From Patescibacteria group bacterium (GTDB lineage: Bacteria > Patescibacteriota > Patescibacteriia > UBA2591 > JAQWAS01): DNA of 64,000 nt. The stretch lies in NCBI GenBank assembly GCA_028707495.1, contig JAQWAS010000005.1, forward strand, positions 1,065 through 65,064. The letters are read 5' to 3'. Shown in pieces: positions 1 through 64,000 of the stretch. Positions within the stretch are counted from its first letter, which is position 1; each line of letters begins with the position of its first letter. The translations under genes and the position numbers were made by a program. The notes beneath the pieces were generated by a model. That model was not told the DNA's origin. It was given only the letters and a program-made list of their open reading frames with translations, and made no database searches.

Positions 1-981
1 GAAAAAGAACTCAAGCACTACAAGAAACAATTTCGAGGCAAGATTGTTTATTGTAATTGTGATGATCCATACGAGAGCAACTTTTTTAAATACTTCGCAT
101 CCAACTTTAATGCCCTTGGATTAAAAAAGATTATCGCCACGAGTTACAGTGGTTCACCGATTATTGGAGGCCAATTACCTCTATTTCAAATGGCTGGCTC
201 AAAGGGCAAACAACCGCTCAAAATTGAGATTAAAGAAGTGCCAGACATAGATAAAGATGGGGCAATAAACCTTGACGATGTTAAGTATTTGCTCAAACAT
301 GATAAAAACACCGCCACCCCATTAAAAAGTAGCGGCGATTTTCGAAGTGATGAGTGTATAAAACTACTAAAGCAAGCCGATATAGTCGTAACCAATCCGC
401 CGTTTTCTTTGTTCCGTGAATACTTGGCTCAACTGATGGAATACAATAAGAAATTTTTAATTCTCGGCGATCAAAATAACATAACTAAAAAAGACATTTT
501 TAAATTTATAAAGGAAAATAAAGTATGGCTTGGTTACGATAATGGTGGCACAAAGTGGTTCCAGGTGCCAGATGATTATGATATTGCAACCGAGTCAAGA
601 AAAAAAATTGTAAATGGAATCAAGTACTTCAGTATGGGGAGAATTTTGTGGTTTACTAATCTTGAAACTACCAAGCGGCACGAGAATATTGTGTTGTATA
701 AAAAATATGTACCTGAAGAATTTCCTAAGTATGACAACTACAATGCCATTAACATTGACAAGGTTTCCGACATTCCAAAGAATTATAATAGAGTAATGGG
801 TGTTCCGATAACATTTATTGATAAATATAATCCCGAACAGTTTGAACTATTGGGAATTATGAATACAGGCGAAAAAAATATAGGCATAAGATACAAAGGG
901 ACACCACACGGAAGACCGCTTGTGAACGGGGTTGAAAAGTATCTTCGTATTTTAATAAAAATAAAAAAACTAAAAAAATAA
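1..981 (+). CDS. EcoRI-family adenine DNA methyltransferase (5' truncated by window edge)
   Basis: Frame +1 is open from base 1 (EKELKHY...VYCNCDDP); motifs GDFRS and VTNPPFSLFREY. Confidence 0.9.
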   Translation, partial: EKELKHYKKQFRGKIVYCNCDDPYESNFFKYFASNFNALGLKKIIATSYSGSPIIGGQLPLFQMAGSKGKQPLKIEIKEVPDIDKDGAINLDDVKYLLKHDKNTATPLKSSGDFRSDECIKLLKQADIVVTNPPFSLFREYLAQLMEYNKKFLILGDQNNITKKDIFKFIKENKVWLGYDNGGTKWFQVPDDYDIATESRKKIVNGIKYFSMGRILWFTNLETTKRHENIVLYKKYVPEEFPKYDNYNAINIDKVSDIPKNYNRVMGVPITFIDKYNPEQFELLGIMNTGEKNIGIRYKGTPHGRPLVNGVEKYLRILIKIKKLKK

Positions 982-982
982 T

Positions 983-2089
983 ATGAAAATCGATCTACAT
1001 AAAATCACAATTCGTAAAGTTATAGCTGGCTATAAAGATAGCGCCGAAGAAGGCGTAACGGCGTACGATGACAAATTAAATATTCGTCCAAAATATCAAC
1101 GTGAGTTTGTATACAAGGAAAAACAACGCAATGCAGTAATAGAAACTATCAAAAATAGCTTTCCGCTAAATGTGATGTATTGGATGATTAGAGAAGATGG
1201 CGGTTACGAAGTATTGGACGGACAACAGCGCACAATCAGTATTGGGCAGTATGTTACTGGCGATTTTTCACTGAACGACCGCTTTTTTCATAATTTAACC
1301 AAAGAGGAGCAGGAGAAAATTTTAGATTATGAATTGATGATTTATTTTTGCGAAGGCACGGACAAAGAACGACTGGATTGGTTTAGGATTATCAATATTG
1401 CCGGTGAAAAACTGACTGATCAGGAGATCCGCAATGCGGTTTATACTGGCCCATGGCTCTCGGACGCCAAATTAAAATTCAGCAAATCAAATTGTGTGGC
1501 GTACTTATTGGCAAATGACGGTGGCTCGCTTGTTAGTGGCTCACCAATACGACAAGAATATTTAGAAACAGCACTTTCTTGGATAAATGATGGCAAAATC
1601 GAAGATTACATGGCTAAACACCAGCACGATAAAAGTGCCGATGAGCTATGGGATTATTTTCAAAATGTAATTGCGTGGGCACGAGAGGCTTTTACTAATT
1701 ATCGCCGAGAAATGAGCAATGTGCCTTGGGGCGTGCTATACAACCAATTCAATAGTAAAAAAATTGATTCAAAGAAACTGGAAAAGGAAATAGCAAAGTT
1801 GATGCAGGACGAAGATGTGACTAAAAAATCCGGCATTTATGAATATGTTTTAACTAGAAATGAAAAGTTTTTGAATATACGAGCTTTCACCGAAAAAATG
1901 AAGCGTGAAGCATATGAGAGACAAAAAGGAATTTGTCCGCATTGTAAAGGCAAGAATAAAAAAAAGAAATGGGAAATTGAAGAAATGGAAGCCGACCATA
2001 TAAAGCCTTGGCACGAAGGCGGAAAAACAACTGCAGTAAATTGCCAAATGTTATGCAAACAAGACAATAGAACTAAATCAGGAAAATAA
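983..2089 (+). CDS. DUF262 (GmrSD-like) + C-terminal HNH endonuclease
   Basis: PKYQREFVY and VLDGQQR DUF262 motifs; CPHC...EADHIKPWHEGG...NCQMLC..DN HNH motif. Confidence 0.85.
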   Translation: MKIDLHKITIRKVIAGYKDSAEEGVTAYDDKLNIRPKYQREFVYKEKQRNAVIETIKNSFPLNVMYWMIREDGGYEVLDGQQRTISIGQYVTGDFSLNDRFFHNLTKEEQEKILDYELMIYFCEGTDKERLDWFRIINIAGEKLTDQEIRNAVYTGPWLSDAKLKFSKSNCVAYLLANDGGSLVSGSPIRQEYLETALSWINDGKIEDYMAKHQHDKSADELWDYFQNVIAWAREAFTNYRREMSNVPWGVLYNQFNSKKIDSKKLEKEIAKLMQDEDVTKKSGIYEYVLTRNEKFLNIRAFTEKMKREAYERQKGICPHCKGKNKKKKWEIEEMEADHIKPWHEGGKTTAVNCQMLCKQDNRTKSGK

Positions 2090-2162
2090 AGACAATATAT
2101 TACACCGAATGGAAGAATAAGGTATTTTATCATCCTACTTAAAAAAATTATTATTAAAAACA

Positions 2163-4766
2163 ATGTCAATAATAGCAGACATAATAGATTGGTCTGGTGG
2201 TAAACCAATATTTCTCCAGGAGGCCATTGGACGAATTATCCAAAAAAACGTCTTATCAGATGATGATATTTTAGAATTAACATTAATTTGCAAATCGGAG
2301 CAAGGACTAACAAAATATCAAGGAAATTTAATAGATCTAAAAAAAGTAAAAGAATCTTTAAAAGAGTCCGATGTATCTAACGCTGTTTCTGTGATAAAAA
2401 TTTTTTCGACGGAAAATATAAATGCTTTACAAAACAATTCTGAAATAGATATTGAAGAAAAAGGATTAACGGTTATATATGGTGACAATGGATCGGGAAA
2501 ATCTAGTTATGTCAGTATATTGAAACAAGTTTGCAACACGAGAGGAAGTATTCCCACAATTAATAAAAACCTTTTTATTGGATCTGCCGCGCAACAAAAT
2601 CAAAAAGCCAAAATACAGTACAAAACAGGAGAAAATGTGGCTTCGGTTACTTGGGAAAACAACAATTCAGACAGTAACATATTGAAGGCAGTGCACATAT
2701 ACGACACAAAAAGTGCAAGTTCTTATATTGAAGATGAAGATGAAATCGCTTTTATCCCTTCGGGTTTATTAATCGTAGAACAACTCGCCAATGTATGTAA
2801 TAGGATTGAAGAAAATCTCAGAAAAGAAATAGGACAAATAGAATCAAGAAAACTTGATTATTCATTTTTAATTAATGAAGAAGGTAATGGAATTCAAACT
2901 TTTTTAAAAAACCTTAGTGCAAGAAGTGATCTAAAAACATTAGACAATATCTCAAATTTTACGACTGACGATGAAAAGTTGCTAAAAGCAACAGAACAAG
3001 AAATCGCAAAATTAAAAACACTAGATCCTGCTCAAAAAATATCTGAAAATAATAAAATTATATCTCGTTTTAACTCTCTAAAAGCAAGGTACGAGCAGAT
3101 ACTATCTAAATTATCTATTGAAAAAATTGAAGAAATAAAAAAAGACGTTCTAAAGAGCACTGAACTTCAAAGCGCAAGCAAAGCTCTCACCGAACAAACC
3201 TTTTCGGATTTACCACTGAAAAGTATTGGGTCTCAACCATGGAAAGTATTATGGGAAAGCGCAAAGAGATTTTATCAATATTCTGAATCAAAAAATTTTC
3301 CTGACCACGACGAAAGCTCAGTGTGCCCTCTTTGTTTACAAAATTTAAGTGATGAGGCAAAAGAAAGATTTAAAAATCTCGAGGCATTCGTACAGTCAGA
3401 TATACAAAATCAAATAAACGCCATTGGGATTAAATTGCGTCAGTCAAGTCAAGAAATTTCGAGTATTAATTTGAATTTTTCGGAAATTGAAACCACCCTT
3501 AATGAACTCGATGAAATATCTAGTAATTTTAAGCAACGGCACGCAAATCAAATAGATACAATTAATAAGTACGTAATTTCTGTAATGAACTTACTTGCAG
3601 GACGAGAAAGCCCTGGGTCATTTAATGCGCAAGAGCTATCTATAGATCTGATTGAAGTAATAAAGAAAATTGTAGAAAAAATTGAGGAAGAAAATAAGAC
3701 GCTGTTACAAAAATCATATCAAAAAGACCTTGAAGCACAAGCAAAGACTCTTTCATTGCTAAAATCTAAAAAAGATTTATCTGAAAATAAAGAAAAAATA
3801 AAAGACGAGATAAAAAGACAACGTTTTGTAGATGGTCTATTTTTATGTATACGAACTTGCAACACGAGACATATTTCAATTTTAAGCAACACATTATCAG
3901 AACAGTACATCACAGAAACGCTCAAAAATAACTTTACAGATGAACTAAAAAGACTTGGTTTTACTGGAGTAGAAATAGTTACATCAACTCGAAGTAGAAG
4001 CGGAAAACAATATCATTTTCTTGAATTAGATTCATCATATGGAAGTAACGCGAACTTGAAGGAAATACTAAGCGAGGGAGAACACAGATGTATTTCTTTG
4101 GCTACGTTTTTGTCGGAACTTTCCATTTCAGGACATAAATCTTCAATTATATTTGATGATCCGGTCTCTTCTCTAGATCATAAATGGCGAAAAAAAATTG
4201 CTAAAAGAATTGTAGAAGAATCACAGGAAAGACAGGTTATTGTTTTTACACATGACATTACTTTTTTAATGAACCTTCAAGAGTTTGATGACGAAATAAA
4301 AATCCAAAGCTTGACTAGAAAAAAATTTGAAACTGGCATATCCTCAAAAAATCCACCATGGGATGCATTATCTACAAAAAATAGAATCAAAATATTAAAG
4401 GAATACTTACAGCAATTAGAAGAGGCCAAAAATACTGAAACAGAAGAAATTTATAAAGAAAAATCTAAAGTATTTTATGGACAACTTCGTGAAGCATGGG
4501 AAAGATGTATTGAGGAGGTTGTTTTGAATGAATCTGTACAAAGATTTGGTCGTTCTATACAAACTAAACGACTAGAAAAAGTTGTTGATTTAACGGAGGA
4601 AGACTATAAAATTATTGAAGATAATATGGAAGAATGTTCAACTTATCTTACGGGCCATGATAGTGCAGGAGAATTAATTGAAGAGGCGCCCACAATTGAA
4701 GAAACAAAAAATGACTTAGCCGCTTTAGAAATTTTTACAAAAACCATACACAAGAGAAGACAATAA
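2163..4766 (+). CDS. Rad50/SMC-like ABC ATPase with zinc hook and possible C-terminal HEPN-like domain (RloC-like)
   Basis: Walker A GDNGSGKS, coiled coil with CPLC, signature LSEGE, Walker B IIFDDP, H-loop FTHD; C-terminal LREAWE...GHD. Confidence 0.7.
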   Translation: MSIIADIIDWSGGKPIFLQEAIGRIIQKNVLSDDDILELTLICKSEQGLTKYQGNLIDLKKVKESLKESDVSNAVSVIKIFSTENINALQNNSEIDIEEKGLTVIYGDNGSGKSSYVSILKQVCNTRGSIPTINKNLFIGSAAQQNQKAKIQYKTGENVASVTWENNNSDSNILKAVHIYDTKSASSYIEDEDEIAFIPSGLLIVEQLANVCNRIEENLRKEIGQIESRKLDYSFLINEEGNGIQTFLKNLSARSDLKTLDNISNFTTDDEKLLKATEQEIAKLKTLDPAQKISENNKIISRFNSLKARYEQILSKLSIEKIEEIKKDVLKSTELQSASKALTEQTFSDLPLKSIGSQPWKVLWESAKRFYQYSESKNFPDHDESSVCPLCLQNLSDEAKERFKNLEAFVQSDIQNQINAIGIKLRQSSQEISSINLNFSEIETTLNELDEISSNFKQRHANQIDTINKYVISVMNLLAGRESPGSFNAQELSIDLIEVIKKIVEKIEEENKTLLQKSYQKDLEAQAKTLSLLKSKKDLSENKEKIKDEIKRQRFVDGLFLCIRTCNTRHISILSNTLSEQYITETLKNNFTDELKRLGFTGVEIVTSTRSRSGKQYHFLELDSSYGSNANLKEILSEGEHRCISLATFLSELSISGHKSSIIFDDPVSSLDHKWRKKIAKRIVEESQERQVIVFTHDITFLMNLQEFDDEIKIQSLTRKKFETGISSKNPPWDALSTKNRIKILKEYLQQLEEAKNTETEEIYKEKSKVFYGQLREAWERCIEEVVLNESVQRFGRSIQTKRLEKVVDLTEEDYKIIEDNMEECSTYLTGHDSAGELIEEAPTIEETKNDLAALEIFTKTIHKRRQ

Positions 4767-4893
4767 GGAGTTTTGGGCTACGGGCATTCACCCCTTTAAT
4801 TCCCCTCTGCCCTTCGCCCAAAACGGAAAAAGAAATTTTAAAATTTTTTAAAACAATTCCGACTGCTGTCGGATAAAAGAAAAGGAATACATC

Positions 4894-4996
4894 AGCTAAC
4901 ACGGCATATCTGGTTACGGTTCGCCTCCGGCGAGCCTCCACCCATATTTTACTTCGCTTCGCTCTGTAAAACATCAGATATGCCGAAACGTTATAC
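4894..4996 (+). mobile_element. attC-like recombination site 1
   Basis: AGCTAAC-A-CGGCATATCTG ... CAGATATGCCG-AAAC-GTTATAC, intergenic. Confidence 0.8.
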
Positions 4997-5059
4997 GAAA
5001 TTCACTCCGCCCCACCTCAAAGACAAACTTTTATAAAATAGCTTAAATCTATCTAAAAT

Positions 5060-5731
5060 ATGGATCAAAAATTTCAAAAAATCAAAGAAGCTGTAGAAAA
5101 GGAACTTTCCTGTTCTGCTCACAATATGGATCATGTAATGAGAGTTTATAATCTTTCTTTGCATCTTGCTGAAAATAAAGATATTGATTTAGATGTTCTC
5201 AAAGCATCTGCTTTATTACATGATATCGCAAGAGTCAAAGAAGATAATGATCATACTGGAAAAACCGATCATGCAATCTTAAGCTCTGAAATGGCAGTGC
5301 CAATTTTAAAAGAACTTGATTTTTCAGAAGAACAAATTAAGCACATTCAAGATTGCATAATCTCACACAGATACAGAACAGGAAATGAAGCTAAAACCAA
5401 AGAAGCTCAAATTCTATTTGACGCAGATAAATTAGACACTCTTGGTGCAATCGGAATTGCAAGAAGTTTTGTCTGGGTTGGAAGAAATAACGCCAAAATT
5501 TATACAGATACCAATATTGAAAAATATATAGATGAAAATTTAGGCGGAAAAATAAACGGAAGAATCCAAGACAAAACTAAACATAGTCCGCAAATAGAAT
5601 TTGAAACGAAATTGAAATTTTTGATCACTAAGTTGCATACTGATAAAGCTAAAGAAGTATGCAAAGAAAGAATTGAATTTTATAAAAGTTTTTTAGATAG
5701 ATTAAAAAGCGAAATTAATGGTGAACTATAA
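5060..5731 (+). CDS. HD-domain phosphohydrolase (cassette A)
   Basis: AHNMDH, LLHDI, DHA, SHR and DADKLD motifs. Confidence 0.9.
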   Translation: MDQKFQKIKEAVEKELSCSAHNMDHVMRVYNLSLHLAENKDIDLDVLKASALLHDIARVKEDNDHTGKTDHAILSSEMAVPILKELDFSEEQIKHIQDCIISHRYRTGNEAKTKEAQILFDADKLDTLGAIGIARSFVWVGRNNAKIYTDTNIEKYIDENLGGKINGRIQDKTKHSPQIEFETKLKFLITKLHTDKAKEVCKERIEFYKSFLDRLKSEINGEL

Positions 5732-5797
5732 AACGGTGGGGCTCCGTGAACTCAAGGGGACGCTGCGCTTTCACTCCACTTCGTTTCGTTCACCCTC

Positions 5798-5897
5798 GTA
5801 TAACAAGGGATAAAAGGAAAATTGCTCGGCTCGCAATTTTCCCAAATTTTTCTTTCACTCCGTTCCAGAAAAACTTCTTTTATCCCCGATGTTATAC
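5798..5897 (+). mobile_element. attC-like site 2
   Basis: GTATAAC-AA-GGGATAAAAG ... CTTTTATCCC-CGAT-GTTATAC; GTATAAC complements upstream GTTATAC at 4990. Confidence 0.8.
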
Positions 5898-5966
5898 GAA
5901 ATAATTAAATTCTTTTGGCTATCGCCAAAAATTATTGGGGCAAATTTTTATTTTATTTTTTAGAAC

Positions 5967-7019
5967 ATGAACAAAAACCAAATCATAACATTATCAGGAT
6001 ATAGTATCATCCATGGGATTATAGACCTATGCTGTGCAGTGGTTGTTTTTAGTACATTACTATATCATGGTTATGATGCAAAAGATGTCTTTATTTTTGT
6101 CGTGGCTTACAATGTAATAGCTTTTGGACTACAAGCACCTTTTGGATTTTTAGTGGATAGATATCAAGTCCCCAAAGAAAGCGCTTTAATTGGTTGTATT
6201 TTAGTTTTATCTTCTTTTTTTATATTTAGTATACCTGCTTTGGTTATAATATTATCAGGATTAGGAAATGCTTTTTTTCATGTTGGCGGAGGAAGTATCA
6301 GTTTAAATTTTAATCCAACCAAAGCAACTGCACCGGGGATTTTTGTTGCGCCGGGCGCGCTAGGGCTAACAATCGGAATCATGGTTGGTAAAAGCGGATC
6401 ATTTATTTCTTGGCCTTTTGTTTTATTGCTTATTGCTTCATGTCTATTTATTATCTCTAGAAAAATCCCAGAAATTAACTATCAAAAAATATCGGCCAAA
6501 CCAAAAATTAAGTACTTTGAATTAATTATCATATTGCTTTTACTTTCTGTCGCAATAAGGGCTCTTTATGGCTTAGCCGCCGCTTGGAAAACTGACTTTA
6601 ACTTATTATTGATTTTGACCTTTGCAATAGTCGCTGGCAAGGCATTAGGTGGAATTTTTGCTGATAAGTTTGGATGGATAAAAACCGCAATTTTTGCGTT
6701 GGTAGTTTCAGCTCCCTTGCTTGCTTTTTTCCAAAGTTCACCAATACTAGCTATAACTGGTGCATTTTTATTTCAAATGACCATGCCAATAACATTAACT
6801 GCTCTATCGAACATGCTTCCAGGCAGATCAGCCACTGCTTTTGGTTTAACGGTTTTAGCTTTGATTATAGGCGTTATTCCTACTTACATTGGAGCCAAGC
6901 CATTTTTAAACAATCAATGGATAACTCTTGCAATTGTAGCCATATCTGCAAGTTCGCTACTAATTAGTTTCAAATTTTTGTATAATTATTTCAAAGGTCA
7001 ACTTAAAATTAATTTATAA
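5967..7019 (+). CDS. MFS-like multi-pass membrane protein (cassette B)
   Basis: Many hydrophobic segments; GFLVDRY and GIFADKFG resemble MFS motif A. Confidence 0.7.
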   Translation: MNKNQIITLSGYSIIHGIIDLCCAVVVFSTLLYHGYDAKDVFIFVVAYNVIAFGLQAPFGFLVDRYQVPKESALIGCILVLSSFFIFSIPALVIILSGLGNAFFHVGGGSISLNFNPTKATAPGIFVAPGALGLTIGIMVGKSGSFISWPFVLLLIASCLFIISRKIPEINYQKISAKPKIKYFELIIILLLLSVAIRALYGLAAAWKTDFNLLLILTFAIVAGKALGGIFADKFGWIKTAIFALVVSAPLLAFFQSSPILAITGAFLFQMTMPITLTALSNMLPGRSATAFGLTVLALIIGVIPTYIGAKPFLNNQWITLAIVAISASSLLISFKFLYNYFKGQLKINL

Positions 7020-7036
7020 TTTAATCAAAATAGCTT

Positions 7037-7291
7037 ATGAAAAAAATCAAAACAGTCTTAATAACCCTTTCCTTCTTCGCAGTTTCATCGCTAATGTTTG
7101 CACAAAATGCGCTAGCGGATTTACTGCCTCCTCCTGATGGCGGATGGGACACTCCAAGCAGACCAAACATCAATCCAGAACCAAAAACTTTTATTGATTT
7201 AATTGAACCACAACATATTGTTATTGGCGGAGCAGTTTTGGCTGTAGTAATAATATCTTTTGTAGTGCTCTTTAAAATGAGAAAAAAATGA
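7037..7291 (+). CDS. Small exported, membrane-anchored protein (cassette B)
   Basis: Signal peptide ending ALA-D, Pro-rich linker, C-terminal TM followed by KMRKK. Confidence 0.7.
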   Translation: MKKIKTVLITLSFFAVSSLMFAQNALADLLPPPDGGWDTPSRPNINPEPKTFIDLIEPQHIVIGGAVLAVVIISFVVLFKMRKK

Positions 7292-7635
7292 GATTAGAAT
7301 ACTATTTTCTAGCTCTAATTTTAACTCTAATAATTGAGCTATCCATAGCTTATGTTTTTGGATTTAGGAGTAAAAAAAACATTGTTACGATTATTTTTGC
7401 TAATTTCATAACACACCCCTTGCTTTGTTATTTTTTATGGATGAATTCAGTTATCTTTGTTATTCCAATTAATTACATTTCAATTATTGTTTTAGAGGTA
7501 TTGGTTGCATTATTAGAATCAGCTCTATTATTTTTAGCACTAAAACAAAAATACTTAGATATGTTAAAATTATCATTTGGTATAAACATAGTATCTTTTC
7601 TTGTTGGTTTATTAATATTCAAAAATAATTTTTAA
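7288..7635 (+). CDS. Small multi-TM membrane protein (cassette B)
   Basis: Hydrophobic ORF; ATGA overlap with the upstream gene. Confidence 0.7.
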   Translation: MRLEYYFLALILTLIIELSIAYVFGFRSKKNIVTIIFANFITHPLLCYFLWMNSVIFVIPINYISIIVLEVLVALLESALLFLALKQKYLDMLKLSFGINIVSFLVGLLIFKNNF

Positions 7636-7704
7636 ATAAGGAAAAATAAAATAAAAATTTGCCCCAATAATAACTCGCTATCGCTCGTTGAATTTAATTA
7701 CATC

Positions 7705-7791
7705 ATATAACAGCGTGTATGAGGCTACGGCTTTTTACAAAAGCCTTCGCCCAAATTGCTTCGCAACTTCTCATACGCGCGAACGTTATAC
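7705..7791 (+). mobile_element. attC-like site 3
   Basis: ATATAAC-A-GCGTGTATGAG ... CTCATACGCGC-GAAC-GTTATAC. Confidence 0.8.
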
Positions 7792-7846
7792 GTCGTAATA
7801 AAAATCCTCCTTATATTTTTTAATAATTTTGGTAACTTATAAAATT

Positions 7847-8086
7847 ATGAAAACACTAGAACAAAGAGAACCGCAATCAACACCAAATCAAGAATTAGAC
7901 AATCTTAAAAAAGAATTGGAAGAAAAAGGATATGTCGTGACAGAAACATCCCAACGTGGACAAAAGACTGATGTTACTATAAAAAATGATCTTGGTCAGG
8001 AAGGTAGTGGTGAAGGATATACATACGAAACAGCGCTTAAAAAAGCAATAACAGCTTTAGATTACATTATAAAAAATAAACTATAA
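7847..8086 (+). CDS. Small protein, possible dsRBD-like fold (cassette C)
   Basis: ATG at 7847; pattern P..EL...Y.V...V.I....GSGEG.T...A...A..AL. Confidence 0.55.
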   Translation: MKTLEQREPQSTPNQELDNLKKELEEKGYVVTETSQRGQKTDVTIKNDLGQEGSGEGYTYETALKKAITALDYIIKNKL

Positions 8087-8113
8087 AAAAAGGAATCGAC
8101 TTTTTATTACGAC

Positions 8114-8186
8114 GTATAACACCGCATATCCAACATACTTTTTCACTCCATTCAAAAGTACGTCGGATCATGCAGAAACGTTGTGC
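8114..8186 (+). mobile_element. attC-like site 4
   Basis: GTATAAC-ACC-GCATATCC ... GGATCATGC-AGAAAC-GTTGTGC. Confidence 0.8.
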
Positions 8187-8310
8187 GACATACATTTTTT
8201 ATCTCTTCTACAATTGAAAGTCAGAATTGAAATCAGGAAACAAAACAAGATTTTTGATTTTTAAGGAGGGGAATAAGGAACTTTTTTATCTAAATTAATG
8301 AAAAAAATTA

Positions 8311-8964
8311 ATGAAAAAAAATTTAGGAGTTATAAAAAACGGTTTATTCACAGGGTTTGTAATTCAATTGGCAATTGGACCAATCTTCTTTTTTGTGATT
8401 AATCTTACTCTTCAGAAAACCATTCTTGATGGGCTAATGGGAGTTTTTGCGGCGACAATTGTTGGATACATTTACATTGCTCTTTCTGCTTTTGGTATCG
8501 GAAAATTGCTCGAAAATAAAAAAACAAGTAAAATATTTGCAGCAATTAGTTCAATTGTTCTAATAATTTTTGGAGGAATAATTATAAAAGGAGCTTTAAG
8601 TAGCGGAGTTTCTGATAGTGTGATCAATACATCAAGTCTTTTTTCTAGCTTTACATCCGTTTTTTTACTTGCGATTTCTAATCCATTGAGCATTGTCTTT
8701 TTTACAAGTCTGTTTTCAACAAAAGCAATTGAATATAATTATACGAAAAAAGAACTGTATTTTTTTGGTCTAGGGACTGGATTATCAACTTTGATATTTA
8801 TGGGTGGTGCTGTTTTGATTTTTTCTTTACTCAAAGGCACAATACCAACAATTGTTATGCAAATACTGAACATAATTGTAGGAATTCTAATAATCGGATA
8901 TGGTACAATGAGATTGGTAAAACTTTTGAAAGAAAATAGGTTGGCTCGCAAAATTCACCCCTAA
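8311..8964 (+). CDS. LysE/RhtB-family transporter (cassette D)
   Basis: GF...LAIGP N-terminal motif, LAISNP motif, about 6 TM segments. Confidence 0.85.
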   Translation: MKKNLGVIKNGLFTGFVIQLAIGPIFFFVINLTLQKTILDGLMGVFAATIVGYIYIALSAFGIGKLLENKKTSKIFAAISSIVLIIFGGIIIKGALSSGVSDSVINTSSLFSSFTSVFLLAISNPLSIVFFTSLFSTKAIEYNYTKKELYFFGLGTGLSTLIFMGGAVLIFSLLKGTIPTIVMQILNIIVGILIIGYGTMRLVKLLKENRLARKIHP

Positions 8965-9071
8965 CCCCTCTTTTGCTCGCCAAATGGAAAAAATCTTGTT
9001 TTGTTTGGCTTGAAAAATAAGGTCTAGATTGTAATTCACGAGATAAAAAATGTACTAAACCCTACGGGGTC

Positions 9072-9140
9072 GCACAACTGCCACTATCCGACATCCTCCG
9101 CTATCGCTACGGACGATCGGATCAGTGGCATACGTTATTA
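9072..9140 (+). mobile_element. attC-like site 5 (last of the array)
   Basis: GCACAAC-TGCCACTATCCGA ... TCGGATCAGTGGCA-TAC-GTTATTA; GCACAAC complements GTTGTGC at 8180. Confidence 0.8.
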
Positions 9141-9145
9141 AATTT

Positions 9146-10795
9146 TTATCTATCAATATAATTCTTAAAATCCGCACTATTTTTCCATTGCTGGTAGGAA
9201 AGACTTGGATGCACTGTTTTACCACCAAAACGCACAGCCTGTTCAATGGCTTTAATTGGATAACCACGATTCTGGTAGGCATCAGTTAACGTCTGAAAAT
9301 TAGCATTATTCAAATTCACGCTCCCAAATTTGCGTTGTAAAATATCTCTTAATTCAGCTTCTGATGAACGGTTCATCACAGTTTGATAATCTAAACTATG
9401 TTGCCAAGTTTGCCAGCTAATGGCTGGATGTACAGTCTTACCACCAAAACGCAGAGCTTTAACTATCGCTTCGATAGGATAACCACCATACATATAAGCA
9501 CGTAGCAAAACTTGATAATTATTGTCTGTTAAATTATATTCACCTATATTTTGATTTAATAAATATTCCAATTCATCTTTTTTATTATCAATCGTAGCCT
9601 GAGCGTAGGTTGGTTTAAAATAATTTTGCGCTTGAAGTTTGTCTGGACCTTTGGGACTATAGCCATATTTAATTTCATGACCGTCTGGATAGCCATCTCT
9701 ATCTGTATCTGCGTTGTTGGGATCGGTACCAATTTCAATTTCATAACTATCAATTAAACCATCGCCATCTGTATCAACTAATTGACTAGTTGGCTGAGCC
9801 GTGACTGGATTAACTGGTGTCGGCTTGGTGGTAAATGACATTTCGTCGGTAGTTAATTTACGACCGTATAAAGCATCATAAATGTTGATTTTATAATAAT
9901 ATTTAGTGTCCGGCTCTAAATCAATCAAAGTAATAGCATGTTCTAATTCTTGACTATCCTTGACCACATCCAAAGTCTGACCATTCTTACCCGGCTGTGT
10001 CCCATAAGAAATTTTACTTTTACTAATTAAATTGGTTCGCCAATCCAACGTGGCTTTAGTGTTAGTAATTTTAGTCCCATCGGGATCTAGGGGTGTTAAA
10101 TCTTTAATTTGTAAAATAGAATAGTCCACTGTACTAATTTGTGTTCGACAGCGTAAAACATGAAAACTTTTATTGCCCGCTTCATCAAGCGCTTCAATTT
10201 TAACTCGATAGGCCTGATTGCGTCCAAGTTTATAAATAAATAAAACGTGCTCTTGATGGTATTTATTATAACCAGTTTTTTTATAGTTGATTTCAGTCGC
10301 TAAACTATCAACATTATCAATGCCATAATAAATTGTAGCTTTGGTTGGTTCATTGGTTTTCCAATATAAAGCGATGGCATCGTTGGTTGTTTGTAAAACT
10401 TCGGCTTTTTCAATTTTAGGATCAATCGTGTCAATCATATCTTTAGTTGAAAAAGCTTGAATAAAAGATTCGGTTTGTTCTTGCAAACGATTGAAAGCTA
10501 AAATTTTAAAATAATAAGTCTGATTTTTTTCTAAACCAGTCATCACTGATTCGTGTCGTATTTCATACAAACTATAGCCAACCCATTTATCTAAGTGCTC
10601 ACGATTTAAACCATAATAAACAATCCCACGCGTCGGATTGCTTAAAGTTGACCACTTGATTCTAGCCGTGCCGTCTTTTAAATCATAAATTTCAATCTGG
10701 CTAATATCAACCTCTTGCGCTTGAACAATTCTGAGTGGCGCAATTAAACTTAAAACTATAATTAAAATTAAACTTATTTTGAATCTATTTCGCAT
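9146..10795 (-). CDS. Secreted protein with three Fn3-like repeats, Ca-binding DTDGDG repeats and a duplicated C-terminal domain
   Basis: Signal peptide; W.T....YG...L.P.T.YY repeats; DTDGDGLIDSYE; RFGGKTVHP twice. Confidence 0.8.
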   Translation of the reverse strand: MRNRFKISLILIIVLSLIAPLRIVQAQEVDISQIEIYDLKDGTARIKWSTLSNPTRGIVYYGLNREHLDKWVGYSLYEIRHESVMTGLEKNQTYYFKILAFNRLQEQTESFIQAFSTKDMIDTIDPKIEKAEVLQTTNDAIALYWKTNEPTKATIYYGIDNVDSLATEINYKKTGYNKYHQEHVLFIYKLGRNQAYRVKIEALDEAGNKSFHVLRCRTQISTVDYSILQIKDLTPLDPDGTKITNTKATLDWRTNLISKSKISYGTQPGKNGQTLDVVKDSQELEHAITLIDLEPDTKYYYKINIYDALYGRKLTTDEMSFTTKPTPVNPVTAQPTSQLVDTDGDGLIDSYEIEIGTDPNNADTDRDGYPDGHEIKYGYSPKGPDKLQAQNYFKPTYAQATIDNKKDELEYLLNQNIGEYNLTDNNYQVLLRAYMYGGYPIEAIVKALRFGGKTVHPAISWQTWQHSLDYQTVMNRSSEAELRDILQRKFGSVNLNNANFQTLTDAYQNRGYPIKAIEQAVRFGGKTVHPSLSYQQWKNSADFKNYIDR

Positions 10796-10859
10796 ATATT
10801 TAATTAATTTTAGACTACTTATATCTTAGCATAAATTTAATTTCTTGTCAAGAAAAATA

Positions 10860-10881
10860 AATAACCGCCGAGACGGTTATT
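10860..10881 (-). terminator. Probable intrinsic terminator after the Clp ATPase gene
   Basis: AATAACCG-ccgaga-CGGTTATT hairpin followed by a T-rich run on the minus strand. Confidence 0.55.
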
Positions 10882-10903
10882 AATTTTAAGGTTTTATTTA
10901 CTT

Positions 10904-13663
10904 TTAAATCTCTTGTGCTTTTTCGACCCGAATTTTACCTCCGGGTTCTAAAATAGCTAAATCGCGCCGTTGTAATTTTCCCTCTAAAATATATTTAGCT
11001 AAATTATTTTGAACTTTTTCTTGAATAACTCGACGAAGTGGGCGAGCGCCGAATTTTGGATCAAAACCTTCTCGAGCCAATTCTTCTAAAGTTGCTTGTG
11101 TAATTTTTAAATTAATGCCTTTTTCGGCTAATTGTTTTTCAACGCCTTTTAACATTAATTTGGCGATTTGCTGAATTTCTTCCTGTTTTAAAGTTCGAAA
11201 AAGAATAATATCGTCAAAACGATTTAAAAATTCTGGACGGAAAGATGATCTTAATTCTTCAGCAATTAGCTTTTCTTTAACTTGATTTAAATCGATATTT
11301 TGTTTAACAGCATCTTGAATATAAAAAGCACCAGCATTGGAAGTGGCAATTAAAATAACATTGGTAAAATCAATTGTCTGACCGGTAGTGTCAGTCAAAC
11401 GCCCGTCTTCCATAACTTGTAAAAATAAATTTAAAATGTCTGGATGAGCCTTTTCAATTTCATCTAACAAAAGCAAAGAAAAAGGATTATTTTTGATGGC
11501 TTCGGTTAAAACCCCACCCTGACCTGAGGCCGGCGCACCTATCATGCGTTTAACTGAATCTTTTTCTTGATATTCTGACATATCCAAGCGCACCATGTTT
11601 TTTTCTGAGTTAAAATAAATTTCAGCTACAATTTTAGCTAATTCAGTTTTACCAACACCAGTTGGACCCAAGAAGAGGAGATTGGCGACCGTTCTTTTTT
11701 GATCTCGCAACTCTGCCCTCGCCCGACGCAAAGCATTGGCAACTGCTTCGACCGCTTGAGTTTGGTTGATTAAACGTTGATGAATCTGTTTTTCTAAATT
11801 TAATAATTTTTGCGTTTCCTGTTGACTAATATCAGTTAAAGGAATCTTAGTTTTTTGCGAAACTAGTTGCGCAATATCTTCACCAGTCACCAAAGCTTTT
11901 TTGCCTTTAATATTTCTAACATACAAAGCGGCTTCTTCTAAAAGTAAAACTCCCTTTTCTGGCAAAAAGCGGTCATGAATATACCGACTCGATAAAGCTA
12001 CGGCTTGATCAATAGCATCATAAGAAAAGAAAACATTATAACGTGCTTCCAAGAAGCTAGCTTCGGCTTCTAAAATTTGGATAGCCTTATCACCCTGCGG
12101 TTCGTCAATAGAAATTTTTTCTAACACATTTGCTAAGGCCTTATTTTCCATATAGCGTTGAAAATTAACTGGATCGGTATCAGCAATTAAAATAAATTTT
12201 TTCTGAGCTAATTCTTCGGCTAGCATTTCTGAAATATCTAATTCGCCGCTAGTACTACTCACGCCAATCGCATTATGAATATCACTAATAAAAACAACAA
12301 TATTGCCAGCGCGTTCAATCTCATAAATTATCCGTCGCAAACGTTCTTCGACTGCGCCGACACCAGCGCCACCCGAAATTAAAGCTGATAAACTTAGACT
12401 TACTAATCTTTTATCTTGTAAAATTGGAGGCACATCTTCAGTCACCATTAAGCGCGCGATGCCTTCAATAATGGTTGTTTTGCCCGTACCCGGATTACCA
12501 ACCAAAACCACGCTGTCACCGCCACTTTGAATGGCTTGAAAAATTCTATTTAATTCATCGTTTCTCCCAACACAATATCCCAACAAATCTGCTCGTGCTA
12601 AAGCAGTTAAATCCTGACTAAACTGGTCTAAGTAAGGCGTGATAACTGCCGTCATAGCCTTATTCATGCCCTTTTTGGATTTTAATTTTTTGCGAGCCTG
12701 AAAACGTTGGCTTCGATTTTTTAAATTATTTTTAACTTCTATCCAAACACCAACATTTTTAATTTTGTGTTTATCAACCTCTAGATCGGTTAAAATTTCA
12801 TGAGCCAAACTTGGCACATCTAAAAGACCAATCATTAAATCAATTAATTCAATTTGTGGAGCTCGTCTTTCAGCTGCTAAAAAATAACTTTTTAATAACG
12901 CCACTTTTAAATTTAAATGCATTGATAATGGCTCTTTATCGCGTTCGCTTAAACGACCCAAATTATAAACTACCTGATCTTTAACTTTTTTAGGATTAAT
13001 GCCGAGATGAGTAAAAATGCTTTGAATGTCGTCAAAAGTTAATAAGCTCGCCAATAAATGTAAAGGCAAAATCTGTTGATGATCTAATTTAAAAGCCATG
13101 TCTCGAGCTTTTAAAACTGCTTTAAAAGCTGTAATTGACAAAGAGTCTGAAATTTCAATTTGATTTTTTTCATCGATTTTTAAATAATCCTCCCAAATGG
13201 GCAGAGTAGCGGTTTCTTTAAAATCTATTTTTTTAACTTTATTTTTTAAAATTAATTCTTGTCTGTGTTGGCGATGATAAAAAAAATATAAACACACTAA
13301 AAAAGCTAGCCAAACCGCTACAGGTAAATTATTGTTTAATTCTGTTTGCGTTTGTTGTTGAAAAAATTCTTGACCAGTCATAGCCATATCTGTCTGGCCC
13401 AATAATCTTAAAATTAAAATCAACCCACCCCAAGCGACTATTAAAATTAAAATAATTTTAACGAGATTTTTTAAAATATTTAAAAATTTATCTACAAAAA
13501 TTTGATCACCGGAAATCTTGCGTTGCCAATAAAAAAGGTATGGTGCAATTAAAACATGAACTCCCTTGCCTTGACAAAAGGGACAAGTACCACCTTTAAC
13601 TTTACCACTGCCCTGACACTGTGGACAAAAAATAAATCTATTTTCTGGTACAGCTAAACTCAT
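10904..13663 (-). CDS. ClpB/ClpC-like ATPase with N-terminal DnaJ-type Zn finger and two TM helices
   Basis: CPQCQGSG/CPFCQGKG; GNPGTGKT; GPTGVGKT; LLDEIEKAH; GARPLRR. Confidence 0.9.
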   Translation of the reverse strand: MSLAVPENRFIFCPQCQGSGKVKGGTCPFCQGKGVHVLIAPYLFYWQRKISGDQIFVDKFLNILKNLVKIILILIVAWGGLILILRLLGQTDMAMTGQEFFQQQTQTELNNNLPVAVWLAFLVCLYFFYHRQHRQELILKNKVKKIDFKETATLPIWEDYLKIDEKNQIEISDSLSITAFKAVLKARDMAFKLDHQQILPLHLLASLLTFDDIQSIFTHLGINPKKVKDQVVYNLGRLSERDKEPLSMHLNLKVALLKSYFLAAERRAPQIELIDLMIGLLDVPSLAHEILTDLEVDKHKIKNVGVWIEVKNNLKNRSQRFQARKKLKSKKGMNKAMTAVITPYLDQFSQDLTALARADLLGYCVGRNDELNRIFQAIQSGGDSVVLVGNPGTGKTTIIEGIARLMVTEDVPPILQDKRLVSLSLSALISGGAGVGAVEERLRRIIYEIERAGNIVVFISDIHNAIGVSSTSGELDISEMLAEELAQKKFILIADTDPVNFQRYMENKALANVLEKISIDEPQGDKAIQILEAEASFLEARYNVFFSYDAIDQAVALSSRYIHDRFLPEKGVLLLEEAALYVRNIKGKKALVTGEDIAQLVSQKTKIPLTDISQQETQKLLNLEKQIHQRLINQTQAVEAVANALRRARAELRDQKRTVANLLFLGPTGVGKTELAKIVAEIYFNSEKNMVRLDMSEYQEKDSVKRMIGAPASGQGGVLTEAIKNNPFSLLLLDEIEKAHPDILNLFLQVMEDGRLTDTTGQTIDFTNVILIATSNAGAFYIQDAVKQNIDLNQVKEKLIAEELRSSFRPEFLNRFDDIILFRTLKQEEIQQIAKLMLKGVEKQLAEKGINLKITQATLEELAREGFDPKFGARPLRRVIQEKVQNNLAKYILEGKLQRRDLAILEPGGKIRVEKAQEI

Positions 13664-13664
13664 A

Positions 13665-14018
13665 TTAATAAATTATTTTATAAATAATTAAGATCGGCAA
13701 ACCTAACCATACTCCTAATAAAGCTATGATTAAGCCAACCCACAATAAAAAAATCAGCAAAAAAATTGCTAATTTAATTAATCTCACAAAAAAACTAATT
13801 AAGCGACCACTTTTAGAATAATCGCCATACATGGGTTTAAATAAATATCTAAATTGAATTGTAATACCGAGACCTCTTTGGCCTAAAATAATTTGTTGAC
13901 AAACCCAATGCCACATTTTTTTTAAACCACCACTATACCACCAAATTGGAAAATAAATAAAATCTAAAATAATCTCTCCTACCCCTTTTAAAATTTGAGT
14001 AAAAAAATTGTCTGACAT
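13665..14018 (-). CDS. Hypothetical membrane protein
   Basis: In operon; hydrophobic; YFPIWWY and LFKPMYGD. Confidence 0.75.
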   Translation of the reverse strand: MSDNFFTQILKGVGEIILDFIYFPIWWYSGGLKKMWHWVCQQIILGQRGLGITIQFRYLFKPMYGDYSKSGRLISFFVRLIKLAIFLLIFLLWVGLIIALLGVWLGLPILIIYKIIY

Positions 14019-14027
14019 ATTAATAAA

Positions 14028-14312
14028 TTAAGCTTCAATGGCTGGAATAGCCACCTCTGACTTAAGTGTTTCACCTAATTTAAGAGTGCTATCTTCGACT
14101 ATAACTTTGTCTTTAGAAATTGAAACTATCTGCGAAGCATGAATTAATAAATATTTTTCTGCTCGCAAAATTTTATCTAATAATTTTTGGTCACCGACAT
14201 ACAGCTGTTCAATTTTTCCACTTAAAATATCTATTTCTAAATCTAAAACATGACCTAAAAATTGATCGCTTTGTGTAAAAACTGGCAGATTAATTATGCG
14301 TGTTGCCTTCAT
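14028..14312 (-). CDS. PRC-barrel domain protein
   Basis: LPVFT...LGHVLDLEID..SGKI pattern. Confidence 0.8.
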   Translation of the reverse strand: MKATRIINLPVFTQSDQFLGHVLDLEIDILSGKIEQLYVGDQKLLDKILRAEKYLLIHASQIVSISKDKVIVEDSTLKLGETLKSEVAIPAIEA

Positions 14313-15057
14313 CTTTTATTATAACTGATTTTTCTTTTTTATTAAAAGAATAATACTGTTGAGCCACCATTAATAAAGTACTCAACATCCAATATAAAGT
14401 TAAACCACCGGGCAAGCTTAAACCAATAATCACCGTAACGGCCGGCATCATATATTGCATTTGTTTATTCATAATAGCGGCCACGTTTTCATCTTTAGCT
14501 CCGGTTTTATCTGCTATTCCGACTGGCGGTTGCTGGGTAGATAACATTTTAGTTTGCCAAAATTGAGCCAAACCGGCGACTACCGCAAACAACCAAATGG
14601 GATTGGCTAAATTTAAAAATTCTAAACCAAACATTCTGGTTTCAATCGTGCCTGGATTTTGCACAAAAGGATAGAGCAGTGAAAAATCCGCCGAATTTAA
14701 ACCCGCCCGAAAAACCTGATACACCGCAATTAAAAAAGGTAATTGTAATAACAATGGCAAACAACCCGACATGGGACTGACCTTTTCCTGTTTATATAGT
14801 TCCATCGTCTTGCGTGCCAATTCTTCTTTTTTATCTTTATATTTTTTTTGCAATTCCTGAATCTTGGGTTGTAACTCTTTCATCGCCTTTTGAGCTTTGA
14901 TTGATTTTAAAGACAGGGGATAAAGAATCAATTTAATGACAATAGTTAATAATATAATCGCCACACCAATATCATGACCTGGCACAATATTATAAAAAAA
15001 GATTAATAAATTGTAGATCGGTTGGTATAAAACTGTGTTAAAAATTTGTCCTAGCAT
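14290..15057 (-). CDS. yidC: Membrane protein insertase YidC
   Basis: AIILLTIVIKLILYPL, LQPKI, GCLPLLLQLP, LYW. Confidence 0.95.
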   Translation of the reverse strand: MLGQIFNTVLYQPIYNLLIFFYNIVPGHDIGVAIILLTIVIKLILYPLSLKSIKAQKAMKELQPKIQELQKKYKDKKEELARKTMELYKQEKVSPMSGCLPLLLQLPFLIAVYQVFRAGLNSADFSLLYPFVQNPGTIETRMFGLEFLNLANPIWLFAVVAGLAQFWQTKMLSTQQPPVGIADKTGAKDENVAAIMNKQMQYMMPAVTVIIGLSLPGGLTLYWMLSTLLMVAQQYYSFNKKEKSVIIKDEGNTHN

Positions 15058-15123
15058 AATTTGTTTTTATTTAATAATTTTTTAATTTTAATCAATTATA
15101 AATCGTAAATTTTAAGTTATAAT

Positions 15124-15381
15124 TTATTTAAGCGGATCATAACCACCCTTAGAAAAAGGATTACAACGCAACAAACGCCAACTAGCTTTTAACCAACCCT
15201 TCAAAAACCCATATTTATCAATAGCTTGATAGGCATATTCTGAACAAGTTGGTTTAAATTTACAACGACCCAGGGGATGCAAAGGTGAGAACCAACCATG
15301 ATCTGGTGAAAAGGTTTGCTGATAAATACGAATTAATTGCAAGCTTACAATTTTAGGAAGATGTCGAACCACTTCATACAT
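15124..15381 (-). CDS. yidD: Membrane protein insertion efficiency factor
   Basis: CKFKPTCSEY...RCNPFSKGGYDP. Confidence 0.95.
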   Translation of the reverse strand: MYEVVRHLPKIVSLQLIRIYQQTFSPDHGWFSPLHPLGRCKFKPTCSEYAYQAIDKYGFLKGWLKASWRLLRCNPFSKGGYDPLK

Positions 15382-15719
15382 TATATTAATTTTAACTTTT
15401 TTAATAAATCTATTAAAGTTTGGTCTAGCTCTTGATAGGTTAATTTTAAGATGCCGGGTCGAGTATTAATAATAATATCATAACCAGGTTTAATTTTATC
15501 TAAATTCAATCTAATAATTTCGCGCAACTGGCGCTTAACCTTATTACGTTGGACTGCTTTTTTAGAAATCTTTAAAGACACAATGAAAGCAAATCTTGAA
15601 TTTTCTAAATCGTTAGCTAAAAATTTAATACCTAAAAATTGGTCAAGTCTTCCCTTGCCCTTTTGCCAAATGTTTTCAAAATCCTTGCGCTTGGTTAAAC
15701 GAAAAGGCTTGGCCAACAT
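15381..15719 (-). CDS. rnpA: RNase P protein component
   Basis: KKAVQRNKVKRQLRE (RNR motif). Confidence 0.95.
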   Translation of the reverse strand: MLAKPFRLTKRKDFENIWQKGKGRLDQFLGIKFLANDLENSRFAFIVSLKISKKAVQRNKVKRQLREIIRLNLDKIKPGYDIIINTRPGILKLTYQELDQTLIDLLKKLKLI

Positions 15720-15726
15720 AATTAAT

Positions 15727-15879
15727 TTATTTTTTTTCGTCTGAAACGGTTAATTTTTTTCTACCTTTAGCTCGTCTTCTTTTTAAAATGTCTTTACCTT
15801 CTTTAGTTGAATTGCGTTGCATGAAGCCATGTTTTTTGGCTCGTTTTCTTTTTTTAGGTTGATAAGTTTGTTTTGGCAT
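15727..15879 (-). CDS. rpmH: 50S ribosomal protein L34 (absent from the ORF track)
   Basis: Manual translation [50 protein letters not shown]. Confidence 0.95.
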
Positions 15880-15908
15880 ATCTTTATATAAATTATAAGT
15901 TAAATTAA

Positions 15909-18437
15909 TTAAACTAAGGTTACTGAAGCCACACGATCGCCTTTCTCTTTAAAGCGCATCAAACACACACCTTGAGTAGCTCGACCCAACGTGCTTACGG
16001 ATTTTAAAGGTAAGCGGATAACTTGACCCTTTTCTGAAACTAAAATTAAATCACCCTTCGCGCCTTCAGGCAAATTACGTTCATCTGTTAAACTTGCTGA
16101 AACTAACGGTCCAATTTTATCAGTAACTTGAACGGTTTTAATACCTACGCCACCACGACCCTGAATCTTGTATTGATTTAAATCTGTTTTTTTACCATAA
16201 CCATGTTGGCTCACAACTAAAACTTGGCAAGTTTTACTTTTAGTCTCGGCATCAATAACATCCATGCTAATGACTTGATCGCCTTTTCTTAATTTAATTC
16301 CTCTAACACCTGCTGCTGTTCTACCCATCGATCTTACATCTTTTTCTTTAAAGCGAATCGCCTGACCTAAACGGCTGACTAACATAATTTCGTCTTGACC
16401 ATCTGAAGTTTTAACCCATTCCAAAATGTCATCGGGTTTTAATTTCAAAGCAATCAAACCTGAGCGACGTAAATTTTTAAAAGCTTCAATCTCAACTTTT
16501 TTAATTAAACCTTGTTGCGTCGCCATGACTAAGTATTTTTTCTCTTTTTTCTCTTCACTAATTGGCATAATAGCTGAAACTTTTTCCTCAGAAGAAGTCT
16601 GTAAAAAATTTACCAAAGCTTGACCACGAGCCGTGCGTGAAGCCACTGGAACGTTATAAGCTTTAAGTTGAAAAACCTTACCAGAGGTGGTGAAAAATAA
16701 TAGATCTGAATGAGTATTGGTTGTAAACATCAAATCCACAGCATCTTCTTCTTTGGGTGTCAGACCAATGACGCCTTTACCACCGCGAATTTGTTTTTTG
16801 AATGTCTGTGGTGGCAAACGTTTAATATAACCATCTTTGGTAGTTAAAATTACACATAACTCTTTAGGCACCACATCTTCTTGTTTAAATTCACCTATTT
16901 TATAAGGTGCCACAAATGTTCGCCGCTCATCGCCATATTTTTGAATTAACTCTTCTAATTCGGTTTTAATGACTGCTAAAATCTTTTTCTGGCTCTTTAA
17001 AATCTCTTCTAATTTTTTAATTAATTCTTTCTTTTCTTTAAGCTCATTTAAAATAGCTATGCGTTCCAAATTAACTAACTGATGTAAACGCATTTCTAAA
17101 ATTGCATCAACCTGTTTAATGCTAAATTTAAATTGATGACGTAAATTCTTTTTGGCTTCGTCTTTATTTTTAGACTTCTTAATAATTTTAACTATAGCAT
17201 CAATATTATCTAAGGCAATTTTTAAACCTTCTAAAAGATGAGCCCGATCTTTAGCTTGTTTTAAATCAAATTTAATCCGACGTTCAACCATCAACACGCG
17301 ATGTTTAATGTATTCTTCTAGAATGCCTTTTAAATTTAAAAGTTTAGGCTGAATACCGTCAATTAAGGCAATCATATTGACATAAAAAGTATCCTGTAGC
17401 TGGGTCATTCTAAAAAGTTGGTTAAGAATTTTTTGCGGAAAAGAATTGCGTTTTAATTTAACAACAATTCTTAAACCTTGGCGATCTGATTCGTCTCGTA
17501 AATCCTGAATACCTTCAATTTTTTTATCTTTAACTAGTTCGGCAATTTTTTCTAACAAACTAGATTTGTTAACTTGATAAGGAATTTCCGAAACGATAAT
17601 TGAAAAATCTTTACCATCTTCAATAATCTCTGTTTTGGCCCGTGTTATAATGCCACCCTTGCCAGTCGCATAAACATGTTTAATTTGCTCTGGATCAAAA
17701 ATAATACCACCAGTTGGAAAATCTGGCCCTTTAACGTATTGCATTAAATCGTTTAATTCTGCCTGTGGTTGATCAATTAAATAAATTAAAGCCTGACAAA
17801 TTTCAGTTAAATTGTGTGGCGGAATATTAGTCGCCATACCTACGGCAATCCCCATACTCCCGTTTAAAAGTAAATTCGGTAATTCACCCGGCAAAACCTG
17901 TGGTTCTTCTTGTGAACCATCATAATTAGGAATAAAATTAATCGTTTCTTTATTTAAATCTAATAATAATTCTTCACTAATCGCATTTAATTTCGCTTCA
18001 GTATAACGCATCGCGGCCGCAGAGTCACCATCAATCGAACCGAAGTTACCCTGACCATTAATTAAAGGATAGCGCATCGAAAATTCTTGTGCCATACGCA
18101 CCATAGAATCATAAACTGCCATATCGCCATGAGGATGATATTTACCTAAAACTTCACCAACAACTGTAGCTGATTTTCTAAATTTAGCTTGAGCTTTTAA
18201 TCCTAATTTCCACATAGCATATAAAATTCTTCGATGAACTGGTTTTAATCCATCTCTAACGTCCGGTAAAGCTCGAGCCACAATAACCGACATAGCATAA
18301 TCAATATAAGAAGAGGCCATCTCATCTTTAATTGAAGCGGATATAATTTGGTTGGTTGGTTTATCTGAATTATTTAAATTATCTTTTGGGGGTTTAGCTT
18401 CCTTTTTTTGAATTATTTTTTTATTTTTAACTGCCAT
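15909..18437 (-). CDS. gyrA: DNA gyrase subunit A
   Basis: [15 protein letters not shown], GyrA-box-like QIRGGKG, pinwheel repeats. Confidence 0.97.
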
Positions 18438-18471
18438 ATTTTTAAAATATTTTATTTTTAATTTTAATAAT

Positions 18472-18762
18472 TTAATTTATTGCATCAATTTGAATCTCGG
18501 TTGCTTCGGTTTTAGGTTCAGCCTGAATTGCTTCATCTGCCTCGTCTAAAGTTTCGTCTCCTATTTCTTCAAGGGTTTTAAAAAAAACTTCAAATTCAGC
18601 ATCTAATTTGCTTTTACTTTCCTCATAAATCGCCTTCTCCTCGTCTGATAATAAACCAGAAGCGCTATGTTTAAAGGAAAAAATCCAAATAAAAATTATT
18701 AACAGCATCACCAAGCCAACACCTACCCACATTAAAACTTTTTTATCTTCTTGGCTCTGCAT
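18472..18762 (-). CDS. Hypothetical protein, single N-terminal TM
   Basis: ORF in the operon upstream of gyrA. Confidence 0.65.
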
Positions 18763-18769
18763 ATTTAAA

Positions 18770-19384
18770 TTAATTTTTATCTAAAATTATAACTTGAGAT
18801 TCTTCGCCTTCAAAATCTTTACTTTTGGGAGTAAAACTAATTTCTTTGTGTGAACTATAACCAGATTCTTTTAAAAATTTATCAATCGACTCAAACTTAG
18901 ATTTTTTATCGTCATCTGTTTTATAATAACAGGGGATAATTACAGTCGCATCAATTTGACTAGCTAAATTAGCTGCTCTTTTGGGTTCTAAAACGCTATC
19001 TCCACCAACCGGTAAAATTAAAATATTAACCCCATCAAACTCTTCTAAAATTTCCTCACTTAGCTTTTCATTTAAATTTCCCAAATAAACTAAATTTAAA
19101 TCTTCCATTTCTATACGATAAATCATTTGATAATTTTTATCATTATAAACCGGCAAACCATAAATAAAAATACCAGCCTTTTCATATTCTCCCGGCTGAT
19201 CAATAAAGAGAATCTCTTGATCGTTAAAAGATTTTTTAAACTCATCTACCTTAACCAAAGTAGACAAAACAATATTGTCTTTTAAACTGGCTGACCGAAA
19301 ACTTCTTTCAGTTGGATTAATATAAATAGAGGCTCTTTTACCTTTGATAATAAAACATCCTCCACCATACCACTGTATATTCAT
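18770..19384 (-). CDS. Metallo-beta-lactamase-fold protein (degenerate)
   Basis: IQWYG..CF, PGEYE, ILPVGG, IIP. Confidence 0.8.
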   Translation of the reverse strand: MNIQWYGGGCFIIKGKRASIYINPTERSFRSASLKDNIVLSTLVKVDEFKKSFNDQEILFIDQPGEYEKAGIFIYGLPVYNDKNYQMIYRIEMEDLNLVYLGNLNEKLSEEILEEFDGVNILILPVGGDSVLEPKRAANLASQIDATVIIPCYYKTDDDKKSKFESIDKFLKESGYSSHKEISFTPKSKDFEGEESQVIILDKN

Positions 19385-19520
19385 AGATTTTAAATTTATT
19401 TAACTAAAATTAATAATTCACCCTAAGGGCTTGATTTATATATCTATTTATGATATCATACAGAAAACTATTAGTAAAGGTAAAAATATATTTAATTATT
19501 AATTTTTAATTAGTTAACTT

Positions 19521-20765
19521 ATGACAATTCAAGATCAGACAACTCAAGATCAAACAACCGAGCAAAACCAATCTTCCATGGAAGAGCTGCTCAAGCAAAA
19601 CAAAAATAGCTTTCAACTTTACAAGAAAGGAGATGTTGTTGAGGGTAAGATTATTGATATTTCGCCTAATGCTGTTTATGTCGATTTGGATGGTCGTGCC
19701 ACCGGAATTATTCGCGGTCGTGAATTAATTGACGAAGGCAATGTTTATAAAAATTTAGAACCCGGCGTTATTATTAAAGCCACGATTGTTGATTTAGAAA
19801 ACGAAAATGGTGAAGTTGAATTATCTATCCGCGAAACTAGTCATCAAAAAACTTGGCAAGAATTAGAAAAGCTCCGCCAAGAAGACAACACCGTTGAAGT
19901 TAAAATTCTTGATGCCAACAAGGGCGGTTTAATTATTTCTTTAAATCATATTCAAGGCTTTTTACCAACCTCGCAATTATCAGCTGAAAATTATCCTCGC
20001 GTTGATGGTGGCAATAAAGATAAAATTTTAGAAAAACTCAAGTCAATGGTTGGCCAAAAAATTAAAACTAAAATTATTGGCTTAGACGAAGTTGAAAATA
20101 AATTGATCGTTTCTGAAAAAGCCACCACCAAACAAAAACTACAAGAAAAAATGGCCAATTATAAAATTGGCGATATTGTTGAGGGTAAAATTAGCGGTAT
20201 CGTTGATTTTGGTGTTTTTGTTAAATTTGAAGATAATTTGGAAGGTTTAGTTCATTTATCAGAACTAGCCTGGCAACGCATTGGCCACCCGAAAGATTTA
20301 TTTAAAGTTGGCGATAAAGTTAAAGCCGAAATTATTAGTATTGATGATGCTAAAATTTCACTTTCCATTAAAAATCTAATCGAGGATCCATGGAAAAAAG
20401 TAGCTGAAAAATATAAAATCGGCAATAAAGTAAAAGGCAAAGTCTTAAAATTAGAACCCTTTGGTTTATTTGTCGAACTTGATCCAGACATCCACGGTTT
20501 ATGCCATATTTCTGAAACAAACAATCAATCAACTCATGAAATGAAAAATGACATTCAACTTGGCGATGAATTAGATTTTGAAATTGTCTCTCTAGAACCT
20601 CAAGAACATCGTTTAGGCTTAAGTTTAAAACAAAAAAGTGGTAAAATAAAAGCTGGGGATAAAAAAGCAAAAAATCCATCAACTGAAACAACTGACGAAG
20701 AATCACCAAGAGAAGAAGAGAGTGGTGAAGAAAATTTAGAATCAAACGAAGAGACTAAAAAATAA
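19521..20765 (+). CDS. rpsA: 30S ribosomal protein S1 (four S1 domains)
   Basis: Repeated S1 motifs FGVFV...EGLVHLSE. Confidence 0.9.
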   Translation: MTIQDQTTQDQTTEQNQSSMEELLKQNKNSFQLYKKGDVVEGKIIDISPNAVYVDLDGRATGIIRGRELIDEGNVYKNLEPGVIIKATIVDLENENGEVELSIRETSHQKTWQELEKLRQEDNTVEVKILDANKGGLIISLNHIQGFLPTSQLSAENYPRVDGGNKDKILEKLKSMVGQKIKTKIIGLDEVENKLIVSEKATTKQKLQEKMANYKIGDIVEGKISGIVDFGVFVKFEDNLEGLVHLSELAWQRIGHPKDLFKVGDKVKAEIISIDDAKISLSIKNLIEDPWKKVAEKYKIGNKVKGKVLKLEPFGLFVELDPDIHGLCHISETNNQSTHEMKNDIQLGDELDFEIVSLEPQEHRLGLSLKQKSGKIKAGDKKAKNPSTETTDEESPREEESGEENLESNEETKK

Positions 20766-20789
20766 TTGCCCTTAAATTTTTAATACGGC

Positions 20790-22634
20790 ATGGCCAAAAC
20801 AAAAAAAAATAACAGAAAACCCAATTCTGCGATTATAAAACAAATAATTATTTTTGTAATAGTTTTTTTGGTTTTAGCTGTTATTTTTAGTTTAGCTAAT
20901 TTAAATCAAACCACCAACGACCAAATTAGTCTTTCTGATTTTATCCAATTAGTTGAACAAGACCAAATTAATAAAATCGACATTCAAGAAAATGTTTTAA
21001 CCTTAACCCTCCAAGATGAAAGTCAGAGAATTTTATATAAAGAAACCGATGAATCTTTGGGTGATGTTTTTAAAAATTATCAGGTTGCTCCAGAAAAAAT
21101 TAGAAGTATTCAAATTGAAGTCAAAGAAAAAACTGGTTTAGAGTTTTGGCTCGTTGCTTTATTACCATTTTTATTACCTTTAATTTTAATTTTTGCGATT
21201 CTATATTTTATGTCACGCCAAGTTCGCAAAAACAATGTTCAAGCAATGATGTTTGGTAAAAGCAAAACTGAACGTTTTGAATTCAAGGGTCAAAAAATAA
21301 CCTTTGAAGATGTCGCTGGTATTAAAGAGGCTAAAGAAGAATTAGAAGAAATTGTATCTTTTCTTAAAACACCTAAAAAATTTACTGATTTAGGCGCCCG
21401 TATTCCCAAGGGCGTTCTTTTGCTTGGTCATCCTGGTTGTGGAAAAACTTTATTGGCTCGAGCTGTGGCTGGTGAAGCTGGTGTGCCATTTTTTAATATC
21501 TCTGGTTCCGAATTTGTAGAAATGTTTGTTGGTGTTGGTGCTTCTCGGGTTCGAGATTTATTTAACAAGGCTAAAAAAAATGCCCCGGCAATTGTTTTTG
21601 TCGATGAGTTAGATGCTGTTGGTCGCCATCGCGGGGCTGGACTGGGTGGCTCACATGATGAGCGCGAACAAACCTTAAATCAAATTCTTGTTGAAATGGA
21701 TGGCTTTGAAAAAGACACGAATGTTATTGTGATGGCAGCGACTAACCGACCAGACGTTTTAGATCCGGCACTTTTAAGGCCAGGTCGTTTTGATCGCCGT
21801 GTAGTTTTAAATTTACCCGACATTAAAGACCGTATTGATATTTTAGCCATTCATGCTAAAAACAAACCCCTAGCCGAAGAGGTTGATTTAAAAGAAGTTG
21901 CCGAGCGTACTCCAGGTTTTTCTGGAGCTGATTTGGCTAATTTATTAAATGAAGCGGCTATTTTAACCGCTAAAGCTGGTCGCAAAAAAATTCTCAAACA
22001 AGATATTTTTGATAGTATTGAAAAAGTTATGTTAGGTCCAGAACGCAAAAGTCACATTTTATTACCCGAAGAAAAAAAGATTACAGCTTATCACGAGGCC
22101 GGTCACGCTTTAGTTTCCCATCTTTTACCTCATGCTGATCCGGTCCAAAAAGTTTCAATTGTTTCCCGTGGCATGGCCGCTGGCTATACTTTAACTATGC
22201 CAGAAACAGATAAATCATTAAAAACTCGTTCTGAATTTGTTGAAGAATTGTCAGTTTTATTAGCTGGTTATGCGACTGAAAAAGAAATTTTACACGAACT
22301 CACCACTGGCGCCACCAATGATTTAAGTCGGGCAACTCAACTTGCTCGCAATTTAGTTACCCAATACGGCATGAGTGAAAATCTCGGACCACAAACTTTT
22401 GGTAAAAAAGAAGAAATGATTTTCTTGGGTAAAGAAATTCACGAACAACGCGATTACAGTGAAAAAATCGCTGAAAAAATTGATCAAGAAGTTAGTCAGT
22501 TAATTCAGACTTCATATCAAACTGCCAAAGATTTAATTTTAAAAAATAAAAATATTTTAGAAGCTATCGTTAAACAACTTTTAATTAAAGAAACTTTAGA
22601 AAAAAAAGAATTCGCTCAATTCTTTCTTTCTTAA
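20790..22634 (+). CDS. ftsH: ATP-dependent zinc metalloprotease FtsH
   Basis: [26 protein letters not shown]. Confidence 0.97.
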
Positions 22635-22652
22635 AAAAATAAATAAAAAATT

Positions 22653-23606
22653 ATGTCTATTTATCGCCCCATTTTCAAACAGTCTTGGCAAATTATCAAA
22701 AAATATAAATTTTTATGGTGGTTTGGTATATTGATTACTCTACTTTCATCCACCGCCAATGAATTAACTATTATTATAAATAATTTGGGCAATTTGATTA
22801 ATGGTAATTTGCCAATGATGTTTTATAATTTATATCATTTACGTTTTTTAAATATGCCCGGTAGCTTTTTAGCTTTATTGTGGCAAATGCCAACTATAAA
22901 TTTAATTTTTTATTTAGGAGGTTTGGGATTAATTACGGTTTTTTTAATTTGGCTAGGCATAATTGCTCGCGCAGCTGTAATTAATTTTGTTTTAAATCAA
23001 CCCAACCAAACTAATTTTAAAAATCAGTTTCAGCAAGGCAAACAAAATTTCTGGCCATTATTTAAATTCACCCTAAGCGCTCGTTTAATTGCTTATGGTT
23101 TTTTATTAATTATTTTATCGCCCTTAATTTTGTTTAAAAATATACATAATTTTTGGATTTATTTAAGTTTTGCTATTTTTATTTTGGTAAGTATTTTTTT
23201 AATGTTTATTTTACGTTATGGCTCTATTTATGTAATTAAAAAACATTCTAATGTTTTAGAAAACTTAAAAAATAGTTTTAAATTGTTTAAAAATAATTTT
23301 GTAATTAGTTTAGAAATGATAATTCTAATTGCTTTAATTACTTTATTGATGGGTATTATAAGTATTGTTATTACTATTATTGCTTTAATTCCTTTAATTT
23401 TAATTTTTTATATTTTTACTAGCTTAAATTTAGTTTGGGGAATTAATGTTATTTTAACGCTGATAATAGTTTCCGTTATTTTTCTCTTTTTATTATCCAG
23501 CGCCATTATTCAACTCTATCAACAAACTGCTTGGGTTTTATTATTTGAAAAATTAGTTAGTCAAAGTATTAATAGTAAAATTAAACGCCTAATATCACGT
23601 TCTTAA
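22653..23606 (+). CDS. Hypothetical multi-pass membrane protein
   Basis: Long hydrophobic ORF downstream of ftsH. Confidence 0.7.
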   Translation: MSIYRPIFKQSWQIIKKYKFLWWFGILITLLSSTANELTIIINNLGNLINGNLPMMFYNLYHLRFLNMPGSFLALLWQMPTINLIFYLGGLGLITVFLIWLGIIARAAVINFVLNQPNQTNFKNQFQQGKQNFWPLFKFTLSARLIAYGFLLIILSPLILFKNIHNFWIYLSFAIFILVSIFLMFILRYGSIYVIKKHSNVLENLKNSFKLFKNNFVISLEMIILIALITLLMGIISIVITIIALIPLILIFYIFTSLNLVWGINVILTLIIVSVIFLFLLSSAIIQLYQQTAWVLLFEKLVSQSINSKIKRLISRS

Positions 23607-23879
23607 AAAATTAATTTAATTTTGTTGGTTAATAAGGTGTTTATAATTTGTTATTTTAAAATAGAATAAGTTGAGGATTAAAAATCTTATTTTGGCAAAT
23701 TTTATAAAAACCCAACTTTATCCACTTTTTATATTAATTTTATTAGACCTGATTTCCCAAACTTATACACACCCAATTTGTTTTTAAATCTAGTCTGATT
23801 TAATTTATTAACACAATTCACACCCTTATTACTATTATTATTTATTATATATATTTATCAATTAATACTAATACATTCT
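23607..23879. promoter_or_regulatory. Probable replication origin oriC
   Basis: DnaA-box-like TTATCCACT 23718, TTATACACA 23763, TTATTAACA 23805; then CCC, TAT-TAC-TAT-TAT-TAT trios and an AT-rich tract before dnaN; apparent skew change. Confidence 0.75.
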
Positions 23880-24995
23880 ATGAAACTCACTTGTTTACAA
23901 AAAAATTTATTAAAAGGTTTAAATACAGTCAATCATATTAATCCTGGTTCTGTAAGTTTACCAATCTTAAATAACGTTTTATTAAAAGCTGAAGATGGAG
24001 TTTTACATTTAGCAACTACCGATTTGGAAACAGGAATTAAAACTAATGTTCGAGGTAAAATTGAAAAAGAAGGTCAAATTACCGTGCCGATTCAACTTTT
24101 AACAAATTATATTTCACTATTACCAAACGAACAAATTCAAATTGAATTAGATAAGGATATATTAAAATTAAAATGTGGAAATAATCAAACTAAAATTAAA
24201 GGAATCGATTCTAGTGATTTTCCTTTAATTCCACAAATAGAAAAAGAAAATTGTTTTATTTGTTCAACTCAAGAATTTAAAGAAGCAATTCAAAGAGTAG
24301 CTTTTACAATTAATCCCAGTGAAGTGAGATCAGAAATTAGTGGTGCTTTGTTTAATTTTAATAATCCCGAAGAAAAAAAATTAACCTTAGTTGGCACTGA
24401 TTCTTATCGCTTAGCAGAAAAAACAATTAAATTAGAAAATGATTCTAGTTCACAAGCACAACAAGTGATTGTGCCTTACAAGGTTTTACAAGAAATGATA
24501 AAAATTGTAGATTTGGAAGAAGATAAAATAAATATTTACGTAACTGAAAATCAAATTTTATTTACTCAAGAAAACACAGAAGTAATTTGTCGAGTTGTAT
24601 CTGGTCAATATCCAGATTATAAAACTATTATTCCAACAGAATTTAAAACTCAGGTTTTGGTAGATAATAATAACTTAACTAAAGCCATCAAAACTGCCGC
24701 TTTATTTTCTCGTTCAGGAATTAATGATATTAATTTAAAATTAGACAATACTAAAAATAAAATCATTGTTTCTTCAATTAATAGTCAGGTGGGTGAAAAT
24801 ATAACCGAAGTCGAGGCTGATATTAAGGGTGAGGCTAATAATATCGTTTTTAATTTTCAATATCTTTTAAACGGTTTATCAAATTTAAATAGTAACGAAA
24901 TTAGTTTGCAAGTTGTTGATGAAAATAACCCTGGTTTGTTTAAGGTGGCCGACAAAAACGATTATTTGTATATTATTATGCCGATTAGACAATAG
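23880..24995 (+). CDS. dnaN: DNA polymerase III beta clamp
   Basis: LPILNNVL, ATDLE, GTDSYRL, YPDY, IMPIR. Confidence 0.97.
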   Translation: MKLTCLQKNLLKGLNTVNHINPGSVSLPILNNVLLKAEDGVLHLATTDLETGIKTNVRGKIEKEGQITVPIQLLTNYISLLPNEQIQIELDKDILKLKCGNNQTKIKGIDSSDFPLIPQIEKENCFICSTQEFKEAIQRVAFTINPSEVRSEISGALFNFNNPEEKKLTLVGTDSYRLAEKTIKLENDSSSQAQQVIVPYKVLQEMIKIVDLEEDKINIYVTENQILFTQENTEVICRVVSGQYPDYKTIIPTEFKTQVLVDNNNLTKAIKTAALFSRSGINDINLKLDNTKNKIIVSSINSQVGENITEVEADIKGEANNIVFNFQYLLNGLSNLNSNEISLQVVDENNPGLFKVADKNDYLYIIMPIRQ

Positions 24996-25047
24996 AATAG
25001 GTTGTAATAAATAAATAATAAATATTCAATCAGATAATTAAAATTCG

Positions 25048-25076
25048 AAAGCCCGAGTTACGCTAACTCGGGCTTT
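25048..25076. terminator. Intrinsic terminator after dnaN
   Basis: AAAGCCCGAGTTA-cgc-TAACTCGGGCTTT. Confidence 0.75.
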
Positions 25077-25124
25077 GTTTTTGTGTTAAAGATTTGCCGG
25101 GTTTTTAAAACACACGGTGTTTAT

Positions 25125-25307
25125 CTATTGAAAATAGATACGCCCGGTGCCTAGGTGAAAGAGGATTGTTTGACCATCTTTTTTAAGAGACAAAACTCTT
25201 TCGTTTTTTCCCATGCCGTCATTCCATGGACCTTGGTTTTCCCAACCTGTCGCCCCTAATTTTTCCAGGGTGGTTCTGTCACCATCTTTAAGATTTTCGG
25301 GACACAT
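25125..25307 (-). CDS. Small hypothetical protein
   Basis: Strong SD (AAGGAGG) upstream of ATG. Confidence 0.55.
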   Translation of the reverse strand: MCPENLKDGDRTTLEKLGATGWENQGPWNDGMGKNERVLSLKKDGQTILFHLGTGRIYFQ

Positions 25308-25482
25308 TTTTCCTCCTTATTTTTTGTTTTTAAAAAAGTACAACGTTGCTATTTTAGGGGATATGAAAATAAAAGTCAAGTTTAAAAGTAAATAACAATT
25401 TATAATTAATAAATTATTTAATTCATTAAAAAATTAATTATTTAATTAACTAAACTGTGGATGAAGGGTGGATGAATTGGGT

Positions 25483-25511
25483 TTGATTGAAAAGAGTGAG
25501 GGAGGTATAAT
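25483..25511 (+). promoter_or_regulatory. Sigma70-type promoter of hsdM
   Basis: TTGATT-N17-TATAAT; two DnaA-box-like GTGGATGA repeats at 25456-25475. Confidence 0.55.
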
Positions 25512-25608
25512 GGAGGAATAAAGAAATTGGTGTTTGATATCATGTTTTATATTTTTTTAAAATTAGTTACAAGATAAAAACACAATAACATTACTAAAAA
25601 AAGATACT

Positions 25609-27066
25609 ATGTTTGAACAATCATTTAAAAATATCGATAATATACTTCACACCGATTCTGGCTGTGGAACCGAGCTTGATTATGTGGAGCAAACTTCATG
25701 GATTTTGTTTTTGAAATATCTTGATGATTTGGAAGAAGACAAGAAAAAGTCAGCCACTTTGTCTGGCAAAAGTTATGAATATATTTTATCCCCGGAATAT
25801 CGCTGGAACAATTGGGCTTGTCCTAAAAATGTAGGTGGAAAGTTAGACCATAACAAAGCGCTAGATGGCGATGATCTGAAAGAATTTGTAAATAACAAAC
25901 TTTTCCCATATCTCAAAAAATTTAAAGCGGAAGACCCGAATACGATTGAATACAAAATCGGCGAAATCTTTTCTGAACTAAAAAATAAAATCCAGAGCGG
26001 TTACAAGCTACGAGAAATTTTGAATGTTGTGGACAGCATGCATTTTCGGCTTTATGAAGAAAAGCATGAACTTTCTCATCTCTATGAAGCGAAAATTAAA
26101 AATATGGGCAACGCCGGCCGAAATGGCGGTGAATATTATACGCCTCGTCCGTTGATTGCCACTATCGTGAAAGTAGTAGTACCAAAAATTGGCGATACGA
26201 TTTATGACGGTGCTTGCGGAAGCGCGGGTTTTTTGGTGGAGGCTTATAAGTATCTTACAGAAAATCAATCAAAATTGTCTTCCGGTCAAATGGCGACTTT
26301 GCAGAATAAAACTTTTTACGGCAAAGAAATCAAATCTCTTGCCTACATCATCGGCATTATGAATATGATCTTGCATGGCATTGAAGCGCCGAATATTCGC
26401 CACACGAATACTCTAGCAGAAAACATTAATGATATTCAGGAGAAAGATCGTTTTGACATTATTCTCGCCAATCCTCCTTTTGGTGCAAAAATAGGAACTG
26501 AACTTCAACAGAATTTTCCAATTAAATCCAGCTCATCTGATAATTTATTTTTACAACATTTTATCAAGATTTTGAAAGCTGGCGGAAGAGCTGGCATTGT
26601 TATTAAAAATACTTTTCTTTCCAATACTGACAACGCAAGTGTTTCGCTTCGCAAACTCCTATTAGAAAATTGCAATCTGCATACGGTTTTGGATTTGCCG
26701 GGTGGCGCTTTTCAGGGTGCAGGCGTAAAAACTGTGGTTTTGTTTTTTGAAAAGGGCAAGCCAACAAAAAGGGTTTGGTTTTATCAGCTTAATCTGGCGC
26801 GTAATCTGGGCAAGGGTCAACCTTTGAGTGAAGCAGATTTGGCAGAGTTTGTGGAATTGCAAAAAAACAAGGCGGACAGCGCGAATTCATGGTCAATAGA
26901 TGTGAAAAATGTTGATCAAGGCACTTTTGATTTATCGGTAAAAAATCCGAATAAAAATGACGAGGTGATTTTAAGAGAGCCAAAAGAGATTTTGGAGGAG
27001 ATGAAGAAATTGGATGAAGAGAGCGGAGAAATATTTAAAAATATCAAACACATAATTCATGACTAA
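25609..27066 (+). CDS. hsdM: Type I R-M methyltransferase subunit
   Basis: GEYYTPR, YDGACGSAGFL, ILANPPFG. Confidence 0.95.
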   Translation: MFEQSFKNIDNILHTDSGCGTELDYVEQTSWILFLKYLDDLEEDKKKSATLSGKSYEYILSPEYRWNNWACPKNVGGKLDHNKALDGDDLKEFVNNKLFPYLKKFKAEDPNTIEYKIGEIFSELKNKIQSGYKLREILNVVDSMHFRLYEEKHELSHLYEAKIKNMGNAGRNGGEYYTPRPLIATIVKVVVPKIGDTIYDGACGSAGFLVEAYKYLTENQSKLSSGQMATLQNKTFYGKEIKSLAYIIGIMNMILHGIEAPNIRHTNTLAENINDIQEKDRFDIILANPPFGAKIGTELQQNFPIKSSSSDNLFLQHFIKILKAGGRAGIVIKNTFLSNTDNASVSLRKLLLENCNLHTVLDLPGGAFQGAGVKTVVLFFEKGKPTKRVWFYQLNLARNLGKGQPLSEADLAEFVELQKNKADSANSWSIDVKNVDQGTFDLSVKNPNKNDEVILREPKEILEEMKKLDEESGEIFKNIKHIIHD

Positions 27067-28564
27067 TACTGCTATTAAAATTTATTTTTCGGACTATTTT
27101 GAAATAGACCATAGCAAGATAGAAAGTTATGGCGCTCTTGATATTTCCTTATTATCTGATAATCCCGCTTTCGTTGATCCATTCTTAATTTTTTATAGCA
27201 AAAATAAAGACTATCAAAAACTGCATCAATTTATCGTCAATTATTTAATCTTTTTAAAAAAGCAAAGCGATGATGGAAACTTCTCTCAACTATTCTACGC
27301 CTTTCCAGAAGTAAATGAGGTTTGGCTTGGCTTTTCAAAAAGTGGAAACAGGGGGCTTGGCTTAGGTAAATATTTTGCAAATGAACTAAATGAAAATCTG
27401 GTTAGTATTTTCAAGGGAAGTAAAAACAAAATCACAAAAAGTACGCATATTGAAAAACTTTGCATTATCGGAGAGCGAGTTGGCGCGGATAAAGTAAGCG
27501 ATTTTACATTAAATCTGATAAAACACTATTTAGTAAAGTATACTGAAAAATTTGCCACTGAAAATTTAGATAAAAAATATATTTCAAAATTTAGGGTATC
27601 AAAATTATACTTTGATTTTGAAAAAAATAACTGGGTAGACGGTGAAGCCACTCTTCCAATAAGTCCACATAATAAATCGGATTTTGTTTTGTTAACTCCT
27701 AAAGATATTTTGGTAAAAGAAGAGGGCTGGATATCTGTAAATGATTTTTTGAACAATGACGGGTTGATTATAAACAATATTCCAAATGACGATTTACGTT
27801 ATAAAATCAATCAGTATTTTCTTTCTTTAATTCCAGATAAGCGCAATAAACGAGGCAAACCGGAAAAAGATTTTTCAAAGAAAAACACTAGAACTGCCTT
27901 AAAAGAAACGGCAAAAAAATATCCTGAATTAATCGATTATTTCATAAAGTACAAGGAAGAAAATGGGCAGGGTGCAGTTGAAGCAAGTTTAATTGATAAC
28001 GATTTTTTAAAGCAAGTTTTTTATCTTGGTGTTAAAACGATTACAGAAAAATTAAAAACAGAGGGATTTTACTCGATAGATAAAAAGGATAATTCATTTT
28101 TAGAAACAGTAGATAAAATCAAAAAATTTAAATATGTATTGGAAAAAAGAGATGGTTGCGATGTATTTTGGGACAAAAATAAGTTAAGAAAATTTAAAGA
28201 GCCAGATGTAGACAAAATGATTGATTTAGTTTTCGCATCTTCTGATTTTTCCGTAGACAAGCAGGTTAATAACGGAAGAGGGCCATCTGATATTAAAGTT
28301 TCAAAAGGATCTGCTGATTGTACTATCATAGAAACGAAACTTGCTAAAAACACACAGCTAGAAAAAAATTTACAAAAACAGCTAAACATCTACAAGGAAG
28401 CAAATAATACAGCTAATGGTGTTTATGTGATTTTATATTTTAATGATTCTGAACTTAAAAAAGTGGATAGCATATTGAAAGGATTAAAAATGACTGAATT
28501 TGTTGATGAATGGATATTTTTAATTGATTGCAGAAAGAAAATATCTGCTTCAAAGGCTTCATAA
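27059..28564 (+). CDS. Uncharacterised protein with C-terminal PD-(D/E)xK-like nuclease motif
   Basis: NNGRGPSDIKV...IIETKLA...QL..Y; overlaps the hsdM stop. Confidence 0.65.
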   Translation: MTNTAIKIYFSDYFEIDHSKIESYGALDISLLSDNPAFVDPFLIFYSKNKDYQKLHQFIVNYLIFLKKQSDDGNFSQLFYAFPEVNEVWLGFSKSGNRGLGLGKYFANELNENLVSIFKGSKNKITKSTHIEKLCIIGERVGADKVSDFTLNLIKHYLVKYTEKFATENLDKKYISKFRVSKLYFDFEKNNWVDGEATLPISPHNKSDFVLLTPKDILVKEEGWISVNDFLNNDGLIINNIPNDDLRYKINQYFLSLIPDKRNKRGKPEKDFSKKNTRTALKETAKKYPELIDYFIKYKEENGQGAVEASLIDNDFLKQVFYLGVKTITEKLKTEGFYSIDKKDNSFLETVDKIKKFKYVLEKRDGCDVFWDKNKLRKFKEPDVDKMIDLVFASSDFSVDKQVNNGRGPSDIKVSKGSADCTIIETKLAKNTQLEKNLQKQLNIYKEANNTANGVYVILYFNDSELKKVDSILKGLKMTEFVDEWIFLIDCRKKISASKAS

Positions 28565-28569
28565 TTTAT

Positions 28570-29799
28570 ATGAAAATGAGTATTACTAAAAAAACTAACT
28601 GGCAAACAAAAAAACTTAGCGAAATTTGTGATTTTTTTACTGATGGTAATTGGATTGAAAGCAAAGACCAATCGTCTGATGGTATACGACTGATTCAAAC
28701 TGGAAATATCGGTCAGGGTTTTTTTAAAGATCGTGGAGAAAAAGCACGTTATATTTCTGAGAAAACTTTTAAGCGATTAAAATGCACGGAAATTTATAAA
28801 GGAGATATTTTGATTTCACGATTGCCCGACCCTGTCGGAAGGGCTTGCATCTTGCCTGAAATAGGTGAAAAAATGATCACCGCTGTTGACTGCAGTATTT
28901 TAAGATTAAATAAAAACACTTCCCCCAAATTTTTAAATTATTACACCCAATCAAATAGTTATTTAAGTGAAGTTGAGCAAAAGACGACAGGCACCACTCG
29001 AAAAAGAATTAGTAGAAAAAATTTAGGTTTAGTAAAAATTCCTCTCCCGCCCCTCCCCGAACAACACCGCATCGTAAAAATTTTGGATGAGGTTTTTGCG
29101 GATGTGGCGATGGCGGAAGAAAATGCGGAAAAAAATCTTCAAAACGCCAAAGAGCTTTTTGAATCGTATTTGCAGAGTGTTTTTGCGAATCAGGGAGAAA
29201 ATTGGGAAGAAAAAAGGCTTGAGGAACTTGGTAAAATAACATCGAGTAAACGAATATTCAAAAAAGAATATGTAAAAAACGGCGTTCCTTTTTATAGAAT
29301 TAAAGAAATTAAAGAGCTTGCACACAACAAAAATATTACACTTGAGTTATATATTTCCCCAAAAAGATACAAAGAAATAAAAGACGTTTTTGGAGTACCA
29401 CTGGTCGGAGATATCCTAATGACTGCAGTAGGAACGATTGGTGAAATATGCGTAGTAAAAAATGAAGAGGAATTTTATTTTAAAGATGGAAATATACTCT
29501 GGTTCAAAAACTTTAATTCAGTTGATCCCCATTATTTAAAATTTGTTTTGATGTCATTTGTTGAGCAAATAAATAAATTATCTAAAGGTTCAGCATATAA
29601 TGCTTTGACGATTGAAAAAATAGAAAAACACAGAATATTTCTTCCGTTATCAATTACCGAACAAAAATCCATCGTCGCTAAACTAGACGCGCTTTCTGCT
29701 GAAACCAGAAAACTGGAAACGATTTACCAACAGAAATTAGCTGATTTGGAGGAGTTGAAAAAGTCGGTTTTAAAGAGGGCGTTTAGTGGGGAATTGTAG
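28570..29799 (+). CDS. hsdS: Type I R-M specificity subunit
   Basis: Two TRDs; IPLPPLPEQHRIV and EQKSIVAKLD; terminal AFSGEL; ATG at 28570. Confidence 0.95.
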   Translation: MKMSITKKTNWQTKKLSEICDFFTDGNWIESKDQSSDGIRLIQTGNIGQGFFKDRGEKARYISEKTFKRLKCTEIYKGDILISRLPDPVGRACILPEIGEKMITAVDCSILRLNKNTSPKFLNYYTQSNSYLSEVEQKTTGTTRKRISRKNLGLVKIPLPPLPEQHRIVKILDEVFADVAMAEENAEKNLQNAKELFESYLQSVFANQGENWEEKRLEELGKITSSKRIFKKEYVKNGVPFYRIKEIKELAHNKNITLELYISPKRYKEIKDVFGVPLVGDILMTAVGTIGEICVVKNEEEFYFKDGNILWFKNFNSVDPHYLKFVLMSFVEQINKLSKGSAYNALTIEKIEKHRIFLPLSITEQKSIVAKLDALSAETRKLETIYQQKLADLEELKKSVLKRAFSGEL

Positions 29800-29800
29800 T

Positions 29801-29876
29801 TTTGTTAATCCTTGTTAACCCTGCTTGACATATAAGTTAACATCTGTTAACCTTATAGTATATTAAGGTTAACAAA
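29801..29876 (+). promoter_or_regulatory. Promoter with GTTAAC operator array
   Basis: TTGACA (29825)-N17-TAACCT; GTTAAC at 29814, 29836, 29846, 29868. Confidence 0.65.
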
Positions 29877-29881
29877 CATTT

Positions 29882-30160
29882 ATGACAAAAAAAACAAAAA
29901 AAACTTATGTTTCAGTAGCTGAATTAGCTAAAATCATAGGGATAAGCCGAATTGCCGTTTTTAAACGAATCAAAAAAGAACAAATTCCCGCTGAAAAAAT
30001 TGGACATTCTTATGTGATTTCTATGGATTATATTGACGAAATTACCAAAGGAAATCACGCAAGAGCTTTAACAGAAAAAGAAAAAAGAGAAATTCAAGAA
30101 GCTGTCGAAAGGGTTATAAATGAATATAGCAAAACGCTTCAATTGTTAGGTAAAGAATAA
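29882..30160 (+). CDS. Excisionase/MerR-like HTH protein, probable antitoxin or regulator
   Basis: YVSVAELAKIIGISRIAVFKRIK..IPAEKIG. Confidence 0.8.
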   Translation: MTKKTKKTYVSVAELAKIIGISRIAVFKRIKKEQIPAEKIGHSYVISMDYIDEITKGNHARALTEKEKREIQEAVERVINEYSKTLQLLGKE

Positions 30161-30164
30161 TCCT

Positions 30165-30587
30165 ATGAGAATAGAACGACTAACTATAAAAGATATTGAA
30201 TATGTTGCCTATAGGTTGGCTCAAGAGACCATGGGGTGGTCTGAACCTATTCCTGATTTTAGTACACGTTTTACAAATGCTCTAGAACGATCTATTGAAA
30301 CACCTTTTCAGTCTTTTGATGGCAAACAATTATATCCTGGGCTTATAAAAAAGACCTCAATACTTTTTTATTTAATGATAAAAAATCATCCCTTTCAAAA
30401 CGGTAATAAACGAATTGCGATGACGACTTTATTTTATTTTTTGCATGTTAATAAAAAATGGCTAAGAGTTGATAATCAAGAACTTTATAACTTTGCTAAA
30501 TGGGTAGCTGAAAGCAATGCAAGGCTAAAAGATAACACCTTGGGTTCAATCGAAACCTTTCTTAAATTATATATAATTGATAGATAA
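30165..30587 (+). CDS. Fic/Doc-family protein
   Basis: HPFQNGNKR motif. Confidence 0.9.
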   Translation: MRIERLTIKDIEYVAYRLAQETMGWSEPIPDFSTRFTNALERSIETPFQSFDGKQLYPGLIKKTSILFYLMIKNHPFQNGNKRIAMTTLFYFLHVNKKWLRVDNQELYNFAKWVAESNARLKDNTLGSIETFLKLYIIDR

Positions 30588-30592
30588 ATAAT

Positions 30593-32974
30593 ATGAACGA
30601 AGCAGAAACAAGAGCCGAATATATTGACCCGAAGCTCAAAGCGAGCGGTTGGGGCGAGGTCGAAGGATCAAAAGTCCTACGCGAATTTCGTATTACTGAC
30701 GGCAAAATTCAAACAGGGGGAACCAGAAGCAAACCGGAGATTGCCGACTATATTTTGGTATATAAAAATCAAAAGATTAGTGTAATAGAAGCTAAAGCCG
30801 AGAATTTACCTGCTACCGAAGGAGTGGCACAAGCCAAAGCGTATGCCGAAAAGCTGCATATTGATTACACCTACGCCACCAACGGCAAAGAGATTTACGC
30901 CATTTCCATGAAAACCGGCGAGGAAGGCGAAATTGCCGATTTCCCAACCCCTGACGAACTTTGGAATAATACTTTTGCAGATTGGAGCGAATGGAAAGAA
31001 AAATTTGTGAGCGTCCCCAACGAAGGTGAATATGGCAAAAGATATTATCAGGAAATTGCTATCAATAATGTTTTAAATGCGGTGGCAGAAGAAAAAGACC
31101 GAATACTTTTGACCATGGCGACCGGAACAGGAAAAACCGCTGTGGCTTTTCAAATCGCTTGGAAACTTTTTCAAACTCGCTGGAATCTAAAAAGAGACGG
31201 CGCGCGAAGACCGCGCATTTTATTTTTGGCGGATAGAAACATTTTAGCCGATCAAGCGTTCAATGCTTTCTCCGCTTTTGATAAAGATGCGCTGGTACGA
31301 ATCAATCCTTTGGATATTCGCAAAAAAGGCGGAGTGCCGATGAGCGGAAGCGTTTATTTTACAATCTTTCAAACTTTTATGAGTGGTCCGGATGGAACGT
31401 CGTATTTTGGCGATTATCCGGCAGACTTTTTTGATTTTATTATTATTGACGAGTGTCATCGAGGCGGTGCGAATGATGAAAGCAACTGGCGCGGAATTTT
31501 AGATTATTTTTCTCCTGCCGTTCAACTTGGTCTAACCGCTACACCAAGACGACAAGATAATGCGGACACTTACCGCTATTTTGGCGAACCGGTTTATACT
31601 TATTCACTCAAAGAGGGCGTGAATGATGGATTTTTGACACCTTTTAAAGTCAAAAGAATCAAAACTACGCTGGACGATTATATTTATACTTCGGATGACC
31701 AGATTATTGAGGGTGAAGTGGAAGAAGGTAAAATCTATGAAGAGCCGGATTTTAACAAAATTATTGTTATTAAAGAACGCGAAGCCAAAAGAGTACGGGT
31801 TGTTTTGGATGAAATAAACCAGAATGAGAAGACAATCGTTTTTTGCGCTACGCAAGATCATGCTTTAGCTGTTCGTGATTTGGTAAATCAGATGAAAGAA
31901 AGCAAAGATCCAAATTATTGCGTCCGAGTAACCGCCAATGACGGCGCGCGCGGAGAACAATTTTTGCGTGAATTTCAAGATAACGAAAAAACAATTCCTA
32001 CGATTCTGACGACTTCACAAAAACTTTCTACCGGCGTGGACGCGCGAAATATCCGCAATATTGTTTTGATGAGACCAATTAATTCAATGATTGAGTTTAA
32101 ACAGATTATCGGTCGTGGAACTAGGCTTTTTGACGGCAAAGAATATTTTACAATTTATGATTTTGTTGATGCTTATAAGCATTTTTCCGATCCGGAATGG
32201 GATGGCGATCCGATAGAAGAAGTCTGCTCAAAATGTGGTCAAAATCCTTGTATTTGCGAATTAAAACCACCGCGCGTTTGTAATGTTTGCGGACAGAGCC
32301 CTTGTGTATGCGAAAAACCGCCCAAAATATGCCCTGTGTGCGGAAAAGAACCTTGCGAGTGTGAGAATCCACCAAAGAAAAAACTGAAAATAAAGTTGCG
32401 TGATGGAAAAGAGCGTGAAATTCAACACATGATTTCGACTTCGTTTTATAGTGCGGACGGAAAACCAATTTCTATTCAAGAGTTTATGGATAATATGTTT
32501 GGCGCTATGCCGGAATTTTTCAAGAGTGAAGAAGAACTCCGAAAGATTTGGTCAAATCCAACGACCAGAAAAGCATTTTTAGGTAGTATTGCGGAAAAAG
32601 GTTTTGGCAAAGACGAATTAGGAACACTGCAAAAGATGATTGATGCCGAGCAGAGTGATCTTTTTGATGTTTTGACCTATATATCATTTTTAACACAACC
32701 AATTTCTAGAACTCAAAGAGTAAAACAATCAAAAGACAAAATCTTTAAAGGACTAGATGAAAAACAAAAAGAGTTTTTAGATTTTGTATTGTCTAAATAC
32801 GAAGAAAAAGGAGTTGAAGAACTGGACGAAGAAAAATTACCGGTACTGCTTAATTTAAAATATCACGCAATCGCAAATGCAGAACAATCGCTTGGAAGTG
32901 TGGATAGTATTCGTTCAATATTCTTTGCTTTTCAGAAAAATCTGTATGCCAAGATAAATAAAATTAATACATAA
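30593..32974 (+). CDS. hsdR: Type I R-M restriction subunit (EcoAI/EcoEI-like)
   Basis: ADY...IEAK nuclease motif, ATGTGKT, DECHR, LTATP, QIIGRGTR. Confidence 0.95.
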   Translation: MNEAETRAEYIDPKLKASGWGEVEGSKVLREFRITDGKIQTGGTRSKPEIADYILVYKNQKISVIEAKAENLPATEGVAQAKAYAEKLHIDYTYATNGKEIYAISMKTGEEGEIADFPTPDELWNNTFADWSEWKEKFVSVPNEGEYGKRYYQEIAINNVLNAVAEEKDRILLTMATGTGKTAVAFQIAWKLFQTRWNLKRDGARRPRILFLADRNILADQAFNAFSAFDKDALVRINPLDIRKKGGVPMSGSVYFTIFQTFMSGPDGTSYFGDYPADFFDFIIIDECHRGGANDESNWRGILDYFSPAVQLGLTATPRRQDNADTYRYFGEPVYTYSLKEGVNDGFLTPFKVKRIKTTLDDYIYTSDDQIIEGEVEEGKIYEEPDFNKIIVIKEREAKRVRVVLDEINQNEKTIVFCATQDHALAVRDLVNQMKESKDPNYCVRVTANDGARGEQFLREFQDNEKTIPTILTTSQKLSTGVDARNIRNIVLMRPINSMIEFKQIIGRGTRLFDGKEYFTIYDFVDAYKHFSDPEWDGDPIEEVCSKCGQNPCICELKPPRVCNVCGQSPCVCEKPPKICPVCGKEPCECENPPKKKLKIKLRDGKEREIQHMISTSFYSADGKPISIQEFMDNMFGAMPEFFKSEEELRKIWSNPTTRKAFLGSIAEKGFGKDELGTLQKMIDAEQSDLFDVLTYISFLTQPISRTQRVKQSKDKIFKGLDEKQKEFLDFVLSKYEEKGVEELDEEKLPVLLNLKYHAIANAEQSLGSVDSIRSIFFAFQKNLYAKINKINT

Positions 32975-33181
32975 AGATAACTAAATTTCAATCAGATTAA
33001 TCTAAAAACTAAAAATAAATTTTTTAAAGAGGTATTAGGAAAAAAGTTTTAAAATATTTTTTTATCTCACAAAAAGCAACCTCTTATAGTGTCGTAATAA
33101 AATAAATTTAACGAATTAACATAAATTAATTGATTATTAAAATCTTGATATTAATAATTTATTAAATTAAAAATTAACCAC

Positions 33182-34105
33182 ATGAACCCAGAAATTAAAA
33201 GTGAATCAAAATTTAAAATAACTAAAGACAAATTAATAGCTAAGCATTTACCCACCTTGTCAAAAATCTTTCGTTTGCGTTTTATTAAAAAAATATTTAA
33301 ATTTGCCTTTTTCTTTTTGATAATTATAGCAGCCCTTTTCGTTGTTGATGATTATTTATATCAATATTATGATTGTTCTTTGTTTGATGGTTGTTATTAT
33401 GATGATTATTATAGCAACAGCGATAGTTCAGATTGTAATGTCTTGGGTATAGAATTATTTGGTGATTTGGTAACCTATGCCGAGGATTCTGAATTTAAAC
33501 AAACAGCTTCTGAGGATATAGTTTTTACTCTAGCTGAGGCTGAAAACGACAAGGCCACCAAAGCTGTGCTTTTGGAAATTGATTCTTACGGTGGTTATCC
33601 GGTTGCGGCTGAAGAGGTTGCCTTGGCTTTAAAGAGGCTGAATAAGCCGAGCGTGGCCTTGATTAGGGAAGGTGGAGTTTCGGCTGCATATTGGGCAGCG
33701 ACAGGAGCGGATGTTATTTTTGCTTCAAAAAATTCTGATGTGGGTGGAATCGGAGCGACCATGTCTTATTTGGATTATAGTTTACAGAATCAACGCGATG
33801 GTTTAACTTACAACTCTTTAAGCTCAGGTAAATTTAAGGATACCGGCAATCAAGATAAGCCGTTGTCTTTAGAAGAAAAAAATCTTTTAATGCGTGATGT
33901 AAATATTTTACATCAAAATTTTATTGAAACAATTGTTGAAAATAGAAATTTAGATCTTCAACAAGTCGAAAAGATAGCTGATGGTTCAACTATGTTAGGC
34001 CAAATGGCTCTAGAAAACAATTTAATTGATTATATTGGGGGAATAAATGAAGTAGAGGAATATTTTAAAGATTTGATTGGTGAGGATGTTTCTATCTGTT
34101 GGTAG
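33182..34105 (+). CDS. S49-family (SppA-like) peptidase
   Basis: IDSYGG, SAAYW, GGIG, SGKFKD. Confidence 0.85.
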   Translation: MNPEIKSESKFKITKDKLIAKHLPTLSKIFRLRFIKKIFKFAFFFLIIIAALFVVDDYLYQYYDCSLFDGCYYDDYYSNSDSSDCNVLGIELFGDLVTYAEDSEFKQTASEDIVFTLAEAENDKATKAVLLEIDSYGGYPVAAEEVALALKRLNKPSVALIREGGVSAAYWAATGADVIFASKNSDVGGIGATMSYLDYSLQNQRDGLTYNSLSSGKFKDTGNQDKPLSLEEKNLLMRDVNILHQNFIETIVENRNLDLQQVEKIADGSTMLGQMALENNLIDYIGGINEVEEYFKDLIGEDVSICW

Positions 34106-34130
34106 GTTTTAAATTAAACATATTTATCAT

Positions 34131-34166
34131 ATAAAAAAGCAACCTCGCACGAGGTCGCTTTTTTAT
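34131..34166. terminator. Bidirectional terminator between sppA-like and cold-shock genes
   Basis: ATAAAAAAGCAACCTC-gcac-GAGGTCGCTTTTTTAT. Confidence 0.7.
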
Positions 34167-34184
34167 TGTTAGGTTAAAAAACTC

Positions 34185-34382
34185 TTAAGCTTTTTTAACT
34201 TGAACAGCGGAATCTCCTTTGGGAGTGTTTTCAATTTCAAATGTGACTAAATCACCTTCGTGTAATTCTTCAAAGTCAACGCCTTCTAGGCTGTTAGCAT
34301 GAAAAAAAACATCTTTGTCATTGTCTTCACGTGAAATAAAGCCAAAGTTTTTGTCCGTTATTTTTTTTATAGTACCTTGCAT
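34185..34382 (-). CDS. Cold-shock domain protein
   Basis: KNFGFI and DVFFH RNP motifs. Confidence 0.95.
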   Translation of the reverse strand: MQGTIKKITDKNFGFISREDNDKDVFFHANSLEGVDFEELHEGDLVTFEIENTPKGDSAVQVKKA

Positions 34383-34721
34383 GTGAATGTAAAATAAGAT
34401 TAATTAGAATAAACATTAACGTAGAAATTCGACTTTATATCCACTTTTTAATATTTGTCTTCCTTGTTGTCCAAGGAGAAGTTTTTAAGCTTATGTTTAT
34501 TATATAGCTAAAAGATATTTTTGTCAAGGGGTGATGTTTTTTAAAATTATTTTTTGTTACATTTTTTATTTTAAAACGTATAATATTATATAACCATTTT
34601 AATTAGTCATGACTTTAGAATTAAGTTATAATAAAGAAAAGATGTTTAAATTTATACAAAAAGTTTGGTGGAAATTTAATCGACCATCAGATTCAAGATT
34701 AATTTTAAAATACGGTTTAAC

Positions 34722-35294
34722 ATGGAAAAATTATCAATCATACAATTAGTTAAAAAATGTCAGCAAGGCGAAGTGGATTATTTTACACAGCTTTATGATG
34801 AATATGTAGATAAAATTTATAAATTTATCTATTATAAAACTTGGCACCAGGAAACGGCAGAGGATTTAACTTCGGAAGTTTTTTTAAAAGCTTTAAAAAA
34901 TATTCAAAATTATAATGTTAATAAAGCACATTTTTCAACCTGGTTATATCAAATTGCTCGTTATAGTGTAATTGATTATTATCGACGATATAAAACAGAG
35001 ATTAATATTGAAGATATTTGGGATTTAGATGATGGTATTGATCTTGAACAAGACATTGTTAATCGCGAGTTATTAAATAAAATTAGAAACCTTTTAAAGA
35101 CGCTTAAGCCACAACAACGGGAAATAATTATTTTACGCGTGTGGCAGGGCTTAAACTATCAAGAGATTAGTCAAATTACGGGACAGACTTCAGCTAGTTT
35201 AAGAATGATGGTGGGGCGGGTTTTAAAATTAATTCGTCAGCAAGACTTTAATCTATTAGTTTTAATATGTTTAATTAAATTAATTAAAATATAA
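34722..35294 (+). CDS. ECF sigma factor
   Basis: AEDLTSEVF, FSTWLYQIAR, region 4 HTH. Confidence 0.9.
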   Translation: MEKLSIIQLVKKCQQGEVDYFTQLYDEYVDKIYKFIYYKTWHQETAEDLTSEVFLKALKNIQNYNVNKAHFSTWLYQIARYSVIDYYRRYKTEINIEDIWDLDDGIDLEQDIVNRELLNKIRNLLKTLKPQQREIIILRVWQGLNYQEISQITGQTSASLRMMVGRVLKLIRQQDFNLLVLICLIKLIKI

Positions 35295-35298
35295 TTAT

Positions 35299-36816
35299 AT
35301 GGAAAATAATGTACAACAAATTTTAAACGAAATATATCAATTAGATTCAAGTTTAAAAAAGCGCGAAACTGAATTAATTAAAATTATTCAAACCATGTTA
35401 GCACAACAGCCTCAATTTGAATTAGATCAAACTTTTGTTGCTAACTTGAGACAACAATTAGCATCTAAAACAGCGGCAACTTTAGCTAATGAAGTTAAAA
35501 AAAATACCTGGTTTGAGTGGTTAAAACCGGTGGCTGTCGTTGGGGCGAGTTTAGTGGTTTTATTAATAGTCGCTTGGCCGTGGTTGAAATTTAATAAACC
35601 ACAAGCTGATTCTAATTTAGCTTTAAATTTAAAAGTAGAAATTAATCAACTTCAACCAGGCGCTTTTGGTAATTTAGCTTCAAGTTTATTAAGTTCACAA
35701 GCTGATGATCAAGCCTTAAATGTTAGAGAAGTTAAGGGCTTGGGTGGTGGCGGAAATGTTACGACACCAGCCATGCCAGTTATTGATTCACAAGGAACAA
35801 AAGAGATGTCAATGATTTATCAACCAACAATTTTTGAATTTAATTATCTTGGTCAGGAATTAGAACAAACTCTTCAAAGTCTAGATGTTTTAAAAAGAGT
35901 TAAGGGTGGCCAAGCTGGTCAGCAATTGGGTCGAATTTTGCAGGGGTTAAATTTTGAGATGTTAAATTTAAAAGCTTTTACTAATTTAGAGATTACTAAT
36001 TTAAGTGCGGTAGAAAAAAAAGACAAAGGTTATAGTTTGGCGGTTAGCACAGAAGAAGGACGCATTTCACTTTATCAAAATTGGCAGACCTGGCCAACTT
36101 TAGAAATTGATTGTCGCGGAGATGATTGTAATCGAGAAATAAAAAATTTAGTCAAAAACTATTTAATTCAACCACAAGAATTAATTCATCTTAGCGATCA
36201 ATTTTTACAAGAACATGGTGTTGATTTAAGTTCTTATGGTCCGGGAGAAATACAACCTTTACCCTATTGGATTGAAACCGTTGATTATGTGAGTGATTAT
36301 TTGTCAGTGATTTACCCCCTACAAATCAATGGTTTAAATGTTTATGATCAACGTGGTTTTAAACAGGGCATTGAGGTAAGTTTAAATTTACGTCAACAAG
36401 CCGTTAGTAGTGTTAATAATTTAGAAACCCAAATTTATCAAAGCTCAAGTTATAATTTAGAAACAGACATACAACAAATTTTAAAATATGCCCAACAAGG
36501 TGGTGCTAATCCGATGTATAAAAATGAAGATTCGCAGATTGTTCAAATAAATATTGATACGCCGGAATTAGCTTATATAAAAATTTGGCGTTATGAAAAT
36601 AATCAATCCGACGAATTATTGGTGCCAGCCTGGGTTTTTCCAATCATTAACAAGCCCCAAAATGAGTATTTTTATCAGGAGAAAGTGGTGGTGCCCTTAG
36701 CTAAAGATTTTTGGCAACAAGAAGAGATTTATGGTCCAATTCGTTTAATGCAGGAGGGAGTAGAAATTGATGCTCCAGTGCCAGCTATTGATAAAAGTGA
36801 AGAGATTGGTTTGTAA
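35299..36816 (+). CDS. Single-TM protein, probable anti-sigma factor
   Basis: Coupled to the ECF gene; cytoplasmic N-terminus, TM, large extracellular domain. Confidence 0.6.
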   Translation: MENNVQQILNEIYQLDSSLKKRETELIKIIQTMLAQQPQFELDQTFVANLRQQLASKTAATLANEVKKNTWFEWLKPVAVVGASLVVLLIVAWPWLKFNKPQADSNLALNLKVEINQLQPGAFGNLASSLLSSQADDQALNVREVKGLGGGGNVTTPAMPVIDSQGTKEMSMIYQPTIFEFNYLGQELEQTLQSLDVLKRVKGGQAGQQLGRILQGLNFEMLNLKAFTNLEITNLSAVEKKDKGYSLAVSTEEGRISLYQNWQTWPTLEIDCRGDDCNREIKNLVKNYLIQPQELIHLSDQFLQEHGVDLSSYGPGEIQPLPYWIETVDYVSDYLSVIYPLQINGLNVYDQRGFKQGIEVSLNLRQQAVSSVNNLETQIYQSSSYNLETDIQQILKYAQQGGANPMYKNEDSQIVQINIDTPELAYIKIWRYENNQSDELLVPAWVFPIINKPQNEYFYQEKVVVPLAKDFWQQEEIYGPIRLMQEGVEIDAPVPAIDKSEEIGL

Positions 36817-36913
36817 AAATTAAATAATTAAAATAAAAAAAGTAGCTTGGAAAAACAGGCTACTTTTTTGTTTGAAAAATGGCTAGAACAAATTTATTGA
36901 GTTATAATATTTT

Positions 36914-38542
36914 ATGATGATAAAATTTTTATCTAAAATTAAAATAAGTTTTTTAGTTTATGGATTAATTATATTTTTAATTAGTTTGTCTTTGTTTTGG
37001 TGGTGGCAATTAATTTTTATTGTTCTGAGTTTATTATTAGGCTATTGGTTTTTTTATGGTCAGCCAAAAAATAAAATAAAATTTAAAAATATTTCTATAA
37101 CTTGGTTGATTTTGCCGTTAATGCTAATTTTAATTAGTCATTTTTTACCCTTTATTTTATATGGTCAACACCCGTTAGGCTATGATACTGGATTTTATAA
37201 TTATAATATTAATAAAGAGAGACAATTTCTATCGCAAAATCAAACCACGCCAATGATAATTAAGATAGATCAAAGTCAGTTAGTTAAGGATCATCAGGTT
37301 GGTTGGTTATCAAGATTAAAAAATTTAAGTTTCGATTTAACTTTAATTGAATCTTTGGGTTCTCGATGGTTAACTAGAGGTTTAATAAGGTTAGGCTGGA
37401 CCAATTGGATGATTTTATATTTGTTTCCAATTTTAATGTCAATTTTATTGGGTTGGTTGATTTATATTTTAGCCAAAAAACACTTTAATCAATCAACTGC
37501 TTGGTGGTCGATTTTATTTTATAGCTTATCCTTAACGCAATTTTTAATTTACTGGCATGTTTTTTGGAAAAATATTCTGGGCTTAGTGATTATTTTTGCT
37601 ATTTTAAATTTATTGTCTTTAAAAAATAAAACAGGTTTGGGCTTAGCTTTGTTTTTAATTTTGTTTTTATTATTTAGCCATAGAACTTCTTTCTTTTTAA
37701 TTATTTTAGTTTTAATTATTTATTTAATAGTTAGTGATTATAAATTTAAATATTATTTATTGGTTGGTTTAATTTTATTAAGTTTATTTTTTAGTTGGTT
37801 TAATAGAGGTTTAATAATTTATTTATGGCAACAAATTGCAAGCAATTTTGAGGCTTATTATGATTTTTTTGCTATTCGTCAAGGGAGCTTTATTGAATGG
37901 TCACAGTATTTAATTTATAGTTGTTTTTATCTGCCCTTAGCTGTTTTGGGTTTAATAGATTTAATTAAAAAGAAAAAAATTAATATAATTGTGATTTATA
38001 CTTTAATTTTGGGGGCTTTAGTTTTGGGTAAGTTTATTTTTTATACTCGGCTAATTGGTTTTTTAGATTTAGGTATAATTATTTTAGCCGGTTATGGTTT
38101 TAGTAATTTATTAATTAAAACAGATTATTTTAAAAAATTTGAATGGCTAGCTGGAGGCGTTTATTTTTTAATAGCAGTTTATTTTTTTACTTTAGTTACA
38201 GCTCAACAATCTTTAATTAGTCAGACAGAGTTGAAAAATATTCAACAAATGAGAAATTATTATCCCCAAGTTAAGATTTTTGTTCCTGATTCATATTATG
38301 CAAGTTGGTTATATGGGTTTTCCGACCATGAAATTATTGCCCCAGGGTTACAAGATAGGTGGAGTTTAGAAAAGTGGCAGATTTTTTGGCTGGCAGATAT
38401 AAATAAGCAAGTAGAAATGTTAAGTCAATATAAACAATTCCTCTTGATTTATAAAAGTCAAACATCTTTTATTGATCCAACCCTAGATAACCAGTGTTTT
38501 AAAAAAATAAACGAATATTTTTATTTATTTATTTGTTATTAG
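36914..38542 (+). CDS. Multi-pass membrane protein, GT-C glycosyltransferase-like
   Basis: PLGYDTG loop motif; many TMs. Confidence 0.6.
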   Translation: MMIKFLSKIKISFLVYGLIIFLISLSLFWWWQLIFIVLSLLLGYWFFYGQPKNKIKFKNISITWLILPLMLILISHFLPFILYGQHPLGYDTGFYNYNINKERQFLSQNQTTPMIIKIDQSQLVKDHQVGWLSRLKNLSFDLTLIESLGSRWLTRGLIRLGWTNWMILYLFPILMSILLGWLIYILAKKHFNQSTAWWSILFYSLSLTQFLIYWHVFWKNILGLVIIFAILNLLSLKNKTGLGLALFLILFLLFSHRTSFFLIILVLIIYLIVSDYKFKYYLLVGLILLSLFFSWFNRGLIIYLWQQIASNFEAYYDFFAIRQGSFIEWSQYLIYSCFYLPLAVLGLIDLIKKKKINIIVIYTLILGALVLGKFIFYTRLIGFLDLGIIILAGYGFSNLLIKTDYFKKFEWLAGGVYFLIAVYFFTLVTAQQSLISQTELKNIQQMRNYYPQVKIFVPDSYYASWLYGFSDHEIIAPGLQDRWSLEKWQIFWLADINKQVEMLSQYKQFLLIYKSQTSFIDPTLDNQCFKKINEYFYLFICY

Positions 38543-38601
38543 TTGAATAATTAATATAAAAAAAGAAGTTTTTTAAAAAACTTCTTTTTTTGATGGTAAA
38601 A

Positions 38602-39012
38602 TTAGCGGATAAGTTTTTTGACTAGTTGAGCGTCTTTCACAGTAATAAAATGGTCAGAATTCATATCATTTGCTTTAATAAAACATTCAGCTACGCAAGA
38701 TTTTTTAGCATTCACTTCCTTCTTTTTGGCAGAAGTCTGGTTTTTAATAAAAGTCTGAATAAGATTAAAATCTTCTTTGTCATATTTACCATTGCAATTA
38801 GCATCCCCTTTTAAGGGTGGTAAATTTATACAACTATAAGGTAAAGTATAACCATAAGAATAACCATAAAGACGATCTACTCTGGTATTTTTTATTTTAT
38901 TAGCCAAAAGAAGGCCAGCAGCGACAGAGCCAATAACCGCTAGGCTAACTAGGGCAACTGTTACTAATTTAGTTTTATTAGCATTTTTGATTTTGATTAA
39001 TGTTTCGTTCAT
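38602..39012 (-). CDS. Membrane-anchored dockerin-like protein
   Basis: KGDANCNGKYDKED ... DMNSDHFITVKD paired Ca-loops. Confidence 0.65.
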   Translation of the reverse strand: MNETLIKIKNANKTKLVTVALVSLAVIGSVAAGLLLANKIKNTRVDRLYGYSYGYTLPYSCINLPPLKGDANCNGKYDKEDFNLIQTFIKNQTSAKKKEVNAKKSCVAECFIKANDMNSDHFITVKDAQLVKKLIR

Positions 39013-39081
39013 GTGTTTAATTTTTTAAAGTTTTTTAATATTAATTTATATTAAGCTTTTTTATTTTTAATGTCAATTTTT

Positions 39082-42009
39082 TTATTTTAGAGTAATATTT
39101 ATTTTAGGACTAACATAAGTATTTTGGCGATTGTCAACCACCTCTAAATAGAGCTGATAATTGCCAGTCGAAGGGGCCTCTGGCCAGGTTAAATATAAAT
39201 GTGACAAAGATTCGGGATTCGTTAAGGTGCCAATTAAATTAGTTTGATCGCCGGTTTGATAATAGAATTTAATTTGATAGATTGGTCGATTAAAACTAAC
39301 TGAGGCCGAAATATTTATGGGGAAGTCAGTTGAATTTAAAGTTTGATTAGCTTGAGGGTTAAACCAAAAAACTGTAGGTTGATTAATATTATAACTATTA
39401 TTAGTATAATTAAAATTAACTTCTTGGCTAGCGCTGTTGTCAAATTGATCATAAGCAACGGCTTTTAAGATATGTTGCCCGGATGATAAATTAAAAGCGT
39501 TGGTATTTAACATGTAGTAAGGTTGGGACTTAGAAGCGCCAATAAATTGATTATCAACATAATATTCAACCCGGGAAATGGTTCCTTGTTTGGCATTGGC
39601 TGTTGCTTGACATTGAATGGTTTCATTAAACGTGTTATTGGCTTGGGGTGAGATAATTTGAATTTCAGGTTGACTACCAGGTATGTGGACATCATCATAT
39701 TCGGTGGGTGGTTGTTCTTGGTTATAATTATTCTCTTCAGCCCAATGGCGAATAGTCTCTTCCCATTTTTCAAATTGAGAATCTTTTTCGGGTTTATCCG
39801 GAGCAGGACCGAGTGGATCGTTTTTATCTACATAATACAGAATGCTATGGACATCAAAATAGGTTTTTTCTTCAATCATACTGACAGGGGTAAAATCCGT
39901 TGCCAATTTGCCAGAAATTTTATCAATTTTAACTATTTGCTCATTACCAATTTGACCGTTTAACATCGGCTTATCTATTTCTGGTAAGTCTGGCATATCA
40001 GAAAATTTTTCAATTGGTTGTTTCTCTAAAGCTTGTTGCATAAAGTTGTGCCAAATTGGTCCAGCCATGACGCTACCACTAGCCCCTCGTTTCATTTCAG
40101 AGTTGTCATTATTACCCACCCAAACGCCAGTCACCAACGAGGGAGTGTAACCAATTGTCCAAGCATCGCGATAATCATTGGTGGTACCGGTTTTAGCTGC
40201 AACCGGGCGATCGCCAAGTTGTAAAGAAGAGTTTAAACCAAAAACATAAGCGCGGGCTTGATTATCAGATAATACATTATTAATAATTTGAGCTGTTTTT
40301 TTATTTAAAACACGTTTGGATTTAGCTTCTTCGGGTTTAAATTCAAACAAAATTTCATCTTTATCATCTACAATTTTTAAAATAGCCTGAGTGTCATATT
40401 TTAATCCTTCTTGACTTAAAACACCATAAGCAGCGGTGTGTTCAAGAAGTTTAACTTCGCCACCACCGAGGACTAAACTTAAACCATAGTGCTCAGCTGA
40501 TTTTAAAGTAGAATAACCGAAGTCTTTTAATAAATCTAAAACATCTTCTGGGCCAACCAAATATAACAATTTAACTGCTGGAATATTTAATGAGCCAGCT
40601 AAAGCTTGACGTAAGGAAACTGGACCATGACTTTCAGTGTCGTAATTGTGGGGGATATAATTACCACCATCACCACTGGAGCCAAAATTAGTTTCTAAAT
40701 CAAAAAGAATTGATTCAGGTTGATAACCATTATCAAAGGCTAGAGTATAAACAAAGGGTTTTAAGGACGAACCTGGTTGACGAGGGCGTAAAGTTACATT
40801 AACTTGGCCATCAATTTCTTCATTAAAAAAATCTTTAGAGCCAACCATGGTTAAAATTTCACCAGTTTTAGGATTGAGTGAAACCATGGCAGCATTACTG
40901 GCATTATATTGCTCGCCACGTTTTTCCATTTCTTGTTGAATAATTTCTTCAGCCATTTTTTGTTTATCAAAGTCTAAAGTTGTATAAACCTTAAAACCAC
41001 CATTTTCAATAGTACGTTCGCCATAGCGTTTAGTTAAAAGTTCTTTAATATACATGACAAAGTGCGGTGCATCAATATTTTCTCGTGGCGTTTTAATTTC
41101 CATAATTTCATCTTGAGCCTGCTTGGCTTCATCTTTGGTTATGTAATCTTCTTTAGCCATTAAGTTTAAAATATGATTACGCCGACCAAGTAAAACATCT
41201 TGATTATTAAAATAATAAGTTGGAGATTGAGGCATGGCAGCTAGGGTAGCGGCCTCAGCCAGGGTTAATTCGGTTGTGGATTTATGTAAAAAAGTTTGAG
41301 CCGCCGATTCAACACCATAAGCCGTTGAGCCATAAGGGATTTCGTTTAAATACATTTTTAAAATTTCATCCTTGGAGAATTTTTTTTCAATTTGATAAGA
41401 TAAAATTAATTCTTTGATTTTGCGACTGTAAGTTTTTTCTTTGGATAAAATAGCATTTTTAACAAATTGTTGGGTTAAAGTTGAGCCGCCAGCTGTTTGA
41501 CCTTTTAAAACATTAGTAATGGCGGTACGAAAAATAGCCCACAAGCTGAAACCTTTGTGATGATAAAAATCTTTATCCTCGGCGGCAATCGTGGCCCATT
41601 TTACATAATCGGGGATTTGGTCTAGTTCTAACAATGTTCTTTTTTGATCACCATGAACTTCATACAAAACATGTTCACCGGTGCGGTCATAGATTTTAGT
41701 ACTTTGAGCAACTGAGCGATCTAATAGATGGTTGGGGTCGGGTAAATCGCGGCTATACCAAGCAAAAGCACCGAGTAAAAAAATTGTGGCAATGAGAAAT
41801 AAAATTAAACCAACAGGAATTAGACGTTTAATTAATTGAGGGCTAATTTTAAAATTAGATCGGCAACTGCCTGGTCGGCGATATTTATAATTAAAAGTTT
41901 TAGGCGCGTTGGGTCTTTTTTTATGAGGAATAAAACTTGAACGCTGGTTGATTTGACGTTTACTCCAGTCGCGCGGTGATTTAGATGATGATAATTGAGG
42001 TATGGGCAT
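39082..42009 (-). CDS. Class A penicillin-binding protein (PBP1A family) with C-terminal Ig-like domains
   Basis: EDKDFY, GGSTLTQQ, RKIKE, SSLK, SLN, KTG. Confidence 0.95.
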   Translation of the reverse strand: MPIPQLSSSKSPRDWSKRQINQRSSFIPHKKRPNAPKTFNYKYRRPGSCRSNFKISPQLIKRLIPVGLILFLIATIFLLGAFAWYSRDLPDPNHLLDRSVAQSTKIYDRTGEHVLYEVHGDQKRTLLELDQIPDYVKWATIAAEDKDFYHHKGFSLWAIFRTAITNVLKGQTAGGSTLTQQFVKNAILSKEKTYSRKIKELILSYQIEKKFSKDEILKMYLNEIPYGSTAYGVESAAQTFLHKSTTELTLAEAATLAAMPQSPTYYFNNQDVLLGRRNHILNLMAKEDYITKDEAKQAQDEIMEIKTPRENIDAPHFVMYIKELLTKRYGERTIENGGFKVYTTLDFDKQKMAEEIIQQEMEKRGEQYNASNAAMVSLNPKTGEILTMVGSKDFFNEEIDGQVNVTLRPRQPGSSLKPFVYTLAFDNGYQPESILFDLETNFGSSGDGGNYIPHNYDTESHGPVSLRQALAGSLNIPAVKLLYLVGPEDVLDLLKDFGYSTLKSAEHYGLSLVLGGGEVKLLEHTAAYGVLSQEGLKYDTQAILKIVDDKDEILFEFKPEEAKSKRVLNKKTAQIINNVLSDNQARAYVFGLNSSLQLGDRPVAAKTGTTNDYRDAWTIGYTPSLVTGVWVGNNDNSEMKRGASGSVMAGPIWHNFMQQALEKQPIEKFSDMPDLPEIDKPMLNGQIGNEQIVKIDKISGKLATDFTPVSMIEEKTYFDVHSILYYVDKNDPLGPAPDKPEKDSQFEKWEETIRHWAEENNYNQEQPPTEYDDVHIPGSQPEIQIISPQANNTFNETIQCQATANAKQGTISRVEYYVDNQFIGASKSQPYYMLNTNAFNLSSGQHILKAVAYDQFDNSASQEVNFNYTNNSYNINQPTVFWFNPQANQTLNSTDFPINISASVSFNRPIYQIKFYYQTGDQTNLIGTLTNPESLSHLYLTWPEAPSTGNYQLYLEVVDNRQNTYVSPKINITLK

Positions 42010-42150
42010 ATAAAAATTTAATTATAATATTATAGCAGAAAATAGCTTAGTTGAAAATATTTAATCTTGACATGTTTTTTAAAATATGATAACTTGGTTT
42101 TAAATAAAAAATATTTTTTGATCTTTCAAATAAAAAAACTAGGAGTTAAC

Positions 42151-42681
42151 GTGAAAATATTATTAGTGCCAAGTGGCAAAATTAATCCAGTTGATTGTTT
42201 AGAGGGGACTGATACACTCTTGAGATGTAAAAAGGCTTTAGAACTTTGGCAAACAGGGGTCTATAGTAAAGTTTTAGTGACTGGTGGAATTTGTTCTAAA
42301 CCCAAAATACAAACTCAGCCAGCCGGAACTTTAATGGCTCAATGGTTTGAGGAAAATGGCGTTTCTGCCTCTGATATTATAATTGAAGATCAATCTTTAG
42401 ACACTTTTGAAAACATAAGATTAAGTCTTCAAAAAATTTTAGATCTAGAGTCAGACTATGAAATTACAGTTGTAACTCAACAGCAACACGCTATGCGAAT
42501 GTGGATTACTTTCTTGTATGGTTATGGCTTGCTAGTTGGGATTTGTCCGGTTAAATATAAAAATTCTTTCAAAAATTGGTTGAGAGAATGGGGTTACTTG
42601 CTCTATCATTTGTATGACAGAAAAGGCACGAAGTTTTTAGCCAAGAAAAATCGTGATTCACGTCGACAAAAACAGGATTAA
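42151..42681 (+). CDS. YdcF/DUF218-family protein
   Basis: VTGG, EDQSLDTFEN, VT...HAMR; GTG start after AGGAG. Confidence 0.85.
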   Translation: MKILLVPSGKINPVDCLEGTDTLLRCKKALELWQTGVYSKVLVTGGICSKPKIQTQPAGTLMAQWFEENGVSASDIIIEDQSLDTFENIRLSLQKILDLESDYEITVVTQQQHAMRMWITFLYGYGLLVGICPVKYKNSFKNWLREWGYLLYHLYDRKGTKFLAKKNRDSRRQKQD

Positions 42682-42754
42682 CAGGGTCTCGCTTCTAGCG
42701 AGACCTTTTAAATTGGCTTGTTTTTAAAGCCAATTATTGATATAATTAAAATAT

Positions 42755-43951
42755 ATGATATCAACAAACAATCAAAAAATCAAAAATTTATTAACCCGAG
42801 GCGTGGAAAATATCTATCCATCAGCCGATTTTTTAGAATCTAAATTAAAATCAGGCCAAAAATTAAAACTATATCTAGGTATTGATCCAACGGGACCAGA
42901 CTTACACTTAGGTCATGCTATTCCATTGATGAAAATGAGAGAATTTCAGGAACTAGGACACCAAGTAATTGTTTTAATTGGTGATTTTACTGGACAAATT
43001 GGTGATCCGACCGGCAAACAAGAAGCGCGTCAAATATTAACTTACCAACAAGTTAAAAATAATGCTAAAAATTATAAAAAACAAATTAGCAAAATTTTAA
43101 ATTTAAGACAGACTAAGTTTGAATATAATTCGAGGTGGTGGAATAAAATGAAATTAGTTGATTTTTTAAAATTATCAACACACTTTACGGTTCAACAAAC
43201 TTTAAATCGTGATATGTTTAAAAAAAGGATGGAAAAAGAAAAAGATTTATATTTAAACGAATTATATTATCCATTAATGCAAGCTTACGATTCAGTCGCC
43301 ATGGGAGTTGATGGTGAAATTGGTGGCAATGATCAGATGTTTAATATGCTAGCTGGTCGAACTTTAATGAAAAAATTGAAAGACAAAGAAAAATTTGTTT
43401 TAACTACCAAATTGTTAGAAGATCCAACTGGCAAGAAAATGGGTAAAACTGAGGGCAATATGATTACTTTAAAAGATAGTCCCCAAGAGATGTTTGGTAA
43501 AATAATGAGCTGGCCAGATGAGATGATTTTGCCGGGTTTTGAATTGTGCACGCGGTTAGATCTGGCAGAAATTACCAAATTCAAACAAGCCATGGATGGT
43601 GGGGTTAATCCACGCGATTACAAAATTAAACTAGCCTTAGAGGTGGTAGCCTTTTATCACGGAGTTGATAAAGCCAAACAAGCCGAAGTAGAATTTGCTA
43701 AAATTTTTAAAAATAAAGATTTGCCCGATGAGATGTCTGAATTTAAAGTTCAACACAGCTCAATGGACATTTTAGATTTATTAGTTGCAACGGGTTTAGT
43801 TAAAAGCAAAGGGCAAGCCAGACGCTTAATTGAACAAAAAGGGGTTAAGATTGATCAACAAGTTGTGAATGGGATTGATGAAATTGAAATTAAAAATAAT
43901 ATGGTTTTACAGGTTGGTAAAAGACAGTTTGTTAGGTTAGTCCTTGACTAA
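42755..43951 (+). CDS. tyrS: Tyrosine-tRNA ligase
   Basis: GIDPT..HLGH, KMGKT, C-terminal S4 domain. Confidence 0.97.
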   Translation: MISTNNQKIKNLLTRGVENIYPSADFLESKLKSGQKLKLYLGIDPTGPDLHLGHAIPLMKMREFQELGHQVIVLIGDFTGQIGDPTGKQEARQILTYQQVKNNAKNYKKQISKILNLRQTKFEYNSRWWNKMKLVDFLKLSTHFTVQQTLNRDMFKKRMEKEKDLYLNELYYPLMQAYDSVAMGVDGEIGGNDQMFNMLAGRTLMKKLKDKEKFVLTTKLLEDPTGKKMGKTEGNMITLKDSPQEMFGKIMSWPDEMILPGFELCTRLDLAEITKFKQAMDGGVNPRDYKIKLALEVVAFYHGVDKAKQAEVEFAKIFKNKDLPDEMSEFKVQHSSMDILDLLVATGLVKSKGQARRLIEQKGVKIDQQVVNGIDEIEIKNNMVLQVGKRQFVRLVLD

Positions 43952-44021
43952 ATTTTTTAAATACGCTAAAATAAATTTATTCAGGTTAACTGGATTTTTT
44001 ATTAACTAAAAAAAGATATTT

Positions 44022-44582
44022 ATGTTAAAAATTCGTTTAATGCGTTTTGGCAAGAAAAAACAACCAACTTATCGTTTGGTAGTTTCTGAACAGCATCGAG
44101 ACATGAAAGGAAGCTTTATTGAAAGCTTGGGTTTTTATAATCCACGTCAAAATCCTAGTCAAAAAGAATTAAAAGCTGATAGAATTAAATATTGGTTATC
44201 AAATGGCGCACAAGCTTCACCGACAGTTCATAATTTATTAGTCGATGAAAAAGTAATTGATGGTCCTAAAGTAAAAGCTACGCGAGGCAAAAAACAAGCA
44301 GAGGCCGAGACGACTACAGAAGAAAAAACCACAAAGACGGAAACTCCAAGCATTACGAATACGCCAGATGAGAATAAGGATCAAATTGCAGAAAAAATAA
44401 CCGAGGAGATACCAGCCGAAACAACTGCTGAAATTTCAGCTGAGAATTTAGAAAATGCAGAGCCAGTAGTTGAATCTAATTTAACTCAAGAAGCTCCAGT
44501 TGAAACAGCTGAAAAAAATGAAACACCGGTCACCGATCAAAAAGATCAATCAGCACCAGCAGAAACATCAGAAAATAATTAA
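44022..44582 (+). CDS. rpsP: 30S ribosomal protein S16 with acidic tail
   Basis: [17 protein letters not shown]. Confidence 0.95.
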
Positions 44583-44727
44583 CATTTTCTCCACAGGTTT
44601 CAATTGACAGGTATTTGATATTTTGCTAGTATATATGTATGATAGCTGTTAAGAAGTATCGCTGACTTTCAGCGAGAATCTTAGGTCGACAGTTTGATCA
44701 TTTAATTATTTCCGTAAGTTAAGAAAA

Positions 44728-45045
44728 ATGACTCAAGTACAAGATAAAGAATTTGTTGAATATATAGTTAAAGCTATTGTCAACAATCCTAAAGATGTAG
44801 TTGTTGATAGAACCGTCGATGAAATGGGAGTTTTACTTTCACTCAAGGTTAATCCTGAGGATATGGGTCAAGTTATTGGTCGTTCAGGCCAAGTAGCCAG
44901 ATCATTGAGAACTCTTATTCGCATTATCGGAGCTAAAAACAATGCTCGTGTCAACTTGAAAATTGAAGAACCAGAAGGTTCACAAAGAGCTGTTAAACCA
45001 GCTACTGAAGAAAAAGTTGACAGTGTTGACGATTTAAAGTTATAA
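44728..45045 (+). CDS. khpA: KH-domain RNA-binding protein (KhpA/YlqC)
   Basis: DMGQVIGRSG; lies between rpsP and trmD. Confidence 0.9.
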   Translation: MTQVQDKEFVEYIVKAIVNNPKDVVVDRTVDEMGVLLSLKVNPEDMGQVIGRSGQVARSLRTLIRIIGAKNNARVNLKIEEPEGSQRAVKPATEEKVDSVDDLKL

Positions 45046-45110
45046 ACGTCCATTTAAATATAAAACAAAAATCGTAATGCTTAGCGTTACGGTTTTTGTT
45101 TAACTGAAAA

Positions 45111-45779
45111 ATGCAATTCGATATTTTAACAATTTTTCCACAGGCCTTTGAATCGTATTTTAATTCAAGTATTTTAAAAAAAGCTCAGGCCAATAAAAAA
45201 ATTAAAATTAATTTACACGACATCCGTCAATTTACAACAGATAAACATCATACGGTTGATGACAAACCTTACGGCGGTGGGGTCGGTATGGTTTTAAAAT
45301 TCGAACCGGTTTATCGGACATTAAGCCGAATTAAACGTAAGTCTAAAAGTAAAGTTATTTTGTTTGAAGCAGGCGGAAAAGAATTTACTCAACGGCAAGC
45401 TCAGGGTTTAAGTAAATTAGATCAATTGATTATGATTTGCGGTCATTATGAGGGTTTAGATGCGCGGATAAACAAGTTGGTAGATTTAAAAATTTCTGTC
45501 GGTAATTACGTCTTGACAGGCGGAGAAATACCAGCTATGATAGTAGTCGACACAATTAGCCGTTTAATTCCAGGAGTTTTAGGAAAAGCGGAATCATTTA
45601 AGCGCGATACATTTTATCGGCCGGGTTATAAAAAATATCCACAATATACTCGACCAGGAAAAATTATTTTTAAAAATAAAAAAGGTTTTAAAAAAGAATT
45701 AAAAGTTCCTCAAGTGTTATTATCTGGTAATCACCAAGCTATTCAACTTTGGCAAGAAAAACACAGCCAAAACACTTGA
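45111..45779 (+). CDS. trmD: tRNA m1G37 methyltransferase
   Basis: DDKPYGGG, CGHYEG, YVLTGGE, YTRP. Confidence 0.97.
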   Translation: MQFDILTIFPQAFESYFNSSILKKAQANKKIKINLHDIRQFTTDKHHTVDDKPYGGGVGMVLKFEPVYRTLSRIKRKSKSKVILFEAGGKEFTQRQAQGLSKLDQLIMICGHYEGLDARINKLVDLKISVGNYVLTGGEIPAMIVVDTISRLIPGVLGKAESFKRDTFYRPGYKKYPQYTRPGKIIFKNKKGFKKELKVPQVLLSGNHQAIQLWQEKHSQNT

Positions 45780-45804
45780 CATGATTTTAAATAAACATTA
45801 ATAT
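45776..45804 (+). promoter_or_regulatory. 16S rRNA promoter
   Basis: TTGACA-N17-TAATAT. Confidence 0.7.
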
Positions 45805-45873
45805 ATATTGGTAAGAACTTTAACAACTGAAAAATGACAAGAAATAGTTCAAATTAAATCAAACAATATTCTA

Positions 45874-47359
<1,486 letters not shown>

Positions 47360-47571
47360 CTAAGGAGACAAATCGATCACAATTAGTGGTTATGTATTAC
47401 GGTCGATCTGTTTCTTGTCATTTTCTAGTTGTTAAAGCAAAAACAAAAAAATCGAGTTTTAAGACTTGATTTTTTTAATAAATAAGTTTAAAATATAAAA
47501 AGCATAAAAAAAATTAATTATTTGCTTATTTAAAGCGATTGAATTTTTTACAAAATTAAAAGTAGGAATTT

Positions 47572-47648
47572 GGGCGCGTAGCTCAGTTGGTTAGAGCGCG
47601 TCACTGATAATGACGAGGTCCGAGGTTCAACTCCTCGCGCGCCCACCA
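47572..47648 (+). tRNA. tRNA-Ile(GAT)
   Basis: Cloverleaf; CGTCA-CT-GAT-AA-TGACG; encoded CCA. Confidence 0.97.
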
Positions 47649-47699
47649 AATAAAAAAAATGAGTCTAAGCTCATTTTTTTGTTTTTTTTAAACAAAATT

Positions 47700-48569
47700 T
47701 TATTTAGTATTTTTATTATAATAATGTCTTCTTAATTGCCCACATCCCGCTTTAACATCAGTGCCAGTTGAAATAAATTCGCAAGTTTTTATTCCCTCTG
47801 TATTAAGTATTTTTTTAAAGAGATTAAAAGTTTTTTGGCTAGAAGATTTTAAGTTATTAAAATCGTTTAAATTGCTTAATTTAATTATAAATGGATATGG
47901 TTTGAGTAAATTAGCTAATTCAAAAGCGTGTTTTGGTGAATCATTAAGACCGGCAATTAAAACATAGTTAACTTTTGAGGATATGTTTTTGACAGATGAA
48001 AAATATTTTAATGCCCTTAGAGCTGGTTGTATTTTTTGTGCTTTTGGTAATATTTTTTTGCGTAACGCATCTGTTGGTGCGTGTAACGATAGATGAAGAT
48101 TTAGAACGGTATTTATTTTTTCGTGTGCGAGTTTTCTCATTAACGTCGGATTAATCCCTAAGGTGGATATTGTTGTTCTGGAATTGGGGAATTTTTCAAT
48201 AAGTTTTTTAATACTATTTATCGTGTTTGTATAATTGAGAAATGGCTCACCCATTCCCATGTATGAAAATAATATTTTTTTTGCATCAAATTTTTTCAGA
48301 TTTTTTAAAGGTAAGAGAATATTATCCACTTGTTGTATTATTTCATTTGAACTTAAATTACGTATAAAACTTTTATTGTTGGATGAGTCGTCTGGATTTG
48401 TTGTGGCACAAAAAAGACAACCCATGGCACAGCCAATTTGCGAAGAAATACAAACAATATGTTCGTCTATATCATAGTACCCGGTTTCAATAATGTGATT
48501 ATCGTTTGTTAGTTGTAGGTATTTAATTGTTTTTCCGTCTTTAGATCGGAATGATTTTAATAATTTCAC
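47700..48569 (-). CDS. RlmN/Cfr-family radical SAM RNA methyltransferase, short form
   Basis: CISSQIGCAMGCLFC, MGMGEP, SLHA, GCGQL; probable GTG start at 48569. Confidence 0.85.
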   Translation of the reverse strand: MKLLKSFRSKDGKTIKYLQLTNDNHIIETGYYDIDEHIVCISSQIGCAMGCLFCATTNPDDSSNNKSFIRNLSSNEIIQQVDNILLPLKNLKKFDAKKILFSYMGMGEPFLNYTNTINSIKKLIEKFPNSRTTISTLGINPTLMRKLAHEKINTVLNLHLSLHAPTDALRKKILPKAQKIQPALRALKYFSSVKNISSKVNYVLIAGLNDSPKHAFELANLLKPYPFIIKLSNLNDFNNLKSSSQKTFNLFKKILNTEGIKTCEFISTGTDVKAGCGQLRRHYYNKNTK

Positions 48570-48607
48570 TTCAAACAAATAAAAAATTAAATTAGGTAAT
48601 ATATTTT

Positions 48608-49429
48608 TTAACAATTGTTAATCGTATTTTCCAAAAGTTTAGCCACGGTGATAGGACCAACACCGCCAGGGGTGGGGGTAATTAATTTAGCTTTGTGTTT
48701 AATTTTGTCACAATTAACATCGCCACAACATTTATGATGAACAAAAGACGAGCCAGCATCAATAACAACGGCACCTTTTTTAATATAATCTTGGCTAATT
48801 ATTTTAGCTTTACCCACGCCAGTGATTAAAATATCAGCTTGTTGAGTGATTTTTTTTAAATTTTTAGTTTTGGCATTACAGACACTTACTGTCGCCTTGG
48901 AATTCAAAAGCATATTAATCAAAGGTTTGCCGACTAAACGACCAGCACCAACAACAACGATATGTTGACTTTCTAATTTAATTTTATATCTTTTAAAAAT
49001 TTCTAAAATAGCTCCAATCGTGGGCGGAATAAAATTATAATTGCCAGTAATTAATTTTCCTAAGTTGATTTCAGTTAAACAATCGACATCAATATTAGGT
49101 TGAATAGCATTTAAAACTTCATCGGTTGATATTTTTGATGGTAATGGTAATTGAACAATTAAACCTTGTAACTTATTTTTTTGCTGTAAATTTTGAATAG
49201 CTACAATTAATTTATTTTGAGAAATAGTGGCCGGTAATTTTTCTAAAATAAATTTTATACCAATTGATTCAGCGACTTTAGCTTTTCGATTAACATAAAG
49301 TTTAGAGGCCGGATCATTGCCGACTAAAACCACAGCTAAATGGGGTTTAATTTTTAAACCAATCACTTGTTTTTTAAGTCTGGTTAAAATTTGTTGACTT
49401 ATTTTTTTTCCATCTACGACTTGAGCCAT
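48608..49429 (-). CDS. folD: Methylene-THF dehydrogenase/cyclohydrolase
   Basis: YVNRK, VQLPLP, TPTPGGVGPIT. Confidence 0.95.
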   Translation of the reverse strand: MAQVVDGKKISQQILTRLKKQVIGLKIKPHLAVVLVGNDPASKLYVNRKAKVAESIGIKFILEKLPATISQNKLIVAIQNLQQKNKLQGLIVQLPLPSKISTDEVLNAIQPNIDVDCLTEINLGKLITGNYNFIPPTIGAILEIFKRYKIKLESQHIVVVGAGRLVGKPLINMLLNSKATVSVCNAKTKNLKKITQQADILITGVGKAKIISQDYIKKGAVVIDAGSSFVHHKCCGDVNCDKIKHKAKLITPTPGGVGPITVAKLLENTINNC

Positions 49430-49433
49430 AAAA

Positions 49434-50687
49434 TTAAAATAAATTATTTTGTTGTATTTTATTAATAGAATCGGTCACATTAATTATACCATAAATTCCA
49501 TCATAGCCCTCTTGAATTTTAACTTTACCTTGGCGCATATTTAAAATGCCTTGGGTAATTTCCGGAGTGGTTATATTTTTTAGCTGAGCTTCATTTAAAT
49601 CTAATAAAATATTAAATTCATTTTGGCCGTGTTTAATTAAGTTATCATATTCTTGAGCAACTTTTTTGGTTTTAGTACCGCAGTTAAAAACTTGAGCAAT
49701 AATTTCTTTAAGCGGGATTAAATTTTTAAAGGGAATAGAATTGGTGGGTTTAAAACCTGGTTGGCGGTCGCTTAATTCGGTGATGCGATATGAGACTCCT
49801 ACGGTCAACGGTTTTTTACAAACTGGGCAGATACCTTTATTTTTTAAAGTTTCTTGAGGAGAAAAGCAGACATTGCATTTACGATGGCCGTCGTAGTGGT
49901 ATTTGCCTTCTTGAGGATAAAATTCTAGAGTATGTAAAAATTTATTTTTATCTTTATTTTTTAAAGTTTGATAAATATTATCATAGCTAGGTTGATCAAA
50001 ATTAAAAACATTGGCTTCACGACCTAAATTTTCTGGCGAGTGAGCGTCGGAATTAGAAACTAAACTTAAACGATTTAAATGTGACCATTGCCAGTTCATG
50101 GCTGGGTCTGATGATAAGCCGGTTTCAGCTGCAAAAATATACGGAGTTAAATCTTCAAAACATTCCTCGATTGAATTAAAGCCTGATTTAGAACCAAAAA
50201 GTGAAAACCATGGTGTCCAAATATGAGCTGGAATAATTAAAGCTTGATCATTAATTTCCAAGGCGATTTGGGCCAAAACTTTAGCGTCTAAACCTAGAAT
50301 GGGGCGGCCGTCAGATTTAATATTACCAATTTTATCTAATTTAACATTAAATTTTTTAACACTTTTTAAATCAGGAAATAAAATTAAAACATGGATGCGA
50401 CGGCATTGATCGTTTTTTTTATAAATACAACTAATCTCAGTTGATAAAATAAAATAGAGTTTTTTGTCAGGTTGGGCGATGGGCTTTTTTAAAATAAATA
50501 AACCATTATCTAAGGGTTGAAGTTTGGTTTTAATCTCATTAAACCAAGCTGGAAAAGTATAATCGCCAGTAGCTAAAATATCAATGCCCTTAATTTTTGC
50601 CCATTGGTCTAGATTTTTTAAATCAGAATTTTTTGAAGTTGCTCTAGAGTATTTTGAATGAATATGGAGGTCGGCAATAAATTGCAT
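49434..50687 (-). CDS. PHP-domain endonuclease Q-like protein
   Basis: DLHIHSKYSRATS, PAHIWTPW, SNSDAHS, GKYH, CPVC. Confidence 0.9.
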   Translation of the reverse strand: MQFIADLHIHSKYSRATSKNSDLKNLDQWAKIKGIDILATGDYTFPAWFNEIKTKLQPLDNGLFILKKPIAQPDKKLYFILSTEISCIYKKNDQCRRIHVLILFPDLKSVKKFNVKLDKIGNIKSDGRPILGLDAKVLAQIALEINDQALIIPAHIWTPWFSLFGSKSGFNSIEECFEDLTPYIFAAETGLSSDPAMNWQWSHLNRLSLVSNSDAHSPENLGREANVFNFDQPSYDNIYQTLKNKDKNKFLHTLEFYPQEGKYHYDGHRKCNVCFSPQETLKNKGICPVCKKPLTVGVSYRITELSDRQPGFKPTNSIPFKNLIPLKEIIAQVFNCGTKTKKVAQEYDNLIKHGQNEFNILLDLNEAQLKNITTPEITQGILNMRQGKVKIQEGYDGIYGIINVTDSINKIQQNNLF

Positions 50688-50696
50688 ATATGATTT

Positions 50697-51452
50697 TTAA
50701 AAAAGATTTTGATTTAAAATTTGTTCAGCTAGCTTCAAATGTTCTTGAGTATTAATACCTATACCCTGTTCGGGCGGAATTTGAACAGTTGGAATTTGAT
50801 GTCCTTGTTGAATTGCTAAGCCAACCAAATCGGTAATATAATATTCGTTGGAATTATTTTGGTTATTTAATTGATCAATATTTTTCCATAGCCAGTCGGT
50901 TTGAAACATAAATAAACTGGGATTAATTTCGGTAATTTGTTTTTCGTCATCGGTGGCATCTTTAAATTCTCTAATGCCAATAATTTGGTTTTGATTATTA
51001 CGCAAAATGCGTCCACCTTTTTCAAAGGTTTGCCATTGATTTTCAAAATTAGGCACTTTAACAGTTAACATGCTTAAAACACTTTGATGTTCTTGATGAA
51101 TTTGATGTAATTTTTGCAGAGTAGTTGTTTTAACAAGTGGACCATCGCCATTTAAAACTGCCACATTATCGATAGATTGTTGAATTAACAAATCTTTAGC
51201 ACAAGCCAAAGCATGGCCGGTGCCAAGCTGTTGAGACTGGATAGCATAATAACATTTATCACTTAGATGTTGTTGAATTAAGTCGCTTTCAGGATTAATA
51301 ATTAAAATTGGTTTAGAAGTTAAACCAGAATTAATTACGCTTTGAATTAAATAATCAATCATCGGCTGGCCATTTAAAGTGTGCATGACTTTAGGTAAAT
51401 CAGATTGCATGCGCTTGCCTTTGCCAGCCGCTAAAATAACAACTTGAGTCAT
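50697..51452 (-). CDS. GlmU N-terminal-like nucleotidyltransferase
   Basis: ILAAGKGKRM, QLGTGHA, EYYITD; no beta-helix domain. Confidence 0.9.
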   Translation of the reverse strand: MTQVVILAAGKGKRMQSDLPKVMHTLNGQPMIDYLIQSVINSGLTSKPILIINPESDLIQQHLSDKCYYAIQSQQLGTGHALACAKDLLIQQSIDNVAVLNGDGPLVKTTTLQKLHQIHQEHQSVLSMLTVKVPNFENQWQTFEKGGRILRNNQNQIIGIREFKDATDDEKQITEINPSLFMFQTDWLWKNIDQLNNQNNSNEYYITDLVGLAIQQGHQIPTVQIPPEQGIGINTQEHLKLAEQILNQNLF

Positions 51453-51604
51453 AAAATTTAAGTTAATTATAATATTATAACTTGGATTAAGATTAATTTC
51501 AAATAAAAAATAGGCTAAATAAGCCTGATGATGACCCGTGAGTAGCGTTAAAAAACGTTATTAACGGGTCTTTTTATTTTCTCTTAAATTTTTCAGTGCA
51601 CAAT

Positions 51605-51713
51605 ACCCGGCACCGACCTACTTTCCCCATAAAGAGTATCATCGGCGCTGAAGAGCTTAACTGCTGTGTTCGGGATGGGAACAGGTGTAACCCCTTCGCT
51701 AGAGGTACCGGAA
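51605..51713 (-). rRNA. rrf: 5S rRNA
   Basis: Reverse complement contains CCCATCCCGAACAC and GCCGATGATA; flanking TTTCAGTGCA/TGCACTGAAA stem. Confidence 0.95.
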
Positions 51714-63922: not shown

Positions 63923-64000
63923 CTAATCGTGACCACCGTCTACCACTAAGATACTTCCAGTAATATAGCTAGCATCATCACTTGCAAAAAATAAAATTGC
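63923..64000 (-). CDS. C-terminus of an SDR-family oxidoreductase (runs off the window)
   Basis: Manual translation AILFFASDDASYITGSILVVDGGHD-stop. Confidence 0.85.
   Translation of the reverse strand, partial: AILFFASDDASYITGSILVVDGGHD

Follow-up and report, generated by a model that had tools for sequence, protein, structure and literature searches.

A cassette array with no integrase beside it in a Patescibacteria-type genome, and its probable place in an integron-like gene-capture system

The window, i.e., the whole stretch of 64,000 nucleotides that we analysed, lies on contig C14 of G000, an 857 kb Patescibacteria-type genome in 19 contigs (C2, C4, C8, C11, C13, C17 and C19 are other contigs of the same genome). 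It carries the cassette array summarized in Table 1. An earlier reading made from the sequence alone (the sequence-only reading) had described five hairpin sites separating co-oriented ORFs, and all five were found where it had placed them and with the same lengths. The common orientation also stood, with all sites on the plus strand, but the sites do not always enclose single genes, as one cassette contains three. For the membrane protein of this cassette, MFS_1 was present on 11-36% of the members of the nearest clusters, which is a lead to its function. The four core pairs were as described, three of them perfect and one with one mismatch. The restriction/defence block ending at 4893 is a cassette itself, with perfect closure (GTTAGCT/AGCTAAC), and a sixth site is located just upstream of the window (C14:48-131). 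The second array, which has its last intact site near the other end of the window, is headed by a solo attI-like site at C17:1872. A promoter and terminator scan of the window array found no excess (18 promoter-like sites vs. 18.6 in shuffles).

Table 1. Cassettes, sites and genes of the window and of the recombinase locus (positions without a contig name are those of the window).
Feature	Position	Strand	Remarks
Defence cassette, 3' part	1..4893	+	5.8 kb; begins upstream of the window at C14:125
T5orf172 protein of defence cassette	outside window, upstream
EcoRI-like methylase of defence cassette	ends at 981	+
GmrSD-N/HNH nuclease of defence cassette	983-2089	+
AAA ATPase of defence cassette	2163-4766	+	PADLOC PDC-S06
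Non-coding tail of defence cassette	4767-4893	+	inverted repeat of the cassette leader
attC-like site 1	4894..4996	+	103 bp; crossover G|TT at 4990; 80.8 bits (site belongs to the site model's own training set)
HD-domain cassette	4990..5897	+	protein 5060-5731 and its site; core GTTATAC/GTATAAC
attC-like site 2	5798..5897	+	100 bp; crossover at 5891
Three-gene cassette	5891..7791	+	long terminal inverted repeat
MFS-like membrane protein of three-gene cassette	5967-7019	+
84-aa ORF of three-gene cassette	7037-7291	+
115-aa ORF of three-gene cassette	7288-7635	+
attC-like site 3	7705..7791	+	87 bp; crossover at 7785
79/85-aa ORF cassette	7785..8186	+	ORF 7829-8086; weak UPF0180 match below cut-off
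attC-like site 4	8114..8186	+	73 bp; crossover at 8180
LysE-type exporter cassette	8180..9140	+	ORF 8311-8964
attC-like site 5	9072..9140	+	69 bp; far end of the array; crossover at 9134
549-aa gene, fibronectin-III/TSP3 repeats	9146..10795	-	convergent, chromosomal; array boundary, not a cassette
Last intact attC-like site of second array	63748..63888	-	141 bp; opposite orientation
Short tyrosine recombinase	C2:13762-14613		283 aa; directly upstream of dnaG
attI-like site beside recombinase	C2:14678-14694		about 65 nt upstream of the recombinase start

Scanning of positions 4800-9300 gave 4 sites at a score of at least 10 and 5 at 8.8 or more, all on the plus strand, against means of 0.04 (maximum 1) and 0.3 (maximum 2) in 100 dinucleotide shuffles, a lenient control because the spacer lengths of the scanner were set after the sites had been inspected. 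Over 41 sites the stems were 94.8% paired, a percentage that is partly built in since the sites were chosen for pairing, and covariation was 0.525 compared to 0.108 when shuffled and at most 0.101 when slid. The bottom strand gave the more stable fold in all five window sites and in 62 of 64 others. Closure of the cores (GTTnnnn ... nnnnAAC) was perfect in 17 of the 22 assembled cassettes, with at most one mismatch in 19, while permuted cores gave a mean of 3.4 and a maximum of 10 in 10,000; the other five did not close perfectly. One C17 site is a chimera whose arms do not pair.

These sites are not canonical attC. In attC the extrahelical bases lie on the R''-L'' arm (Nivina et al.), whereas here the bulges are on the L'-R' arm: the site alignment has a 2-nt bulge on the right arm, and additional single bulges among 64 sites were found nine times on the right arm and never on the left. 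The central spacer is of 1 vs. 3-4 nt (1/4 in 50 and 1/3 in 8 of the 64), while canonical sites have 5-6 on each arm, and the lengths range from 53 to 198 nt, with some of 387-802 nt that hold a gene in the loop (three such sites are in G000), compared to 57-141 for attC; gene-in-loop sites of C8 measure 486-802 nt. In the one cyanobacterial IntI-linked site that we folded the bulge is on the left arm, and the match to our site model has an E of only 0.44. We rejected the idea that the sites are canonical attC in reverse, because the site moves with the upstream gene and the cassette body directly follows attI. Two long-hairpin calls (C14 and L064) were dropped, each being two ordinary sites of one family.

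Two cassettes each occur in two arrays, at twice the depth. The 79-aa ORF cassette has a second copy among other neighbours in the C8 array (97.9% over 428 nt), with a depth of 75 vs. about 30 and unitig ends at the cassette borders; its downstream site accompanies it in both arrays, and therefore the crossover lies at the right core. The leader and ORF of the LysE cassette are also duplicated in the C8 array (98.2% over 798 nt), joined there to another tail and site. One cassette comes after attI on C13 and after attC on C4, joined precisely at G|TT; the first cassettes on C4 and C17 close perfectly on the core of their own solo head. Contigs overlap by 127 nt, and on C2, C4, C13 and at the start of C14 the edge of the overlap is the exact crossover. 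Outside of G000, the three-gene cassette is present in the relative G066, 80.9% identical from exactly 5891. In two metagenome contigs the likeness to the HD cassette begins at 4989 and ends at 5795. In a comparison of joints drawn from assembled metagenome contigs (15 of 38 joints listed), a contig of another study (run X2, record 16) matches the chromosome from exactly 9134, with different DNA before it; no joint of a circular cassette was among the 15 listed. The gene-capture platform with cassettes integrated at G|TT that the sequence-only reading had proposed is thus supported, by the core closure and by the cassette-order variants it had suggested looking for, i.e., the same cassettes beside other neighbours.

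It had also reported an array with no integrase in the window, and indeed the three PF00589 matches of G000 are all elsewhere (C2, C11 and C19). However, the array is not an orphan, as the genome has a short recombinase on C2 and four attI-like sites. Tyrosine recombinases both with the IntI insertion (C19) and without it (C2) are thus present. The short recombinase scores 147 bits on PF00589, with the catalytic residues R140, R233, H256 and Y265 invariant, and K165 and H230 nearly so, in 100 homologues. The top ones carry Patescibacteria names, which supports the earlier assignment to a reduced CPR-type genome. The insertion (I2 or intI_Cterm domain) is missing, with 13 residues vs. 55 in the V. 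cholerae integrase VchIntIA (PDB 2a3v), and alignment to the C19 IntI shows the same; the TIGR02249 match is split into 4-181 and 233-315 and reaches 234 bits, below the cut-off of 265, while the archaeal XerA-type model NF040815 is passed (244.5 vs. a cut-off of 220). Nevertheless, 2a3v is the best match in both sequence and predicted fold, with XerA structures next (the fold used had a pLDDT of 81.7 with a 100-row alignment, vs. 45 from the single sequence). Compared with the three Xer-like rows, IntI was the closer relative of the short recombinase in a quick tree of 34 rows (SH-aLRT 98); as one clade, the short recombinases had a support of 40 and were not resolved.

G000 contains four cassette arrays; its attI-like site is also present in four copies, which share about 95 bp of DNA ending in an identical 17-bp core. 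The site can be read as a pair of inverted boxes of roughly 11 bp with 6 bp between them, an arrangement that we take to resemble dif. Only one copy adjoins a recombinase, which faces away from it; the other three are solo copies at other loci, each heading its own array. The four heads lie next to dnaG, the genes of a phosphoglycerate mutase and of a Mur ligase, and an ORF judged by eye to be Rny-like. The exact 17-bp core was found four times in G000 and in none of 300 genomes of the class, so the motif is genome-specific. The window array is probably a satellite whose head is one of the solo sites, that of C4 or that of C13, rather than the copy adjoining the recombinase.

Among the 300 class genomes searched, 103 have the short recombinase (E<=1e-55) and none a true IntI. 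Around 46 short recombinases (450 kb + 205 kb scanned), 64 sites were upstream and pointed away from the gene, 3 had the opposite orientation and 1 was downstream; 21 of the 46 loci had no upstream site, several having <1 kb of flank. An attI-like core was upstream in 36 of 44 loci of relatives. Near-closed relatives also have arrays without a recombinase that are headed by copies of their own attI: there are three exact copies of 33 nt in G216, three of 35 nt in G249 and two with one mismatch in G110. No recombinase remnant was detected in 20 secondary loci, and 5 of 14 secondary arrays lacked a full match to their own attI. The site model found matches in 15 of 20 recombinase-positive genomes, all outside its training set, vs. 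14 of 35 in which the short recombinase was not detected. A search of genome contigs for related loci gave 8, one of them with a clear array.

We believe, with a probability of about 0.75, that this is a distributed integron-like gene-capture system served by one insertion-less recombinase, and that the window contains the far end of one of its arrays. At the level of sequence, the sites, their pairing and the four heads are demonstrated, as are the G|TT exchange of cassettes and an equivalent layout in relatives. The system seems integron-like in its working, yet its enzyme lacks the IntI insertion and its sites lack the features of attC. It shares with sedentary chromosomal integrons (such as that of VchIntIA) a recombinase facing away from attI and co-oriented cassettes, the conserved AAC/GTT triplets, the crossover, a site that moves with the upstream gene, the better folding of the bottom strand and a cargo rich in defence and unknown genes. 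Integrons typically have one attI (Neron et al.), while here there are several copies per genome. Like CALINs (Cury et al., 2016), these are cassette clusters with no integrase nearby, and the sources proposed for CALINs include an enzyme encoded at another place in the genome; the window contig itself has at least two attC-type sites and no intI nearby, its sites being non-canonical and its head on the unassembled side. The difference is that these arrays have no broken intI beside them and begin with a genuine copy of the attI of their own genome (exact over 17-47 nt, similar over up to about 95 nt), whereas attG sites, according to Loot et al. (bioRxiv 10.1101/2022.09.11.507474), are very unlike att sites. 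Against our reading stands the conclusion of Cury et al., drawn from complete genomes, that a recombinase found close to attC but devoid of the IntI domain is not an IntI. The short enzyme lacks the insertion as Xer recombinases (XerC/D, archaeal XerA) do, but it is patchy in distribution and tied to cassette arrays, the XerD-like gene of G000 is a separate one on C11, and instead of the Xer/dif housekeeping pattern each genome has 2-4 cognate sites, with cassettes behind every one.

It is also conceivable, although unlikely, that the platform is real and the satellite arrays, including that of the window, are frozen relics, left when the recombinase-attI unit was duplicated or rearranged and the gene lost, so that homologous recombination between shared tails and sites would be the only way left for cassettes to move from one array to another. 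The attI block shared within G000 does extend to the start codon of the recombinase, older attI copies in G320 and G294 are only 69-84% identical, the LysE copy on C8 and the last C17 site resemble exchanges inside shared tails, and G066 retains an attI-like head and 22 sites with only a distant recombinase, not the short one. However, the solo heads have kept exact cores of 17-35 bp, and neither the exact join shared by C13 and C4 nor the closure of the first C4 and C17 cassettes on solo heads is expected of relics. A further reading is that the hairpins are terminators or REP/MITE-like repeats that another enzyme has spread, with genes between them that are not recombination units. To this we give hardly any credit in spite of the GC-rich sub-hairpins in the loops and the long terminal inverted repeats of many cassettes: the joins at G|TT largely refute it, closure is specific to each cassette, there are attI-like heads and sites oriented away from the recombinase, and Rfam had no fitting family over 4500-9400 (three chance matches, best E 0.39).

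Ordinary CALINs, served by the canonical IntI of C19 or by a lost one, with the short recombinase as an unrelated Xer-like neighbour, are quite improbable. CALINs are common in the literature, the C19 IntI scores 435.6 bits on TIGR02249 and the short enzyme passes NF040815. But the C19 gene has 49.7% GC (GC3 52.6%), vs. 29.7% (25%) for the short one, a GC content this high is reached by only 1 of 754 core tiles, the bin contains three more contigs of 51-60% GC, and no site of the window's family is on C19. In addition, moving all bulges of attC to the other arm reduced bottom-strand recombination by IntI1 by more than 3-4 orders of magnitude (Nivina et al.), and a XerD-like gene is present separately on C11. 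We have rejected the C19 IntI as the driver on composition and distribution, C19 being a small foreign-looking contig. That the four arrays result from assembly or binning (strain variants of one array, or foreign contigs) is very improbable too, even if every array is broken at a repeat in the 19 contigs, since the four heads and four far ends each abut different chromosomal genes, two far ends share one contig at a distance of 55 kb, depth stays even at about 30 along the window array, and in G216, a single contig, the three heads are at 109, 538 and 952 kb.

Under the distributed system that we favour, the short recombinase would act in trans on all four arrays, pairing a double-stranded, Xer-like attI with a cassette site whose bottom strand is folded; one strand would be exchanged at G|TT and the junction resolved by replication, as in integrons. 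The bulges of the downstream arm would replace the joint job of extrahelical bases and insertion in IntI. Our best guess for the copying of attI is that the recombinase itself made the copies, because the shared blocks start at or near an upstream box-like palindrome. Such solo copies would provide a concrete origin for some integrase-less arrays, one that is neither intI decay nor off-target insertion. The origin of the I2 domain and attC has been called a chicken-and-egg paradox by Escudero et al. (2016); with an I2-less enzyme sitting on hairpin-bounded cassettes, one gene and two short sites would suffice to test this question. IntI-based surveys would miss what may be a main route of gene gain, since about a third of the class genomes searched have the enzyme and none IntI; the genes gained by this route in reduced genomes would include restriction, Fic, transport and metabolic ones. 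More tentatively, and on balance doubtfully, small-genome bacteria might have a second, simpler kind of integron, with a pre-insertion enzyme, mirror-image hairpins and its own attI seeded across the chromosome, one enzyme feeding several capture points, cargo that can enter at one end or the other of the folded site, in the cassette body or the hairpin loop, and a pool common to families and perhaps to DPANN archaea.

As for the archaea, copies of the HD cassette of roughly 80% identity occur in archaeal-looking contigs, in which we found no site. Among the 15 listed members of the HD-protein cluster, two are labelled Nanoarchaeota (93-95% identical), a lead to a possible archaeal transfer of this cassette.

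The five attC-like hairpins that the sequence-only reading had placed between 4894 and 9140 are all there, with the lengths and cores it gave them, and they are not chance structures. A scanner for AAC-arm...arm-GTT, shaped on these very sites, found four in 4800-9300 at a score of at least 10 and five at 8.8 or more, where 100 shuffles gave means of 0.04 and 0.3. A sixth site lies at C14:48-131, upstream of the window (which spans C14:1065-65064), so that the block of restriction and defence genes ahead of 4894 forms a cassette of 5.8 kb. The source genome (857 kb, 19 contigs, C1 to C19, rated 100% complete) holds 18 sites by our site model; C14 carries sites of this family at either end, C4 at its start, and C8 and C17 at their ends. 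The array is real and more than a CALIN (an attC-type cluster without a nearby integrase). Its description as integron-like stands as far as behaviour goes, but two defining features of integrons are missing: the recombinase lacks the IntI insertion and the sites carry their bulge on the other side. We favour, with a probability of about 0.75, a distributed, integron-like system served by a recombinase without the insertion, of which the window array is probably a satellite.

Coordinates of sites, attI-like cores and repeats (bare positions, window; C, contig of the source genome)
Feature	Position	Length	Remark
attC-like site	4894-4996	103 bp	window
attC-like site	5798-5897	100 bp	window
attC-like site	7705-7791	87 bp	window
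attC-like site	8114-8186	73 bp	window
attC-like site	9072-9140	69 bp	window
attI-like core	C2:14678	17 bp	exact match
attI-like core	C4:3108	17 bp	exact match
attI-like core	C13:141	17 bp	exact match
attI-like core	C17:1872	17 bp	exact match
gene-in-loop site	C8:39509-40310 (locus L104)	802 nt	150-aa Phage_30_3/NADAR-like ORF, reverse strand
gene-in-loop site	C8:38879-39411 (L104)	533 nt	51-aa ORF, reverse strand
gene-in-loop site	C8:34348-34833 (L104)	486 nt	117-aa ORF, forward
non-cassette hairpin repeats	C6:57413, C6:78446, C7:18896, C10:2706; C4:16934-17077		

The 41 aligned sites share one plan: AAC, one base, an 11-bp stem, a two-base bulge in the right arm, three to four bases and GTT. 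In this alignment 94.8% of cells are paired and covariation is 0.525, against 0.108 when shuffled and at most 0.101 when slid. Extra single bulges affect the right arm in 9 of 64 sites and the left in none, and the bottom strand is the more stable one in 62 of the 64 and in all five window sites. Canonical attC sites, according to the available text of Nivina et al. (PMC5027507), measure 57-141 bp, have spacers of 5-6 bases and show their extrahelical bases near L'', across from the triplet of the bottom strand; when all of these bases were inverted, recombination of the bottom strand fell by more than 3-4 orders of magnitude. With their bulge on the opposite arm, the sites described here look like those inverted mutants. 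Three sites on C8 enclose a gene in their loop, each preceded by a gene-less body of 40-111 nt, and seven further ones (387-702 nt) occur in six relatives' loci (L065, L068, L075, L078, L079, L098). Hairpin repeats outside the arrays, namely a CAGCATGAC/GTCATTCTG family and an AACAACC tandem facing its complement, do not belong to the cassette-site family.

A search for tyrosine recombinases with or without the IntI insertion, a check proposed from the sequence alone, returned three in the genome, on C2, C11 (XerD-like) and C19. The C2 enzyme (283 aa, 29.7% GC, 3 nt upstream of dnaG, pointing away from the attI core) has VchIntIA (2a3v) as its best solved relative, both by sequence (E 6.5e-52) and by fold, but lacks the IntI-specific insertion (I2), with 13 residues where 2a3v has 55. 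It passes the NF040815 cut-off and matches TIGR02249 in two pieces, under the cut-off. Catalytic residues are conserved in 100 aligned homologues (100 of the 120 listed), and named close homologues are labelled Patescibacteria or Moranbacteria. A quick 34-row tree sets these short enzymes and IntI apart from three Xer-like rows (support 98), the short enzymes not being resolved as a clade (support 40). A palindrome, TCATAA-N5-TTATGA (C2:14605-14625), overlaps the start codon of the short recombinase, and several close homologues have similar sequences at their start; it is possibly an operator or a second recombinase box.

A 17-bp core with terminal GTT, the attI-like head of an array, has exactly four copies in the source genome, one on C2 and three solo (without a recombinase). 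The heads have ca. 95 bp of surrounding DNA in common, a block that starts with the palindrome, and each is followed by cassettes that run off the contig. Four far ends match this number: the window array, the right end of C14, C8 and C17. Since the start of C17 shares 127 nt, the overlap length of this assembly, with the end of C14, one array is complete. The last 127 nt of C2, C13 and C4 start at the G of the crossover (G|TT), the first 127 nt of C14 terminate on GTT, and the 127 nt common to C8 and C17 stop five bases beyond the crossover; the assembly thus branches at points of cassette exchange. A cassette starting GTTAGGC is reached from both C4 (after attC) and C13 (after attI), and because it fits the core (GCCTAAC) and the tail type with which C14 begins, the window array is probably headed by a solo site, across an unassembled link.

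Among 300 genomes of the class the short enzyme is present in 103 (E≤1e-55). At 46 of its loci, picked by score and flank length, 64 sites lie upstream pointing away from the gene, three point the opposite way and one is downstream; at least one site occurs at 25 of the 46, and an attI-like core precedes the gene at 36 of 44. Of 41 plus-strand hits, 19 have the contig end not more than 1 kb upstream of the gene; of 65 minus-strand hits, 2 have it not more than 1 kb downstream. The site model matches 30 of 35 enzyme-positive genomes, 15 of which supplied training sites; outside the training set it matches 15 of 20, versus 14 of 35 enzyme-negative genomes at that threshold. When five of those 14 were searched again, one had the enzyme at 9e-54 and four, including the 22-site genome G066, gave only distant recombinases. 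The association is real, not tight. In G066, a genome of three contigs in which the short recombinase was not found, an attI-like head at C1:227000-271000 (L126) is followed by an array of ca. 20 sites, which includes the window's three-gene cassette. Locus L029, on a contig labelled Gastranaerophilales, combines the short recombinase with sites of this family and with an HD cassette that is 70% like that of the window, by transfer or misbinning.

Solo attI copies are, on sequence comparison, general among the relatives and not peculiar to the source genome. At 14 secondary loci in eight genomes, picked through the site-model flag, a copy of the genome's own attI extends up to or adjoins the crossover in nine and is partial in one; four have none, one of these with a consensus-like core. 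Whole-genome searches gave two own-attI copies in G110 and three exact 35-nt copies in G249, each genome's copies, like those of G216 below, being absent from the other four searched alongside; in G216 and G249 the shared block begins near an upstream box. Several solo sites lie directly behind long chromosomal genes of the same orientation, which might supply read-through transcription to the arrays.

Among the rival readings, satellite arrays as frozen relics are the most serious, if still unlikely. That a canonical IntI drives the arrays is improbable. A true IntI (435.6 bits) is indeed present on C19, a 3.8-kb contig on which no site of the family was found, and IntI was detected in none of the same 300 genomes (E≤1e-70). 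Its gene has 49.7% GC, a value reached by 1 of 754 core tiles, and C19 is likely contamination, although this is not proven because the contig as a whole (0.351) falls inside the host-tile range (maximum 0.416). C3, C5 and C16 (51-60% GC) are also likely foreign to the bin. Very unlikely is an assembly effect as the origin of four arrays; the single-contig genome G216 has three exact 33-nt attI copies, at 109, 538 and 952 kb. Least probable of all is that the hairpins are just repeats: start and end cores are perfectly complementary in 17 of 22 assembled cassettes and within one mismatch in 19, where 10,000 permutations gave a mean of 3.4 and a maximum of 10.

No recombinase remnant was found at 20 secondary loci. 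In the C8 array the window's 79-aa cassette recurs, 97.9% identical, with the same downstream site and different neighbours, and so do the LysE leader and ORF, 98.2% identical but attached to another tail. In run X1, a metagenome that is possibly the source sample, depth is ca. 30 generally and 65-75 across these two cassettes, and one unitig stops at cassette borders. In X2, from another study (depth 3-4), one contig follows the chromosome from exactly 9134, the DNA before being different, and another departs from the window array at 9138. The three-gene cassette recurs in G066, a genome of another family, 80.9% identical and with the match starting exactly at window position 5891, and the likeness of the HD cassette to two marine contigs spans 4989 to 5795.

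For the distributed system with a short enzyme, the anatomy, the exchange at G|TT and the several heads per genome can be read from sequence. By analogy with integrons (Escudero et al., PMC4792948), one short enzyme would act in trans on all arrays, the folded bottom strand of a site would pair with double-stranded attI, and one strand would be exchanged, the junction being resolved by replication. The right-arm bulges are candidates for blocking a second exchange without I2. In the portions available of the works cited here, Cury et al. (10.1101/030866) judged 50 insertion-less recombinases near attC sites not to be IntI, the archaeal IntI of Ghaly et al. 2022 (10.1101/2022.02.06.479319) have the insertion, and Loot et al. 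describe attG sites that do not resemble att sites. Patescibacteria are absent from the main text of Ghaly et al. 2022, likewise unmentioned in Neron et al. (PMC9024848), and not among the integron-bearing phyla listed in Ghaly et al. 2021 (PMC8618304). In literature available in part, whose supplements may list Patescibacteria CALINs, our search found no description of this system, nor of an enzyme with several attI copies.

The cargo comprises three restriction-modification sets, PDC-S06 and PDC-S57 candidates, two Fic proteins, transporters and small enzymes, and terminal inverted repeats exceed the 95th percentile of cross-pairs in 13 of 19 cassettes longer than 250 nt. The 90% cluster of the HD protein (5060-5731) includes two Nanoarchaeota-labelled proteins, 93-95% identical, and copies ca. 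80% identical stand in archaeal-looking contigs (L137, L139), with no site there; exchange between CPR bacteria and DPANN archaea is possible. The first cassettes at C4:121-3108 and C17:1872 to C14:70038 have unrelated genes (restriction-modification versus transporters) within a common leader (87% over 218 nt, with the attI block) and a common tail and site (96% over 241 nt), one shell with swapped cargo that hints at how cassettes are made. A chimeric site (C17:62833-62932), with unpaired arms from different site families, is probably a dead end from homologous exchange. Gene-less first cassettes with bodies of ca. 30 nt recur behind attI in several genomes (L080, L081, L086, L092). In the window, 9146-10795 encodes a secreted-looking protein of 549 aa that contains fibronectin-III and TSP3 repeats and in which a C-terminal block is duplicated.

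Follow-up and report, generated by a model that had tools for sequence, protein, structure and literature searches.

The cassette array in our window, a stretch of 64,000 nucleotides from a Patescibacteria group bacterium, raises the question of why gene cassettes should carry long inverted repeats at their ends, outside their attC-like sites. The array begins at the contig end, and the integrase sits on another contig (Table 1). The seven arm pairs listed in the original prediction are all exact (B, 30/30 and 11/11; C, 20/20; D, 10/10, 15/15 and 18/18; A, 9/9). Within the 100 nt outside the 7-bp core, none of 300 dinucleotide shuffles reached the arms of B, C or D on any of three measures; those of A were reached by 14, 25 and 4 of 300. 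For classical cassettes, the part of the literature consulted (PMC2727003) gives an end pairing of 9-11 nt rather than the ~7 bp originally assumed, and the pairs of 9 and 10 bp in A and D thus lie inside the known range, while the longer arms go beyond it. A stricter test with 200 shuffles counted pairing only past position 11, the maximum in print: no shuffle reached B or D, 5 reached A, and C, taken alone, was not significant (24/200). The arm pair of the upstream cassette Z (score 35) was reached by 0/200 shuffles. The three blocks of D, described as colinear, fall on three diagonals (coordinate sums 17258, 17245 and 17244) because a side hairpin breaks up the 3' arm. In B, 6/7 positions of the core are paired, and the two arms together form a four-way junction. 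Cassette A holds more than its 9-bp ends, namely a 15-bp pair between untranslated and coding sequence (5025-5039/5677-5691; 1/1000 shuffles), which is mutually exclusive with 5046-5058/5691-5703, and seven further repeats of 10-15 bp in its coding sequence.

Table 1 Features of the cassette array (window coordinates)
Feature	Position	Strand	Remarks
Cassette Z, 3' part	1..4900	+	Z is 5840 bp; start at C14:125, outside the window
EcoRI-type methylase (Z)	within 1..4900	+	
GmrSD/HNH nuclease (Z)	983-2089	+	
AAA ATPase (Z)	2163-4766	+	
3' arm of Z	4768..4893	+	partner 5' arm 5.8 kb off; widely shared arm family
attC-like site 0	4894..4996	+	R'' 4894-4900; inner stem from 4902; R' 4990-4996
Cassette A	4990..5804	+	9-bp R stem 4990-4998/5796-5804; side hairpin 5752-5795
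5' untranslated arms (A)	5025-5039, 5046-5058	+	complementary to coding 5677-5691, 5691-5703
HD-domain gene (A)	5060..5731	+	seven internal helices
HD gene helices (A)	5063-5077/5612-5626, 5106-5117/5374-5385, 5130-5139/5215-5224, 5152-5164/5659-5671, 5271-5280/5349-5358, 5407-5420/5591-5604, 5465-5474/5569-5578		
attC-like site A	5798..5897	+	
Cassette B	5891..7711	+	ORFs 5967-7019, 7037-7291, 7288-7635
5' arm of B	5902..5960	+	stem 5902-5912, side hairpin 5913-5930, stem 5931-5960
3' arm of B	7642..7700	+	stem 7642-7671, side hairpin 7672-7689, stem 7690-7700
attC-like site B	7705..7791	+	
Cassette C	7785..8120	+	perfect 20-bp end stem 7785-7804/8101-8120; 79-aa ORF 7847-8086
attC-like site C	8114..8186	+	
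Cassette D	8180..9078	+	stems 8180-8189/9069-9078, 8191-8205/9040-9054, 8238-8255/8989-9006
Side hairpin (D)	9055-9068	+	
LysE gene (D)	8311-8964	+	
attC-like site D	9072..9140	+	final site of array

Comparison with known cassettes upheld the claim that such ends are unusual. Past position 11, the ends beat shuffles in 43/55 related CPR cassettes versus 1/25 core-matched canonical ones, and a further exact match of at least 13 nt was present in 44/55 versus 0/25; this canonical set contains no Vibrio superintegron, and a Vibrio-type control via viral contigs gave one locus with zero cassette pairs. In a smaller replicate, the arms passed in 3/7 core-matched cassettes and 8/19 overall. The arms follow a common layout, in which a 9-bp R stem is followed by a conserved 2-nt break, a covarying outer stem and side hairpins with fixed branch points; the stems start precisely at the end of the recombinase box. 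Positions 10 and 11 pair in only 5% and 4% of cases, under chance, and pairing recovers farther out. Positions 13-24 covary with three to four pair types (own partners 0.70-0.94, permuted partners 0.30-0.65, in 33 family representatives; at most 3 of 2000 permutations did as well). Isolated G.T pairs (14 versus 2), GNA/GNNA minihairpins (38 versus 7) and duplex stability (41 versus 14, n = 59) all favour the bottom strand. The arms terminate near start codons and stops. Their strength rises with the length of the cassette when cassettes are counted singly (rho 0.41), but not significantly when arm families are the unit (rho 0.20, p 0.13). Cassettes that are pure hairpins without an ORF also exist and share the design.

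The repeats had been described as cassette-specific, which holds in so far as a cassette's own end is strictly the best partner in 31/55; frames are nonetheless shared across cargo, one arm family spanning 11 cassettes with nine unrelated cargo groups. The arms are thus reusable frames and not strictly private. Between cassette B and a homologous cassette, 61/63 and 57/63 arm positions are identical, versus 211/351 third codon positions, so that, judged from these sequences, the arms of B are under purifying selection. The membrane protein ORF of B (5967-7019) had no match in Pfam or NCBIfam, Rfam comparison returned three matches only, all below threshold, and promoter-like sites inside the array stayed at chance level (18 versus 18.6).

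All five window sites carry RYYYAAC...GTTRRRY cores, and the bottom-strand hairpin is the stabler one in 5/5. Each consists of two ~12-nt boxes arranged as a dyad, which share a single consensus and flank a 6-nt spacer with a conserved 3-nt bulge; site 0 has one unpaired base on the left and four on the right. Canonical attC geometry (5-nt spacers plus an extrahelical base in L'') was not found at CPR sites, where L'' lacks an extra C, the inner stem has 11 bp and the unpaired bases number 1 versus 3-5. In CPR-type loci totalling 1.36 Mb we counted 241 non-canonical sites and 0 canonical ones, versus 3 and 38, respectively, at IntI loci; a scan built on canonical attC failed to detect the sites of the window and picked up noise instead. 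The attC loops reach more than 1 kb, and genes, including antisense ones, can sit inside.

The native integrase is a short protein of 283 aa with invariant R140, K165, H230, R233, H256 and Y265. It lacks the ~31-residue IntI insertion (I2 helix) and scores 234 bits against TIGR02249 (cut-off 265); its best solved relative is IntI4. In a quick tree without archaeal XerA, short integrases group with IntI against XerC/D (SH-aLRT 99), and their own monophyly has a support of 72 only. Of 20 short-integrase loci, 17 head such arrays, with divergent sites, none on the other strand and none canonical. The genome holds four attI-like sites, and one lies directly upstream of the short integrase on contig C2. 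The attI has two inverted 11-bp arms flanking 6-7 bp, which matches the layout of dif sites. A separate Xer is encoded, but the arrays come after attI sites that adjoin the short integrase. A canonical IntI is present on contig C19 (3.8 kb, 41% G+C), which is probably foreign; we rejected it as the array's partner on account of this composition and of the other attC type borne by canonical IntI loci. The window does not include the attI region of its own array, which would belong with the short integrase and attI by an indirect link, via related loci.

Self-complementarity is not confined to the cassette ends, as coding sequences of related cassettes hold nested perfect helices of 11-21 bp. 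The HD gene of cassette A contains 21 inverted 10-mers versus 1.3 expected. In a first set of 103 cassette genes we found 108 coding helices versus 39.8 expected, and in a replicate set of 111 other cassette genes 145 repeats versus 28.6, with an individual excess in 21/103 and 38/111 genes. Neither canonical nor chromosomal genes showed such an excess, nor did the genes of cassettes B, C and D. The excess depends on length (39 versus 4.2 below 1 kb, 37 versus 9.8 at 1-2 kb, 32 versus 25.7 above 2 kb) and rises with helix length (29 versus 1.0 at 16 bp or more). Helices avoid crossing (18/179 pairs in the replicate set versus 35%). Most are perfect with abrupt ends, and they therefore yield slight strand information; interrupted ones show bottom-strand G.T in 11 versus 3.0 and top-strand in 7 versus 4.5. 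The excess recurs in genes inside attC loops (8 versus 1.4, n = 24 genes), where the stem around the gene must close across it in the linear array. The predicted circle of cassette A reaches -124 kcal/mol, versus -86 ± 5 for 25 synonymous shuffles, although two of its helices rule out others. A centred rod shape was unsupported (40/108 centred versus 31% by chance). Arm strength and internal excess are related overall by rho -0.34, not significantly below 2 kb. Among homologs near an att site, 90/115 synonymous helix sites are conserved versus 61%; part of this is bias, because the figure is 126/191 versus 56% for homologs with no site detected nearby. Fully compensatory pairs are scarce in homologs (5/244 pair positions). 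Cassette A shows no template-switch asymmetry and no helix arm that departs from the protein family; 70/75 helix residues are matched in some homolog, versus 128/148 elsewhere.

In silico, the arms extend the attC stem of the excised circle as originally predicted, by 29-48 expected outer base pairs, and the R pair forms on the bottom strand with P 0.97-1.0. These values, like all our folds, describe equilibrium over 1-2 kb and ignore SSB and kinetics. The arms are computed to form in the linear strand too. A competition between cassette stem and attC hairpin as a whole had also been proposed and did not emerge, as the inner L stems remain folded (P 0.62-0.99) and only R'/R'' pairing changes partner; in local context, own-end R pairing is predicted for C and D (0.98-0.99), weak for B (0.12) and practically absent for A (about 0). 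Watson-Crick helices fold equally well on the top strand.

Our data lead us to lean, by a narrow measure of confidence, towards the arms being the outermost part of a selected whole-cassette single-stranded-DNA fold that would serve an integrase without the hairpin-reading insertion of IntI. Beyond the outer box, the cassette is computed to be closed by the covarying stem of ~15 bp together with side hairpins and additional stems, and in many cassettes below 2 kb the nested helices would continue this fold into the coding sequence. When the bottom strand becomes single, whether in a lagging-strand gap or after uptake of DNA through competence, the helices might zip the cassette ends together. 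A cassette's own R' and R'' would then pair, with the two adjacent inner stems still folded. From the resulting four-way junction, a single pair of strand exchanges could release the cassette as a dumbbell-shaped circle. One-step excision out of linear single-stranded DNA has been reported in Vibrio (PMC12614218). In the circle, the arms may make the site a long duplex mimicking double-stranded DNA for insertion at attI, by analogy with the CTX phage site and XerCD.

Other explanations have to be weighed against this fold. Chance in A+T-rich DNA, ordinary extension of the 9-11-nt R box or an assembly artefact is scarcely credible: although the shortest pairs in A and D are ordinary, C alone falls short past position 11 and the top 1% of chromosomal gene flanks attain exact matches of 14-19 nt, the shuffle, cross-cassette, mirror, complement and direct-repeat controls were all negative, as were the canonical cassettes and those homologs of A that lie outside cassettes. 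The same arms occur in contigs from other studies, where cassette C (7782-8182) and the 3' arm of D were found without differences, and an assembly artefact is therefore excluded. This reading is refuted for B and D and for all cassettes taken together. Stems acting in RNA, with a long helix closing each message for RNase III cutting or for control of translation or stability, are very improbable in our judgement. RNase III is encoded, the arms end near starts and stops, and Watson-Crick helices are equal on the top strand; however, wobble pairs, position 11 and loop motifs prefer the bottom (antisense) DNA strand, top-strand G.U-type interruptions are few, ORF-less hairpin cassettes and antisense attC-loop genes are built alike, and cutting coding helices would wreck the messages.

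The repeats might instead be a functionless by-product of making or copying cassettes, through template switching, folded-strand mismatch repair or reverse transcription, which we regard as improbable. Perfect helices with abrupt ends, an excess growing with length, scarce compensatory pairs, an encoded reverse transcriptase and cargo exchanged within shared frames would all fit it, but the arms are much more conserved than synonymous sites, synonymous helix sites near att sites are conserved (partly by bias), helices avoid crossing and those of cassette A stay within the protein family; moreover, the conserved mismatch is not a copy, nor are the side hairpins, which are asymmetric. The bottom-strand bias makes an RNA stem less likely among the roles originally offered, as conservation does for a neutral footprint. 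We also consider it unlikely, if less remote, that the fold was selected for survival or transport of single-stranded circles, exposing fewer bases to nucleases or SSB and keeping them compact for uptake or packaging, with recombination needing the 12-nt boxes only, perhaps plus the first 15-bp clamp. Gene-interior helices are indeed unneeded for site assembly in a circle, whose ends are already adjacent, their excess is greatest below 1 kb and near nil above 2 kb, and pure hairpin mini-cassettes occur. Against this, the stems start at the recombinase box end with break and branch points fixed, and multi-kilobase cassettes retain long end arms despite unfolded interiors.

End-folding and coding self-complementarity together suggest, from computed folds, that the cassettes move as folded single-stranded DNA. 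More broadly, and only tentatively, we may be looking at a distinct CPR integron-like system whose mobile unit would be a dumbbell of single-stranded DNA with cargo in either terminal loop. Hairpin frames would be reused for unrelated genes and captured genes rewritten synonymously until the whole cassette is nested, pre-assembling a Holliday junction for an integrase without a hairpin-reading domain, possibly like a step from Xer to IntI. If so, there would be a second route to cassette shuffling, in which a DNA fold replaces the role of the IntI insertion; protein-coding DNA in a cellular genome would be selected for long-range single-strand structure, and helix excess would be a measurable mark of a gene's time as a cassette. 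Small rod-like circles with coding or cargo sequence constrained to nested self-pairing are known from viroid, HDV and obelisk RNA genomes. In contrast, the cassettes are DNA integrated in arrays, their helices are short, separated and perfect, forming branched rather than centred rods, and no replication function was seen.

As in classical integrons, co-oriented arrays are bounded by AAC...GTT hairpin sites whose bottom strand folds more stably, the integrase gene is divergent from attI and array, the integrase groups with IntI, and cassettes recur beside other neighbours. Unlike in these integrons, where pairing stops at 7-12 nt, end pairing here runs for tens of bases, the CPR integrase lacks the IntI insertion, attC is non-canonical with loops that extend to more than 1 kb and may bear genes, and coding DNA is self-complementary. 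In CTX phage attP, a folded single strand mimics double-stranded DNA for a tyrosine recombinase without the I2 helix, according to the portion consulted (PMC4792948), and the stems computed here may act likewise. Unlike CTX/XerCD, the arrays have what is probably a dedicated integrase apart from the host Xer, serial cargo cassettes and the conserved 3-nt spacer bulge, and no phage genes were seen. CALINs and archaeal integrons, as covered in part of one report (10.1101/2022.02.06.479319), likewise comprise clusters of attC sites that have no integrase beside them and come from uncultured lineages with fragmented genomes; there, archaeal IntIs retain the IntI-specific domain, attCs fold as in bacteria, and that part does not mention long end arms. 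Detectors requiring canonical attC geometry would, by our site counts, overlook such arrays. Parts of two papers (PMC4792948, PMC5371416) state that no reliable model of cassette genesis exists; frames common to cassettes with different cargo, hairpin cassettes that are empty and attC-loop genes offer handles on it.

No circle junctions were found among contigs of other studies carrying this sequence, and joints in contigs that skip cassettes were set aside as excision evidence, being explicable by shared att sequence. None of the sequencing runs listed as containing this DNA was of RNA. ComEC is encoded in the genome. An identical copy of cassette C lies on contig C8 with different neighbours, and the homolog of cassette B lies in another family's array, between other cassettes; this indicates, indirectly, that the cassettes move as units. 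A chimeric LysE cassette with unmatched arms also persists on contig C8.

Long end arms and self-folding cassettes form a real and widespread system, which is integron-like in its working, yet departs from integrons in three defining tests. The genome (857 kb, 19 contigs, ~33% G+C), probably of a CPR bacterium to judge by its size and gene content, carries five AAC...GTT hairpin sites in the window (sites 0 and A-D), all in one orientation and with the bottom strand as the more stable fold. Further arrays lie on contigs C4, C8, C14 and C17, and cassette C has an identical copy on C8 flanked by different neighbours. Each site consists of AAC, one unpaired base, an 11-bp stem, mostly 3-5 unpaired bases and GTT. 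A strict scan, which returned no sites from shuffled sequence, found 241 sites of this type and 0 canonical ones in 1.36 Mb of CPR-type loci, which were retrieved with the site-0 motif and so overrepresent this family by construction; 1.08 Mb around IntI genes yielded 38 canonical sites and 3 of the window's type. In 201 sites, a single bottom-strand consensus (TA, three variable bases, GA, A/T, G, T) describes the inner as well as the outer arm, with a 6-nt spacer between them.

Three tyrosine recombinases are encoded: Xer, a canonical IntI (C19) and a native 283-aa integrase that keeps the catalytic residues and lacks the IntI insertion. A quick tree of 67 proteins has a 99% branch that separates 13 Xer from 19 IntIs and 35 short integrases of this kind; support for the short integrases as one clade is only 72. 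An inverted 11-6-11 attI-like site adjoins the native integrase directly upstream, and three further copies exist in the genome. Among 20 new loci chosen by their integrase alone, 17 showed downstream, divergent sites of the window's type, and neither other-strand nor canonical sites were found. Four attI-like sites (C2, C4, C13, C17) thus face one short integrase, which argues for several arrays per genome; in relatives, the attI spacer, judged by eye, is 6 or 7 bp according to integrase clade. Contig C19 (3.8 kb, 41% G+C), whose IntI clusters with proteobacterial and Nitrospinota IntIs, is probably binning contamination; C3, C5 and C16 are likewise G+C-rich.

All seven arm pairs that the original prediction placed at the ends of cassettes A-D are exact at base level. 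Beyond the 7-bp core, 0/300 shuffles reached B, C or D and 4-25/300 reached A. Since one published report (PMC2727003) puts the ceiling for classical cassettes at 9-11 consecutive complementary nucleotides, the 9/9 of A and 10/10 of D are ordinary, and arms were therefore scored from position 12 outward. By this measure B and D stay at 0/200 shuffles each, A is at 5/200, and C, at 24/200, is not significant. Cassette C and the 3' arm of D recur without change in contigs from other studies.

For a wider comparison, each stretch of DNA from one site to the next was taken as a cassette, with end pairing not a criterion; 101 CPR cassettes, minus 11 shorter than 250 bp, gave 90, and at most 2/200 shuffles was required to pass. 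Arms beat shuffles in 54/90 CPR cassettes, among them 43/55 with a perfect core and 3/23 with a poor core, the latter probably missed sites or chimeras. In canonical cassettes (class 1 and diverse chromosomal, Vibrio arrays lying outside the sample) this was 1/49 overall and 1/25 with a perfect core, with pairing runs of 7-12 nt, so that the arms do exceed those of classical cassettes. A small replicate was weaker (3/7 core-matched, 8/19 overall). The pairing run ends at exactly 9 in 47/55 CPR cassettes; pairing is 5% and 4% at positions 10-11 and then returns to 0.62-0.76 as far as position 25, compared to 0.24-0.70 when a cassette is set against the ends of others. In a set of 33/59 cassettes, one per arm family and selected as in register, covariation with 3-4 pair types extends over positions 13-24. 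Many CPR cassettes resemble B and D in having additional side hairpins and stems. The arms are only partly cassette-specific as proposed: the largest family spans 11 cassettes, whose cargo falls into 9 unrelated groups, indicating frames rather than barcodes. Multi-kilobase cargo is frequent in the large-arm family.

We newly found that the coding DNA of cassettes folds too. The HD gene of cassette A contains 21 inverted 10-mer pairs, compared to 1.3 in synonymous shuffles (0/500 reach) and 0, 0, 3, 0 and 0 in five non-cassette homologs; its helix residues still fit the HD protein family, and the cassette circle has a computed fold of -124 versus -86 ± 5 kcal/mol (25 shuffles). No such internal excess of repeats is seen in the genes of B, C and D. 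After trimming 30 nt off both gene ends, we counted 108 exact inverted repeats of at least 11 bp in the 103 cassette genes of CPR type, where 39.8 were expected; 21 of these genes were significant, and the direct, mirror and complement controls stood at 1.08, 0.96 and 1.33. The 48 genes from canonical cassettes had 3 repeats (expected 2.9; at 9 bp 40 against 31.3, at 10 bp 5 against 8.7), and the 150 chromosomal genes had 95 (expected 84.3). In a replicate, 111 other genes that lie immediately upstream of a site gave 145 against 28.6 (38 significant; controls 1.3-1.6-fold), and genes >4 kb from any site in those loci gave 39 versus 26.4. The repeats avoid crossing (10/117 pairs versus 43%; replicate 18/179 versus 35%). 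Folding energy agrees in a subsample, with a mean excess of -6.1 (16/30 cassette genes) versus -1.8 (12/35 chromosomal, 12/28 canonical). Synonymous positions in helices are conserved at 78% versus 61% in homologs near a site; as homologs without a detected site nearby give 66% versus 56%, this signal is partly bias or mislabelling, and compensatory pairs are few. A LysE homolog of another genome (L388, G711:C15) has 6 inverted 10-mers versus 0.35 expected and no detected attC nearby; it is possibly a former cassette gene.

The arms favour the bottom strand. Isolated mismatches are G.T on this strand in 14 cases versus 2, with 28 others; GNA/GNNA minihairpins, whose loops are stable in DNA, number 38 on the bottom and 7 on the top strand; and the bottom duplex is stronger in 41 of 59 cassettes, the top in 14. 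In a homolog of B from another family, 61/63 and 57/63 arm bases are kept, against an identity of 60% for third positions of codons. Six HD homologs of A all lie away from detected sites, and flank pairing in five is at chance level in four and at 4/200 in one.

In the computed linear bottom strand, the outer arms coexist with both inner stems, an arrangement that in these models is a four-way junction. The suggested competition between cassette stem and attC folding was borne out for the outer core (R) pairing alone, which swaps partner fully in C and D and little in B; the inner stems stay, and A does not swap. We infer every step beyond folding: the short integrase would resolve the junction, or own-end pairing would pull the exchanged junction apart, and the released circle would carry its site as a long duplex. 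In the literature, CTX phage offers a duplex-mimicking stem used by XerCD lacking the I2 insertion (PMC4792948), one-exchange excision from linear single strands is reported in Vibrio (PMC12614218), and excision of poorly folding sites drops as cassette length grows (PMC5371416), a loss that an arm zipper would offset. The genome also encodes ComEC.

Alternatively, the fold may protect or transport cassette circles. The repeats might instead be a footprint of copying, in line with an encoded reverse transcriptase, or the stems might act in RNA processing, in line with an encoded RNase III. Among the titles and abstract openings listed by full-text searches, none described long cassette-end arms, such site geometry or self-folding cassette genes.

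Features and their coordinates in the genome
Feature	Location	Strand	Remark
Reverse transcriptase	C4:36261-36869		335-aa frame
Canonical IntI	C19 (L003:1159-2145)		
Hybrid attC	C17, offset about 4950-5070 of 58000-67905	minus	left half site-0 type, right half site-A type
Second LysE cassette	C8:32073-35723 (locus L389)		5' arm of D, 3' arm of large-cassette family
Restriction-modification-like cargo	window 1-4766		within 5.8-kb cassette; EcoRI-type methylase, GmrSD/HNH, AAA ATPase
Fibronectin-III/TSP3 surface protein	window 9146-10795	minus	just beyond array; internal repeat near 9206-9400
Long hairpin	C4:16934-17077		inverted runs of 7-base repeat

The second LysE cassette is a chimera, joined at a short motif common to both 3' arms, and the homolog of B in locus L385 has an attC similar to the hybrid on C17. 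Loops of >250 nt occur in 26 attC sites, 24 of which hold an ORF of at least 70 aa (18 sense, 6 antisense), so that cargo is possible in either loop of a dumbbell. A tiny pure-hairpin cassette stands just before 8/26 long-loop sites, compared to 1/237 short ones. In the last 7 kb of the C8 minus strand, ORF-less hairpin cassettes of 40-111 bp precede attC sites 486-802 nt long, which enclose genes in the loop, one of them antisense.
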